Position numbers and translations under genes: made by a program
The notes under the pieces: model-generated
The model's input: the letters and a program-made list of their open reading frames with translations, nothing else
The model's database searches: none
What the model was told of the DNA's origin: nothing
Assembly (NCBI GenBank): GCA_004022145.1
Contig: RCNU01000001.1
Origin: Paecilomyces variotii
Taxonomy: Eukaryota
Reading direction: 5' to 3' (one strand)
DNA: 64,000 nt
Shown here: positions 1 to 64,000 of the stretch, piece by piece
How positions within the stretch are numbered: position 1 is the first letter of the stretch
Layout: each line of letters opens with the position of its first letter

Positions 1-1073
1 TTCGATCTTGATAATCTTGCATGAACGCCCACGCCCTACGTGCGCGCGTCGTAAAAAGCTCCGGGACTTATTCTAAAATAGTTTCTTTTTTAGAGGATCG
101 TTCTGTGGGGTGCAGCGTCTAACCCTGCACGAGTTACAGGATAGCCCAAGTCCATGGAAATGCTTCACTGGTTTGGCCCCCTTTTTATCTCCGGAAGAAT
201 TGTCTCTCTCCCAAACAGCAAGAATAATAAGGGGGTCAAGCAGAAACCTTTTAGTTTGCGTCAAATTGTGCTTCTATCTTGTTCCTTTCTAAGATATACA
301 TACTACATAGTCATACGGAGTATCCTCGGACGTGATCCGCGCCGGGCCGTTCTAAAACGAGCCGAACCGTGCGGTTGGTGCCCAATATTAGCAGATCAAC
401 CTGTATCAACCCCTTCCATACCCAATCTCTTACCCAGATAGGGTACCTTTTACGTATACCTAGGTAGCTTATTTCTCGTTTTTATTCCCGCATGAGGATC
501 CACAAGGATACCATCTCCGCGTCCGTAGGACTGCTGTGGAACTGTAGACCTCTTTTTTGGAGTTTCCGGGAGCCTCCTACTTGTGCCTGAGCAGCGGGAT
601 CCTGGCACCGAGGACATGGTCCCCGGTAAGGATTTTCGTCGCGCTAGTTTTTCTCTTCTGTTCGTGCGTGGCTGAGTACGAAGGGAGGGGGATCATCATG
701 ATCCGGGCTCCGGACCGGTGGTCTCTTGATGGATCCGTGTGTATATATTCTAGAAGCTGGCCCCGAAAAGAGAACGGATAACGGTTCTAGGATTATACTG
801 GCTGAATTGTTATTACTGTTATTGATCTACTATGGTTACTCCAGTGGTCTGGTCGGCGATGTCGCCGTGGAGGTAAGGCTTGTATCTTCATCTTCTATCT
901 GATTGTCTCCTGAAGAAGGGAGGACACTCTCTTGATGCGAACTGCGACTTACAGTTACTGAAAGCAGCACGGTTTGAAGCACATGCTCAACATGTGAACG
1001 AAGCAGCACGCTGGGCGTGAAGTACAAACTTCCAGCAACTGAAAACCGTCTTTACGACATACCATTTCCGCCT

Positions 1074-1667
1074 ATGGCAATCTCCCCATCAGACTTGGAA
1101 AAGGCCATCATGTCTGAAGTGAGTAGGCCACCTTCATTATCGCCTGACTTACTACCCCTTCTGTTGCTTCCATCTCATTGTCCTCGATAATCAGAGTCAA
1201 CGTTGCTAACCCCCGCATAGAGGTTCGGAATTCAATTCGAAACCGCCGAAACCTACCTTGTAGGGACGAAATCGCAGCATATCCGCGTATCCTTCGATGA
1301 GCTCATGAGCTTCTTCGGAGGTGTCGTCGCGCTCCTCGACTACGGAGTGACATGGCGCGTCATCAAGGGCGTCCTCCAGAGATGGCGTCGACCCGGATGG
1401 AACGAGCTGGAGGGATCTGATCCCGTTTGGGTCGACAATTCAGGACCGCTCTACTACGAGATACGCCATGGTCCTGATTCTATCAAGGTCTCCCCGTCCG
1501 ACCTGGAGAGCTCTCGGTTCGGCATGGTAATCAAGAGACAATGGGATGATGGAATGAATGCAATGGGCAATTTATGGATGACTAAGATTGTCATCCAGGC
1601 ACTGTTGTCTGGACTGTGCAGAAAGACATTGGGATATCTTCGCTTGAAGAGTATTGGAGGGTTGTGA
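1074..1667 (+). CDS. Small hypothetical protein with an internal SPSDLE..RFG repeat (2-3 exons)
   Basis: ATG at 1074; intron 1119-1220 (GTGAGT..GCTAAC..CATAG) joins MAISPSDLEKAIMSE in frame to the 1305-1667 ORF; possible second in-frame intron 1527-1598. Confidence 0.55.
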
Positions 1668-2240
1668 GGACACGATTTGATCTATAGTTATCATGTTGGA
1701 TGATTGGCGTTGGGAAATAGCATGGCTGGCTGGCTGGTTGATTCTGGGTGCGGTCCATTCCAGTTTCCATACTCTTATTGTCTATCCTTGACGGGCATTT
1801 TCCTCCCGCCATTGAAGGTCCCACAACAGATTCGAAGATACGAATTCTGAATACGGAGTATTCACAGCTGTATCGGAGAAAGCTTCCGGGTAGTTGGTCC
1901 ACTTTGCGTGATCTTCGACGATGCCGCCCCTATTATTATATTAGTGTTATTATTTACTAGAGTCTAAGTGTAGTGTATACATATATTTCAGACTAGACCC
2001 GATCGAGCCCACCGGTGGGCCTGAACTCAATTTCCCGCGTGGCCCAAGTTGCAGTTACATGATTGGCTGGTTGCTGGTTGACCTAATCAGGCAAATTTCT
2101 TCACATCGCGAAACTCATCACGATCCCCTCTTCACAGCAGAGACACAGAAGACTGCTTCGTCAAGCTTCAGGCGTTCCGTCACATTTTGTGGATTGCGCT
2201 TGAAAGCAGACTCGGAAATTGACGGTCTGGACCACTTACG

Positions 2241-3974
2241 ATGGCTGCAGATCTTATCGCCGAGCACGGCCTAGAAGGCCAAGAAGACCAAGACGACCTG
2301 CGAAACTATGCAGGATCCGTCTCGGATGACGACGATGCGCAATTGCGAAACTTGGGATACAAGTCAGTTCTCGAGCGAAGCTGGGGCGCATTCGATAATT
2401 TTGCCTGTTCCTTCTCGGCTCTGTACTGCATTGGAGGTATTCGCGTGCTTTTCTACATATCGCTCAGTGCGGGCGGACCAGCTGCAATGTAGGACACCTT
2501 GTGACAGTGGAGCGAATCTAGAGTACATGAGCTAACGGACATCACTACTAACAGGTGGAGTTCTTGGGTTTCCGGAAGTATCCTCTCGATCATCACCGCA
2601 GCCACTCTTGCAGAGGCGTGCTCAGCCTACCCCGCGGCGGGGTCCATTTACTACTGGGCATTCAGATCTTGGGGAGGTGGCCGACTGGGACGTTTTGTCT
2701 CGTTTCTCGTCGCCTCTTGGACACTGGTAGCATGGACGTCCTTCCTGGCATCTGACTCCTTCGGTGTCGCCAACTACCTGGTCTCGGAGGTAGTCGTGTT
2801 TAATAAGGATACGACCTTTCCGTATGACGCTTCCGACGTCAAGGCACGAGCCGTGGCTTGGGCTTTCTCCCTGCTGTTCCTGGCTATTGCTACCTCGCTG
2901 AATTTCCTCCACCCTCGATACTACTCTTGGGTGTTCCGTGCAGGCGTCATTATTATCATTATCGATATGTTGCTGAACTTCATTTGGTTGCCCATTGGGG
3001 TGTCCAAGACGTATGGATTCCAGAGCGCGGAGTTCGTCTTCACGTCGACGTATAACGGCGGTGGCACGAGCCCTGGTCTGAACTGGGTTCTGTCGTGGTT
3101 TATGGTCTCGAGTTGCCTAGTCGGTGAAGACGCCTCTGGCCACGTCGCGGAGGAGACCGTCACTGCGAAGAAAGCTGCTGCCAAGGGCGTTTTCTGGGCA
3201 ACCGTCTCATCAGCACTCTGCGGGTTCCCAATCATTATCGTCTTTCTGTTTTGCATGCCGCCCATCGAGACGTTCTACAACACCGGCGCGCCGCAACCGT
3301 TTATCAACATGTATGCGATGGCTCTCGGTCCGCATGCGCATGTGGTCATGACTATCGTCGCCATGATAGGTGCCATTCTCAATACTTCCATCTCTATTGT
3401 CGCGGTCTCCCGACTTGTCTTTGCCATTGCACGTGATTCAGTCTTCCCCTTCAGCGATGTCCTCCGTCGAGTTTCGAAGGACAAGCAGCCTCACAACGCT
3501 GTCATCTTCATCTCGACAATTGCGGCACTATTGCTATGCACTCAGTTGCCCTCGCAAGTCGCTTTCTCCAGTCTGACATCGACTTCAGCGGCTGGTTCTA
3601 TTGCTGCGTATGGACTGGTCGGTTTCGGCCGCGCCTTCGTGACGCGGAAGACGTTCCAGCCCAACTTCTGGGATCTAGGACGATTTGGAGTCATCCTGGC
3701 TGTTGTGACGTTTCTCTGGAACGGTTTTTCCTTCGCTGTCCTGTGTTCGCCGCAGTACAGCGACAGTCAGATTGACCAAGATTCGGGTTTGTTCAACTAT
3801 GCAATCGTGATCATGGGTGGTGTTTCTGTGATTGCGATTGAGGAGTGGTGGAGAAAGTCACAGAACGATTGGTTCGGTCATCTGAACAAGGTCGAGTCCA
3901 GTTCGCAGATTACGATACAGGAAACCCAGATGGAGAAAACGAACCAACCTACTTCCGTGGCGGCTGCCGTTTAG
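2241..3974 (+). CDS. APC-superfamily permease (Uga4/Tpo5/Thi9-like), probable thiamine or thiamine-precursor transporter
   Basis: Exons 2241-2488 and 2555-3974 (intron GTAGGA..CTAACAG); LGYK..L.R, GGPAAMWSSW, AEACSAYPAAG and DASGHVAEET motifs; many hydrophobic segments; TPP aptamer downstream. Confidence 0.9.
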
Positions 3975-4120
3975 ATTCGTTTTCGGATTTTTATTATTTG
4001 GGACGCCACAAGCGATTGTGTGGATGGTGGAATACTAACTATACTAATGAGAGCCCTTACGCCAGAAAGAGGAGGAGTATATACCAGGGAGAGAAAAAAA
4101 AAGGGCAGACCTTGGCAAGG

Positions 4121-4272
4121 GTAAGTATCAGACTAGTATGCAGCATGACGGGTGTTCGAGACTTGCTTAGCATGACTCGTTCTGAGATATACCGTTGAAC
4201 TTGATCTGGATAATACCAGCGAAAGGACATGCTTCATACTTCCTCATCTTCTCTGTTCCCTTTCTTCTCTAG
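4121..4272 (+). other. Predicted 3'-UTR intron that contains the riboswitch
   Basis: Perfect donor AGG|GTAAGT at 4121; long pyrimidine tract ending in TCTAG at 4272; starts 147 nt after the stop codon; branch site not clearly canonical. Confidence 0.7.
4142..4233 (+). ncRNA. TPP (THI-box) riboswitch aptamer in the 3' region of the permease
   Basis: P1 AGCATG/CATGCT; ACGGGTG; CTGAGA; ATACCGT-TGAAC-TTGAT-CTGGATAATACCAG-CGAAAGG matches the eukaryotic TPP aptamer consensus. Confidence 0.95.
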
Positions 4273-4769
4273 TGGGCTTTAAGCTGTTGCCCAGGAGTGG
4301 TTAAGCACTCCATGTTACTAACCGGCTCTGCCAGCAGCGGAAAATGGGTCTATGACTTCTGCGCTCTGTGGTCGTCTACAAACCCATTCCCCTTCTCCCG
4401 CCTGGTACTCCGCTAACTGTATCTCGAAGAGCCCGACTGTATTATGCGCCTGAAGGTAAGTGAGTCCTTGTAGCGGCATCTTTGGCTCGTAGAGACAAGA
4501 CCAAGCCTTGTTATCGCACACAGCTCGGAAGTCATCCCGTTCCCATTCCCATTCCCGTAAACATCAAACAGAAGTCCAGTAATATCCAGCAGGTCACAAA
4601 TTCGCAGAATAATGAACATATATTTTCACTAGCGATACATGAAATTTCTAGACACCAAAGCCGGAACGTTCCCATTTGAACTCTATCAGACTCTATTAGT
4701 AAGACAAAGGGGACCTCTATTTCACACATGCGTATGTACAGTACAGATTCTCGAAGATCGACAGAGCCA

Positions 4770-4807
4770 GCTAGCTAGATGCTAGCTAGATGCTAGCTAG
4801 ATGCTAG
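4770..4807. repeat. Short tandem repeat (GCTAGCTAGAT) about x3
   Basis: Read directly, just downstream of the carboxylesterase stop codon. Confidence 0.8.
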
Positions 4808-4811
4808 AGAT

Positions 4812-6772
4812 TCACGCGGAACAAGCGCTATCATATACCTGCGGGTTAACGAATGATGCATTCGGCATATTTCCGTAACCGAGACGGATGAGGGTGTTGG
4901 CTAATAGAAATAAAAGGTCAATGTTAGTTATAACTGTCCAAAAAGAAACGACCCCCTCTCACACACAATAGCTGGAAGGATGAACTAGGAATGAACCAGA
5001 CAGCGAGCACATACCACTAGGATTAAAAACCGGCCACCCAAGCCTCTCCAACCCCTTCTGCGGATCCGCCACAAACGCAGCCCAAGCGCGTTGCATCACC
5101 CTCTTCAACTGCGTCTGGGGCTTCGATTCCGGAATCCCTGTAAAATCAGCAGAGTTGCCGAAGATCATATTCATATCGACACCATGATACGCGCCGCTAG
5201 TCGGGTAATATAGACGGGTGTTGTCCCAGTCTGCGAAATAGCGGAATCGCCAGGTAGGAACGCCTGCGCGGATGTGGTTCGTTGCTTCTTCCATTGTGGG
5301 ACAGGTGAAGGTTTGGATGTTGAAGTCTGTCCAGTCTGCTTCGCTGAGGTTGGCGCCTTGGGCGTAGGCGGCGATTTTGTAGAAGCCGGCTTCGTTGTCG
5401 TTGTGGCCGACGAGGTAGGGCTGGGTAGGTGGTTTTATTAGGTTAGTTTGTTTGTTTTCTGGATGATGCTTGCTAATGTATTGAGATTCTTTGGGGAGGG
5501 GAGGGAGGAAGGATTTACCAGATGGGCGAAGCTGCCGTTGGCAGATCGGGTCTCGTAGTCGTCAAAGATAGTCACTCCGTCTACAGTCGGTTCGAAGACG
5601 GGCTGCTTGCGAGCAACAGAAGTAGCTGGTGGTGGTTTAATCTTGCCTGCAGCTGCTAGGATATCGGCAACGCTCTTCTGTCGCATGCAAGGTAGGACAT
5701 CGCCCGAAGTGCCACAGCCGAGGAGGTTCGAGACGTTGTACCAGTTCTGAGTTGACAGCTCCTGCGAGTTGACGGGGAAGCTGAAGACAGTTCCCGAATG
5801 AGAGATCAAGCCGGCGACAATGGGATCCTTGGTATAGGCATAGGGCCAGTAACCCACGGAAGCACTACCGCATGACTGGCCGGAGATGACGATCTTGGTG
5901 GGATCACCGCCAAAAGCCCTGATGTTGTCTCTCAGCCACTCGACGGCCTTGCGCTGGTCGAGAAGACCGAGGTTCGAGGGCTGGTTAGGGATACCAGGGA
6001 AGCCGAAGATGTTCATGCGGTAATTGACGGTGACGACAATGATATCCTCGGCATCAGCGAGATACCCTCCATAGTAAAAAGATGTATCAGTGGTGCCGCT
6101 GGTCCATCCTGTTTTTTTTTTTTTTTTTCTTGGTTAGTCTTTGTTTTTGACACTTGAATGTTCAAATGGGTATCGACTTACTGCCGCCGTAGAAATGAAC
6201 CAAGACCGGTTTAGGCTTCCGGGAGCTGGTTGATTTGGTCCAAATGTTCAAACTCAAACAGTCCTCGCTCTGGGTGTTGTTATTGACCGCAGCGAATGCC
6301 TCAAAGATGCGATCGAACTGGGCAGTTTTGTTCGGATAATTTACCAACGAGGAGTGAGTGTATGGACAATCACTGTGACAAATAGTCAATATCAAGCTCG
6401 CCTATTTTAGATAATGTCGGGAAATTCTTACGCTCCCTGTAGAACGCGTTAGCAGACGGGAAAAAAAGAAAGAAAAAATATTATTTGCGCCCAGGGAATA
6501 GAAATCATATCAGAATATTACCAGTTTCAACTTACATAGTTCGCAGCCACGTAGGGTTTCCGTCCCTGATAACTCTGGGGTGCAGCAAACCGCAGATCGC
6601 CCACTGGAGGCGCCGCATAAGGAATCCCCAGATATTCAGTCACGTCAGGACTCTTCGATGCCCTGTGGCCAGTGATTGGTCCATTAGACGTTGAGACAGT
6701 GAATTCTGATACAGTCCGGGCCAAGACAGGAGCGAAGAGGCCCAGAAAGGGCAGCAGAATGTGGAGCTGCAT
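4812..6772 (-). CDS. Secreted type-B carboxylesterase/lipase (6 exons)
   Basis: Signal peptide; YLGIPYAAPPVGDLRF, SEDCLSLNIW, VTVNYRMNIFGF, FGGDP, nucleophile GQSCG, NDNE, GAYHG; exons 6772-6536, 6436-6432, 6372-6182, 6108-5519, 5420-5015, 4900-4812. Confidence 0.92.
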
Positions 6773-7832
6773 TGATCAACGAGCAGGCCGACCAGGCACA
6801 CAGCAACGACGGATTTGCTCTCTCACAACGTGGCCAGCGGAGACCTTAGTTTTTGTAGATCAAGGACCTCCCGGACAAACACCCTGTGGCTTGGGAATGA
6901 TATCGAACGGGAAAAACCATCCAGTTCTAAGTTTTTCGAGTACTTGGCTAGACCGTCCGCTAGGGAGAAAAACTTCGAAGGGGTCGCGCTGTTTTGCCAA
7001 TGATAGAGGCAAGTTAGGGCGCCTCCATGGGCTCCATTCGTGAGGCTGGAGTCTCGCACAGTCCAACAGATCGCGCGGGCAAAAAAGGCTGAGCGAAGCT
7101 AATGAATTCCTTCCATGTTCTCGGTGTTCTTTTCCCCTCTCCTGGCCTGTGCTCGCTGTGACCCAGTCGAGATCGGCATCTGATCGGCTCTATGCTCGTG
7201 GAGGACGATATGTAATCCCTTGGAACCCCGCAGATACCTATCGGCCGGCGGTCCCGGACGACAAGACAGGAGCAGAGAATAATTAGAACATGTTCAACCA
7301 GGATAGTATTTCTTACCGGCGACCATGATGTGCATAACTCTTCCTGATCCCTCCTTTGTGCGGACCCCGAACGCCCAGACTATTGGGGCCGAAGAATAAA
7401 AAAAAACATCACCGGATATGGATAGTGGAATCCATTTCCACTTACTATTAAAGTTCTCGATCTCTCTCCCACGGTTCCATCCGATCCTAAAACCCAATAG
7501 AGCTCGTAGATCAAACTGCCCGGTGGATACAAATTATCTCAGAACAGAAAGAAAGTGAGCAAGGCTTGATTCTTGGGACGTGGTAGACCCGAATTTAATC
7601 CGTTTTTGCCCTGGACGCCACCAGCGACAGCCCCTACCTGAGTCGGCTTGATATAGAGAGAGCTTGAGTCGCTCACATCCTCACGCGAAGCCTGTTGTCC
7701 TATGGAGTTTTTTCTACCATAGCAGGCTCTGCTCGTGGAGGTCGTCTCCCCTACGCAGCAAAGTCCGCTTCGTCTGCGCTCTCCCTCGACCACGTATCTG
7801 GCCCAGGATCAAAAGAGGCCTTCCCATCGATC

Positions 7833-9360
7833 ATGGTCAACTATGGCCAGAGCACGCCAGGGGTGCCCGATCGAGGATATGTCCTCTACATCACGGCCCT
7901 AGTGATGGTTCTGGTGGCGTCTCTCTTCGTAGGCGCTCGGATCGGATCGAGGATCTATACTGGACGTCTGGGAGTAGATGATGCCACCATCATCGCAGCA
8001 TTGGTACGCGACCTTCCGATTGTCTAGCATACTTGTTAGTGAAAAATGGCCTAATTGATCGAATAGGCCTGCTCGGTCCTGGTAACTGCGACAATAAATA
8101 TGGGTATGTCTTTCATTCCACGCGAAAGAAACTCCATTCATAACATCTAGTACTAACAACGATTGACAACAGCCGTCGTGAGCGGGTATGGCCGCCACCT
8201 CAGTAACCTTACAGTATCGCAGAAGAGGAAAGCCTTCGAGGTACGTCAATTCCTTGGACCTTATACCTATCTCCCTCCCTTTGTCGAACTATACCATCTA
8301 TACATGAACAACAATCTAATCGACACCGCTTAGTGGTTCTTCATCGCCCAAATCTTCTACAAACTCGTCCTCGGCTTCACCAAATTCTCCATCGTATGGC
8401 TCTACCTTCGGATTTTCATCACGAAAGGCTTCCAGATCATAGGAAAGATCTTCCTCGTCCTCATCACACTCTGGGCCATCGGCACTATGCTAGCGACTAT
8501 CCTGCAATGCATCCCTATCCAAGCTTCATGGGATAAATCGGTTAAGAATCCAAAATGCATCAACAAGGATGCCTTTTGGTATGCCTTTGCGGCAACTAAT
8601 ACCGTTACTGACTTTGCGATTTTTCTCCTTCCTATCTATCCGGCTATGAAGTTGCAATTGAATAAACGAGAGAAGATTGGTCTCCTGGCTGTTTTTGCTA
8701 TGGGTGCTTTGTGAGTTACAGCAGAACAGGACATTATGCAACTGTCCATGTATAAGGAACATGCACTGACGTGATATTCTATTCCACCAGCGCCTGCACA
8801 GCAAGTATCATCAGAACAGTCGCCGTGTCGCAAACATCAGCGCGCGAACTCGATCTAAGCTGTAAGTCACCTCGACACACAGCCTGTGCCCCCATCCAAT
8901 ACTAACCAAACATTCAAATAATACAGGGGACTTCATCCCCCGCTCAACCTGGACCCTCGTCGAAGCCAACGTCGGAATCATCTGCGCCTGTCTCCCAACC
9001 TTACGCTACCCCCTCTCTCGTCTCTTCCCCTTTCTCTTCCGCGGCTCCGTCCGAGGCGGGATGAGCACCCGTCGAACGGGCAGCAGCCACTACGTTCTCC
9101 ACACAATATCCCGCCGTCGCGCCCATCTATCCGGATCATCGTACACTGTCCCTGGATTCACGGCCTTTGAGCAACAGAGCCAGGAGCAGATCGTCAGGAA
9201 TCCTGATCTGGAGGAAAGGGATTATCCCGGGCGTGAAAGTAGTGGTAGTGGTAGCGCTACGTCGGCTCCGAGTGGGATTACGAAGACGACGCAGGTTCAA
9301 ATTGCGTATATGGATGGGAGGCCGGTTAAGGTTAATAGTGATGCTGTAGAGGTGGTATAA
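7833..9360 (+). CDS. Pth11-like (fungal rhodopsin-domain) integral membrane protein without CFEM
   Basis: Multi-exon; ARIGSRI..LGVDD, GYGRH, KFSIVWLYLRIF, QCIPIQASWD..KC, TDFAIFLLPI, WTLVEANVGIICACLP. Confidence 0.88.
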
Positions 9361-9782
9361 TTCGATATCATATCATATGCAATAGGTTTTTGGAGTTTAC
9401 GAGTTCTTGGAAAAGTGGGAAAAAAGGGATATCATTTATGTTGGATATACGAATTAATTTAAGGGATAGGTATATATGTATGTGTCTATGTAACGAACAG
9501 AGAGAAAATATCTTGAATACTGAATAAGGAATCTATATCTATATATTATGTATATGCTGGCTTTATGTATGTAGAAATAGAAATTTCGAACTAATGTCAT
9601 CTAGCTCAGTATTGAATAAGAAACGAATGGGAATCAATCGGTGCAGCCGTAAATAACACAACATAACTTCCCCAATGCCTGGTATAGACCACTTCCATCT
9701 ATCGTGGCCATGGCGCTAAGAAGCCTCTGCTCCTTTTGATGAGTCTTATCGAAGGATCTTTCCGATGATCTGGTCTGAACAT

Positions 9783-10496
9783 CTACTTCCTGAGAAGCTT
9801 CTCCTTCAACCAGTTGGCAAGACCGTCGTTAGTAACGGACCTGCGATTCTTTTTCTTTTCTTCTTTTTCCTCCCTTTCCTTCTCTTTACCCTTCTTCGCC
9901 GCCTCGTCGAGATGGACATTGCCCTGGCCACCGCGCTGCACGTAAAATTAGATTTCATTTTCTTATCACCCCGCGAAGTCTGGAACTATGGAATTCCTAA
10001 ACAAGAGGGGCCCATGTACTTACCCCAGTGTGATAGTTTTCATCGGTAGAATTGCGGATAGCAAGTTCCGGAATCATTTCGTTGTCATGAACGGCTTTTT
10101 TGGATGGAGGGATGTGAGGAGACCCGATATTTCCCGCACCTCCGCGCTAAAAAAGGGAAAAAGGTTGGTTCGTCAGAATTGGTGGAATGAGGAGATGGCG
10201 GTATCCAGATATTGGGATTGCACTTACACCAGCGGAGTAGGCGCCGTCTCCTTGGTCTCCGACGGGGCCCTCGCGGACGATGGAGGCGTCCGCATACCTA
10301 TAAAGTCAGGTCAGCAACGGCGGCTTCTTGGCGGCTGCAGACAGACGACAGTTGGCACTTACGGAGTATCATCCTTGCCGATATTTCCGTGGCCTGAACA
10401 GATGGACTGTTAATGCACTGCTTCATAATTTATATAAAGAGCATCAGCGCAAATACCTCCTCGGCCATGGGAAACAATAGGTGTTTCACCACTCAT
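9783..10496 (-). CDS. DUF3602/Par32-like small protein with three GRGGxGN repeats (5 exons)
   Basis: Hand-spliced: MSGETPIVSHGRGGHGNIGKDDTPYADASIVREGPVGDQGDGAYSAGRGGAGNIGSS..NYHTGRGGQGNVHLDE..GLANWLKEKLLRK*; all introns GT-AG; absent from the ORF track. Confidence 0.88.
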
Positions 10497-11877
10497 ACTG
10501 AGTTGAGAGATACTTCTTCGGTTTCCAAAGAATCTATAACCTGGTTGTTGTGATTAGCACGTATCGATTTAGTTCTTGATAGATATAAGCAATTGATATG
10601 ATTTCCTGGAGATGCTGCGGAGGACATCTAGCGTTCTGAAGAGCAGATTGAGTCACGGATCAATGCGCCTGGTCTCGCAATTTATCCAGGATGTACTACT
10701 TCGCTGGTAATATGCTTCTCACAGATCTACTTGGTGAAGTAGAGAGAAGTGTCGGGGTCGTATTGATAGATTCACGCTATATCCGAGAATGCGACGAGGC
10801 TCTGACAGTAGAGGATCTGGCCCAATTGTTATGAGAAGGCATGGCGCGCACTAAAGATCTCTTCATCTTCCGAATTCCGCAGAGATATGACCTGTCTATC
10901 GTGGCCAATGACTGTATATCCAGATCTTCTGTATGTTTCCGGAACTTTTGCTCTGGCCGTAGGAGGTCTGTGCCCGACAGGCAAGAGGGCGTGGACGCGG
11001 CAGCATGGCGTATGTGAGATTTATTGAAGTGACAGGAGAGGTAAAAGTCGTTCTGTGAACAGGCGCAAAGGTAATGCGACTGTAATGCACGTGGAATGCA
11101 TGCTGTATTCATTTGGATCGATGGTGGAGGCGTGGGTTGAACTCGGGGCGCATCATATCGCATCGCATCGCATCGCGTGATCGCAGAACAGGAAAAGAAC
11201 GTAACGCCCAAGAAAATGATGACTTACCCTGCTGATTATCTAGAATGAGCTCTCAATAAACCCGCACGACTTCTCAGAACTTTCTGGTGGAATCAAGTTG
11301 TATGTAGGTACTGTATGGTAGTTGCAGTAAGTATCCAGGCATGGGGAGGGCCTGGGGTAAAAATACCCCCCCTAAGTAAGTAGCACAGGCACAGAACGAC
11401 TGGATCGAACAATGGCCAGCTCCAGCCCTATTCCGCCTCTATTCGCAGCGTGTGCAAGCGAGCTGGCTGATGGCTATCGTGGCTTACCAGAGTTAGCATC
11501 ATTTAATCAGAATTAGCATGACCCGAACAAATGACTGTGACGTCGATGTCGCTGGGCTGATAAGATACTTGAACAGCGCCGCGCTCTCTGGTTGGTCCGT
11601 CCGCTTCATTACTAAAAGCACCACGGAAGGCCAAGCGATCAGATGACCGGCCTCGGCGCGCTTTTATCTTCGACAAGATACCAAGAAGCTAATGATAATA
11701 CTAACAAGAAAGAAGGACATTCATTCGTATAGACGATCACTCTACTACTATCAACAGCACATATCCACCGATCGCAGTCGTTAATCAAACATGGCCTCTG
11801 TCTCTGTTCCGCCAACCCTCCCTCCCGGTGGAGCCACCACACGATAAGGAGGAAACCAGGGCACCGTGAGCGCAGGT

Positions 11878-13375
11878 TTAGGTCTTCTGCTGCTCCTTGG
11901 CGGGACCTCCAGTCGTGGGCAGGCCCATGAAGATCTTGAACGAGTCGTAGCTGTCCGTAACCGTCAGTACTAGGCATAGGGATGTTGAGGGAAGCATAAG
12001 CATCGGGGACATACATCATCCACTGCAGGCCAGTCTGAAGAGAAAAAAGTTAGCCACTATCACAAACCACCCAACTGCAATGAATCTGCTCACCAGAGTT
12101 CCAATCATAACAATTCTGACAGGCAGTCCGTTCCACAAGCCATTGAAGCCGATTTCCTTGTAGATTCGGCCCATGGCTGCTCCGAAAGCCTCGCCCGGCA
12201 ACCGGTTCGCATTCAACTTGCTCACCATCACGTCCGCAGGATGAGACACGATGGCGCAGAGGATACCGGCCAGATAACCACCGCTGAATGCCACAGCCGT
12301 TTGCGCGCCCTTGCCGTATTCATGCTTGCTCTTCGGGAGAGTCTTGTAGATCTGCTCGACGATGGTCTCGAACGAGGCGAATTTCATCATCGTGTATGGG
12401 ATCTGTCGACCCCACAGGGGGTACAGTCCCTTGTATAGACTGCCATGTCTCAGTATATTCCAGTTCCGTACGGGGCAGCCACGCTTACCCTGCCCAGCCT
12501 TCTTTGCTAGTAATATCGGCAATTCCGCTGAAGGTTCCAGTGTAGGCTGGGGGAATGCTAGTTTGCATTCGCACCTTAACCGCCTCGAATGGACAGAGTG
12601 CAATATCCGCAATAAATTCAGCGGAAGCACTGGCGGTCAGGTACACGGAAGTCTTCCAGCGCGCGGCCCGTTCTTCTCCGACAAGGTCGCTGTAGAACTT
12701 CTTGAAGAATTCATAACCACCGTATTTGAATGCACCTTGGGCCTGCGGAAGGATATTAGCACGTTTTCTGTGATCCTACTCTTGTCGAAGGCATAAACCT
12801 ACACTGTATCCGAAGAAAGTCGGACCCCAACCGGTGAAGATCCCACGAAGACCCTCTGCGCGGTGAATCTTGCTCCAGGCTTCCACATTCCCCTTGTAGA
12901 GATTAGGGTCGACCTGACGGCGACATTTGACGAGATCCAGAGGTGTCACAGCCGTGTGCGTCAGACCCTAATTGTAGACGAATTAGCCTCAGAGTTCTCG
13001 TAAATTGAGCACAGCGCAATTCATGAGAGTTTAGAATCGACGCCTGAATATCGGAAGCTCAAGGACTGAACATGAAGCTCTTTTACTTACGCAAGCTAGC
13101 AGTCCACCAAAAGTGCATGCTGCATAGTACTTAGGCGTCCATGGCTCGATATGACCAGTTTTAGATTGAGCCAGCTTGCTCCCCTTGTTGAATTCTCGTG
13201 AAGCCTCATTTCCAATGGCCTCCGCCTTGTTCTTCACATCATCAATGGCACTCCAGGCAGGGAATGGGTTGCGCTTGATCGATGCCGGTGCTTCCGGCTG
13301 CGGCTGGGCCTTTGATCGTGTCAGAGGGTGTTGGGATGCGAAAACACCGGCAATGATTCCCTGAGAGGGCAACAT
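11878..13375 (-). CDS. PIC2: Mitochondrial phosphate carrier (Pic2/Mir1 family)
   Basis: [64 protein letters not shown]. Confidence 0.9.
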
Positions 13376-14061
13376 TGTGATGAGCAGCTATATCACTGTC
13401 TGCGGTCAGTGGATTCAAAACGATAACCGTTTTGTTGCTGTTGCAAGGAAGAATAGAGGGTTATGGTATATTGTGATGGTAAATGATGACTAGATACTGA
13501 CGTTGCTTATGTAGGGGCTGACAGATGATCGATCCTTCAGAGTAACCAATAATAGATAATAGTACGACTCTTCTCCAGAGCAGCACTGCCTCTGCTGCAG
13601 TCCTCGCCACGAGACAACAATCCAAATTAAAATAGCATAAATAAATCGACAGTAAAGAATCCTAGATGGAACAAGCGAGGAAGAAGACGATACAAGTAGA
13701 TCTGATCGAGGGTGGAGACCCCAGAGGAAGCGAAGCCTTGTGACGTCTTCGGCGCGCGACCCGCTCTCCTCCCGGTCCCGATTGAGATCGCCCTACTCTA
13801 AAGCAATCCCCGGCACGCTAAGTAGAGTATCGATAAAAATAATCTCCCCGCGGTTGAAGAGCGAAGAGCACGACACAAAGTGGCACTTTTACCAACCTTG
13901 CGGTAGTATCGACTTCCATACGAATTCGACGCTTCGATTTTATCGCAATTGGGAGGCCAGCTAAGCCGTCAGCAGCAGAATTGAATCGGCGCACCGATTC
14001 CACCACAGCGTGTCTGAGAGCTTGAGCTTCTTTCACCACCAGCTCTTCAGAACAATCGAAT

Positions 14062-14737
14062 ATGGCGTCCTATTCATCTGCAGGCGAAGCGTATGCTTTG
14101 GAGACCGCTGCTAGAGAAAGAGCCTCCGGTTCACCGTCTCAAACGTCTTGGGCGGACAAATATCGCGGGGTAAGTTGAAGGCACGAAGAATTCTTAGAAA
14201 AAGCAAACCCCGCGATTACAGCGACCCGATACCACACATTTACGCCCACAAACAGTACACTCCAGGCTTAACTGTGATAGCTAACCATAATTCTGCCCAC
14301 AGGCCACAGTTGAAGATCTCGATCCTCCCCCAGCCCTCTCCGTCTCTCCCGACGACCTCATCTCCTCCGCTCTTATCGCCGCCTACGAGCGCGACTACAC
14401 ACATCTCACCGTCATTTCCTCGACAAGCCGTTCATTAATCGGCTACCTCAGCATCCCGCGACTTAAGGAACTACTTAAGGAAGGCACTGTGAAGGAATCC
14501 GATCCCGTCTCGGCTGCTATGCAACGATTCAATCGCAAGCGGGAAAATGTCTACACGGTGATTACCATGGAGACACCCCTGGAGGAACTGGAGCGCTTCT
14601 TCGAAGGTGAAACTGCGGCGGGGCAGAAACGTGAGAAGCAGGAGTTTGCTGTGGTGACGGATGCTAGCCGGAAGTTCGTCCTTGGTGTCGCAACGAAGGG
14701 AGATCTGGAGGAATTCGTGAAGAGGAGACCCGCATAA
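14062..14737 (+). CDS. Stand-alone CBS-domain protein
   Basis: ATG at 14062; intron from 14170; KYRG|ATVEDLDPPPALSVSP..YERDYTHLTV..FAVVTD..FVLGVATKGDLEEFVKRRPA. Confidence 0.8.
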
Positions 14738-15241
14738 TGCTTGTGCCTGACGGAATCTCTTGCATCTTTTTCCTTGCGTGACTGTTGTCGGAAGTATCAT
14801 GGGAATTAGCGACTCGGCGACAAATTTCCCATCTGTTCACTTCCTTAGATACCAGACTCCATTCGCTTCGTATGACCGTTGCAGATCCCGGAGTTTGGAT
14901 TTTTTTTTGGAATATCATCAGAAGGCTCAACCCTTTCAGCAGCTCTCCTCTCCTGCATTTTTCAGTGACTAATTGTCTTTCGGAACTTGACCAAAATGAA
15001 CCAGGTCGCCCAGTCAGGTCCCCTAGCATGTTCATCAACTGTAAATACATGCATCAGCGTCGAGATTGGGATAGGATTATCAGATGAATGAAACTAGCAT
15101 AGACTAATATACAACGTGACCTCAATATGATCAACTAGCAGTACCAAACTCAAAAAGCGAAGATCCATATGCCTCCACTTTTTTTAATCTCTTCGGCATG
15201 TCGAAACAGCACTATAACAACAAAACAAAACAACCAATCCA

Positions 15242-15918
15242 TCACTGCGCCTTCTTTTCTTGCGCGAGCCTTTCTCCCTGATCATCCTTCCACGCAACTA
15301 TGATGTACGCGACCAGGATGATGTTAGCCGTGACCGCAGCGCTGATAGCTGCCCAAGTCGAATTCCCTATGCTGTATGTTAGGATCTTTCTCTTCATGTC
15401 GACAATGAAACCCTCCCGACAAATACATGGTATATCCCCAAAGGGTTATAAATGCAAATGAAAACTCTGTGTTTTATAAACATGAAATGATATTAGATTC
15501 TTACCTCGAAAAATCGACTCGACAGTTAAGAAGTAGATACCGATTGGCGCGACGATCATCGCTGCTGTGAACCCAAGGAGCTTGTAGATGACATCTCTGT
15601 ATTATGAACACACGGTTAGCGCTCTTTCCAGAATTCCTAATGGACAAATATGCATTATAATTAGCTGTTTCGAGGCTTAATTCCTTCAGTTTGGAACAAC
15701 CTTTAATGAGCGCTACAAATCAATAAAATAGCACGTGGTACGGAAGGTGATTAGGTGGGTAGTTCAGACATGGGATAATGGCTAACATGGATGCTAGCCA
15801 GAATTTGAACTACTTACGCAGGAACAGCTGGGCTGACATCCGAAGAGACAGGCTGTTGCGGGATAGGCGACGTCTCTTTCTCCGAGGACGATTGGCCTTG
15901 TGTTCGGCGAGTCGCCAT
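15242..15918 (-). CDS. VMA21: V-ATPase assembly factor Vma21 (3 exons)
   Basis: [67 protein letters not shown] with KKxx ER-retrieval signal; absent from the ORF track. Confidence 0.92.
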
Positions 15919-16983
15919 GTTTTTGAGCTGCGGGTTAAACTGTTCCTGGTATTCTAGGCTTCGGTCCGTAAGGGTAAGAGGATCAATAATGCCTAGTCAA
16001 ACAGCGACGATGGATTGAATCAGTAAAGAGGAGTTGATGGGGTTATATATTTTTTTATTGTTGATTGTCTTGTGATAGCGCTTTAGAGATGGACCCGGTG
16101 GCATGTTAGGAAGCGGAGTGGATGAGCTCGCGTCAAAGCGTCTTCCAGGACACCGGATATGATTGGCCAACAACGTGGAGACGACGCATTTATGGTAGAG
16201 TTGATCGAGTTGATGTACAACTACGTTTGTATATTCATTTTATTTGGTCGAAGTACAGAAAACTATGGGATTGGAAATAAGAATGTTCGTTTTGGCTCCT
16301 GTTAGTATTGTGATACATACATCTATAGAGTTTTCTATCGATGTCTCCTAGGCCCCGGCGGGCTCTTGGGTCTGAGAAGAACACATCAAGTTTCTGAGAA
16401 TCATAAGATTAATGCTGATAGGAGAGGTTTAACCATATCATATGAAAGTAATCTGATCCGAATTTACATGAAGTGATAAGACTGATGAATGCTCCATCCC
16501 ATGCATCTTCGACTGTTGTCCATAACTCTACTTGAACAACATGCTTTCCTTCTCTTCCCCGACTTATTTTTCTGGGTCATCAAAACATTTACCAGCAGGT
16601 CAGTTTCATCCAAGCAGCCCAACTGACATCACACACGCATCAACTACCTCATTATTATTCAGACTGCAGCTAACTTAACCTGAAGTTAGATGTGAAGATT
16701 ATTCATTATTTGAATCTTTTGAATCTCCTCATACTGCAACTGCTGTCTACCGCCTCCCTCACCGTCCAGGACAGCCCGGCAGAATGACGCTATGCAGTTC
16801 ACGTGATGGAGCAGTTCGCGGGCGCGTTGAGATCGCGCCAAAATGCGCGGAGCGGGCCTTGTCGATTTAATTTTCTGGGGTCGCTTTCATATCTGGGTCA
16901 AGGGTTCTTTCTCCCAGCTCTACCGCTGCTCCCCCTTCCTGGATTGTCAACCTGAACTTCCTGGGAGAGGTCTACAGGAAGTC

Positions 16984-19900
16984 ATGGACGATACAATCCC
17001 AGATACCCCCGTTCGCTCCAAGAACGCATCTGAAAATGTGAATGAAGAACCGGAGTATGAGACGGTCGCCACCCTGCCACTTCCAAGCCAGCACGGAGGA
17101 ACACAAACGCCCTCTTCACAGCGTCTGACTCAACCCACACAGATTATCGAGCGTCCTACACCAGATAAGAGCTCCGTGGTGCAGGTTGCAGCATCCTCTC
17201 CTCTTGCTCCAATGTCTTCTCCTTCCCGTCCAGTCCAACGGGGCGGTTTGCTATCCAGCGTCATGGCTCCCCCGGGGACGCAGTTTCGACCACCGCAACC
17301 CAGACCAGAGAAGCGGGCTCCAGCTATGGACCTCGACGACGATGGTCCTGTCTACCGTGGTGGCTCGTCTGACGATGACATGGACACGGCCAGATCGACA
17401 GACATCAAACCGTCCACCTTTACGAAGTCTTCACGCAGTCCTGATAAGGTCGCTGAGTCTCCTGTCTCTGGCAGTAATTCTATAGACAGGTTTAAACAGA
17501 TAACGGCGGCAGCTGTCTACAAGCCTGGAAACGGGAAGCGAACGGCATCTGAGTCCGAATTGTCTACCAATGGTCCAGCGAAGAAGCCCCGCCAAGACCT
17601 TCCTTCTAGAGCCCAAGCTCCTGAGGTTAACATCTCATCACTGGAAGACATTGACGATTATCAGATCAGACTGAAGGTGGAAAGGATGCTGAATGTGATG
17701 CCCGATAGATCTGTCCATACTTGTGTGGAAGCCCTCTTGTTGAAGCGTGGAAGTTATGACGACGCCCTGGATTACCTTGCCAGCACCGAGGAGAAGAAGG
17801 GCAGCTCACTAAATTCTCTTTTTGGCTCTTCGGATGATGAATTGAGCATGGACAGCAAACAGTCTGCTCCTGCTGCGGCTCTGGCTGCGGCTCCTGCCAA
17901 GCAGCAAATCAAAGCGCGGACCAGGATTCAGGACAAATGGTCGTCTATGCAGACTCTCCCTACCCAGAAGAGGCAGGATGTTGCGGAGGACTCAAAGCCT
18001 CGAAGACGTCTGATCAGGGGCCCTAGAAACAAAGTCTCGTCTCCCGTGAGCCCGGCTCCCTCTGACGCCCAGCCAAGCAAGGGTCGACTTGTGCAGAGCA
18101 AAAAGCCATCACCAGCCCGGTCTGAGTCCCCAGAGGCAGTTGATTACGGGTCTGATGAGTCTGATTACGGTGCGGGGGAAGATGAAGAGTTGGAGACGAA
18201 AGTCCTCAAATTCTTCAACTCTTGCACGTTACCAGAACTGGCAGACATCGCTGCTATCACCGAAGACACCGCCAACATCATTGTCTCGAATCGTCCCTTC
18301 TCATCTCTCGACGAGGTTCGTGCTGTGTCAGCCCCTCCTGATGACGATGCTCGGAAAGGCAAGACTGGGAAAGGTCGCAAAAACAAGCCCATCGGAGACA
18401 AGATCGTGGACAAGTGCATCGACATGTGGACCGGATACGAGGCTGTCGACGCCCTTGTTACTCAATGTGAAGCATTGGGAAAGCCTGTCGCAGCTGAGAT
18501 GAAGAAATGGGGTGTCGACATCTTCGGTAAACGTGACGGTGAGCTAGAACTGGTCTCGTTGGACAAGACCTCCCACGACTCTGGGATTGGGACTCCCTCA
18601 AGTCAAAGATCGGACGAGGACAGCGATGGACCTGCTGGCACTGGTTCGCGCAAAAGTCGATTCATTGGACAGCCCGGCATCATGAATAAGGACTTGAAAA
18701 TGAAAGACTACCAGATTGTTGGTATTAATTGGCTTTCGCTACTCTTTGAGAAGGAGCTCAGTTGTATCTTAGCGGACGATATGGGTCTTGGAAAGACATG
18801 TCAAGTCATCGCCTTCCTTGCACACCTGTATGAAAAGGGTATTCAAGGTCCCCACCTTGTCGTCGTCCCATCATCGACTCTTGAGAACTGGCTTCGCGAA
18901 TTTCAAAACTTCTGCCCGACTCTAAATGTCATGCCATATTATGCTGGACAAGCAGCACGCGCTGAAATCCGTGAGACTATTGAAGAAAATCGCGACAGCA
19001 TTAATGTTGTTATCACCACCTACACTATCGCGAAGGCCAAGGTCGATGCGCACTTCCTTCGGTCTCTAGACTTCACGGTGTGTGTTTACGATGAAGGACA
19101 CATGCTCAAGAGCAGTACGTCTGTTCTCTATGAAAAGTTGATTCGTATACGTGCTCGATTCCGACTTCTTTTGACGGGAACACCGCTGCAAAACAATCTC
19201 CAGGAATTGGCGTCTTTGCTAGGCTTCATCCTGCCGAAGGTCTTCCAGGAACGAAAGGATGATCTTCAGTATGTCTTCGCTAATAAGGCGAAGACTGCAG
19301 ATGAATCCCACTCGACACTTCTTTCAGCGCAACGTATTGAACGAGCAAAGTCTATGCTGAAGCCGTTCGTTCTGCGCAGGAAGAAACATCAGGTCATTGA
19401 TCTGCCAGCTAAAATTGCGCGAGTCGAATACTGTGAGCTCAACGAGACTCAAAGGGAGATCTATGACCACGAAAAAGACGAAGTCCGGAAACTCCTGGAG
19501 GATAGAGCTGCTGGCAAGAAGACTGGTAACAAGTCGGCCAACATCCTAATGAAGCTACGCCAAGCGGCTATCCATCCCCTCTTATACCGCCGCATCTACG
19601 ATGACAGCACGTTGAGTCGCATGGCCAAGGCTTGTCTGAAGGAAGAAATGTGGTCGCAGTCCGATCCTGATATTATCTTCGAAGAACTGAAGGCCTATAA
19701 TGACTTTGAGTGTCATACAATGGCTCTGAATCATCCTGGTTCTCTTGGCAAATTTGCCTTGAAAAACAACGAGTGGATGAACTCTGGAAAGGTGGATAAG
19801 CTTTGCGAACTGCTGAAAAGGTTCAAGGAGAACGGTGACCGGTCTTTGATCTTTTCTCAGTTCACTATGGTTATGGATATTCTCGAACACGTTCTCGAGA

Positions 19901-20322
19901 CATTGCATATGGGATTCTTCAGGCTCGATGGTCGTACAAGCGTCGAAGATCGCCAGTCTATTCTCGACGCGTTCTATGAACAAACAGATATACCAGTTTT
20001 TCTCCTGTCTACCAAAGCTGGTGGAGCTGGTATTAACCTAGCATGTGCCAATAAGGTCATCATCTTTGATTCGAGTTTCAACCCCCAGGAAGACGTGCAG
20101 GCGGAGAACCGCGCGCACCGTGTCGGACAGACCAGAGAAGTCGAGGTCATCCGCCTCGTAACGAAAGACACTATCGAGGAGCAGATCTACGCTCTGGGCC
20201 AGACGAAGCTCGCGCTCGACCAAGCGGTTGCGGGTGATGACCCATCAGAATCGAAGAAGAGCGAAGAGGTCGGAATGAAAGTCGTGGAAGACATGGTCCT
20301 GGCAGATCTCCAGAAGGAGTAA
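16984..20322 (+). CDS. FUN30: SNF2-family chromatin remodeller Fun30/SMARCAD1/Fft
   Basis: Intronless; ILADDMGLGKT, DEGH, LLTGTPLQNNL, STKAGGAGINL, QAENRAHRVGQ; CUE-like segment; likely start MDDTIPDT at 16984. Confidence 0.92.
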   Translation: MDDTIPDTPVRSKNASENVNEEPEYETVATLPLPSQHGGTQTPSSQRLTQPTQIIERPTPDKSSVVQVAASSPLAPMSSPSRPVQRGGLLSSVMAPPGTQFRPPQPRPEKRAPAMDLDDDGPVYRGGSSDDDMDTARSTDIKPSTFTKSSRSPDKVAESPVSGSNSIDRFKQITAAAVYKPGNGKRTASESELSTNGPAKKPRQDLPSRAQAPEVNISSLEDIDDYQIRLKVERMLNVMPDRSVHTCVEALLLKRGSYDDALDYLASTEEKKGSSLNSLFGSSDDELSMDSKQSAPAAALAAAPAKQQIKARTRIQDKWSSMQTLPTQKRQDVAEDSKPRRRLIRGPRNKVSSPVSPAPSDAQPSKGRLVQSKKPSPARSESPEAVDYGSDESDYGAGEDEELETKVLKFFNSCTLPELADIAAITEDTANIIVSNRPFSSLDEVRAVSAPPDDDARKGKTGKGRKNKPIGDKIVDKCIDMWTGYEAVDALVTQCEALGKPVAAEMKKWGVDIFGKRDGELELVSLDKTSHDSGIGTPSSQRSDEDSDGPAGTGSRKSRFIGQPGIMNKDLKMKDYQIVGINWLSLLFEKELSCILADDMGLGKTCQVIAFLAHLYEKGIQGPHLVVVPSSTLENWLREFQNFCPTLNVMPYYAGQAARAEIRETIEENRDSINVVITTYTIAKAKVDAHFLRSLDFTVCVYDEGHMLKSSTSVLYEKLIRIRARFRLLLTGTPLQNNLQELASLLGFILPKVFQERKDDLQYVFANKAKTADESHSTLLSAQRIERAKSMLKPFVLRRKKHQVIDLPAKIARVEYCELNETQREIYDHEKDEVRKLLEDRAAGKKTGNKSANILMKLRQAAIHPLLYRRIYDDSTLSRMAKACLKEEMWSQSDPDIIFEELKAYNDFECHTMALNHPGSLGKFALKNNEWMNSGKVDKLCELLKRFKENGDRSLIFSQFTMVMDILEHVLETLHMGFFRLDGRTSVEDRQSILDAFYEQTDIPVFLLSTKAGGAGINLACANKVIIFDSSFNPQEDVQAENRAHRVGQTREVEVIRLVTKDTIEEQIYALGQTKLALDQAVAGDDPSESKKSEEVGMKVVEDMVLADLQKE

Positions 20323-21085
20323 TCTACTTCTTAAATCCTCTGTCCTAGCATCATGAGCGTTCTGTACTGGATTTATCTGAACGGTGGACATTGTTTTACT
20401 GTATTGTGCCCAAGACTCCATTATTCAGAGTCTGTTTTATGTCCTTGCATACTGATCACATATTTGTTTGTCATGCGGGCACGCGGTCTGAGAAAAGGAA
20501 AGAAAAAAAGAGTATTCCCATGTTCCGAAAAGACATGAAGGTTTTCTGACTAATGGTGTTTTTATGGGGGTTGTACCTGGGAACGGAAGTTAATGTTTCA
20601 ATAGAAACTATTTCCTGCTGTTTATTAATTCAGCGGTCTTTGTCCAAGATTATCCATTCTGATTATCCTTTTCCCCATTCTCTAGCATGGTTGTCATTAT
20701 GTCATGACATGCACATAGTAGAGATAATGTACCCATTATGATTTGATGGTATTTTCCTAGTCATAGACGCTTTTGTATACTGACTAATATTTTTATTGTT
20801 TAACTATATGATGACTACAACGTCGAATTCAGGCTACTCCTGTTGTCTTCAAAAGCGGACATAGGTCTCAAGACATCTCCACAACGCGCTTTTTTGAGAG
20901 TATTCAAAAAAAGGGGGAATCTATAGATCGAGATGCAGGAAAAATATGTACAAAGAACAGAATAAAACACGTACAACGAGCAACAAGACAATATCCTCTA
21001 TCGCCGGGCTATGCAAATCTAGCAGAGTATTTTGTGCAGTTAAGTGACATGTCGGAAAATAAACGTAATGAGGCGAGTAACAAAG

Positions 21086-22441
21086 CTAGACGGTGACCTC
21101 AGTGCTCTGAGCTTGTGGCATCGTAGTGGAAGAGACATCAACTTGAGTCTCTGCCTTGGGCTTCGAATGAGCGGGAGGAGGGAACGAGCTTGTACGGATG
21201 GGACCAATCCCGCTGGAAGCAGGGGAGGCTGCTTTCGATCGCGAGGCACCGCCTGCAGCGCGTGCAGATTCGTTGTTCTCCATCGCGTTCTGGATTGCTT
21301 GGCTTCGCAGATTGTCTTCATCATTAGGGAAAGCGGACTTGTGCGAGAGGTTCAGGACTCTGTCGACCTCTCTCGCGGTAGGGAGGAGGTCGTCATATTT
21401 GAGGACAGTGCACATGTCGGTGTAGTTCTTGGCCGCCTTTGCCTCCCTGAATTCCTTGTTCTTTCCAGGGACAAGCATGTTGATCAGATACTTTGTGTTG
21501 CCGAAACGGTTTTCGACCTGCAGACAGGCATCGATATATTCGTGGACAACCTCTCTCCACGGCAGAAGACCACCCTCGGCTTCCGTACGGAAGCATGACG
21601 GGTTAGCTTCTGCTGCCGTGGCGATCATGGCACCATCGACACCGTACTCTTTCATCAAGGCAAGGGCTTGGTCGCGAGACGTTACGTCGCCGTTCATGAC
21701 ACAAGCAACACCTGCGTTCTTGCAGATAGAGGCGATCATGGGAAGTTGTTCGCGGATAGCACGCTCTCTGGGTCGCATCGGGGTTGTACGGCAGTGGACA
21801 GTCAACCCAGTGATTCCAGTCTTAACAAGCCGTGACACCAGCGCCTCCGTCTTCTCAGCTGTTTCTAGAATACGGATCTTGACCGAGATACCGATCTGGT
21901 ATGGTTTTCCAACCTCATTGACCAGCGATTCAAGGATCGAGACCAGTTTGTCAGGAGTGCGCAGCAACGCCGCTCCCATACCACCGCTCGTGCTGAATGG
22001 CTTTGGACATCCCGAATTGACATCAATTCCCGCAACATCAGCCGCGACAACCTTGGCCGCCTGCACCGCCAGTTCCGGCGAGGCAGTTCCGATCTGAAAG
22101 ATTAACTTTCCCTTCTCTCGAGAAGGATCGATGCGGTATATGATCGACTCCTGGGCCGGTTTATCTGTGCGGCCTCCATTCGACGGAATGCGGGTGAACT
22201 CGATCGTCGAATTGCGCGGGTTGATGCGTCGCACTGCACCGATCAAGGAGCGGTCGATCGTCTCAGGTCCCCAGACGAGATCTGCGCCATACTTTAGAGC
22301 CAACAACCGTGATGGCAGTTCTCCAGATCGAACCATCGGGGCTAGGACGACCTTGCCACGATAGTCCACCCCGTTGGCGGGGATGGGAACGCGGGGTGGT
22401 GTAGTGAGAGAAGCCATTGCGTTGCGGAGAAACCTTAGCAT
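21086..22441 (-). CDS. DUS2: tRNA-dihydrouridine synthase Dus2/Smm1
   Basis: VVLAPMVRSGELPSRLLALKYGADLVWGPE, DVNSGCPKPFSTSGGMGAALL, TVHCRT; second ATG at 22417. Confidence 0.92.
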   Translation of the reverse strand: MLRFLRNAMASLTTPPRVPIPANGVDYRGKVVLAPMVRSGELPSRLLALKYGADLVWGPETIDRSLIGAVRRINPRNSTIEFTRIPSNGGRTDKPAQESIIYRIDPSREKGKLIFQIGTASPELAVQAAKVVAADVAGIDVNSGCPKPFSTSGGMGAALLRTPDKLVSILESLVNEVGKPYQIGISVKIRILETAEKTEALVSRLVKTGITGLTVHCRTTPMRPRERAIREQLPMIASICKNAGVACVMNGDVTSRDQALALMKEYGVDGAMIATAAEANPSCFRTEAEGGLLPWREVVHEYIDACLQVENRFGNTKYLINMLVPGKNKEFREAKAAKNYTDMCTVLKYDDLLPTAREVDRVLNLSHKSAFPNDEDNLRSQAIQNAMENNESARAAGGASRSKAASPASSGIGPIRTSSFPPPAHSKPKAETQVDVSSTTMPQAQSTEVTV

Positions 22442-23612
22442 ATCATGACGAGGTCGCGCTCCAAAATCGAAACGCTCTGTGGGATATCAGGGAGTGATGG
22501 GTTGTTGCACGGCAAGAGTCCTTCGGTGGACGTCGCAATATGGTTAAAACGATAGAATTGAAAGGTGATTAAGAGTATTGTTGGTAGAGATGGCGACGGA
22601 GGAGAATAGAAGGAAAAGTTAGAGTCACGTGGCGATGACCGGATAGAATATCCGAGATATACTTTTTTTTTTACTTCTTACGAACTCTACTACAAACTCC
22701 ATTACAGACTTCACTTTGAATCTTGCTGTAAATTTTCAATCCCAACATGTATTTTGTGACATATTTTCCATTAGAGAAGCTTCGACTTAGCATACCATAT
22801 GTCACATTTGTCTCGGGAGAGGAGATATGTACAGGAAGCGTCCTGTTGCCACCATATCCCACTGTGGAGCAGATCGGAGAGACCATCAAGAGAGCAGTAC
22901 AAAGCTGTTTTCAATGAGATAAGTAAACTTGTTGACATCAAAATTATCAACTTCGCGCCTCATCTTGTTATTATTGAAATATGTGCGGACGATACAAGAC
23001 AATGTTTATAGTCCTAGCATGATTCAGTTAAAGCCAATATACAGCGGGCCAAAGATGAATCAAGGCTCCTAACAGATAAATCCAGTACGCACCGAAAACG
23101 ACGAATACATCCTACATCCGGCATGACAAGGTAAATGCAGGATCTCTACTTCTCAAGATTGACACAACTATTTGAATTTCCAAGATTAACTTTATTGACA
23201 TCAAAAGACGAATACATGTGCTTGAATGTGAAAAATTCATAATTCTCTAAAGGCGTAGATGCTGAGAGTAACCTCAGAAAGCTTTCGGAGAACCCTGGAC
23301 GTCTCTAAAATCTAGGTGAGAGATAAGGAGTACCAGAATCCCGCATCCAATTTAAACAAGCATAGAAACGAAAAGTGCATCTCCATAGCCATCGCCAGAT
23401 ACAACTGAAGCACAAAACCAGAGAACTGAGTCAAACCAGAACGCCAATAAGTATCATCTGTTTCCAGAGCATTTCACAAACACTTCGAGCGAGTTCCAGA
23501 TCTCCGGTCGTCTCACATTAGAACGGTAGCATCGCAGCGCATATTCCCTGCTCGATTCAGTGACGATTTTCGAGTACCCATATGAAAACGCATCAATAGG
23601 AGTACAGCCACG

Positions 23613-26293
23613 TCAGTTTCTTAGGAACAGCTCTTCTTCAGATTCCTCGCTATCTTCGATGGGTTCGTCGTCGTTCAAGCCCTCATCTCCTGTGACCTCG
23701 TCATTGTCATCCTCATCTGACCTAGTAGACGGTCCTTGGGTCGAGCCGCCGGTGTCCTCATATTTGAAAGTCCTAATTCCCACACATTTCCTGCCAACCC
23801 GACCTATGAATTCGACCGTGTTACTCTCTGGCTGGATTACCTGGCCAATGTGGACTTTCTGCACATAATGATTCTGTCGTCCAGCCCAAGAGTACCTGCT
23901 CCTGACCTTCTTTTTCTCGGGGTGAGGAATATTGGCGAAACTCAACTTCACATCTCCAAGTTTATACACGCCTGTAGCGATGTTAGCATTTCTTGTCCAT
24001 TGCTACTATAGCTCATTCAGCGTACGTGGATCGTCCACCCTAATCGGCGGGTCATCAGCCTCGCTGGCATAGATGGCTACCGTGCCCGCCTCCCCATTGA
24101 CCCCGCCAAGTTCAACGAGGGTCTTGAGCCAAACCTTCTTGTTGGCTTTGGTTGCTGCTCCCTGTTTTCTTTGTTAACATACCATTCCACAAGAGTGAGT
24201 TGACAAGTGCCGAGCAAACGTAAGAGCTGGGAAATGGAAGTAGGTACCTTGATAGCGTGCCAGTGCATCAGTTTGCCTACCCGCTTTCCAATGCCTTGAA
24301 TCTCAAATGCATCTTGCTCCCTGTGCAGTCCTTCGATGAATTTACGATGAACGCATATTCCGTAGCTCCTCCTATTACGCCGGGACGCAACACGTGGTTG
24401 CAGAATCTTCAGGGCAGCTCCCTGGCTAATCGCAGACCATGCATTTTCTGGTTTTATGACCTCTGCTCCCGGTACTAGTGTCTTGCATGCATCTCTGATC
24501 TCATTAAAAACGTAGACAGATTCAGAGAGCCCACCGCACAAGATTATTGTCTTTCAAACCAGGTCAGCAACAAGTATAGGCAGAATTGGTCATGCAAAAA
24601 AGAAATACGTTACCTTGGTTGGCACATTCTTATCCTTTGCACTAGCGGACTTATGCTGTTCATGGATCAGTGCAATAACACGGTCTATGACCTGCCGAAA
24701 CATCGAAGCGAACTCATCTCTGGACGCTGGTTAGAAATAGTTTCGTCAAACGTATTACTTCGTACACCAGGCACTACATACCTGCTTATGATCACTTCGT
24801 TGTAGGCGCGTGCATACCGTTGGCAATTTGCGTGTTTCATATGCAGGCAGACACGAAATGGCCCTTCGCTAACACCGTCGAATTGTCTCTTGAGCTTTTC
24901 AAATCCTGCCATAAATTGACTTCCAGGTCCAACCCGCATGGCAGGTGTTTTTTTAAAAGCGTCGCCAAACGACGTTTCCATCCACATATGGAAGTTGCGG
25001 TCGATAGTGGTGCCTCCACATTTCGCACCTAATACGTATCAGTAATTATTATAGGGTCCTTCCAATCTTGTATGGTCGCATACTTGTCCCGACGCAGGCC
25101 TCTTCGACTGTAAATGGCTTGGTATCGGTAATCTTGTAAGTGATAAGGTCCTTGATCGATTAATAGATGTTAGAGAACTATCAACCACATGGACTAGAGG
25201 ACCGAAAGAAAAGTGCTTACCACAGTGCCTCCACCCATGTCAACCACTATTGAATGAGTATTTTCCTGTAAAGAGCCAATTTTGTTAGTCAATATCACGG
25301 GTTTTATCACTTCGAGGCCTCCCATACCTTGAGAGGACTGTTCAAGCCGAACCTCCTCTGGTAATTATCGAATGCTGCTAAAGCAGCTGCCTCTGGTTCT
25401 GTAACAAGTGTGATTTTGTCATTTGGACGAGTGCCAAAGCCGGCTAATTTGGCTGCGATTTCGATTCTAGCCCTTTCATGATCTTTCCATCCTGCGGGCG
25501 TTGCTAGGACAAAATGTAGTCGCGTCAGTCCAAGTACCGACGCACTGCATTCCATTTTCAGCGTCTCTAAAACATGATTATAGAGACAACGTAAATAGTC
25601 CCGACAAATTTCTGAAGGTTGTTTGCCCGCAACGGTCCGCATAAGGCCTTTGCCGGCACATTGGCGTAACAACGGGTCGTCATGTTCTTCCGTGGCTGCA
25701 TCTTGGACCAAGAGCAACTTGAACCAGGTAGAAGATTTCATCTCTCCTCCAACTTGATATCCCCAGCGACAAGGCGAGTTCGGCGTTTCGTTGTCATAGG
25801 AGATAGTGGACGGAACTTTATCGTAGTTCTCGCTGAGTCCGGGCCAGTTACGCATCACTTTCACTAGACCTACGTCGTCTGTCGAGTTCACTGTGCTAAT
25901 GCCTAGACAAATATATACTGTAAGTAGAATGAGCCAAATAATTAGAATAAGATCCCTGACCTGAGAATGTTGTTCCAAAATCGACGCCGACGATCATAGA
26001 AGTCCGTTCTGTTGTGGAAGAGCTAGGAGCACTGGTGGAGGGTGAATCGCTATTTTCTGCTATAGCAAGAGAAAGAAAGAGTGTCAGTGCGGCTTCCTGC
26101 AGCTCTTCTGGAAGTTTACCTTTTATAGCCTTTTTCGCGCCCTTGCTGCGACTCTTTGCCTTTCTCTTTGCCGGGCTGCTTTCTTCGTATTCTTAGAATG
26201 TGCATGTCTGATGTGCCATTATGAGGGAAACTTACTAGGTGTATTTGGGTTGGTATCTTCCAGGTCATCAAGACCAACCTGAAGACTGGGCAT
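23613..26293 (-). CDS. Atypical Hsp70 (HSPA12-like actin-fold ATPase), about 11 exons
   Basis: IVGVDFGTTFSG, KVPSTISY, WFKLLL, TPAGW, EPEAAA, VVDMGGGTVD, CGGTTIDRNF, ILCGGLSES, WSAISQGAA; no canonical substrate-binding domain or EEVD; frame intact through all predicted splices; exon 1-2 junction uncertain. Confidence 0.88.
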
Positions 26294-27101
26294 GCTGAAT
26301 CTTCCGGGTATGATCAATTTGTAAGTATCCGCTAAATGCCCAGGTTAGAACCGAAAGCAAGATAAGGCGAAAACAGAGGACGTCGCAAGCCGCTACATGA
26401 GGTATTGGCGAATTAGTTATAGAGATGGATAACTATGAAGGGTAGCACTGGATGATCAGAAACTTTGCGCGAGATAGGAGTGATAGGACAGTGAGATACA
26501 TCAACGATGTAGAGTGAAAGGAGAGAGGAGTTGAGTGAATGATATGATATGGGGGGTAACAGAAACATAAGAACTACTTACGACGACGAGTAACCACCGA
26601 GACCACTCACTAGGACTCACGGACTGCTTTGAACCTTTGGCCTGGTGTAATCGCAGTGTGTAGATAGATCGAGGGTGGCAGAATTGAAAGTAATCAGCTA
26701 GGACTTCGGATATCCTTCAAGAATAGAAACAGTGGTTGCCTGTGGAGAGAGCTTTATTTGTGTTCCTCCAACTTCACATCAGCTCATCTGTAACTTGATG
26801 GCCTCCCACGGACCTCACTCGACCGCCTGAACTGTCGCATGTTAACTTAGGACTCGGTCTCCCCTTCTGACTTTCTTCGAAAACTGATCTACAACCCACA
26901 GGGGAAGAAGTCTGCAACAGTCTACGTCTCTACATAGTTGATACAGACAACAAACATATTACAGCATATTCCTAGAAGTCCCCATACCTTACGAAATACA
27001 TATCTCGAGGTACTCAACGTCCCAAGCCTTATCATAATACCATCGATACTGACCTTCCTCATGCATAGCCCTCGCTTTAATATAACATAATTTCCACAAA
27101 A

Positions 27102-28602
27102 ATGGCCAAAAAGAAGCATGAAGTTTCATCAGACCCTAACTTCGCGGACCCTGAGTTCATTCCTTCGAATGACGCGACAAAGAAAGCTAGAACTGCGAAA
27201 CGCAAAACTCCAGCACGGAAGAAGGGTCGTCCTAGAAAGACGACGAAAACGAAAACGAAGGAAATTCTCAGATCAGAGGGTATAAAAGCCAGGAAAGATG
27301 TGAAATCCAAGAACCAGGAAATAGAAAAGCTGGAGGATGAAGTCCGAGTATTGCGAGCCGCTTTACGGGAGAAATCAACTGACGAACATGCCATCGATGA
27401 CAAGGCAATACAGAACAAATTCGAAGATATCATCACTGGTGCTTACAGCTGGACTCGAAATTACTCATGTGATTGTCCAGTGTCTGAACAAGTAGTAGGA
27501 CATCTGAAGGAATACGCATTGCTTTCAAACCCAGAATGGCTGAATTGCCGCGAAGAAGACCTAGTTGAAATGGCTCGCCTTCCGTTCGGCTCCAATATTT
27601 TTCTGAACGCTTTGCTCATGAGATTCCTCTACGAAAGTGTTATTTTCAACCCATTTGCTGCCCCGTCTAAGAGCCTCATCCAGGGAAGAGCTATATTGGA
27701 AGATAACTACACGCCCGGGCCGCCCAAGTTCTCCATGATGCTCCAACAACTCGCAGGACAATTCAGAAATAGTGAGATATGAGATACCTGCATTAGTATC
27801 CCAGGAGGTTAACTAACACACATAAGGCGACAGTTATGGAGCAGCGAAGTGGGTTTCCCATACGCTCAAAATGATCTATCCATCACAAGCCGGGTCCTTA
27901 GATTACCAGAGAACATTGCGTTCGCAGAAGTTCTACATAGATAGCGCCCATGGATTCTTTTCCAGCTTGGGCGACTGTCTGATTCGAAAAGACATAGATG
28001 TTAGCAAATCGAAGGCAGAGTTGATTTCGCTACTCAAGAAGGCAGACGAGCTCCGCATTGACATCTGGAAGCAATCTTTTGACATCCGTCCCCATCTCCT
28101 TGGCTCAATAAAACTTGGGGAAGGCTTTCAGCCAGATTCAAATATCATGCAAGCCCATTGCTCCGTCCCGCAAGATCTAGCTCCAGGAGCGCGCTTGTGG
28201 ATGGCCGTCACCCCCGCTGTGGCTGCGTACTGGCTCAATAGCGTTGGTGAGGAACAGAGTAAGGTCTGGGCCAAAGCTGTGGTTTGGGCTGGCAATCCCA
28301 ACGAAGTGGAAATGGTCGAAGACTCGGATGAAAGGCCAGACGAGATATCAATTATAGATATCGACCAGGATAGGCTCGAGACGAAGGGGGAGTCGGCCAC
28401 AGACCCGAAGAAGAACCAGCCGACTGCTACTCTTCCTGAAGTAAAAATGGAAAGCATCGAGTCTTCTGATAGCTCTACAGTCCCCAAAATGGAAGATGGG
28501 CCAGAGCCAGTATCGAAAGGATTTATGGAGGGACTCGTCGACAAATCAGTGAAGCTGGAATCCGAAGACCCCATACAAGTAATAGTCGATCTCAAGGCAT
28601 AG
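27102..28602 (+). CDS. Uncharacterised coiled-coil protein with AT-hook-like N-terminus and GrpE-like C-terminal motif
   Basis: Two exons (intron 27772-27826); RKKGRPRK; coiled coil KNQEIEKLEDEVRVLRAALREK; GEGFQPD..MQAH..GARLWMAVTPAV..KVWAKAVVW; acidic tail. Confidence 0.75.
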
Positions 28603-29150
28603 ATCAGGGGCTATCTCGTCCGCTCATGGAGGTAAAGACCGAAAGCACCTTTTTGCATGGAAAATTGCCGCGCGGGCGACACGATGCCACTCTCTCAAAT
28701 CACTTCAACCTTCAAGCATTCCATTCCAACTTTGTTAGCAAGTCAAGACAAGCTCAGACTGCACGGGATGTTTTCTTGCAAATACCTTTCCTGCACTTAG
28801 GGACTTCCAAGATCTGGATCCTTCTTTTTCTTATCTTGCTTTTGATATTCTTATGGAAGGGCCCTTGTATCTAGACTGAAAATTGGAGGTAGAAAATATT
28901 AGCCTGCTGGGCCTTTATTACAAGAAAGCGTTAGGAAATAATAGATAAACAACTTCAGAAAAACTTCCTTAGGATACTTAAGGTCCACTTTAGATGGAAA
29001 TACAGTGTACATGGACGTAGATAGACAGGTGGCATTGCATTAGACAATTCATTACTTTTCTTGAAGCGTGCTTGAATCACAGAAAGCACACGTCGTAGTG
29101 CAAGGTAAGTATACATTGATGGATACACTATCTCAGGAGCCTGTCCATAA

Positions 29151-29178
29151 GACCATGTATGACCATGTATGACCATGT
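29151..29178. repeat. Tandem repeat (GACCATGTAT) about x3
   Basis: Read directly. Confidence 0.75.
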
Positions 29179-29541
29179 CGTAGACGCCCTTTCTCGTTTA
29201 ATTGGTTCTCATATTCCCACAAGAGGACACCCGGCTCTATATACCGTTGAATGGCTGGTCCACCAAGGTTATAGCCTGTGAAGAATCGTCGAGCCATCTC
29301 TCATCTATCCTCCCTATTGTCTTCGTCGGTCGAGCAGATTCAATGCAGACCCTTTTTCAAGGACGCAAATGCAACGCCCGTAAAAGGCGCGATTACCATA
29401 TACCCAGAATCTCCCTCATCATGAGAGCCAAGGCAGCTATATGACGATTTGCGTAGGAATGAGAACGTCTGGTCATGATTCGTCAATGTTGCGAGATATC
29501 ATTACAACCTGCAAAGCACTTTTCGCCTGGGCCTCGTGCAA

Positions 29542-30908
29542 TTAAGCTCCACCAAGAATACCCGATATTCTCAAAGCCACGTCCAGAATTGAAAGTTGTT
29601 CATCCGAGCCGTCAACGAGCCGCTTATCCATTTCTGAAAAGACCATGACGATTTTGTTCTTCTGGATGTCGGGAATAGCATCATTGAAGACTATCCGGCG
29701 GTACAACTGGGACTAGTCAGCAAAAATCCAACAGCATCAAACGAAATATTAATATACATACCTGAGTGAGAAGCTGTGTGGCACTCCACCCGTCAGCCAC
29801 AATATCTGTGACAACAGCAGCGACTGCTTCGTATGCAGATCCCATCTTCTTGGGCTGCATGGCCTGCGTCAACCTGTCGAGGACACCCTCAGGGACGACC
29901 CCAGCGATTTCTTCCACCATTCTGACAGTAATGAGTTCCGATGATCCCGCATCTACCATCTCTGCGTCCTCATCCCCATCCTTCTTACCAGAGCCGCCGG
30001 TGTGCCCAACCAGTCTAGCAGCACTCTGCAAATACGTAATTGCTCTTCGAAGATCACCCTCACTGCATTGGAGCAACTTCTCAACAACCCCATCTTCGAG
30101 ATTGAGCTTCTCCGCGTTGGCGATTTCAGTCAATCTGTCACCTGCAGCGCCACCATCAAGCGCCTTGAACCGGAACTTGCTACATCGACTAGCGAGCGGC
30201 TCAATAATTCGCGTCACGTAGTTACATATCAGACAAAATCGCGTAATGCGACTGTACGTTTCCATTGTTCGACGGAGCGCCGATTGTGCATCTTGGGTCA
30301 TGCTGTCCGCTTCATCCAAAATGATAAGCTTAAATGGAGGGCAGGGGTATTGTTTGAGGTACTCTTCGTCGATTCCTGCGGGATGTGATAGTTGCGTTCG
30401 TGCGAAATCTTTGATCTTTTCTCGTACGATGCCGATTCCACGTTCATCCGAGGCGTTCAGCTCGAGGATACGCGTTCGATATAGGATGGGTCCGAAGAGC
30501 GATTTCGCGAGGGCAAGGATCGTAGATGTTTTACCAGTTCCGGGAGGACCGTAGAAGAGCATGTGTGGAAGCTGCAGCACTTAGTACGGCTATAAATTAT
30601 GACTTCAGATGAGGTAATAGGGTACATTTGAAGCTTGCAACGTTCTCTGAAGTATTTTTGTTGTATGATCCTGTGCCGCGACATCATCTAGAGATTTTGG
30701 CCGGCTGTTGAGGAATATCCAAGTCAGTACGCCCTAGACATCGACAAGACGAATATTCTCTTCATATGTAAGATAGAACTTACTATTTCTCAACCCAAGG
30801 CTGTAAACGCGACTGATCCTCCTTGTCTCCAGGCTTGTGCTTCGCGCTGCCCGCCGCCGCCGCCGCAGCTGCAGCCCGAGCCTTGTTATTGAAGAAATTA
30901 GATGCCAT
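29542..30908 (-). CDS. RFC2: Replication factor C subunit 2
   Basis: [58 protein letters not shown]. Confidence 0.95.
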
Positions 30909-31043
30909 TGCCACGAACCCAGTCTTCTTCAAATCTCGCGAAAATAGAAGACGAAACAAGGAAGTCTTAAGCTAGGCGGATTTTGGAGCGACGTACCCTG
31001 GAGTAATGTCGCGCAAGCTCGAAGCCGAGAAGTTCTCCGCAAG

Positions 31044-31068
31044 ACGCGTCTACACGTGATACGCGAAA
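31044..31068. promoter_or_regulatory. MCB/SCB-like cell-cycle elements upstream of RFC2
   Basis: ACGCGT, CACGTG and ACGCGAAA within 25 bp, about 140 bp upstream of the ATG. Confidence 0.55.
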
Positions 31069-31322
31069 CCACTTTACGCCAACGCCAAGAGGATGGCCTA
31101 CGAAGTACCTACTCTAGAAACAATATGGGATTCATTGACACCTTGAATAATGAGACCACTCATCTACTACATTTCTATCCTATGAATAACTAGAATCATA
31201 CAAATGGGACAAATGAGACAAATGTTTCACCAAAGGCTGTGGAATATTACTAGCACACAATGGTATCAAAACATGCTTTTCGCTAAGCATGAAGAAGACA
31301 TTAGTTATTACTGGCATGGAGT

Positions 31323-32638
31323 TTATAGTTCGTCCTTCCTCGCCTGTCGTTCTGCAGCTTCTGCATCTTCATACATCCTCTTCTTCGGATTTCGAGGCAT
31401 CTCTTCTTGTCGTTTCCTCTCCTCAGGCGAGATGTCATCGACATTCGTCTCCTCCTTCTCTTCTGCTTGCTTTTGGCTATCCTCAACCATCTGGCCGACT
31501 TGCTCAACGACACTATCAGGGTTTGAGGGCGTTGCAAAAGCAGTGCCTTGTTCCCAAATAGCCTCTCCATTTCCAACGCTGGCTGTGACATATTGTCCCT
31601 GGCCAGAACCAACAGTGGGTATCGCCATGGGCGAACTACTGCTTATCGCAGCAGATGAAGAGAGCTGAGCCCCGGCACTAGATGCGCCAACAGCTCCCAG
31701 AAGCGTTAACGTAAGCCTGTAAAATAGCTTGATTGGAAGCCATAGGATCCACCATAGCGGACCATATAATAACCGCCGAAAGACGAGCCAAGTAATTGTG
31801 CCGATCAGGATGTAAAATGCAGTCTCGAGGTACCACGTGTCGGATTTCTGAGACCGAAGGAGAGAGTTCACGAGAGTTCTTGAGGAAGAGAGCAAAGTAT
31901 CGAGATTAGTGTATGATTCCGACAGAGATGATAGAGCAGCAGTCGATTGTTCTATCATCAAACCGTTAGCAGGTACTCAACTCAACACCATTTTAAGGAA
32001 CGTACCTAATGTTTGCTGTGCGAATTGACTTCTCGACAACTCAGTCTGCATCAGCTGATATGTTCTCCTTAATGCTAATGTAACATCGCTCGAGGCATTC
32101 ACAACCAGGTCATCCTGCGTAAGTTTCTCCGTCGGCTTCTTACGCCCTTCAGCATCACGCGGCTTCGCTAATAAGAGTTCCCTCTCCTTCCGCTGTGCAG
32201 CCTCCGCATTTCGCTTCGCTTGTAACTGAGCAGCTCGGAACTCTCCTCTTGTCCTGTGCAAGGGCCAGTAATATTAGCACTGCTGCGCAAAACACCTCTC
32301 CAAGATCAAGAGACATGGCCATACCTCTTAAGATCCTCATCCAGCCTCTTAGTCATAGCGACCACCCTCTCCCTCTCCGCCTCTTTATCTCCAACATCAA
32401 CTCCCTTCCTTTTAGTCGGGGCAGACTCCAGCGCATCCACGTCAACCTTCAATAACTCCAGCTCTTCCTCCGTCACCTTCAGTCGAGCATGTATTTCCGC
32501 CCCAAGCTCCAGACGAGCCTCATCTCCTTGTCCAATAGCAGCAGTGAAATTCCGTAAGCGATTGATGAGAGGATGAACCTGGCTGACCGCAGCTGAGAGC
32601 TCTTTGAGCTGTGTTTGTAGAGCGAATACAGAAGCCAT
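31323..32638 (-). CDS. SEC20: ER SNARE Sec20
   Basis: ASSDVTLALRRT..ELSRSQFAQQTL..STAAL SNARE helix, transmembrane segment, C-terminal KDEL. Confidence 0.9.
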
Positions 32639-33276
32639 GATGTGTGAGCTGTACTGTACGACGCATACGACCTTCTGTCGCAGAAAGGAAGTGTATGAAA
32701 TGGTATAGCTGCTCTTCCTAAATAAGTATTATAAACAGTTCTCTCTCGTCAACGGGGTAGAAAAGACCCATCAAGGATCGAACAAGTCGTAATCGCAGAC
32801 ACGCACTGCGGAGTTGGCCTTAACTAAACAGCGTCATCGGTCTCGGAGCTGTAAAAATACACGTATTGTTTCAGGCCAGTTACGTGTTTGCATCTCCGAC
32901 AAACATCCCAATCCGCATCTCGAAAAGTTTCCCGGAGGACCGCGCGAACTCCCGCGGAGAGATAGCGACGGTCGAGATTATTCCTACGAGGTTGGATTGT
33001 TTGGTTTCCTCTGTCTTTTTCTTCGTCAGCTGGATAGCGTGTGCACGCATTGCGACTTGGGAGTGTACTTTCCTCCAGACCAAATATTCTACTGAGGTGG
33101 ACTACGAGGTAAATATGCACCACTCCTCAATCAGGCCTTCATACATCGATTGGCACCACGAACACATCTGAAATTAGACGAATTGGCATATACAATTCTA
33201 ACAAGCATTCTCAGGTTCTTAAGAAAGTCCCCATAACCACCATATCGATCCCACCAACCAACAATCAACCATCACA

Positions 33277-33597
33277 ATGACCATCCCACTCCAAACGATC
33301 ACCTCGTTCCGCACGACCTTTTCCCCCTTCTCCCCTCTCTCCCGGCCGTGCCGTCTCCTCCTCGCTCTGATTCAGAATCCCACTACCGCTCCCGCCAGCA
33401 GCGCCTCACACATCGACATCAAAGTGAAACAGCTGCCGCGAAACTCGACGCAGCTGCCCGAGATGACGGTAGGCTTCAAGGGCGGAAAGGAGATCAAGCT
33501 CGAGGTCGGAAAGCGCAAGTTGAAGGTGGGGGATGTGATTGAGGAGATCGCCCGTGTCGCGAGAGGTGTGGAGAGAGAGGAGAGTCTGAAGGGCTGA
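33277..33597 (+). CDS. MRPL44: Mitochondrial ribosomal protein mL53 (MRPL44)
   Basis: TTFSPFSPLSRPCRLLL..P.MTVGFKGGKE..EESLKG; 106 aa. Confidence 0.8.
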   Translation: MTIPLQTITSFRTTFSPFSPLSRPCRLLLALIQNPTTAPASSASHIDIKVKQLPRNSTQLPEMTVGFKGGKEIKLEVGKRKLKVGDVIEEIARVARGVEREESLKG

Positions 33598-34271
33598 GTA
33601 GGTCAATTGTGACTCTCTTTGAAGCTACAGTTCCTCTTCTTTTGTGTTGGGTTTGAATATGGCGTCTAGGATGTTCAAGCGCTGTTGATTTTCGAGAGAG
33701 AAGGGACCTATATATGGCAGTGAGTGTATGAGGAAGCCGATACCATGCGCAGAAGAAGACGGTGAGAACAAGGGTCTCGAGATGAAACTCCTGGGTTCCA
33801 ACGATGAAGATGAAATATGTGGCTAAATCAAGGTATCGCGGATAGGATGATACCATATTAAACACAACATACCATGTCCTACAATATTTGTACTATACGT
33901 TCAAGCATCATGAATAAAAGATTACTCCAAAAAACCCATAAAGACGCATTTTTGACGGCAATTTCATCGACAATCATGCTCTTCCAATGATTATCATTCC
34001 CCGCACCAATTACAACGCTAGACCAATGTGACTTACCTATTTCTTTCTACAGTGAAAGGAAACTCGGTCCAAATACATATGGCCAATGACCAATTACGGT
34101 ATATCTTTTTTCCACCTCCGTTCTCCCCAAGTTCCCGAGCCCTATAACTCGTACTCATATATGTACTATGGAGAACAATATAGACGAAATACAGATTACG
34201 AAAGAGCTAGGCTTCTTGGATAATCAGAAATGGGTATTGCTTTTTTAGAGTTTGCAAAACTTCGAAATGTT

Positions 34272-35724
34272 TTAGACGGCAGCACCAGAGATGAAGAACC
34301 ACTTGTCAACGCTGCCATCAATAGGGGCCGGGGCAAGGTTCTCGCCCTTGGGGATGCTGGCAAGCTTGCTCTGGTCAACACGGTCGGGAGAGCTCTCGTT
34401 GGTGACGTTGGCCCTGTTGTAGAAATTAGCATGATGACGATGATTGTTTTGGCTATCAATAAGCAACTTACAGGCTGATCTCGCCGCGGGGGGTCTTGCC
34501 AGTGATGAGTTTCTCCCAAGCATCGGCGCATTCGCGGATGACCTCAGTGGCATACCTGGAAACATAGCCGTTAGTCTTGTAATGGAGGTGAAATGAAGAC
34601 ATGGTAAGACGAACTTCTTGTTCTTGCACTCGCCGGAGAAGGCGAACTGGTTCTCGGGCTTTCCGTCGGGAATCTTGTAGATACGGAACCACTCGTTGGT
34701 GGCACGGAGCAGACCGGGGAGGTGACGCTCGACGTCCTCAACGTCGTTCAGCTTGGGAGCAAGAGGGTCGTTGATATCGATGACGATGATCTTCCAGTCG
34801 GTCTCCTCCTCGTCCAGAAGGGCCATGACACCGAGGACCTTGACCTGCTTGACCTGACCGGTGTAGCCAACCAACTCACCGATCTCACAGACGTCCAATG
34901 GGTCGTTGTCACCCTTGGCCTTGGTCTCAGGGTGAACAACGTTGGGGTCTTCCCAGGTCTATCAAGAAATAGCATCAGTATCAGACATTACAGGATTTAT
35001 TGTATGTCGAAAAAAATTAACAAGGAAGAAGAAAAACAAAAGTGACCGCGGGGCACTTACGCGAGGGAAGGCACCGTAGTTCCACAGGTAACCCTTGTGG
35101 GGGAAGCAGTTACGAACGTAACGAAGCTTGCCCTTCTTGGTGTCCTGCTTGATAGGGTTGAGGAACTCCTCCTTGGAGATCTAGACCGAGTTATTAGCAC
35201 CCATATTCGACTCCGGGAAAACATCGGACACCGATGCATCGTCCATGGCGGGAGAATCGTGTCGGGGCAATCCGTACCTCCTGCTTGGCGTTGGTCCAGC
35301 GAGGGATCTCGACAATCATGTTGAGGACAGTCTGCTGCTCGTTGGCATAGAGAGGGATGTCGTGGAAGGGCGAGACTGGGACTCCATCCTTCTCGATGTA
35401 GACACGGTAGTCCAGCGTGTGCGGCTGGCCAACCTTGCGGACGGTGTACGACATTTTGGGTGATTCTGACGACGCGAAGTGTCTCGACAGAAGAGCAGCG
35501 CGGTTACGAGTTGAAGAGAGAGAGAAGGAGGGAGAGAGGGGAGAAGAGGAGGAGAGGGAGGGGGAGGGGCGAGCGGTGGGCGTGGTGGGGGGAGCCAGCG
35601 TTGCTGATGTGCGAGCGAAGGCGGTGGACACGCAGCGGGAGGACAACCAACACGGTCGGGTCAAGGGAGCTCGTCGCAAAGCCAATGCCAATCGTATCGA
35701 GCCAGAGCTGGCAGCGGCGGACAT
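34272..35724 (-). CDS. IPP1: Inorganic pyrophosphatase with an optional N-terminal presequence
   Basis: [57 protein letters not shown]; second ATG at 35454. Confidence 0.95.
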
Positions 35725-37807
35725 GTGGAGGAATGGGATGGGGGATCAAGAAAGCAAAGCAAGCAAAGCAAAGCAAGCGAAGCTCTCCTCTATAAGACGG
35801 TCTCTACTCCTGGTTCGGCCGGCTGGTGTCAGGTCTGGCGGTTCTCGATGTTCCCGAGGTCCCTGGGAAGCTCTTGATGCCGTTGCTTTGCTTATGAGTC
35901 CCGACTGGGTGCGCTTTTTTTTTCCTCTTTTTCTTTGAGTCTCTCGGTCTCTCCACCGGTCAATGCAAAGTGCCGTGATTCTTGTTCCGTACCAAGGTTC
36001 AGAGTAATAGTCAGATACAGTTGGCAGTCACTTTCTCCGGTTTACCGTCGATCCGAGCTGGGATGCATCGGTACTGTAGCTCTTCGGTGAACGGAAGAAA
36101 AGAAACAGCACTAGAAGCCCCGATGGCTTGGCGTCCCACAAAGCTTCAACGGCAGTGGCTGTCTCCTGGCGCATTCATTATTGTTCTGGTAGGGAGCAGA
36201 CTGGTCAAAAATAATTAATGGCGGAATTAATATCTCGCAACACGCATGAATTGGAAGTAGATATCCTTGTTTCTCTAATGATTAATATGTAGCCGTTTAT
36301 ATCCCTCATCATATGATAAATGCTAGATACATCATAATCGCACCTTTCATGAAAGCTTGACTGGGGCTATTTTCAGATACTAGATTTGTTATACCATTTC
36401 CGTCTAAACCACCATCCATTCTCTGTCAGCGAGATGATCTAGGCAAGCGCATGTCGCCCAAGTCTGATCCTTGCTTCACCAGGTTGGAAGAATCCAACCA
36501 CACTGCCGTCTTCATCTTCATCAACCGACTATCGGCGTACCGCATATACCTTCCCGAACCTGCCTGGACCGATGCACCCCCAATATATTCTCTGTTGTGA
36601 GATTCCACAAAGGGGCCACCCACAATTCCATCGAGGCTATCTATACCAGGTCTTATTCGGTGTTTGATTTGCATGAGGGAGCCGCTTTGGTGTGCATGCT
36701 TGAATTTAATCCGAGTTCGTCCAAGTCACAGATGGAAAGAGTTTCACCAGAACAATATCCAGAGCTCTAAAATGCTACCATATATCACCGAAAGATGATT
36801 CTGCTTGATAGATAGGAGGACAAGATAGGAATAATTCCAGAATGGTTGTCGCTTGTGCGGTTGTCTTCCATTCAGTCTTAGGCCCTCTGAAGGCTTGCAA
36901 GGAGACTCTTCTTTCTGGCTCAGCTCTTTGGGCCATAAGATTACTGACTTCGGCAGCTTTGGTCCGGTATTCAGTCATCCAATGGCCGAAGTCGTGCAGA
37001 ATGCGTCTTCTGGGCCCAAGACATAATGGCTCATCAGTCAACTAACCTTCGTTACTCAAGTTGCATGATTTGTAGACTAACCAGTTGAGGTATTAGTGTT
37101 AATACACACTAGAAAACACATGTGAAATACGTACCTTCAGAATACATAACTTGATTTCTAGGACTGGCCGAGCTAGTCAATGATGTGATAGTCTAACCAG
37201 GACAGAGAGTGTGGAACTCTTGTCATGTAGTTTGTGGTACCTTCTGCTGTACTTCTGGGCTCGATGAAAGTTTGTAGATTCAGGACAGAGGCGGATCCCA
37301 CGACGAAATGTAAACCAATAGATATATAGAAACGTTATATAGCAATGGTTTTTAGGGAAGTAGATAAGTCCTACTATATCACCAGTATCTAGCTAGATTC
37401 TTTGTACGCTTAGGAAGTAGTTGACTAAGTATGGAACTTGATGACTTGGATGAGTGGGTGCTTGTGGGTCCAAGAGAGCACCGGATAGAGTTCACGACGA
37501 AGGCCAATATATACCTAGGTAGACAGGCCACCAGAAGCGCGGGAAAATGAATATGTTTCCGCAATCACTGGTGACGATGGTTAATGCTTCTGGTGATAAG
37601 TCCGGGGAAGCCTGGGGCTTGGCGTGTCGGCCCGAGGAAAATCCGCCGATCACCAATACGCCTGACACGGAGGCACGACGCTGCTAGATCGATCATCGTC
37701 GCTGTCGATTATCACCGTTTTGCTGTCAGCTGTAACCAGACCAGCTATTGTGGCCTTGAGCGTTTCATCTCTTCGTTTTTTTCCTAGTCTTCACCCATGA
37801 CCCCTCT

Positions 37808-38878
37808 ATGACAACTCCAGATGCCTTCCGAGATGCAGAATACATCGCTGACGTCTCGAACGTACCGAACGAAAGCGACGGTCCTGACCATGGTCTCATC
37901 AGTCAACAAGCAAATGCAGCCCGTCATGAGGCTACAAAGAAAGCGCAGGCAACAGCGAAGGTGGCCTTCATCGACCGCTTGCTGCGCGATCTCGATATCA
38001 TGATCTATTGCGAGCTTTCCGCTCTATACTATATGGAGTGGGTCTATCCATCTGCGCTTAAATGTACGAGCATATGCCTTTGCTGATAAGATCATCTTTC
38101 GTCATATAGTTGTTCTATCATTTTGTTCGCCGTTCGCGCCATTGTTCAGCTTATCTTCTTCACTCCCAAAGCACCTCCCTTTGAGCCAACGAGGAACCAG
38201 CCGTTCGTTGGAGCCATATTCATCAGCAACCTATTCTGCATTTTAGTACACCTGCTCTCTGCACGACCTGAGGCTGGCGAATCGACTAGGGGCTATTTAC
38301 ATGGGGGGCTGTTCATCGACTTCATCGGCCAGAAGGGTCCTGTGTACAAATTACGACTCGTGGCATTCGATTTTCTAGTCATCGCATTGCATATTCTCAT
38401 GCTTGGTCTCATATTAGAGCGTGTGAAAACAGCATCTAAAAGAGCGACGCAGCGGCAACCCAGGAGGAGTCAGGATCATGATGCGGAGGAGAGAGGGGTG
38501 TTACGACGTGACGATGTAGAAGACCCCGCGGAATCGCCTGCAGAATCACCCAACGACTATGAGCCCAGTCCTGGTGGTACACGCTATGGTACAGCTGATA
38601 GTCCAGAAAGGGCACAACTACTAGCGGACCCTGCTGAAGGTCCTTATAGCGAGCAGCTGAAAGACAATCATCCTTTGGATGCTTTCATGTCTGGAGAAGC
38701 GGTGATCATGGATATGAGCGTTTTCAGTACCATCTTGGACCAATGGCGTTACACTCCAGCCTTGATGTATGCACGGGCATCTGGGAACGCGCCTTACACT
38801 GAGTCGACTAGATTCCTTGGAGAAAGATTCGGCCTCGAAGTCGGGTCGGATGGGCGCGTTGCGCGGGTGTACGGGTAA
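37808..38878 (+). CDS. dscD: DUF1746 protein, Dsc E3-ligase subunit Dsc4/DscD
   Basis: LRDLDIMIYCELSALYYM|DCS..RAIVQ, RGYLHGGLFIDFIGQ, QDHDAEERG. Confidence 0.85.
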
Positions 38879-39232
38879 CTATTGTTTTTACTTTTTTATT
38901 TTTGGGACTCTCGCATACACGGCGTTTAAAATGGAGGGAATACTCACGGATGTTTGTACATGCAATCTAACCTTCTCTACGTTCGTCTCTTCGGATTATG
39001 CAGATGAATGGCCAATTGGACGGCTAATAAACGAGCACCTCTCGAGGCAGCTATCTCGTTGTGTGCATTCAATACTGATCAAGCCAGGAAGAAGTGGCTA
39101 TGTAGGCCGGAAAGCACGTTAGATCTGGTTATAGAGGATCGCAGCCCCTGGGGTTGATAGGCATGACTGGTCATTATATTGTACAGGTTTCACCTCATCC
39201 TAGAAAAAAAGCACCACGTCCCGGACCACTTT

Positions 39233-40276
39233 CTATGAAACCGGGGTCTTCGTGTCATCTTCTCCACCTTCATTCTTGGGCTTGATTCTCCGGTCTAAGA
39301 TCTCGTCTACGATACCCATTTCGAGGGCTTCGTTTGCACCCATGAAGTAGTCACGCTCCATCAGCTTCTCGATCTCGTCGAGCGACAGCTCTTTCTTTCC
39401 TGTCAAGTGTCGTTTGTAAATCTTATTCAGTTGGCTCCTAACCCGAAGGATTTCCTTTGCGTGGATTGCGATATCGCTCGCCTGTCCGAAGTATCCGCCC
39501 GATGGCTGGTGAATCATAATCGAGGAGTGAGGAAGACAGTATCGCTTTCCAGGATGGCCACCGCAGAGGAGAAGAGAACCCATCGATGCGGCCTGTCCGA
39601 CGCAGATAGTACTAACGGGAGAAGCAATGTAGGTCATTGTGTCGTAAATCGCGAGTCCTACAGCCAGCAGCCAGCCGTCAGTTATCCGAATCATTGTAGC
39701 CACGGGCGATAGGAGTTGTACGAACCAGCTGTCACAGAGCCTCCAGGCGAGTTGATGTACAAGTGAATCGGTTTCTCGGGATTATCAGCTTCCAAGAACA
39801 GGAGCTGCGCTACGATCGAGGCGGAAAGCGTCTCGTCGACTTGGCCATTGAGACAGATTATGCGCTCCTGAAGACGCCGAGAAGTCAGGTCTCTTCATCG
39901 AGTACGATAATGTGCCAAGATTCAGCTGTACTCACCTTCAACAGACGCGAAAAGATATCATCTGGTACGAGTCAGCATTGCTTCGACTCCTACTTCGATA
40001 CTGAAATGAAAAGAGTCCGGTCGGGACGCGTACATGTGTGCCAGCCACCTCCCTAAAAGAGACCAGTCAGTGATTTATTCATCAGCTATCGAGCGAGGAT
40101 AGAGCTCTTAAACCTACCACTGTCTCAGTAACGAACGGCGTGGGTGTCCAGCCCCGCGGCGGAAGAACGCTGGATAGCGACGGCACGCAGCTCGAGAAGG
40201 TTCGCGACAACCCTGGCTGGAGGAGACTCCGGCGAGCGACGCCTGCTAGGCTCTGGAGTGGTCTAATTGTATTCAT
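39233..40276 (-). CDS. clpP: Mitochondrial ATP-dependent Clp protease proteolytic subunit
   Basis: [45 protein letters not shown]; presequence; short internal exons. Confidence 0.95.
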
Positions 40277-40886
40277 GCTGATGTGCTCCAGAGCTGAATT
40301 GCTGCTCAGGCAACGGACTGTGTAGAAGTGAACCAGCTACTGTCTCGTTTGGGGTCTCTGGAGTGCTCTCCGAGGCTGCCAAGACTCCCGGTCTCGGAGA
40401 TTTGTGTAGGGAGCTCCCGTTTAGGTAGTTAGCTTGCTCTTTCCATGATCACTACAACAACTTTCTTATTTCTTTAAGTATGGAACCTGTGCGCTTCCAT
40501 ATCTGCCCTTTCAATACTCAGGAAGTATCTCTGCAGTATCCCCTCCAAACCAAAAGCCGTCTTGCCGAGGATTATACCATGTAAAATATAACACACGGCC
40601 TAAGTAGGTACATACTTTGCACCCAAATCGTCTGACGGAAAATCAACACCGATATCGTATTTACTGAAATCGACATACTAAACAGTTTATCTCAGGGGAT
40701 TTCTTGAAGATGTCGTCCGATTTATCGGAATGTACATTTCCACAAACGGCAAAGAAGCCGCAAACGTCCCGTGACACCTCGCGTGGTTTATAATGACCTC
40801 ATACTCTGCCCATCAATAGATTGTAAAACCAATCCGTGAAACAGTCAATTTAACAAACCACAGATTCGCGAAAGAACAATTGAATT

Positions 40887-41500
40887 ATGAGTTACACGTT
40901 CAGGAAGACCCACTGGCCTCCACAGGCGATTGATCCTGCGGTCAAGCATCTCATAGAGCGCTATTATACATTGGCTGATTTCAATGGTCCTGACGCTGGC
41001 GATGTATTAGCAGATGAAGTCTTCACAGAGACTGGAACGATGATAGGCCCTACTCAGAAGTTTTGCGGTTCCGAAGGTGGTCGTTCATCTTTTCGTTCTT
41101 GTATTCTCCTATACTCCGTGAATATCAAGTGAACGTCACTATTAAGTCGATAAACTGACGAGCTCCAGAGATTAGAACATCCCTTAAAGGGCCCGTCAGT
41201 CCTGTTATTTCGCGACGACATGAGATTCTCAGAGTCTACATTGGCGACGACAAAGGATATGATCTCATGCTGATTGGGACCAATATGGCCACCTTGAAAA
41301 GTGGATACGAAATCATTGGAGATTTTGCAGCGAGATTTCTCATTGATGATGAGAGTGTAAGAAAGGGAGCTCCACGTCTGAAGCTCTCGCAGGTCTACAC
41401 GGTAAGTTGTTGCAAAGGTGTATTGTAAGGAACCAAGTTGGCTGATTATTTGATATTTTAGGATACTGCACCAATGGCTGCAGCCATGAAAAATGATTGA
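40887..41500 (+). CDS. Small SnoaL/NTF2-like protein (3 exons)
   Basis: Spliced LIERYYTLAD..LADEVFTETG..GSEEIR..SRRHEILRVY..DFAARF..LSQVYT|DTAPM. Confidence 0.7.
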
Positions 41501-42372
41501 TAAATTTGTATCGCAGAACTTTGGATTGGGAGCTGTCTTACTGAAGCTCTGCATCTTTTCTGTATTCGTGAAGGAGACGAGGGAATATCCATTGTTACTA
41601 GAGTCTCTTGTAATTGCTGCTAAGAGGCGGACAAGGGGCGCCAGATCTAGTGGCTAATGGGTAAGTCTCTGGATTGGATGTGCTCAGTGGAGATTTGATG
41701 GTATCAAATATGGCCTTGTACAGTAGCTAGTTGGCAAAGCTCGACAAAGGTCAATGCGTGCGTGATTTCACCTTCTGGTACTAGTATGAACTACACATAC
41801 GAGGCTGAATGTTCCTCGACCCACACGACAAATATCAAACTCTCCATGCACACAGTAGATCATCCGGCTCCAATTGGACAATAACATACATTTTTCTGTG
41901 GTGGCCTTATTTGGGGGCTAAAGCCCCGCAATGGTTAGTATTGGTGAGGCCCCCAGTCAGTTACTACTACTAGCAGGGCTGAAAGATTTAACCTATCCAC
42001 AAATGGCTGTTTCCCTATCTCTCACAGATATTTGTCCAACGATATTTTCCTGTTAACGCAGCCAAGACCGGAAACCTAATCACGGCAACAAGCCTCAGGT
42101 GGTCTGACAATGCAGTGTTCGATTAGACCCTCAAGGAAGTAAGGCCTGGCCCTGTTGGATCCTAGGGAAAGCATTTCATGCGGTCATATAACCATGAAAC
42201 GGGTATCTGAGAACTGTCAGGGATCCAGCCCTCGGGGGGAGATGCGGGGTATTTAAAGGTCGTAAATTGCGGCCCTGAGGTTAGCTCCCATATACAATTA
42301 TCGTGTCTGTTCTCTCATATTGCGTATATTTCTTACTCCTTATATTAACCGATATATAACACACATAGTACA

Positions 42373-43195
42373 ATGCATGCTCAAAAACCAGTTCTCGTCT
42401 TCATCCCCGGTGCCTGGCACACGCCAGAATATTTCACCGATGTCATCAACAAACTGAAGGTCCATGAGTATGAAACGCATGCTTTACTACTACCTTCAGT
42501 TGGGGGAGCGGGCATTGTCACCGCCACAGATGATGCAGCTTTTATTCGGAAAACTACTACTTCGTTGGTCAACGAGGGCAAGGACGTTCTAATGGTTATG
42601 CACTCATACGGCGGAATCCCCGGTACTGAAAGTACAAAAGGCCTTCTCAAGAAGGAAAGAGAAATCGAAGGGAAGAAGGGTGGAATAGTGGGCTTGGTTT
42701 ACATGACTGCATTCTTACTCCCAGAAGGACAGTCGGTGGGTTCTTTCCTGGGGGGCTATGAGAACTGGATCATATTCAATGTAAACCATATCAGACAACT
42801 ACCAGTGACGGTAAAACATCGGGGAAAGAGTACTAACGGGCATTTAGGGAAATCAAACGACACTCGACCGTGCGCCTGAAATCATGTACAACGACCTCCC
42901 TGTGGAGATTGGCGAAGCCTATGCCAAAAGAACGCTCCACCACTCTGCAGCAAGCTTCGATACACCTTTGACATATCCAGCGTACAAATACCTTCCGACT
43001 ACCTACCTCCTCTGCAAGCAAGACATGGCTATCCCCTTTGCTGGACAGCAGGCTATGGCTTCAATTGCTGGTGAGGCAGCCACAAAACATATATGCAACG
43101 CTGCTCATTCTCCTATGCTCAGCATGCCGGATACGGTTGTGAGTGTGATTCGGGAAGCCGCCGGTGAAATTATTACTGCCAATGGGCAATTATAG
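42373..43195 (+). CDS. Alpha/beta hydrolase (methylesterase-like)
   Basis: FIPGAWH, HSYGG nucleophile, YLLCKQD, AHSPMLS; one intron. Confidence 0.9.
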
Positions 43196-43600
43196 TAGTC
43201 TTCTCTTGAGCTCTCGAATGAGATATGTTATTAGAGATCCTAGGGAATATGAAGATAAATACACACATAGCAGTGATCTCCAATATTAACTGATTCCGCA
43301 GAAGAAGCGTTAAGGACTCTTCGAACGATAACATGCCCAGTGATGAATACCTGAAGTAGTATATGCAAGAAAGTCAAGAACGAGGTATGATTATTCGTGT
43401 TATTCACAATTATGCACAAAGAGAATAGATACAAGTTTCATCATTGAGTTCTCATGGTTGCTCCAGCTCTGTGACTTTATGTCCGTAGATGGCTAGCGCG
43501 ATATCGGCTGCTTTAGCCAACTCTGCGGCGAAGCTCTCATCTTCCCTCATCTTCCCTGAAGGCTTAACGCTAGCACAATAAAAAAAAAGCCACAGAGGAC

Positions 43601-44914
43601 ATGGGATGCCCAAATCGACATCTCTCTTACGCCGCATGGCGGTTACAGGTCTTTCGTCGAATTTTCCTACCGGCGTCTGAGATCCCAAATTCGACATACA
43701 ACTTCCGGCGGAATCTCTCGAGCTCAATTCATCTCCGAAGCGACGCGCGACAGCAGAACGCGCCACCATCGCATGGAAAAAGCAATGGTGTGAACGATGA
43801 CAACCTCTTAGGACACGACCAGCAGGGTTCGCTATCTAATACTGAAAATGCCGCGCTTCGTCCATCCCAATCACTTCCTCAATCCCCGCTTCTGACGAAG
43901 CTCCGAGACCCGTCACAGAAGAAACGAAAGAGAGATCCCACGACAGAAGACGTTGATAGATTGCGGCGGAATCCGTGGGCAGTTGCTTTAGCTTCACCAC
44001 CACGATACTGTATCGCAACTGGCACTAGACTGCCGAAGGCTTTTCTGGGAGACTATGGACTTTTGCGCCCAAATGAGGAGAGCGAGAGTCTCTGGTTCAT
44101 GCCAGTTAGTCTTCTGAAGGATGAGCTGAAAGCTGTGGCCGCAAAAAACCAGACCTCTTCCGGAGGCACAGGCCCCGAAGAACAAAAAAATCCTGTTACG
44201 GCATCGAAGCTCGATCCTCTACGTATGCCGTCCGTCCGGATAGTCGATCGCTTTCATCTACTTAAGGAAGCCACGAGACAGTTCCTTGTTGATCGTCTAT
44301 CTAGAAGGAGGAAGTCTGCTGTCAGCAACATCATTCCTTTTCGATGGAGACATCCACACGGTCCACTGAACAGTCGGTCTGAGAAGAACCTGGTCTGGCG
44401 CGAGGATATGCCAGAGTTCGTGCTGGCACATATGAGAAAGGAGGCAGTGAAGGAGCTGGGAAGAGTCTGCAGACATAATTTGAATATCAACACAGCTGAT
44501 GGTGTCTGGACTGCCTTTGGCCTTTCAGATAGCTCAGAGACGGCGTTAGTTGAAGGTATGAAGCAGCTACCAGATTTTGAGAATATGGAGTGGGGAGGGG
44601 TATTAGTCTTGGGACCTGGTAATGGGGAGGAACACTCGAATAATGCTCAGCCAGCTCGAGAACCTGGCTCATTTGCGTCACCTTTCCCTGACTATATCAC
44701 TCTGCCACAGCGCGGAAAGAAGGTACCCGTTTTCGATCTGTCGGTACTCCTGAGCAAAGAGAACCTGGATGAGTTGAGGAGACTTCATCCTAGGTTCCGG
44801 GAGAGTGCACTTTTTTTCCGGCCTGGTGGAACTACTCCCGTAGAGCCAATGCTGATGTTGTGGAAACTGAAAGGATACGTTATGTACGATAACCAGCACC
44901 CGAGCCGGGACTGA
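43601..44914 (+). CDS. Hypothetical protein, possibly mitochondrial
   Basis: 437-aa intronless ORF; basic N-terminus; NPWAVALASPPRYCIATGTRLP, WREDMP, VPVFDL, LWKLKGY blocks look conserved. Confidence 0.75.
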   Translation: MGCPNRHLSYAAWRLQVFRRIFLPASEIPNSTYNFRRNLSSSIHLRSDARQQNAPPSHGKSNGVNDDNLLGHDQQGSLSNTENAALRPSQSLPQSPLLTKLRDPSQKKRKRDPTTEDVDRLRRNPWAVALASPPRYCIATGTRLPKAFLGDYGLLRPNEESESLWFMPVSLLKDELKAVAAKNQTSSGGTGPEEQKNPVTASKLDPLRMPSVRIVDRFHLLKEATRQFLVDRLSRRRKSAVSNIIPFRWRHPHGPLNSRSEKNLVWREDMPEFVLAHMRKEAVKELGRVCRHNLNINTADGVWTAFGLSDSSETALVEGMKQLPDFENMEWGGVLVLGPGNGEEHSNNAQPAREPGSFASPFPDYITLPQRGKKVPVFDLSVLLSKENLDELRRLHPRFRESALFFRPGGTTPVEPMLMLWKLKGYVMYDNQHPSRD

Positions 44915-45136
44915 TGTCTGCCACTGTACATTAAGAATTGACAGCAACTTTTCATTGAATAATGTATTCTAGATCACGAAGCTGCCAGTATCGGGTATAT
45001 GTGAAATGGAAGCGGAGATCTATGTGTAGCTCTAGTCTCTTTATGTCTTGTGACCGAGGAGGAGCGACGATTCAGCAGCGTGAGCCATTCCAGATCCGCA
45101 GAAATGCAAAGATATGTTGCACCAATGGGAAATCAT

Positions 45137-46377
45137 TTATTTACCTGCCAGGAGATCCGACAGTGCGTCAACGTAAGCTAGGGGACGGCATTCACCTGTC
45201 AAGATGTCGTCCTTGGTGCTGACGCCGGTCAAGACTCCCAGCGTACCGCCCAGCTTACCCTCAATTCCAAATCGAATGTCCGTATTGACGCGGTCTCCGA
45301 CCATGCATGTGCGTTTCCGGTCAAATTTGAATTTGCCCTCAATTGCATCCATCATAGCCTGGCTAGGCTTTCCAAGTGCCACTGGCTCTTTGCCCAGCAT
45401 CATGATAAGGGGCGCGCTGATAGATCCAGCGCCTGGGAACAGAGTACCGGTATTAGGTAAGGTGCTGTCAATGTTGGTCGCGAGGAAGACAGCTCCACGG
45501 CGTATGTAGTGATAGGCCAACGCCAACTTCAGATAGTTGACGTGGAAATCCAGTCCAGCCAGCACGACTCCCACTTCAGGGTCGATGAGGGATGAGTCAC
45601 CGGCAGCGATCAGTTTATAGTCTTCGGGCTTAAACTCGCGGTTATAGGCAGGATCAGTGCCACCGATGTAAGGAATATTTTCCGATGCGAGCTCCTGCTC
45701 GATACCAGTTTCGCCTAGGACAAACACTTTGCGCTTGTTTTCGGGGAGCTGAAGGATACGGGAGATGTATATCGCTGAACTGTATGAAGAGGAGAAGATG
45801 TCTTCCTGTTACAGCAGTTAGTTTGATTGACAGTATCCTGAGATTAAAGGTCGAACGCACCACAGTGCTTGGAATTTGGAGACCGTCCAGTTTCTTCTTA
45901 TAGTCTTTCCGCGACTTCGTGCTGTTGTTTGTAACGAAGACAACCCGCTTGCCTGGTATAGAGAGTCAATTGGTGCCTTTTCCGCTCTCTCGAATGTACC
46001 CCACCTTTGCTTCTCAACATATTTAGTGTCTCAGCGGTACCGGGGAAGACATGATCACCAGACCACAGGACACCTATTTGAAACACATCCTCTCAGTATA
46101 CAATTTCCCATAGAAATGTCGGAATCATTGAACACCAGCGGCCTAAGGTGAACGGACCATCACAGTCGAAGAGGAAGACCTATACAAAATGACCTCAGGA
46201 ATTAGCCAATTGCAGGGCATATGAGAGATTAAACGACGACTAGATAGAACAATGGAGAGGACTTTCGTGCAGCACTTCCGGTCATAGTCTAGAGGGTAAT
46301 ACCCACATCGAAGCGATCCAGGAAGTCCTTGATGCCCTCTGTATTTCCGGTCAGATAGCGTGGTGTGATAGCACTCA
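45137..46377 (-). CDS. PHO13: HAD-IIA 4-nitrophenyl/phosphoglycolate phosphatase
   Basis: FLFDCDGVLW, FVTNNSTKSR, FLATNID, GKPS, MVGDRVNTDI. Confidence 0.93.
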
Positions 46378-47279
46378 TTTTGTCAGAAGCAGTATCAATT
46401 GTTGGACGCGACTGAAATAGAATATGCAACTAGAGCCAGTACCACAAAACAAACTAAAAAGTAAAGATTCCTGCGGTGGTCTATACAAAATACAACAACC
46501 GGCTGTCTATTTTAGCTATCGCGACATCGCCTGATGTCAGTTGCCGCGGGGAGCACAAGATTCTGCCCCGATTTCATCCCGATCTGGCCGAGCGGTGAGC
46601 GAGGGGCAAGAAGAAGATAGCGGGGCGAATAACTCGTGCTACGACCTCCTAGGTAGTTAACTATCACGAATTCGTAAATAGTACAGTGCTAGCTTTGGTC
46701 GTCCTGCGACTGGGCGTAGCTAATTAGGTTTTCTTAACCGAAAGGCTTAAACTACGAAGTAGAGTAGATCGGAGTATATCGGCTCACGTGGTCGAGAGCC
46801 AGCGATTGTCTACTCGATTCGAGCCTCAATACTTAATACACATATTCGACATATATTACCTACTTAACTAGAGTCTACCAAAAACCTATCCATGCAGGTC
46901 GAAGCCGCCTAATTTTGGAATATCTAGTACGCTCAGATTGTTTATCTCCGTGGGTGGTCATATATTGCCAAGGAAAAGGCATGCCAAGTACTCCCTAAGT
47001 AGGTACTGAGCCTCCGAGGAAGTACGGTAATCTAATTATCTTGGTCGAAAATGAGCTTAATGTTACATCCAGAAGACAGAGGCGCGCCGCTATGTACGCC
47101 ACACGCTTGTTGATTTCCTTAGCGACTCGGATGTGCCCCTATTGATTTCCCCGATACCTGTCGCTTTGCATTTGCTCAGTGTATATACTCCGTAGTCTGC
47201 TATGTTGTGCGAACGTCGTTTTGCTTCCTCAGTTGCCCTTTAGATTCTGTACTATAGTCGCTCGTTTTTGCTTTACAAA

Positions 47280-48314
47280 ATGATTGCAGCCACTTCCACT
47301 GTTCTACTTGGAACCCTCGCTAGCGTTGTCACTGCGCAAACCGTCGACATTTTTCTCCCCGAATATGGAAGATATTCGGACTCTTTGGTCGCTCAGAGTG
47401 TTGGAGAGGTATGGAAGTTCAGTAACTTCCTGAAATGGGCGCATCGCGCCGCAAGTGTCTCTGCTAACCATCCGACTGAAACATTCAGAATGCCGGTGTA
47501 ACATCCTATCTCATTGAATGCGGTCCTCAAACTGTCACTTCGATATCCTGCTTCGCGCAGCCTACCGGAGTCGGTCGTGATGGCGAAACACCCCCTATCT
47601 GTACTGGCGATTCATCCTATAACACCTACACCAGAGGCTCTTGTGTCGCCGCAGGTGCGACTCTACTCGAGGGTCCCTCTACCATCGTTTTTATCAATCC
47701 TAGCGACAATGGCGTCTCGATCGACTGCTCAGTTGCGGGCACGGTGTCAGCTGTGTGGTAGGAATTCATACTTTAACCTCATCAATAACAAACTAGCTGA
47801 TCTATATCTTCTATATAGCACGCAGACCTTCAGCGACCTTGGTCATGAGAAAGTCTGGGTTGATACCATTTCCGGCGAGGACTTTTCCTTCTACCACGTT
47901 CCGCTCACTACTGGCCTGACTGCAAATGGCCCTCTTCCAACACTCAATGCTGGTGGTCAAGCAAGCACAAGCAGCGCACCGCCAGTAACTTCTTCTGCTA
48001 TCAGCCTTTCTCCGAAAATTACCGCATCAATGGCCGCTCCTAGCACGACGCCCAGCACGACGTCCAGTACCACGCCCAGTACTACGCCCAGCGCAAGCAC
48101 CACGTCAAGCAATGCTGCAGTTGCAAGTAGCAGCTCATTCAGTCCGCTCAACAATACGACCTCGAATGCGACCAAACCGGCAACCAATGGTTCTTCCAAC
48201 ACAACTACCGTCACACCTATTGCTACCGAGGCCATCAGCGGAGCAACAGCCCTAACCCTGTGGGTGACGGGGGCTGCTGCCGCAGCCGTGGTCGCTGCTG
48301 CGGTTATAATCTGA
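47280..48314 (+). CDS. Secreted Ser/Thr-rich, probably GPI-anchored cell-wall protein
   Basis: Signal peptide MIAATSTVLLGTLASVVTAQ, Cys-containing domain, STTP repeats, hydrophobic C-terminus; two introns. Confidence 0.8.
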
Positions 48315-48836
48315 TCTGGCATTGACTTCTTGAAAAGGGCCTGAAGGAATCCGAAGATGGTAAGTTTGGACGTATACTAGATCTATCAATACTTTGATGA
48401 TAGTGAAGATAGCAATTATATTGTGATGTCCTTAACATTCAATATACTAAGTAACGGTGGATCCGATTATCTGCTTGCTGGTATATCACGTCATGAGACA
48501 TAAAGAGCTGAGTCAAAAATTATGGGATAATGTATTCACGTAAAAAAGCAATCACGTCCTACATCAAAGTGACAGATCACCCTGGTCATTCCCTATCTAG
48601 AGAGCCTGGCGGAACTCGCCCACAAATCGTTCTTAACGAGCTCCACCCGTAGGGATAAATAGCCTGAACTTTCTAGAGATTCCAAGCACCAGGCAACTCC
48701 AGTTTGTCAGAAAAGTATATATCCAGTCCTTATAGAGACCTACACTTTCACTTTTCTGGACTCTGTCGGGTCCTTCACTTCTCTGCCCTTTTATAAAGGC
48801 ACAGACACCAAAATATTACAAGAAAATATTAGTACC

Positions 48837-49190
48837 ATGGTTGTACCTGTCTGTTATATCATTGCATATGAAGGACTCGACGAGATATATAATGCTGATT
48901 GATTCCTTGCAGCATTTGGGCTTCATCGATAATGATGGTTTATATATACTACAGCTTCGGCGCATTGAGTTAGCCATACTACCTCAGACCTTACTCTTAC
49001 TTTCTTTGTTAGGTCTGTTTAGAACATTCTATCCTCACTCGTCGTTCTAGCTGCAGTCCAAATGGCTCCTGTTAAGTCCATGCAGATTCCACACACTCCC
49101 AGTGATCCTGACCAGCCTGCCCAGACTTCGCATACTCCTTCGGAGCCTGACAGCTACATCGCACACTCGCACACTCGCAACTGGGTTTAA
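48837..49190 (+). CDS. Candidate small peptide gene with two HTPS(D/E)PD repeats
   Basis: TATAAA near 48793; ORF 49062-49190 MAPVKSMQIPHTPSDPDQPAQTSHTPSEPDSYIAHSHTRNWV*; possible in-frame upstream mini-exons 48837-48842 and 48913-48937. Confidence 0.45.
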
Positions 49191-49744
49191 AGATCAGGCT
49201 GCCTGATGGTATTGAATGTATCACGACAGTTACACACGGGTTTATAAAACGATCTAATCCTGGCCCGATCTCAGTTTTTGTGGCGGATAGTCATGCATAT
49301 ACGAGGCATATACTGACGTTAGCAGCCGCAAACAACGACAGAAGGGACACTGCCCAGAGCGAGATGATTGCAGGCGAGAAGTAAGGACGTTATCCCCTAT
49401 CCTTTCCATATAGAGACACTGAATAGCGCGCTGAAACAGTTCATCTTGTATAGAGGCTGGCATAGCATACATTACATTTATGAACCAGGGTATGTTATTA
49501 GTATAGCCTCTAGCATTTCCATCGCATAGGTCTAACTTAACAGATGCTAGACGCCCGCATGAAAATTCTCTTATCACAAAATATGCAGACTTCCTAGAGG
49601 ATATTGCATATGTGGTATTTGTCCATAGAGTATCCGGTAATTGCGAAACTACAGCATGATTGCACTGCTTTTCTATTTATCATTTCTCGAAGATGCTACG
49701 ACTCTACATTCGACATTGTGAACTTTGTTTAACAGCACCCAGCA

Positions 49745-50058
49745 TCATTAGCCCTATAGAGCGATGCAACCTATCCTAACGCCTATGATCCCATTTTACA
49801 GGATCACCATTGATTTCATCTTGGGATTACCAGCAAACATTGAGTTTGACTCAGTGATGTGAGTAAATACAAGTTCACGAAGCCTGTTACACTCATACCT
49901 GGCTTAACAACTTAGACAGCGCAACAATGGGCAGACGCTTTAATAACCCGTCTCCAGCTGGGAGATTGAGGAATTCTATGTATTATCATCTCTTATAGGG
50001 ATAGGAAGTTCCTATCAGACTTATGGAACTCCATATATAAACGTCTAGGCTGCGACCT
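49745..50058 (+). mobile_element. Degenerate Ty3/Gypsy retrotransposon integrase fragment
   Basis: Translates as MQPILTPMIPFYRITIDFILGLP..FDSVM*V..KFTKPVTLIPG..T*TAQQWA..D*G..IISYRDRKFLSDLWNSIYKRLG, with stops and a frameshift. Confidence 0.85.
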
Positions 50059-50575
50059 CACGGCTATCAGAAAGCCAACATTACCTAGTTCTATACAGGA
50101 TATATCATTTTCGAAAAACCACAAGATATTGAGCCATCACTGTTTGTCATTATATCAGATTCTTTCAAGAGATTGAATACTAGAGAAATTCAGGCAATGT
50201 GGCAACAGACCAGAAATTCAAATCCTTCGCCATCACCTATCCTCAGGAATATATCACGCACTTCGAAATCAATCGCGCGGATAAAATGAATGCATTTTAT
50301 GGGAAGTTCGTTCCTTTACTTATTTATTAAACCCACTGACTATTTTCACTTTGATATTTCTGCATCTGCAGGATATAATATAAATAGTATATGGCTGCAT
50401 CGAACTAAAGGGTGCTCCCATTCCCCTATACCATACTGCGTTTACTTACATGCGGATTCTCACAGACACTTGTACGACTTCATCTGGGACACTGCACCGA
50501 ATGAAATATTTGAGAAAAAGATAATCAACCTTTACAGCGATCTTTAGACAGTCTATACACGTCTAAACTATCAAA

Positions 50576-51115
50576 ATGGTTGCCGCAGTCAACTGCATCG
50601 GGCCGCCATCTGTGCATGGCATTCATTGCTATTCGATTATGGTCTTGATAACCTCGGAATCGCTCATCGCCGCTGTCATTGTCCTCTGTCTGCTTCGCCT
50701 GGCTTGGGCCATTATGCGAATCGCTGTGACCCGGATACAAACTTATGTATCCAGCTATCTTAACTCTGCATTCAACGATCGCGAGAATCAGACATCACTT
50801 TATGTGTTCTCAGGCTGGATGATCAATCTTCTTTATCTATACTTCCAAGCTGGTAGGGAGAGCAGCTGGCACACTATCTCAGTATGCCGAATGGGAGAAA
50901 ACCAGTTGCTCAACGTACACGTGTCTATGGATTTCTCGCGATTGAAAAGAGAGTGCGGTTCCTTGCTTACAATGCATTATACGGGAGAAAAATGTGATTT
51001 CGTGGCGTTCTGGCATAGCGTTTTATTCGCTGGATACTATAATATACCCGTGCTGCTTGCCAGTGTTCATATCTTTGCCATTGGAAACAGGGTCAAAAGA
51101 AGAAAGAAGAGGTAG
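50576..51115 (+). CDS. Possible orphan membrane protein
   Basis: 179-aa ORF with one hydrophobic helix; no recognisable motif. Confidence 0.2.
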   Translation: MVAAVNCIGPPSVHGIHCYSIMVLITSESLIAAVIVLCLLRLAWAIMRIAVTRIQTYVSSYLNSAFNDRENQTSLYVFSGWMINLLYLYFQAGRESSWHTISVCRMGENQLLNVHVSMDFSRLKRECGSLLTMHYTGEKCDFVAFWHSVLFAGYYNIPVLLASVHIFAIGNRVKRRKKR

Positions 51116-51508
51116 ACAAGCGTTAGGAAATTAGCTCTTCTCCTAGTGCCAGTAGGGATAGAGACTATATGTTTGTTTCAAGCAATGGAAAGAAGACGGA
51201 ATTCATCTTGGACAGGACTACAGGGAACCATGGCGATGTGGAAGAACACGAGAACGAGGATGGATGTAAGGGACCTTCCGATATGCCTTGGAGTTCATAT
51301 GGTCTCATTCGATAAGACAAGCCCGGGGAATGAATACGGAGCCTTGGATTGTAAAATCACAGAAAAGTAGCTTGTATCCAATATCATCTCAATTGAAACT
51401 CGTACAGCAGGATTGGCTAAATTCAAAGAGTGAATGAGCCTCTGCATGTACCTTTCTTATCATCATATTAACATAGCTCCATAGTGGTCGTTACTTAGCC
51501 GCATAGAT

Positions 51509-53633
51509 TCAGGCCTTGACACGCTCGTTAAATATCACCTGCAGCGGAGATAACGTCAAAGTAAACGTATCTTTAGCTCCTTGATCGAATTTCACGCCAT
51601 CCTCCCCCGGAGCGAGGCTAAGGTCAAAATTTAATGCGACAGAGACAATAGCAAAGCGGAGAGTCATATATGCGAGGGGTTTTCCAGGACATCCATATTG
51701 TCCTGTTTAAATATCAAGATCATTAGTCACTAAAAGAAAGAAATGTATTTAGGAAGTCAGAGGAAAGGAGGCTGACAACTTACCGATTTGGAAAGGAAAG
51801 TAAGCTTCTTCGTGTAAAATCATTTCTCCTTTATTTTCAGCTAGCCATCTCTCAGGCATAAATTTGTCCCCGTCTACGAAATTCCTATTGTCTCGCTGAA
51901 GAATATACTGGGGGACAATAACATGAACGTCGCCTGGAATCCAAACGTCGTCTATTAAAAGACCATCAGGAGGTGTCACCCGCGGTTGGCCACTAGGCAC
52001 AGCCGGTTTGAGTCGAAGAGTTTCGTTGATGATGGCATCTACATAAGGAATGTTACGCACTTGTTCATAAGTGAACGAGTCGCTAGCATTGGGAAATAGG
52101 TTATCGAGCTGTCGTTGGAGTCTTTTGCAGACAGACGGATTGACTGTAAGGTAATAAAGGACGTTCGCCAGTGTTGCGCCAGTTGTATCGCTTAAATTGA
52201 TTTTAGTATAATAGTCTCCCTTGACTCAAATGACACAGGGTGTCCTACCTTCCTGCAACGATGATGACACGGCCATCTTCTTGCAAAGCCTGTTCACCGG
52301 GAGGTGCAGATGGATCATTATCTTTGAAGGCCTTAAGCAACCAAGATATAATGTCGGCAGGATCCTGCGAATCTGTCTTTTCCCATATCTAGAAAGTCGT
52401 CATCAGGGCTGTAGATTGATGGCACTAAAACGCGAAAGGATCGGAAACGAAGTCGAACAAAGGAAAAGAACATACAGCTGCCTTTTCCTTAACATGGTTG
52501 TGACAATAATCCATGAACGACTCATAGCTCCCAGTCAAGCCAGGAATTGAGCTCAACAGGCACAGGAACCATGGCACATGAGCCAATAACCCTAGCGTCG
52601 CCATTTGCTCATGTAGTCCTTTAATAGCACTATGCTCTTTAGCTTCTTGCAGCTGCTGGAAGTCTTTACCGAGTCCAACCACGCCCATGACATCGAAAGT
52701 GAGGAACATAGTCCATTCGGTGATATCAACTGGCTGACCAGCCCGTGTACGTAACTGGGAAATGAACAAGTCGACTTTGGACTTTACTCGAGGGGCATAC
52801 ATTGCCATCGCTGTGATTGTTAGAAGTCAATAAAAGGAAAAAGCAAAAAGCAGAATACTGATGTATCCAACGAGAGAAAGTGATTGGCAGTTAAATTATT
52901 AGTCATAAGATACCTTTGACGCTGAATCCGCGATCCCAAGCTCGACGCCGGCGGCGATGGATCTCAGGATCGCGCATTGTGTGAACTGAGTTCTTGGTCG
53001 CATCATCTGAGACATGGCTGTACAAAGTAGACTTATGGCAGGGTGACTTGGGACCATGGATTGCCTGAGCGGCTGATGGACGATTTATAGAAATTTCACG
53101 CGGACCTAATCAATGCCAGTCAGCCAATTATTATCCCTCTGGGACAGAAAAAAAAAATAATAATAATAATAAAATTGAGACCTATACTCCCAGAGCTTAC
53201 CTGTACGGATAAAGTCACCGTGCTGTTTGTGCAACTTTTCCAGCTGAAGGTGATATTGCAGACCCTTGGATGCAAGATTCACCGCGTAGAAACGGCTGAG
53301 TTTGGCGCCCCAGGGGCCTGGAAAGTTTCGTAATCGGTGAAAGAACAGTCTATAAACTCCGATACTGGTCGCCAGCGCAAGATTAAAACACAAGCCTGCA
53401 TACGAAGCTGTTGCAACACTATGTAGCAAGCTTAGATCGAATAAATTCACATAAATTCCCACAAGAGAAGCCCATGTAAACAAATAAGCGACGAACAAGG
53501 TCCCGAGTCGATTGTCGATCTCGATATTCCTGATGCTTGAATGGAATGCTATTCCTGACAACCCAAAGGTCATAGCCACCTGCATGGCATTTGGTGACAA
53601 GATGTTTAGGGCCATATCGACTGGAGTTTTCAT
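51509..53633 (-). CDS. Cytochrome P450 monooxygenase (multi-exon)
   Basis: FFHRLRNFPGP, I-helix AGSDTT, ETLRLKPAVP, FMPERW, heme motif FQIGQYGCPG. Confidence 0.93.
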
Positions 53634-54286
53634 CTTGGAACGAATACTTTTGCGCGTTGCTAGTCTGAAATTTTCCCCGGGTATATTGTAGGAATTATCA
53701 ATAGAGTAAAAGCCAAGAGAAACTGAATAATGCACAATTTCCTACTGGAAGCGTTTATATAGGGAATTTTTGCCAACACCCCTGTACACCACCCCGCTTC
53801 CTGTCACACCCCACATCGACGCTTACTGGTTGCATCACAAGGTTAAATACTTGACCTTCAGGAAAAATTGGTGTCTTTCTTGTTAGATTAGTTAATTTAC
53901 CCGTGAGTTATCCGGAATTTTAATCAGTTTGTTGTTGCAATATCTTCCCACCCAAACTTGAATTCAGACGCCTTAATAGTGGCCGGAGTTGCTGCACCAA
54001 TGATTTTGTAAGGATAGAGCTGACTCTTTAGCAAGCCTAAGAACATTACAGTCAGACTTTAGGACGAGACACCCTGGTCTACCTTACACCGTGTATACCG
54101 ACAGCTGTACAGATCACACAGGATGGAGGCTGCATCTTGATATCTGACATCTAGCCAGCTATATGTCGAGCAGGAGAAGGTGCTAATGACTATTACGGTT
54201 TCGTGTAATCCATAAAATGTTATATTTAGTATTATGTACCTGCTAGGGCAGGAGACTCTTATTCCTTATAAAAAGAGGTAGACTAT

Positions 54287-56258
54287 CTAGTCAACAAAGA
54301 TCGTCCGGGACAGGGACGAGTAATGCTTGAAGAAGCTGGAGAAGAGCCTGATAGCATGTCCGACATCTTCTGTTCCACCAGTCTCTCGGATACTGTGCAT
54401 GCTCAGTTGGGGGTTGCCAAGATCGAGCGTCCTAGCACCCAGAGCGGCAGACAGCATGGGACCAATGGTGCTTCCGCAGCTGGAATCGTTGCGGACAACG
54501 AACAGCTGCAGAGGGACGCCGTCTTCGCCGTTCTCGCCCGCTTTCTGGGCCACCTCCTGAAGAAGAACGATGCCGGGGGCGTTAGTGGCGTAGCGAGCAT
54601 TGGCGTTGATCTTGATAACCGGGCCCTTGTTTATCTCGGGGCGGTGGTCCGGTTCGTACTTGAAGGAGTAATTGGGGTTGACGGCGTGAGCCATGTCAGC
54701 TGATACGAGGAAGGAAGTCGAAAGGGTCTGCTCGTAAGCAGTGGAGAGATCGACATCGCCGGCCTTTACGTAGGAGCGTTCGGAACTTGCTTCTTCGAAG
54801 GAGGACGCAGGGAGGACGGATAGACGACGGATGATAGCAGGCAGAGCGTTGGAGTCAGCTCCCTGAGCGGTCCGGCTGCCAATCTCTTCGTGGTCGAAGA
54901 GTGCAATCAGACGGATAGATGACTCGTCATCCAGAGCAGATGGGTCGGCGACGGAGTCAATCAGACCCCTAGTGGCACAGAATGAACTGTTGAGATTGTC
55001 CAGGCGAGCAGAGAAAATGAACTCGTCGAGCAGACCACCGAGGCAGGCTTTCTGAGTATCAAATAGGATCATCTCGAAGTCAAGCACGTCCTCTGGCTTC
55101 GCATCCAGCTCAGAAGCGATCAACTCGACCAAGTACGGGTGATGACGTTCCGTAATTGCCTTGAGGGGTGCGAAGTCGCCCTTCTCCGTCTGGTTGGACT
55201 CGCTTTCTTTGGACTCTGATCCCTTGCCAACCCGGTTCAGTTCAGCAGCAACAAGACCAGCGATCGGGAAAAGTTGAGTTTCCTTGTTGAAGGTGAAGGT
55301 CTCCTGACGGTCCAGGTGAATCGCCAGAGTGGGAATGCGGAGAACTGTGATGGAGTCAGTAAGATCAACGATCTCCTCAAACTGAGCAGCCAGACATACT
55401 GGGACGATCGATGTGAACGAGTTTCTGCACGATGGAGCCGTCCTTGGTCCGGACCATCGCCCGGCCGGCGACTCCAAGGTCACGGTCGAACCCTGTCGAC
55501 AGCGTTAGTTTCAGATGCTATAGATCATCCATCGTACACTTACATGTGTGCCAGATGCCTCCACCATAGGTCTCAACGCCCACCTGGACGAAACCTTCAC
55601 CCTTCTTCTTGCTCACAGGCTTGATTCTCAGGACGGGAGAATCCGTGTGAGCACCAATCATGGAAATGGGATTTCCGGGCTAGTGATACATAAATGAGTT
55701 GCAAAGAAAACCATTGAATATGCATATGGTGGTCTGATGTGCTTACTGTCCATTTCTTGCCAATGGCAAAAGCCACAATGGTCGACTGGTTTCGGGTCAG
55801 ATAGTACTTTCCGCCCGGCTGGCATGTTGAGGCCCAGGAGTCTTTCTCCTGCATGTATAGTTAGTAACATATTATACAAAGGATCAGACGATGCCAAGAG
55901 ACGTCGCAAGTTACCTTAATCTCTTTGAAACCGGCATTCGCCAGGAGCTCTTTGGCAGATTTCACCGCATGGAAAGCTACGATAAGGTTAGAGCCGGTAG
56001 ATCATGGGACGGGGACAGGGGATCTTTACGGGTCGGGGAAGCGTTGACGAAGGACAAGAAGTCCAAGGCGGCTTGCTTGCTGTCGAGCTTCGGCATGGTG
56101 GAGTAGTTAGAGTACCTTGTTCGCGGAGAGTAGCACCAGATCTGTGGCGGGGAGAGCGGGAGACGTTGAGATGAGGTAGCGGAAACGAAGGTACCGCCGG
56201 CGGTCACTCGGGGAGAGCAGACTACGCGACTGAACAGCCGGCTGTGCTTGGAGATCAT
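54287..56258 (-). CDS. APE4: M18 aspartyl aminopeptidase
   Basis: [61 protein letters not shown]; main ATG 56096, upstream in-frame ATG 56258. Confidence 0.93.
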
Positions 56259-57459
56259 CAGCCACGTCCAATTCACCTCTTGGGCCTGAATCGAGCAGCA
56301 GAGTTAAGTCCTATCCACTATGCATGGACGGAACATCGAATTCTGCAAGCCAGAACAACAGACACAGCCTGCTCCACACGCTACGACACGAGTCAAATGG
56401 AGTTCCTTCGGTTGATCTTCCGGCCTGCTAAGTTACGCTCTATGTATGTGGCCCAAGCTTCGCGTCTCTCCGGATCCACGTCTGACAGACTTGAAGATCG
56501 CAAGTCAGCGGAGGATCGGACAGGGTCCAGCAGGATGGTTCTACATAGTACATAGGGCTTTGCGCGGGGAGCGAATCGTCAGGCGGGTGTTTCGTGTCTA
56601 TCAGGGACCAGCTGGTGTCTGCCAAAACAACCGCGTACACAGACTCAGCCCAATCACTGTGATGCGTTGAGCCGTTTTGTTCTTCATCCCTTCGGCGCGC
56701 TCTGTTCTGGTTGCTGCAGGGAGTTTAGCGCTAAGGAGCGACGCGCTCGGGGCGGGCTTGTCAGTGTAAACAACGATAACAACCACCGGGGAGCATCTTG
56801 CTGGCTGCCTGCTGGCTTTCAACGGCGCTGAAAGGACACAACCATGGTCACAGAGACAGCTGGCCATCATCGGCATCGCATTCTTCCCATCCTGACCAGC
56901 CACCGGCAACGGGCCGCCCTCAAAGAGGAATGAAGCCTGAAGTGCCGGTGTTGATGGGCTGTCTCGGTCGGGCTTAGCGGCCCCTGGAAAGGCTTAGCGC
57001 TCCCGACGCGTGACCCCCCGGGAGGGATGTGAGTCCCCTTCGACTCCATCACAAGAGAGTTCACGGCCGGCCTGCATCTCCTGCGCTCCCTCTCCCCGCC
57101 AGCTTCTGCTTTTCTCCTCATGTCAATCTCTGATGGTCGTGCCAGCTGGTGATTTTCCATCACGTTGGCGCTGGTCTGCTCAGAGTTTTCACGCTGTCGA
57201 TTGTCTCCCTCCTATTGTCAGTCCATCCGCGCGGTGAATGAGCACGGCGACAGCTATTCACACCCACAACAATCCTTAACTCTCTGTCATTCAGTCCAAT
57301 TACAACACCCATTTCTAACGATATCCGATCGTATCTTCTCCTTTGTGCGAAACCATCTCTTTTATCTCCAGTATCTGCGCTCGACCTCGTCGCAACTCTA
57401 TCTATTAGTATCTGCGGGTCAAATTCGGCGGTGGCCGTGGGCCGTGAGAAGGAACAACT

Positions 57460-59486
57460 ATGGCGGAAAAGAACCGGGAATCTCAGAGACCTCAGGGCTC
57501 TGTCGCATCAGCACCAGCTTCCGAGGCAAATTCCGGCGCAAGAGGACTGAATATCGCATCTCCGCCGGGATCAAAGACCCCGCCTAGCATGCCGTCCAAG
57601 AGGACACTTTTCTTTCCGGACACATCGCGCAACAGACAACAGAGTCTGGCAGCATCCGAAGCGATCGATGCCGATGCTTTAACGAAAGCTCTGAAGGAGT
57701 ACGAGGAAGCCGGACGTCGCCGTGAGAGGACTCCGGGAACGAGTCCAAGCCGGAAAAGACAGAGAGTCTATGGAGATAGGTAAGTGTCCTTCTTACCGTC
57801 CAGATAGGCCCGCAGTTTCAAGACCGCATACGAAGGCCCTTGTCTGGTAGCTACGGTGCCGCTCTTTGGAATTACTTGCTGACTCTGCTGAGCCAGATTC
57901 ATCCCAAACCGCGAAGGCCAGGATCTCCAAGCAACCTACAGTCTGTTGCACGAAGATGGATGTCCGTCTACTCCCTCAAAAACAAAAAGACGTGCTCCTC
58001 ATGGCGAGCTTCACTTCCAGAAGAGTGAGATCTCCCTGCTGGCCCCAAGCTGTAAATGATGTGTTGAACTAACATTGTGTTAGCCGAAGAAGCTAACCGG
58101 ACGTACTCGAGAGTCTTGCGAAGTGAGCTCTTTGGAAACACTGTCCCACAAGCCGACCTAGACTCGCTCTCACCTGACCCTCTACTTGGGTTTAATACCA
58201 CTATTCATGACCCCACTCGTTCTCATACTCCACCAACGCACGCCATCTCAGCATTACCTCCTGCTAGCATCACCCCGTCAACACCACACAAAAACCTTTT
58301 CAGTTACATGTCCCCACGTCCTGGTTCAGGTCAACCCACACCTTCAAAGACCCCCAGGAGTCAGCATGGACCAAACCTGAACGTGCGATCAGAACTCTAC
58401 AGCCTGTCTCCCATCCGGTATGATAGCCAAAGGATCCTCGAGACACCACGGAAACAGCCTCGCTATGTCAACAAAGTGCCGTACAAGGTTCTCGACGCTC
58501 CAGATCTTCAAGATGATTTCTACCTGAACTTGGTCGATTGGGGCAGCAGCAATGTCTTGGGCGTCGGTCTAGGAAACTCTGTCTATATGTGGAATTCGCA
58601 ATCCGGCCGAGTGACCAAGCTTTGTGAGTTGAAGGATGACACCGTGACAAGTGTGAGCTGGATACAGCGGGTAAGCATTTATCTCGTTGCACTATATGAA
58701 ATATATATTAATTCTCCACAGGGAACGCACATTTCGATAGGAACTGGCAAAGGCCTGGTCCAGATTTGGGACGCAGAGCATTGTCGTCGTCTACGCACCA
58801 TGATCGGTCATACTAACCGTGTGGGGGCGCTTGCGTGGAATGATCACATCCTCACATCAGGCTCTCGGGATCGTCTCATATATCATCGAGACGTCCGCTC
58901 TCCGGATCAATACCTCCGTCGCCTAGCAGGCCATAAACAGGAGGTCTGCGGTCTCAAATGGAACACGGAAGATGGCCAACTGGCATCTGGAGGTAACGAC
59001 AACAAATTGATGGTGTGGGACAAACTTAATGAGACTCCCCTGTTTCGATTTTCGGACCATACAGCGGCCGTCAAGGCGATCGCTTGGTCTCCTCATCAGC
59101 ATCACCTGCTCGCTTCAGGTGGTGGTACGGCTGATAGGACTATCAAATTCTGGAATACGGCTACCGGTTCGATGATCAAGGAAGTCGACACCGGCAGTCA
59201 AGTGTGTAATCTCGGCTGGTCAAAGAACTCGGACGAAATCATCAGCACACATGGATATAGCCAGAATCAAATCGTTATCTGGAAATATCCCCGTATGGAA
59301 CAGATTGTCTCGTTAACCGGTCACACCTACCGTGTCCTCTACCTCGCGATGAGTCCAGATGGCCAGACAGTCGTGACTGGTGCTGGTGATGAGACACTTA
59401 GGTTCTGGAAAATCTTCAACAAGCGGGCAGGGCGCGATCACGGCCGTGAAGGCAGCAAGCTTGCAGAATGGGGTACCATTCGCTAG
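57460..59486 (+). CDS. CDH1: APC/C activator Cdh1/Fzr1 (WD40)
   Basis: C-box GDR|FIPNR across an intron, KVLDAPDLQDDFYLNLVDW, WD repeats, C-terminal IR tail. Confidence 0.95.
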
Positions 59487-60359
59487 TGGGACTGTTATGT
59501 GCTCTGCCAAACGAATCATGCTGTTGTTATCTTTTCAGCATGACTCGGCCTTCTCTTATTGCTTACGACATGCATTAGATTTGGCGTTCTCGGTACGGTA
59601 TGGGACGACATTCATCTGAACAACGGATCGACACGAAAGGCGTTTTCACGTGCAAGCTCTTGATATCTTTTGCATCTCAGCTGGTATGCCGCCTATTGTA
59701 CTGCGCGACTATCGAGTGAACACATCTTCGAATTGCTGCGAATTTCAGTTACCATATGTTTTATTTCTGATTCCTTTTTCTCGCCAATCTCTGCGAAGCG
59801 GCCTTTTTCTAGCGTATTTGACTTGGTGCTTGCATATCTTCCTGGCGATCTCTTTACTATTCTTTCTTTTCTATTTCTGTTTTTTCTCATCTATGTCACT
59901 CCAGGGCGCTCATGGAGTTGGGATCTGGTCAACAGGACGGTTGCGGGTGGAGCTGGTATGGGCGGTTGGTCTTTGGCCTTAGGACTGCTTTTTGTCGTTG
60001 AGCTGCATGACCCGCTCACGACCTTATGAGGAAATGACCTATTGTACTGCTACTCTACATTTTTCTATTTTCTCCTGAGCCTAAGGCGCCTGTGTGATGG
60101 ACTTGGTCTTGTCTGGGCCGGACACGGCATTCTAAAGCATGATAATGCTGGATGTTTTGCTGCCTATAGCTAGAGTAATGGAACAGAATATAATTCTATG
60201 CATAATCTTTATGTTTACCAGGACTTACATAGTAAGAGAATAAATACGTCTGATAGCATAGGGATCAAACCAAGGGTAATCATTATGGGCTACACTATAT
60301 GCATTATACTCGAATAAACATTGCAAGTCTCTCTTCCTCCATTCCCATTTTGGGGAAGA

Positions 60360-61336
60360 CTACAGAATCAGCCTTCCAGGCTCACCCTGCAGCACCGTCT
60401 TAATCCGCTCCAGGAACGCCTTGGCTCTTCTCTCCTCACCCACAGGGACTGTCAGGCTGAATACATTTTCAGCGACACCGGGTGCCACAGGAGCCGATCC
60501 CAGAGCAGTTGTCTTCTTGGTCACCTTTCCGGCCAAGAAGTCAATGAGGTCCTCCTTAACGGGCGAAGCTGGAGCAGGCGTGGGTGCCGCAACGGTGTTG
60601 ATCTCTGGGACATAGTCACCACGAGTAGTCTGAATGGGGCTAGCACCCAGCAATTCCTCGAACAGCTCATCTGCGGAGGGCTTCTCAGACGCTGCGCGGG
60701 GCAGGTCATCGTTTGCAACATCCGTTGCTCGCGCAAGGAAGGTCGCCAGAGGGATCGTGACCCCCAGACTCTCTTGGATCTTCTTCTGGACTGACAGTAC
60801 AGCGGCTAGGGAGACTGATACCGCAACCGAAGTCAGGGCCGGTGGTGCAGGAATTCTCTCTTCAACAACAGCAGGCGTTGGCTCTGCGGGCTTGGGTGGA
60901 GGGGCGATCTTGATGTTGCTCAGGTCGAGGTGCTGGATGTGTGCGATTCGCGCCGCCTCTGTGGATGGGTAGTCTGCGGGGATAGAGCCAATGTATGCTA
61001 AGACATCACCCTTCAGGAGACGGCCCTTGGGGCCTGAAGCGGGGATTTTGGCGATTTCGGACTCCGGGATGCCTTTCTCGTGGCAGAGCGTGATGACGGA
61101 TGGGTATAGAGGGTATGCGGGATTCTGTGTTTGCGTAGGGACTGTGGATTGGAATCCTGGTCATACGAGGCGAAGTCAGTCGAGTTCGAGGCATATCATA
61201 AAGGAAAAGACGCGGTTGTCAAGTACTCGCCCTCCGGTATCTAGAAGAAGGACTTACGTCGAGTGGGGGCGTACACCCTGGGCTGCCGTCTGGCAAGCCT
61301 AGCAGAGAGCTGACGCACGGGGAAGCTGGATGCCAT
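60360..61336 (-). CDS. PDX1: Pyruvate dehydrogenase protein X (E3-binding) lacking a lipoyl domain
   Basis: Exons 61336-61258 and 61156-60360; presequence; PSBD YPSV..IPASGPKGRLLKGDVLAY; HLDLSNIK; ADELFEELLG; DLIDFLAG; FLERIKTVLQ.EPGRL. Confidence 0.82.
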
Positions 61337-61778
61337 TGTAGATAGTGATAGACAGCGGCTAGCTCAACCCTCTGCTGGTCCGATGCGTCAAAGAAGATGA
61401 GAAGGCGAGCGGAAGGATATCGCGCGACCAGCTATATACGGGGCGCGGGTGAAAGCGGAGCTGATAAGTAATGATGATACTCCGTCAGGTTTCAACAAGG
61501 GCGCGCGCGTTGGTCCTCTCGAAAAATATAACTCAGAGAAATTGCCTGACGATGGTCCGTTATCAACCACAGAGTCCGGGTCAATTGCGATAGTGCAGGT
61601 AAAGGAATATCGAACCTCGCGAAAGGAGCCTGGTTGCTGATGGTTGAGGTTGGGGAGCTTCACCGGTGACCGGGTCAGGAACATTTTTCGGCCGCCGCGC
61701 ATATTCCCGGAGGTAAGCATGTCTGGTCTCCGTCGCTTCACGGTCGAGCTAGATTTAAAGGCGACGGCCCATAACGAG

Positions 61779-62867
61779 ATGGTGAGTGCTCCAATGGTAT
61801 CCCAAATTCATTCAATTATATTCCAGTTGCCGATTGCACTTCAGCTTTGATTGCTTAGATTGAGAGGTTCCAAAAAAGAAAAAAAAAATTGGGCAATTGG
61901 TCTCGCCATTTGAAGCCTTTTAAAATCTGAGACCCAGGCTAGAAACTTTGCTAACAATGCAATGTCTTCCTAGGCAAGCGTAAAGCTTTTCCCTAGTCCT
62001 CTCCTTCTGCGGACGTTCTCGTATCAGCATTCGAGAACGTCACTGCATTCGTTTTCTCGCTTTCCCTCTGCGCCATTCTCGCGATGTTTCTCCAACACCT
62101 CACGACGGGCTGCAACGTCCATCCCTTCGGCCCCAAAGCCTGCCACACGCCCTAATATTGCAGCGTCTACAGAAGAAACTCTGAAATTTGCTGGAAGACG
62201 ACCGGCTGGGTTCGGAAAGCTGGAGAGAAAGGTCGCAAAAGAGGGTCAAGTTGTACTCTACAAGGCGCCGTCGCAACGGACATATATTCTGGGAGCGTAT
62301 GGAATGGCGGCTTTCTGCTTCGCTTATGCTGTGTATAACTCGAATATCACGTTTCGAGATCCCAAGGTTCCATTGCCCGTATGGCAGAAGTCGCTCTTTG
62401 GTGGTGTATGCATTATCATGAGCATCATGGGAACGGTCTTCCTTTTCAAGACGAACCGACTGGTCAAGACGATCACCGCCGTTAACTCAAACGGAAAGAC
62501 TATGGTTCGGTTTACCGTCCGCAACTTCATCCCTTTCCGGAAACCCGTCGAGTTCGACGCAGTGCCTCGCCAGATTGTGTTTTCACGTCGAGTGGTGGTC
62601 AGTCCTGAGTCCATTGGCCCCGATGCGGCGGACAGATCAGCACGGAATGAGGCTGTCTCGAAAGTGAGCTTCTTCAGAGCTCCATTCAAGAAGATCAGCT
62701 TCGTCCTCTGGAGGGCATTTTGCTCTGTACGACGGCTTTTCACGCAGGAGGGGTTCGTTCTTATTGAAGTAGAGGGCCGAAAAGGTGACTTGAGAATGGA
62801 TCTAGAGGGCTTTATCTCTAATGACCTGTTCCTGGTGGGAAATCCTGTCCATGTGAAGTTTTCATAA
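61779..62867 (+). CDS. Probable mitochondrial inner-membrane protein with two TM helices (TMEM223-like)
   Basis: ATG|GTGAGT intron 61782-61973 joins in frame to an Arg/Ser-rich presequence and the 62304 ORF; VLYKAPS motif then two TMs; alternative start at 61719. Confidence 0.7.
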
Positions 62868-63344
62868 TCTGGTTCGCTGGGCGTACCCCTCGGGGTTAAG
62901 CATCATGGCATTGAACAGTCTTGTTTGTTTACTCTTACTCCCGCTGTTTAAATACTATTCTTTCTTCTCTGGCTCTTGTTTTCCTTCTCTTCGTAATTGC
63001 CGTTGTAGATGCGCGCCCTTTTCCCCAGGACTTTCCGCTCTCTCCGCTAAGCAGGACTATTCGTTGTGAGGTCACCGGTGCTATCTGAGTTCTTGTCAGG
63101 TGGTTCTGCTCTCGTGATATGTTGTGATCTCTCATCATATGTTAACGGTTGATCTGCTTTTGTCGAATATATTTGACTGGATGGTGAAGTCTAAATACAA
63201 AGTTAGATCCTTCACGATTCGATATACTAGGACATGACCTGGCGGTATTAAATTGTTAACTGGTAGATGTAGTTGCTGCAGTCAAGATATTGAGATGACT
63301 CATCAGATCGCGGATCTGATTATCTAAGCTGGATCACGGCCGCA

Positions 63345-63464
63345 GCGCGTACTTTCTTTCGAGACGCGCGATCCCCTCCTCCACAGCACGTTCATCGGGT
63401 CGACTTTAAAGTCGGGTTGGGGTTTTCCGTTCAATCCGCCACAATCCAACGCGCTCGTCGCGAA
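63345..63464. promoter_or_regulatory. CGCG-core (MCB-like) cluster upstream of SMC1
   Basis: GCGCGT, ACGCGCG, ACGCG and TCGCGAA. Confidence 0.45.
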
Positions 63465-63525
63465 TACAAGATACTCATTTATTTATCTGGCCCGTTTCCC
63501 TCATCCCAGGAGGAAGTCGCGCAAC

Positions 63526-64000
63526 ATGGGGAAGCTCATCCGCTTAGAGCTCTATAGTACGATACGATGCTTATCCACGCCTAAGCTAAGATACAGTCGC
63601 TGACCGCGCGCAGATTTCAAGTCTTACAAGGGCCATCATACTCTTCTTTTCGGAGATGCTTACTTTACTTCCATCATCGGGCCTAATGGCTCTGGCAAAT
63701 CAAACTCGTATGTTTGGGCTGCACGTGGATTTTATCTAGTGATATGAGCTGACGTATCGCAGGATGGACGCGATCTCCTTTGTTTTAGGTATCAAGTCAT
63801 CCCATCTACGGTCGACAAATCTACGCGATCTCGTGTATCGTGGTCGTGTTCTGCGAACTTCCAAGATCAACGGCGATGGCTCAGCTACAGTAGACGGCGA
63901 GGAAAACCAAGCCCAGGGATCGGATGCTGAAGATGGAGATGGACAGGAAGCGGGAGATCGCAACGACCCCAAGACCGCATGGGTCATGGCAGTGTATGAA
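63526..64000 (+). CDS. SMC1: Cohesin subunit Smc1, 5' part (runs off the window)
   Basis: MGKLIRLELY|NFKSYKG..IIGPNGSGKSN|SMDAISFVLGIKSSHLRS. Confidence 0.95.

Follow-up and report, generated by a model that had tools for sequence, protein, structure and literature searches.

A TPP riboswitch in a conserved predicted 3′-UTR intron of a THI9-like permease gene of Paecilomyces variotii

The 3′ untranslated region of a THI9-like permease gene in Paecilomyces variotii carries a TPP riboswitch within a conserved predicted intron. We propose, with a probability of roughly 0.6, that it acts as an OFF switch on the permease mRNA, in which TPP would free the 5′ splice site of this intron and splicing would expose the transcript to junction-linked decay. 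The analysis concerned a 64,000-nt stretch of contig RCNU01000001.1 (assembly GCA_004022145.1), referred to here as the window and numbered from its first letter; features lie on the plus strand unless stated otherwise. The identity of the aptamer, its position behind the stop codon, the conservation of a donor and a branch site around it and its linkage to the permease are established by sequence comparison. An initial annotation of the window had placed the aptamer in a 3′-UTR intron of a transporter gene; the intron is a predicted one, and the layout is indeed conserved in orthologues.

The Rfam scan proposed in that annotation returned RF00059 as the sole match at gathering in the 64-kb window, at 4138–4244, with 62.3 bits against a gathering score of 54.3 and an E value of 7.7e-10. 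The aptamer occupies 4142–4233, with the P1 stem formed by 4142–4147 and 4228–4233, both as originally described, and comprises a short P3, a P4/P5 arm, CTGAGA at 4182–4187 and ATAATA in L5. The RF00059 alignment contains all of the ligand-contact motifs given for TPP aptamers in the available text of PMC5882874, namely GAGAU in J3/2, GCG in J4/5 and UAAU in L5. Across 11 distinct loci (described below), 97.3% of 220 cells, representing 20 named pairs per locus, are paired, compared with 31–52% in slid controls. Double-sided base changes occur in five of the 20 named pairs, a count reached by 0 of 500 shuffles, in a test that takes its structure from the window and its sequences from related loci. 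Moreover, the aptamer is nearly invariant across the loci, while its flanks have diverged. The RF00059-class TPP aptamer is thus genuine.

The gene upstream of the aptamer starts with an ATG at 2241 and consists of exon 1 (2241–2488), a GT..AG coding-region intron (2489–2554) and exon 2 (2555–3974), which ends in a TAG stop at 3972–3974. The intron is skipped in a contig of run X1 that joins 2488 to 2555, and the joined open frame encodes 555 amino acids. The product is a THI9-like amino-acid permease of the APC family (PF13520, E 1.3e-40), with a match to TIGR00907 that stays below the cut-off of that model. Among the matches listed, the closest protein is P0001 from P. variotii (99% identical, 555 aa), and about 105 of the 120 listed homologues are at least 74% identical to the permease. 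Several of them are called ‘Thiamine transporter thi9’, an automatically assigned name that occurs on both subfamilies of the tree. In this tree (FastTree, midpoint root; 55 sequences comprising 44 proteins and 11 loci, with L007, L015 and L017 omitted as duplicates or partial; 514 columns), a distance of about 0.96 substitutions per site separates the window’s permease and its orthologues from a broad THI9-like group, and this places the window’s gene in a separate subfamily on a long branch. S. pombe Thi9 was absent among the 120 listed matches in either homologue search and hence is not in the tree. The genome also encodes a member of the broad group (L036), and no aptamer was found in the 6 kb around this paralogue. 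No 8-mer was shared by more than four of nine permease upstream regions, two of which may be near-duplicates.

A distant, basidiomycete-like homologue (L019, 43.5% identical) contains a TPP aptamer in its predicted first intron, as does L023, and this ties the permease family to thiamine. The substrate of the THI9-like permease is probably thiamine or a thiamine precursor. At 256–660, L019 keeps the first intron with its aptamer and lacks the later introns that are present in L023, as expected for an RNA contig retaining a riboswitch intron.

P1 starts at 4142, 168 nt behind the stop that ends at 3974, in agreement with the distance first reported. The 146 nt between the stop and the donor (3975–4120) form a purine-rich part of the 3′-UTR exon. 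They lead into a predicted 5′ splice site, AGG/GTAAGT, at 4121–4126, 22 nt before P1; a GTAAGT donor had already been noted at 4121. Behind the aptamer, a pyrimidine tract ending in TAG (4234–4272) is followed by the branch-site consensus TACTAAC (4316–4322) and a tandem CAGCAG (4332–4334 and 4335–4337), 12 and 15 nt after the branch site. The initial annotation had taken the tract and the AG at 4272 as the acceptor. Both the tract and its TAG are there, yet the main acceptor probably lies elsewhere: a motif scan from the aptamer to 4272 found no NCTRAC site, and the TACTAAC at 4316 with CAG 12 and 15 nt further on makes 4334 or 4337 the most likely acceptor. The predicted intron therefore more likely spans 4121–4334 or 4121–4337 (214 or 217 nt) than 4121–4272. 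A weak CTCAT at 4243–4247, the one site found by eye before 4272, would allow 4272 to serve as a minor acceptor.

Other splice-like signals are present nearby. Behind the predicted acceptor, a second branch-like site (GCTAAC at 4412) precedes AG dinucleotides at 4429 and 4431, and another strong donor, AAG/GTAAGT, follows at 4456; together, they could yield further 3′-UTR isoforms. No NCTRAC was found after 4456 up to 4700. The segment from stop to donor contains a further TACTAAC with AG behind it (4051 and 4053), together spanning 4033–4053; no clear donor precedes it, and no conservation was seen.

The position of the aptamer in orthologues was a check that had been suggested at the outset. 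Among metagenome contigs, 172 pattern matches resolved into 24 loci; L024–L027 (25–30% identity or 32-residue matches) were excluded, and the remaining 20, consisting of 17 close orthologues (79–90%) and three distant homologues (43–50%), were taken into Rfam scans. Five of the 17 orthologous loci end before or at the stop, and the other 12 extend at least 300 nt past it. In all 12 of these informative loci, the aptamer lies behind the stop on the coding strand, above gathering in 11 and at 53.5 bits in L012. Two pairs of loci are identical in the region, leaving 10 distinct loci, or 11 with the window. P1 begins 99–160 nt behind the stop in the orthologous loci and 99–169 nt behind it once the window is counted, and the stop-to-donor distance is 72–146 nt in all 11 distinct loci. 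GTRAGT is found 16–27 nt before P1 in 10 of 11 (L012 has just weaker GT sites) and RCTRAC 42–84 nt after P1 in 10 of 11, with ACTCAC in the eleventh (L009), so that each locus has a branch-like site; because the loci are related, these counts are not independent events. By chance, GTRAGT occurs in 1.25% of 35-nt stretches of the window and RCTRAC in 4.7% of 60-nt stretches. The loci represent at least four lineages besides the window, and their closest named proteins come from Penicillium (92%), Pseudogymnoascus (85–88%), Claussenomyces (84%) and Hypocenomyce (81%), genera that we take to belong to several fungal classes. Thus, the layout with its predicted 3′-UTR intron is conserved in relatives.

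The acceptor side is more variable, with the first AG after P1 ranging from +40 to +83 among the loci. Against the main reading, the first usable AG lies 20–34 nt behind the branch site in L006, L011, L012, L014 and L017, and in the last four it is AAG or GAG, weaker than that of the window. Such distant and often weak acceptors could mean slow second-step splicing. L005 and L012 are without the coding intron that is found in the window and in seven other loci covering the region; both keep the 3′-UTR cassette.

The initial annotation had also allowed for the aptamer belonging to a separate downstream transcript. The downstream gene in the window is a carboxylesterase on the opposite strand, convergent with the permease. 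Elsewhere, the downstream neighbours are a common plus-strand gene in L004 and L008 and unrelated frames in other loci; no downstream gene is common to the loci, and the upstream permease is the sole constant neighbour of the aptamer. The switch belongs to the permease, since the downstream genes change from locus to locus and the permease does not. A tblastn search of nine loci and the window gave no match to NMT1 or an NMT1 remnant downstream. If the aptamer were nonetheless part of another transcript, it could lie in the leader of a gene, or of the remnant of one, further downstream, in line with the second donor at 4456 and a short, broken open frame (4344–4457) in the window, or it could belong to the neighbouring esterase, as in the available part of the PMC11683625 supplement, where an identical aptamer is given to a ‘putative cholinesterase’, 5′ UTR. 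The esterase, however, lies on the opposite strand and ends here, which makes the aptamer antisense to its 3′ end. The short frame, considered as a remnant first exon, was dropped, as no similar motif or terminus was found among the 120 listed homologues. Together with the changing downstream genes of the orthologous loci, these points make either origin very improbable.

Within 4263–5100 on the minus strand, the esterase has an intron at 4901–5014 that is spliced in X1, and X6 shows a loose end resembling poly(A) at 4696. Given this loose end and an X1 contig reaching to 4263, esterase RNA may overlap the permease 3′ end in antisense. A short tandem repeat at 4768–4806 (GCTAGCTAGAT units) lacks 22 letters in the strain of run X2. 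Upstream of the permease, a plus-strand gene at 1086–1667 includes a 148-aa frame (1221–1667) without a Pfam match, and a transcript neighbouring this gene is spliced on the minus strand in X1 (intron 1929–1979, CT..AC).

The layout was originally described as THIC-like. The position fits this description: plant THIC (Wachter 2007 and Bocobza 2007, via the available text of PMC10226581 and PMC3597705) likewise has a 3′-UTR aptamer with a 5′ splice site upstream. The cassette itself, however, is built like fungal NMT1/THI4 leader introns. The host of the plant switch is the biosynthesis gene THIC, whereas that of the window is a fungal APC permease. Unlike in plant THIC, the window’s aptamer lies wholly within the predicted intron, and its donor, 16–27 nt from P1, leaves no room for a processing site in between. 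The 5′ strand of its P2 (ACGG) is without the AG acceptor described, in the text available, for plant and algal aptamers. With fungal type I riboswitches (N. crassa NMT1 and THI4, and the nucleoside-transporter class), the window shares the order of donor, aptamer, pyrimidine tract, branch site and AG, and its P1 is bulge-free, as in NMT1. Type I switches lie in a 5′-UTR intron with two donors and a uORF, whereas the window’s cassette lies behind the stop, with one conserved donor and no uORF output.

At least three more TPP aptamers (31–42 bits) are present in the genome, at NMT1 (L003), THI4 (L029) and L002; their long P3 stems keep them below the Rfam gathering score, and the portion of the PMC11683625 table available assigns the L002 aptamer to a nucleoside-type transporter. 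The leader riboswitches of THI4, NMT1 and the third gene show the same order of donor, aptamer and pyrimidine tract as the window. The 3′ block of the window’s aptamer is identical to theirs at 51/58 (THI4), 47/57 (NMT1) and 53/58 (third) positions, and to that of L019 at 39/57. As it is nearer to the leader aptamers than to that of L019, we infer that the 3′-UTR cassette derives from an NMT1/THI4-type intron and did not arise by relocation within the gene, a reading that five sequences can suggest but cannot prove.

The THI9/TPPsw-AA class (Moldovan 2018, as cited in PMC5997356; PMC5882874; PMC11683625) has the same PF13520 family as host. In the available parts of these sources, its aptamers lie in the 5′ UTR or an internal intron, whereas window-type aptamers lie behind the stop in 12/12 informative orthologous loci; the first-intron aptamer of L019 has the known THI9-class layout. 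Diatom and other algal TPP aptamers in the 3′ UTRs of THIC and SSSP transporter genes are similar in occupying the 3′ UTR of a thiamine-related transporter. The accounts of them available hold no splicing evidence, whereas splice signals are conserved around the window-type aptamer.

Based on these findings, we propose a plausible mechanism for the switch. At low TPP, the unliganded aptamer, probably through its P4/P5 arm, would pair with or shield the donor 22 nt upstream; the intron would stay unspliced, and the mRNA, ending short or unspliced, would be stable. At high TPP, the aptamer would close and free the donor at 4121, which would then be spliced to 4334 or 4337. In the spliced form, the 3′ end would be longer and an exon junction would lie 146 nt behind the stop, so that the mRNA would be lost faster through nonsense-mediated decay (NMD). 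As a general rule, an exon junction far behind the stop is expected to lower mRNA stability. According to the portions of these papers available, TPP unmasks a single proximal donor that is blocked by P4/P5 nucleotides without ligand in NMT1 and plant THIC (PMC3597705), and EJC-linked NMD in Neurospora can be set off by introns in the 3′ UTR (PMC7746235, citing Zhang and Sachs 2015); NMD there can also follow from a long 3′ UTR alone (PMC7746235).

Donor-to-P4/P5 duplexes of −4 to −10 kcal/mol form in the loci. This pairing is not above that of 119 background donors (median percentile 0.46, combined p 0.64); the genome’s own leader switches stand at percentiles of 0.06, 0.07 and 0.30, which makes the test a weak one. 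The 5′ arm of P4/P5 (4196–4208, ACUUGAUCUG) resembles the donor-pairing end of U1 snRNA and can therefore pair with almost any GUAAGU donor, which may account for the flat specificity tests. The donor spacer showed no locus-specific pairing, either to the aptamer as a whole (p 0.73) or to the tract (p 0.40). When the aptamer fold is enforced, the donor becomes more open in 7 of the 11 loci, strongly in L008 and L014, and slightly more closed in the other four, the window included (0.42 to 0.36). Folds repeatedly showed an outer helix that joins the purine-rich exon to the pyrimidine tract; own-locus pairing was no stronger than cross-locus pairing (permutation p 0.75) or shuffles, and for this want of locus specificity the helix was dropped as composition-driven.

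RNA data were available as Logan contigs from 4 of 24 listed public runs. No joint from 4120 is listed in any of the four, in contigs that by nature cannot show absence or RNA ends. X1 is spliced RNA with no permease differences from the window. Its permease contig ends at 4008, 34 nt behind the stop, after CA and with no loose end, and this end is a lead, and only a lead, for a proximal poly(A) site; the run has no cover at 4009–4187 and 4229–4262, a gap that proves nothing in a single study. Neither X2 nor X3 has the coding intron removed, and both resemble DNA from a different strain. Two contigs, at 4263–4900 in X1 and 4198–4551 in X6, run unspliced across the predicted acceptor and may be antisense esterase RNA or DNA. 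Because the donor-pairing, folding, outer-helix and contig results either speak against this mechanism or fall short of showing it, we infer the direction and the output of the switch by analogy with the systems cited above.

The same riboswitch with the same OFF logic could instead act through the choice of poly(A) site, the long 3′ end being destabilising in itself rather than through junction-dependent decay. The freed donor might splice out a cleavage site behind P1, as in plant THIC, or U1 might suppress a cleavage site near the stop. Such an output would have a demonstrated plant mechanism behind it (available text of PMC10226581) and would suit both the ability of long 3′ UTRs by themselves to cause NMD in Neurospora (available text of PMC7746235) and the U-rich stretch at 3987–3999. 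The gap of 16–27 nt between donor and P1, however, means that an intronic processing site would need to sit behind the aptamer, and the stretch from stop to donor holds no shared AATAAA-like signal (present in 0 of 11 loci, with TATATA in 3 of 11). We regard poly(A)-site choice as a possible but unlikely output. A decidedly slimmer chance attaches to the opposite wiring, in which TPP binding would block splicing, the spliced form would be stable and the intron-retaining long form would be broken down or kept in the nucleus. In its favour, the donor of the window is not opened by the liganded fold, P1 can extend over GTATG (4136–4140) in folds, and in A. oryzae the splicing of the thiA leader intron is inhibited by thiamine (available text of PMC10226581). 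Ligand-like folding nevertheless opens the donor in 7 of 11 loci, most strongly in L008 and L014. A junction 72–146 nt behind the stop would, moreover, be expected to lower stability, by the junction-distance rule given above and, separately, by the Neurospora findings in the available text of PMC7746235.

A conserved aptamer might also no longer control the permease by thiamine. Conserved diatom 3′-UTR TPP aptamers were unresponsive to thiamine when tested, according to the available text of 10.1101/2022.01.04.474978, and the locus-specificity and donor-pairing tests revealed no conserved expression-platform pairing. Here, in contrast to the diatoms, the aptamer is flanked by a donor and a branch site whose spacing has stayed fixed among proteins of only 75–93% identity, and we consider a loss of the response improbable. 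The OFF switch, with a donor freed by TPP and junction-linked decay, is the reading that we retain.

Published accounts, in the portions available, put the TPP riboswitches of fungi in introns of the 5′ or coding region and assign 3′-UTR control to plants (PMC5882874, PMC10226581, PMC8216456). In the available text of Mukherjee 2018 (PMC5882874), four types of fungal riboswitch action are distinguished, none of them in 3′-UTR introns; amino-acid-transporter riboswitches are described as absent from Ascomycota; and the only 3′-UTR cases named are two Postia eIF5B genes. The available part of Vargas-Junior 2024 (PMC11683625) lists a P. variotii aptamer identical to 4142–4232 as ‘putative cholinesterase, 5′ UTR, type I’ and, under ‘amino acid transporter, 5′ UTR’, a very similar aptamer of Aspergillus lentulus; all 18 amino-acid-transporter rows seen in its table are labelled 5′ UTR or intron. 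According to Donovan 2018 (PMC5997356, available text), Moldovan 2018 found riboswitches in Pezizomycotina THI9 orthologues, with the position not given. No fungal 3′-UTR-intron riboswitch was found in the titles and abstract openings of the literature on fungal TPP riboswitches, a scope that leaves most subscription journals and Moldovan 2018 outside; the literature covered, in part for each paper, includes PMC8786325, PMC12329505, PMC10226581, PMC8216456, PMC5882874, PMC11683625 and PMC5997356. The initial annotation had left it to a literature check whether the arrangement is already catalogued: the aptamer is, in the 2024 supplement, but under another gene and in a 5′ UTR. Thus, the aptamer class is known and this aptamer was previously listed but misassigned, and its position is undescribed for fungi in the literature covered; Moldovan 2018 may be relevant to the novelty of this position.

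We rate at about even odds the broader reading that the Pezizomycotina THI9-like subfamily independently evolved plant-style control. An NMT1/THI4-type intron cassette would have been captured behind the stop and kept across several fungal classes, and TPP-triggered splicing in the 3′ UTR, with NMD as its outcome, would represent a mode of fungal riboswitch action beyond the four types in print, one that escaped notice because such aptamers were entered in surveys as 5′-UTR elements or under the wrong gene. If true, this would add a regulatory type and correct two published assignments. The compact module of about 215 nt, ligand-controlled and confined to the 3′ UTR, could be used to regulate genes of industrial moulds with promoter and coding sequence untouched. 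The aptamer marks a little-studied permease subfamily as likely thiamine-related transporters, and the same aptamer cassette would have been wired twice, independently, to the control of mRNA ends.

Follow-up and report, generated by a model that had tools for sequence, protein, structure and literature searches.

In the genome of the mould Paecilomyces variotii, an atypical Hsp70-like ATPase gene and a divergent gene lie head to head, raising the question of whether the second gene encodes a partner of the first and, if so, of what kind. Within the 64,000-nucleotide stretch of DNA analysed here (the window), the HSPA12-like ATPase gene occupies positions 26293-23613 on the minus strand and the partner gene positions 27102-28602 on the plus strand, with 808 bp (26294-27101) between the two ATGs. 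An intact HSPA12-like gene and a divergent partner at this spacing are thus present as described in the original prediction. The pair is flanked by a dihydrouridine synthase gene (main ORF 21086-22441, minus strand; Pfam Dus, E 4.2e-47) and a gene for a replication factor C small subunit (largest exon ORF 29717-30562, minus strand), the latter matching Pfam AAA (2.4e-15), RCF1-5-like lid (1.6e-9) and Rep_fac_C (4.4e-3). These matches confirm the families that had been proposed for the flanks, while the specific names DUS2 and RFC2 are those of the original prediction. With a permease, SNF2, DUS, RFC, Sec20, a pyrophosphatase and CDC20 around the pair, its setting is a core housekeeping region of the Paecilomyces genome.

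The ATPase gene comprises 10 coding exons on the minus strand and encodes 705 amino acids, with the start codon at 26293-26291 and the stop at 23613. In the gene model, exons 1-5 span 26293-26236, 26182-25961, 25902-25328, 25265-25221 and 25150-25084, and exons 6-10 span 25028-24782, 24719-24614, 24550-24248, 24161-24026 and 23971-23613. In run X3, spliced contigs skip all nine coding introns, the first of them 53 nt long (26183-26235), and every skip has GT..AG ends. A further GT..AG intron of 250 nt (26332-26581, minus strand; joint 26331->26582) lies in the 5'UTR and is supported by one contig of the same run at a depth of 3.8. This intron places the ATPase transcription start at or beyond ~26619 and thereby narrows the promoter region to less than ~480 bp, the region between the starts (26294-27101) being made up of the divergent promoters and, on the ATPase side, the 5'UTR exon and its intron. 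A search of 26294-27101 for the heat-shock element TTCnnGAAnnTTC, allowing 1 mismatch, found none. Run X3 holds contigs of the partner gene as well as spliced ATPase contigs, the contig depths being unfit for ranking expression.

The product of this gene, 99.3% identical to the annotated protein P0006, is a real Hsp70-fold putative ATPase with a complete actin-fold nucleotide-binding domain (NBD; residues 84-487, 24410-25991, minus strand). The Pfam HSP70 profile matches P0006 with 47.2 bits (cut-off 20.6), over profile positions 116-371 of 599 only, and the profile of the ATPase family covers the whole DnaK NBD (1dkg_D residues 4-379, E 4e-27). The motifs VGVDFGTTFSG, TEPEAAALAA, VVDMGGGTVD and LCGGLSES are intact; the first, third and fourth correspond to the phosphate-1, phosphate-2 and adenosine motifs, and the matching columns are near-invariant in 52 relatives. 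Beyond the NBD lies a non-canonical C-terminal domain (residues ~488-662, followed by an acidic tail; 23745-24409, minus strand), whose ~488-662 region is 86-100% conserved in close relatives. No canonical substrate-binding domain or lid was matched: in comparisons with full-length DnaK and Hsc70, the best-aligned part of the profile ends at about position 410 of 582. At the other end, a Lys/Arg-rich stretch (KRKAKSRSKGAKKAIKGK; 26115-26168, minus strand) resembles a nuclear localisation signal, and basic N-terminal extensions of 55-88 amino acids are also found in the ATPase relatives of Penicilliopsis, Arachnomyces and Talaromyces. Orthology with animal HSPA12A/B is a possibility suggested by the database names of relatives, which include 'heat shock 70 kDa 12B'.

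The partner gene consists of two plus-strand exons (27102-27771 and 27827-28602) encoding 481 amino acids, separated by a predicted intron at 27772-27826 (GTGAGA...CTAAC...AG). The protein sequence across the exon junction, '...QFRNSDSYGAAKW...', is identical in three annotated P. variotii proteins (P0001-P0003). Contigs from run X3 lie over 27123-27335 and 28258-28802, and splicing of the partner intron was seen in none of the runs. The AlphaFold model of the protein has a mean pLDDT of 75.8, with 232 residues at 90 or above. It begins with a basic disordered N-terminus containing an AT-hook-like core, KKGRPRK (27219-27239, plus strand), in a stretch with pLDDT below 50. A long single helix or coiled coil follows at residues ~54-94 (27261-27383, plus strand), where the model gives helix 53-92 a pLDDT of 95-97. 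The top structural matches to the partner are all coiled coils aligned on residues 49-94, and coiled-coil Pfam matches occur across the family, all of them sub-threshold. The conserved core then comprises a helical bundle (residues ~100-304; 27399-28068, intron included, plus strand), with helices mostly above pLDDT 90, and a six-strand beta subdomain (residues 309-379; 28081-28293, plus strand) with strands at 309-313, 331-333, 346-352, 354-360, 366-372 and 374-379. The family signature of this subdomain is F..S..ME.H ... LDG..I..V.PAI.A ... KVWAKAVVW. This subdomain is the stretch that the original prediction called GrpE-like, and the C-terminal motifs quoted there lie at 28117-28158, 28186-28221 and 28261-28287. 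HMMER searches found 63 representatives of the partner family at E<=1e-3, of which 25 pass E<=1e-10, with relatives aligning over profile positions ~27-390. The partner has no Pfam match, and a Foldseek search with its model returned nothing at E<=1e-3. The partner family is real, conserved and uncharacterised, and its modelled fold is confidently predicted and lacks a solved relative.

The basic N-terminus and the helix behind it open one reading of the partner, as a DNA-binding regulator of the neighbouring ATPase gene that combines an AT-hook with a leucine-zipper-like coil. The KKGRPRK core and the basic N-termini seen across the family agree with this, as do the label 'BZIP transcription factor' carried by some Blastomyces members in UniProt and sub-threshold bZIP_1 matches in 4 of 59 members. 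However, the best of these matches reaches 18.3 bits (cut-off 27.6) and covers the zipper half only (profile positions 26-59). The basic DNA-contact region of bZIP proteins carries an N-x7-R signature directly N-terminal to the leucine zipper, and no such signature was seen by the coil in 15 partner-family N-termini read by eye. Of 31 full-length members, just 5 have an AT-hook-type core, which the linked homologues at two metagenome loci, L116 and L117, lack, and the conserved part of the partner is its 290-residue globular core rather than the basic region. Regulation of the ATPase gene by its neighbour is therefore improbable.

The position beside an Hsp70-fold ATPase gene suggests another role, that of a highly diverged GrpE-type nucleotide-exchange factor, in which the long helix and C-terminal beta subdomain would grip the ATPase NBD as GrpE grips DnaK. 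The predicted architecture offers a coarse parallel, with a long helix, further helices and a small six-strand beta domain. The beta-domain profiles are collinear and score slightly above reversed controls, 15.4 against 9.9-10.4, and the core profiles score 22.2 against 11.7-12.1. Among 48,161 chains compared with the model, GrpEL1 (9bls_B) ranked 24th; the alignment took in 147 of its 161 residues and spanned model residues 54-386, a match not above noise. Against this, hhalign gave a probability of 1.9% for the 59-sequence partner family and a 31-sequence GrpE alignment and 2.7% for the beta subdomain alone (P ~0.02, over 14-15 confident columns). The alignment pairs the GrpE 'RPAMV' with 'PAIvA' of the partner, not with the KVWAKAVVW on which the original prediction had relied. 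The GrpE Pfam family was absent, at limits of E<=1 to 10, from the window pieces, from P0001 and from the 25 commonest families listed for the 59 members; a PDB profile search with the partner returned no GrpE chain at E<=10, and Foldseek, as above, nothing at E<=1e-3. Moreover, the helical part of the partner spans ~200 residues, whereas that of GrpE has ~50 per chain. The earlier identification of a GrpE-like partner with a GrpE beta domain thus found no backing in either Pfam or profile alignment. A GrpE-type exchange factor is a decidedly improbable reading, and common descent of the partner and GrpE is likewise improbable.

Outside the window, the pairing recurs. In P. variotii DTO195F2 the locus tags of the partner and ATPase homologues are consecutive (3144/3145), and the pairing is seen, by tag adjacency only, in Penicilliopsis zonata (ASPZODRAFT_14712/14713) and Arachnomyces sp. 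PD_36 (FQN54_003503/003502), the latter two supplying the best non-Paecilomyces matches in both the partner and the ATPase searches. A scan of metagenome contigs with the partner alignment found seven loci, and a divergent Hsp70-like gene was present in all three with at least 4 kb of upstream DNA (L115, L116 and L117), where tblastn placed it on the opposite strand 0.8-1.1 kb upstream of the partner; L115 and L116 look like one sequence, leaving two independent cases. The flanking genes vary: DUS and RFC in the window are replaced by UCH, Alg9-like GT22, AIG1-like and ADH genes at L117 and by a pyridoxamine-phosphate-oxidase-like gene at L116. A quick 54-row tree groups all seven linked ATPases within a single clade of 16 rows (SH-aLRT 99), and none of 500 label shuffles gave clustering as tight. 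Adjacent tags in three genera, a divergent neighbour at each testable metagenome locus and changing flanks uphold the two-gene module of the original prediction and support a private, recurrent Hsp70-like/partner gene pair.

The linkage is not universal, as far as seen. In Emergomyces africanus the tags of the homologues are distant (ACJ72_06375 and ACJ72_05262), and each lies on its own small contig. Among the best 50 ATPase matches listed, no adjoining Hsp70-like gene appeared for Blastomyces, Histoplasma, Trichophyton, Uncinocarpus, Aspergillus udagawae and others, these named clusters being among 30 partner-family clusters looked up. Talaromyces carries the ATPase, and no Talaromyces partner was found among the partner-family names looked up.

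Since the same pairing is found in distant fungi, the two genes probably work together, and functional coupling of ATPase and partner is likely. Coupling could also arise if the genes shared a bidirectional promoter and their proteins served different steps of one process without contact. In the window and at L116 and L117 the genes are head to head, their starts 0.8-1.1 kb apart, and the 5'UTR intron of the ATPase leaves a promoter region of less than ~480 bp; conserved divergent gene pairs in fungi are often co-regulated. The data in hand do not separate this reading from that of a cofactor, but a specific partnership accounts no less well for a linkage confined to one ATPase clade, and we regard a shared promoter without contact as rather unlikely.

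The two proteins diverge at different rates. Identity to P. lecythidis is 54% for the partner core and 78% for the ATPase NBD, and the corresponding values for Penicilliopsis are 29% and 53%. Even between P. variotii strains the partner is less conserved than the ATPase (92.3% versus 98.7% with DTO195F2). Evolution is much faster in the partner than in the ATPase, a pattern that is unusual for a tight obligate complex and common for adaptors. Rapid divergence of the partner, whose N-terminus is only 72-73% identical between strains, together with a two-gene layout encoding proteins without known function, could also be taken as the mark of an accessory conflict locus serving allorecognition, defence or toxin-antidote action, as originally proposed. 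However, the divergence between strains is concentrated in the disordered ends, the partner core being 96-98% identical. The pair is embedded among core genes with no transposon or repeat signal noted at the locus, and it is common to several orders within one ATPase clade, consistent with vertical descent. No meaningful PADLOC match was obtained, and Pfam showed no HET, NLR or toxin domain. The proposal of a conflict locus finds no support in these neighbours, this distribution or the defence-family searches, and is very improbable.

The chances are about even that the pair is a conserved divergent two-gene module of filamentous ascomycetes in which the partner serves this ATPase clade as a dedicated cofactor; direct binding of the partner to the ATPase in that capacity is at best an even proposition. 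Under the cofactor reading, the first gene would encode a clade-specific HSPA12-like ATPase in which a non-canonical C-terminal domain replaces the substrate-binding domain. The partner would present a basic disordered N-terminus (with the AT-hook-like core in Paecilomyces), a ~40-residue helix that probably dimerises as a coiled coil, a ~200-residue helical bundle and a ~70-residue six-strand beta subdomain ending in KVWAKAVVW. It would dock on the ATPase through its globular core and would then either modulate the nucleotide cycle or direct the ATPase to its target. In Eurotiales, a nuclear site of action is probable for the two proteins, given the lysine-rich extension at the N-terminus of each. 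The gene structures, transcription, the family of the ATPase, the recurrent head-to-head linkage amid changing flanks and a confident partner fold are established here; physical binding, the cofactor role and the nuclear location are what we infer.

HSPA12-type Hsp70s occur widely among animals, with a huge expansion in bivalves, and many copies are annotated in fungi. A literature search found no paper describing such a partner or any cofactor for HSPA12-type Hsp70s. The function of HspA12 is stated as unknown in a 2026 review (PMC13580251). A partner that stays head to head with one ATPase clade amid changing neighbours is a concrete candidate cofactor. Paecilomyces variotii is a cultivable mould, so the pair is open to direct experiment.

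Several known systems resemble parts of this arrangement. As in DnaK-GrpE and mortalin-GrpEL1, an Hsp70-fold ATPase gene stands beside one for a smaller protein with a long helix and C-terminal beta structure; DnaK and GrpE are often encoded side by side in bacteria, and the adjacency of the fungal pair is likewise kept across lineages. Unlike DnaK-GrpE, no sequence or profile relationship links the partner to GrpE, which lacks a ~200-residue helical bundle; the fungal ATPase, unlike DnaK, has no recognisable substrate-binding domain, and the fungal genes are divergent eukaryotic genes rather than an operon. Like bZIP proteins (PF00170), the partner has a basic N-terminus followed by a heptad-like helix, and some members bear the automatic 'BZIP' label, but the family is defined by a large globular core, which bZIPs lack. 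MIEAP and plant GIL1/IRKI proteins are built from an N-terminal coiled coil and a conserved C-terminal globular domain, a general layout that the partner would share. By protein-language-model features, MIEAP (PF16026; 0.77) and GIL1_IRKI_C (PF24994; 0.78-0.81) are the nearest named clusters, no more than leads at values in the range that shuffled proteins often reach; neither Pfam family matched at E<=10 in five C-terminal pieces or was listed for the 59 members. It is unlikely that the partner family is a structurally new, dedicated nucleotide-exchange or targeting regulator of HSPA12-type ATPases with perhaps a distant relationship to MIEAP and the GIL1/IRKI C-terminal domain. If it were, atypical Hsp70s of the HSPA12 kind would own an ancient cofactor class, and the fungal gene pair would offer the first experimental handle on the role of HSPA12-like proteins. 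Like the metazoan HSPA12A and HSPA12B, which are atypical Hsp70s, the fungal ATPase joins a full Hsp70 NBD to a non-canonical C-terminus; unlike them, it comes from a clade marked by a lysine-rich extension at the N-terminus and by a linked partner gene.

This stretch of fungal DNA has its nearest public protein matches in Paecilomyces variotii. The two genes lie head to head as originally predicted, their start codons 808 bp apart. On the minus strand, the ATPase gene extends from its start codon at 26293 to its stop codon at 23613, in a 10-exon model built from GT..AG sites and reading frames. All nine coding introns appear as skips in contigs of the RNA sequencing run X3, eight of them exactly as modelled, and these contigs place the first intron at 26183-26235. 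One X3 contig, with a depth of 3.8, also reveals an intron of 250 nt within the 5'UTR (26332-26581, minus strand), which puts the transcription start of the ATPase gene within about 480 bp of the partner start codon. The partner gene, on the plus strand, consists of two exons (27102-27771 and 27827-28602) encoding 481 amino acids, with the exon junction as in three annotated P. variotii proteins; no spliced partner transcript was found in the four runs examined (X1-X4). Contigs from X1, X2 and X4, which are food-fermentation metatranscriptome libraries with sequence near-identical to the window locus, run through introns and include intergenic DNA, indicating that the organism was present rather than that the genes were expressed. 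Since the same contigs also cross the ATPase introns, those across the partner intron represent DNA or pre-mRNA; these three runs give no expression levels, and differences in depth were left unused. At position 24618, in ATPase exon 7, the X1 and X2 contigs carry a G>A change (plus strand) that is absent from X3 and is probably a strain polymorphism. Within the intergenic region (26294-27101), no heat-shock element TTCnnGAAnnTTC was found with up to one mismatch, while the window holds 23 such sites against 20.7 expected.

The ATPase product of 705 amino acids is 99.3% identical to an annotated P. variotii protein, P0006, which matches the Pfam HSP70 family at 47.2 bits (cut-off 20.6). A family profile built from 52 sequences covers the entire nucleotide-binding domain of DnaK (1dkg_D residues 4-379, E 4e-27), and no solved Hsp70 matches it past position 410 of 582. 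The window ATPase carries the motifs that bind phosphate and adenosine, which are nearly invariant across the family, whose members are named in databases as "Hsp70 family chaperone," "actin-like ATPase domain-containing protein" or "heat shock 70 kDa 12B." The term HSPA12-like is a label for this architecture, not for orthology with animal HSPA12. Several relatives carry the precomputed Pfam labels PF27032 or PF27033, neither of which was matched in the Pfam search of P0006; these may represent the non-canonical parts of fungal HSPA12-like proteins. The function of HspA12 is stated to be unknown in a passage of a 2026 review (PMC13580251), and a 2013 survey of ascomycete Hsp70s is confined to the seven yeast-type subfamilies (PMC3879978). 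Our literature searches returned no paper that connects a partner of this kind with HSPA12-type proteins or that covers these proteins in ascomycetes, and nothing relevant on P. variotii with Hsp70 or on Mieap with GrpE.

The partner belongs to a family of its own, with no Pfam family assigned. A word-based search retrieved relatives only in Paecilomyces (94, 90, 78, 62 and 52% identity across exon 2). Using an alignment of these Paecilomyces partners, HMMER recovered 63 cluster representatives at E<=1e-3, 25 of them at E<=1e-10, with alignments spanning profile positions of about 27-390. Among the 30 representatives whose names were looked up, most are from Eurotiomycetes (Penicilliopsis, Arachnomyces, Rasamsonia, Blastomyces, Emergomyces, Histoplasma, Ophidiomyces, Uncinocarpus, Trichophyton, Aspergillus udagawae and Elaphomyces), with a few in other classes (Clohesyomyces, Elasticomyces, Trichoglossum and Cirrosporium). 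Their only annotation other than "hypothetical" is an automatic "BZIP transcription factor" label. An AlphaFold model from a 5-sequence alignment was unusable (pLDDT 36.6), which a 59-sequence alignment remedied, giving a model of high confidence that averages pLDDT 75.8 and reaches 90 or more at 232 residues. In this model, the N-terminus is basic and disordered, residues 53-92 form a long helix and residues 100-304 a helical bundle; a beta subdomain of six strands (309-379) and an acidic, disordered tail complete the chain. This beta subdomain bears the signature of the family, F..S..ME.H, LDG..I..V.PAI.A and KVWAKAVVW. The sole match in a sequence-profile search of the PDB with the partner family was ribosomal S25E (E 3.5).

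The proposal of a two-gene module is borne out by the recurrence of the pair in three genera and in metagenomes. Neighbours are visible for only a minority of the named partner homologues; the partner and ATPase have adjoining locus tags in P. variotii DTO195F2 (3144/3145), Penicilliopsis zonata (14712/14713) and Arachnomyces sp. PD_36 (003503/003502), cases that establish adjacency only and not orientation. In P. lecythidis, the two genes lie on contigs of equal size, which is only suggestive of linkage, and in Emergomyces africanus both families are present on different small contigs. A metagenome scan with a 12-sequence subset of the partner alignment returned seven loci, four of which (L114, L118, L119 and L120) have less than 1.7 kb of upstream sequence, too short to judge linkage. 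In all three contigs whose upstream sequence reaches 4 kb or more (L115, L116 and L117), tblastn identified an oppositely oriented Hsp70-like gene at a distance of 0.8-1.1 kb from the partner start, though L115 and L116 appear to be one and the same sequence. Among the 54 fungal Hsp70-like proteins of a quick maximum-likelihood tree, all seven linked ATPases grouped in a single 16-row clade (SH-aLRT 99), and none of 500 label shuffles on this tree clustered them equally tightly. The flanking genes differ among the window, L116 and L117, so the pair persists as a unit and not merely within some wider stretch of shared gene order. Directly downstream of the partner homologue in L117, an ORF at 11306-12238 (plus strand) gives a weak match to AIG1-type GTPases (E 2e-4, under the cut-off) and is without counterpart in the window.

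The suggestion of an accessory locus, perhaps serving allorecognition, defence or as a toxin-antidote system, found no such backing. The pair is flanked by genes for dihydrouridine synthase and a small subunit of RFC, and elsewhere in the window lie unremarkable core genes (amino-acid permease, mitochondrial carrier, SNF2 helicase, Sec20, pyrophosphatase, M18 aminopeptidase and CDC20). Four window ORFs of 211-446 amino acids (43574-44914, 47502-48314, 53106-53741 and 61974-62867) are without a Pfam match at E<=1e-5. PADLOC returned only noise. With core genes as neighbours, no relevant domains, and inheritance consistent with vertical descent, nothing indicates a role of these kinds.

The partner diverges faster than the ATPase, mainly in its disordered ends. 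Among P. variotii-labelled proteins, the basic N-terminus (residues 1-60, window 27102-27281) is 67-73% identical and the core 88-98%, while for the linked ATPase, compared with two P. variotii proteins, identity is 98.7-99.3%; some strains under this label may be separate species. ATPases of Eurotiales and Arachnomyces have a lysine-rich N-terminal extension of 55-88 residues, and partners from Paecilomyces and Penicilliopsis contain an AT-hook-like RGRP or KGRP core, which occurs in five of 31 partner-family members and is missing from L116 and L117. Judged from these sequence features, a nuclear or chromatin setting is suggested.

Given a conserved, clade-specific, head-to-head pairing whose flanks change, the two proteins are quite probably functionally coupled. 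More tentatively, and with slightly less than even confidence, the partner is most simply viewed as a dedicated cofactor of the ATPase. It would probably pair with itself as a coiled-coil dimer and would bind the ATPase through its globular core, either regulating the nucleotide cycle or directing the ATPase to a target.

It had also been proposed that the partner is related to GrpE, the nucleotide-exchange factor of Hsp70, a claim that the comparisons did not sustain. Against an alignment of the E. coli GrpE gene and 30 from other Pseudomonadota (31-63% identical to that of E. coli), hhalign gave the whole partner family a probability of 1.9% over 15 columns, and the beta subdomains alone 2.7% (score 15.4; reversed controls 9.9-10.4). 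Pfam GrpE did not match the partner even at permissive thresholds, Foldseek of the model against the PDB yielded no match at E<=1e-3, and the structural match to GrpEL1 was no better than the long helix alone yields. In these comparisons of sequence profiles and of the full model, there is thus no evidence for membership in the GrpE family. In language-model features, the partner resembles MIEAP (0.77) and the C-terminal domains of GIL1/IRKI (0.78-0.81), for neither of which Pfam offered support on the partner; these weak resemblances are leads only. The stretch that had been likened to the GrpE beta domain is the signature-bearing beta subdomain of the partner family, and in place of the predicted correspondence through KVWAKAVVW, the confident hhalign columns align "RPAMV" of GrpE with "PAIvA." With GrpE the partner shares a roughly parallel architecture and a faint, collinear likeness of motifs, and the pair is best filed as an ATPase of the Hsp70 fold linked in the genome to a candidate cofactor from an uncharacterised family.
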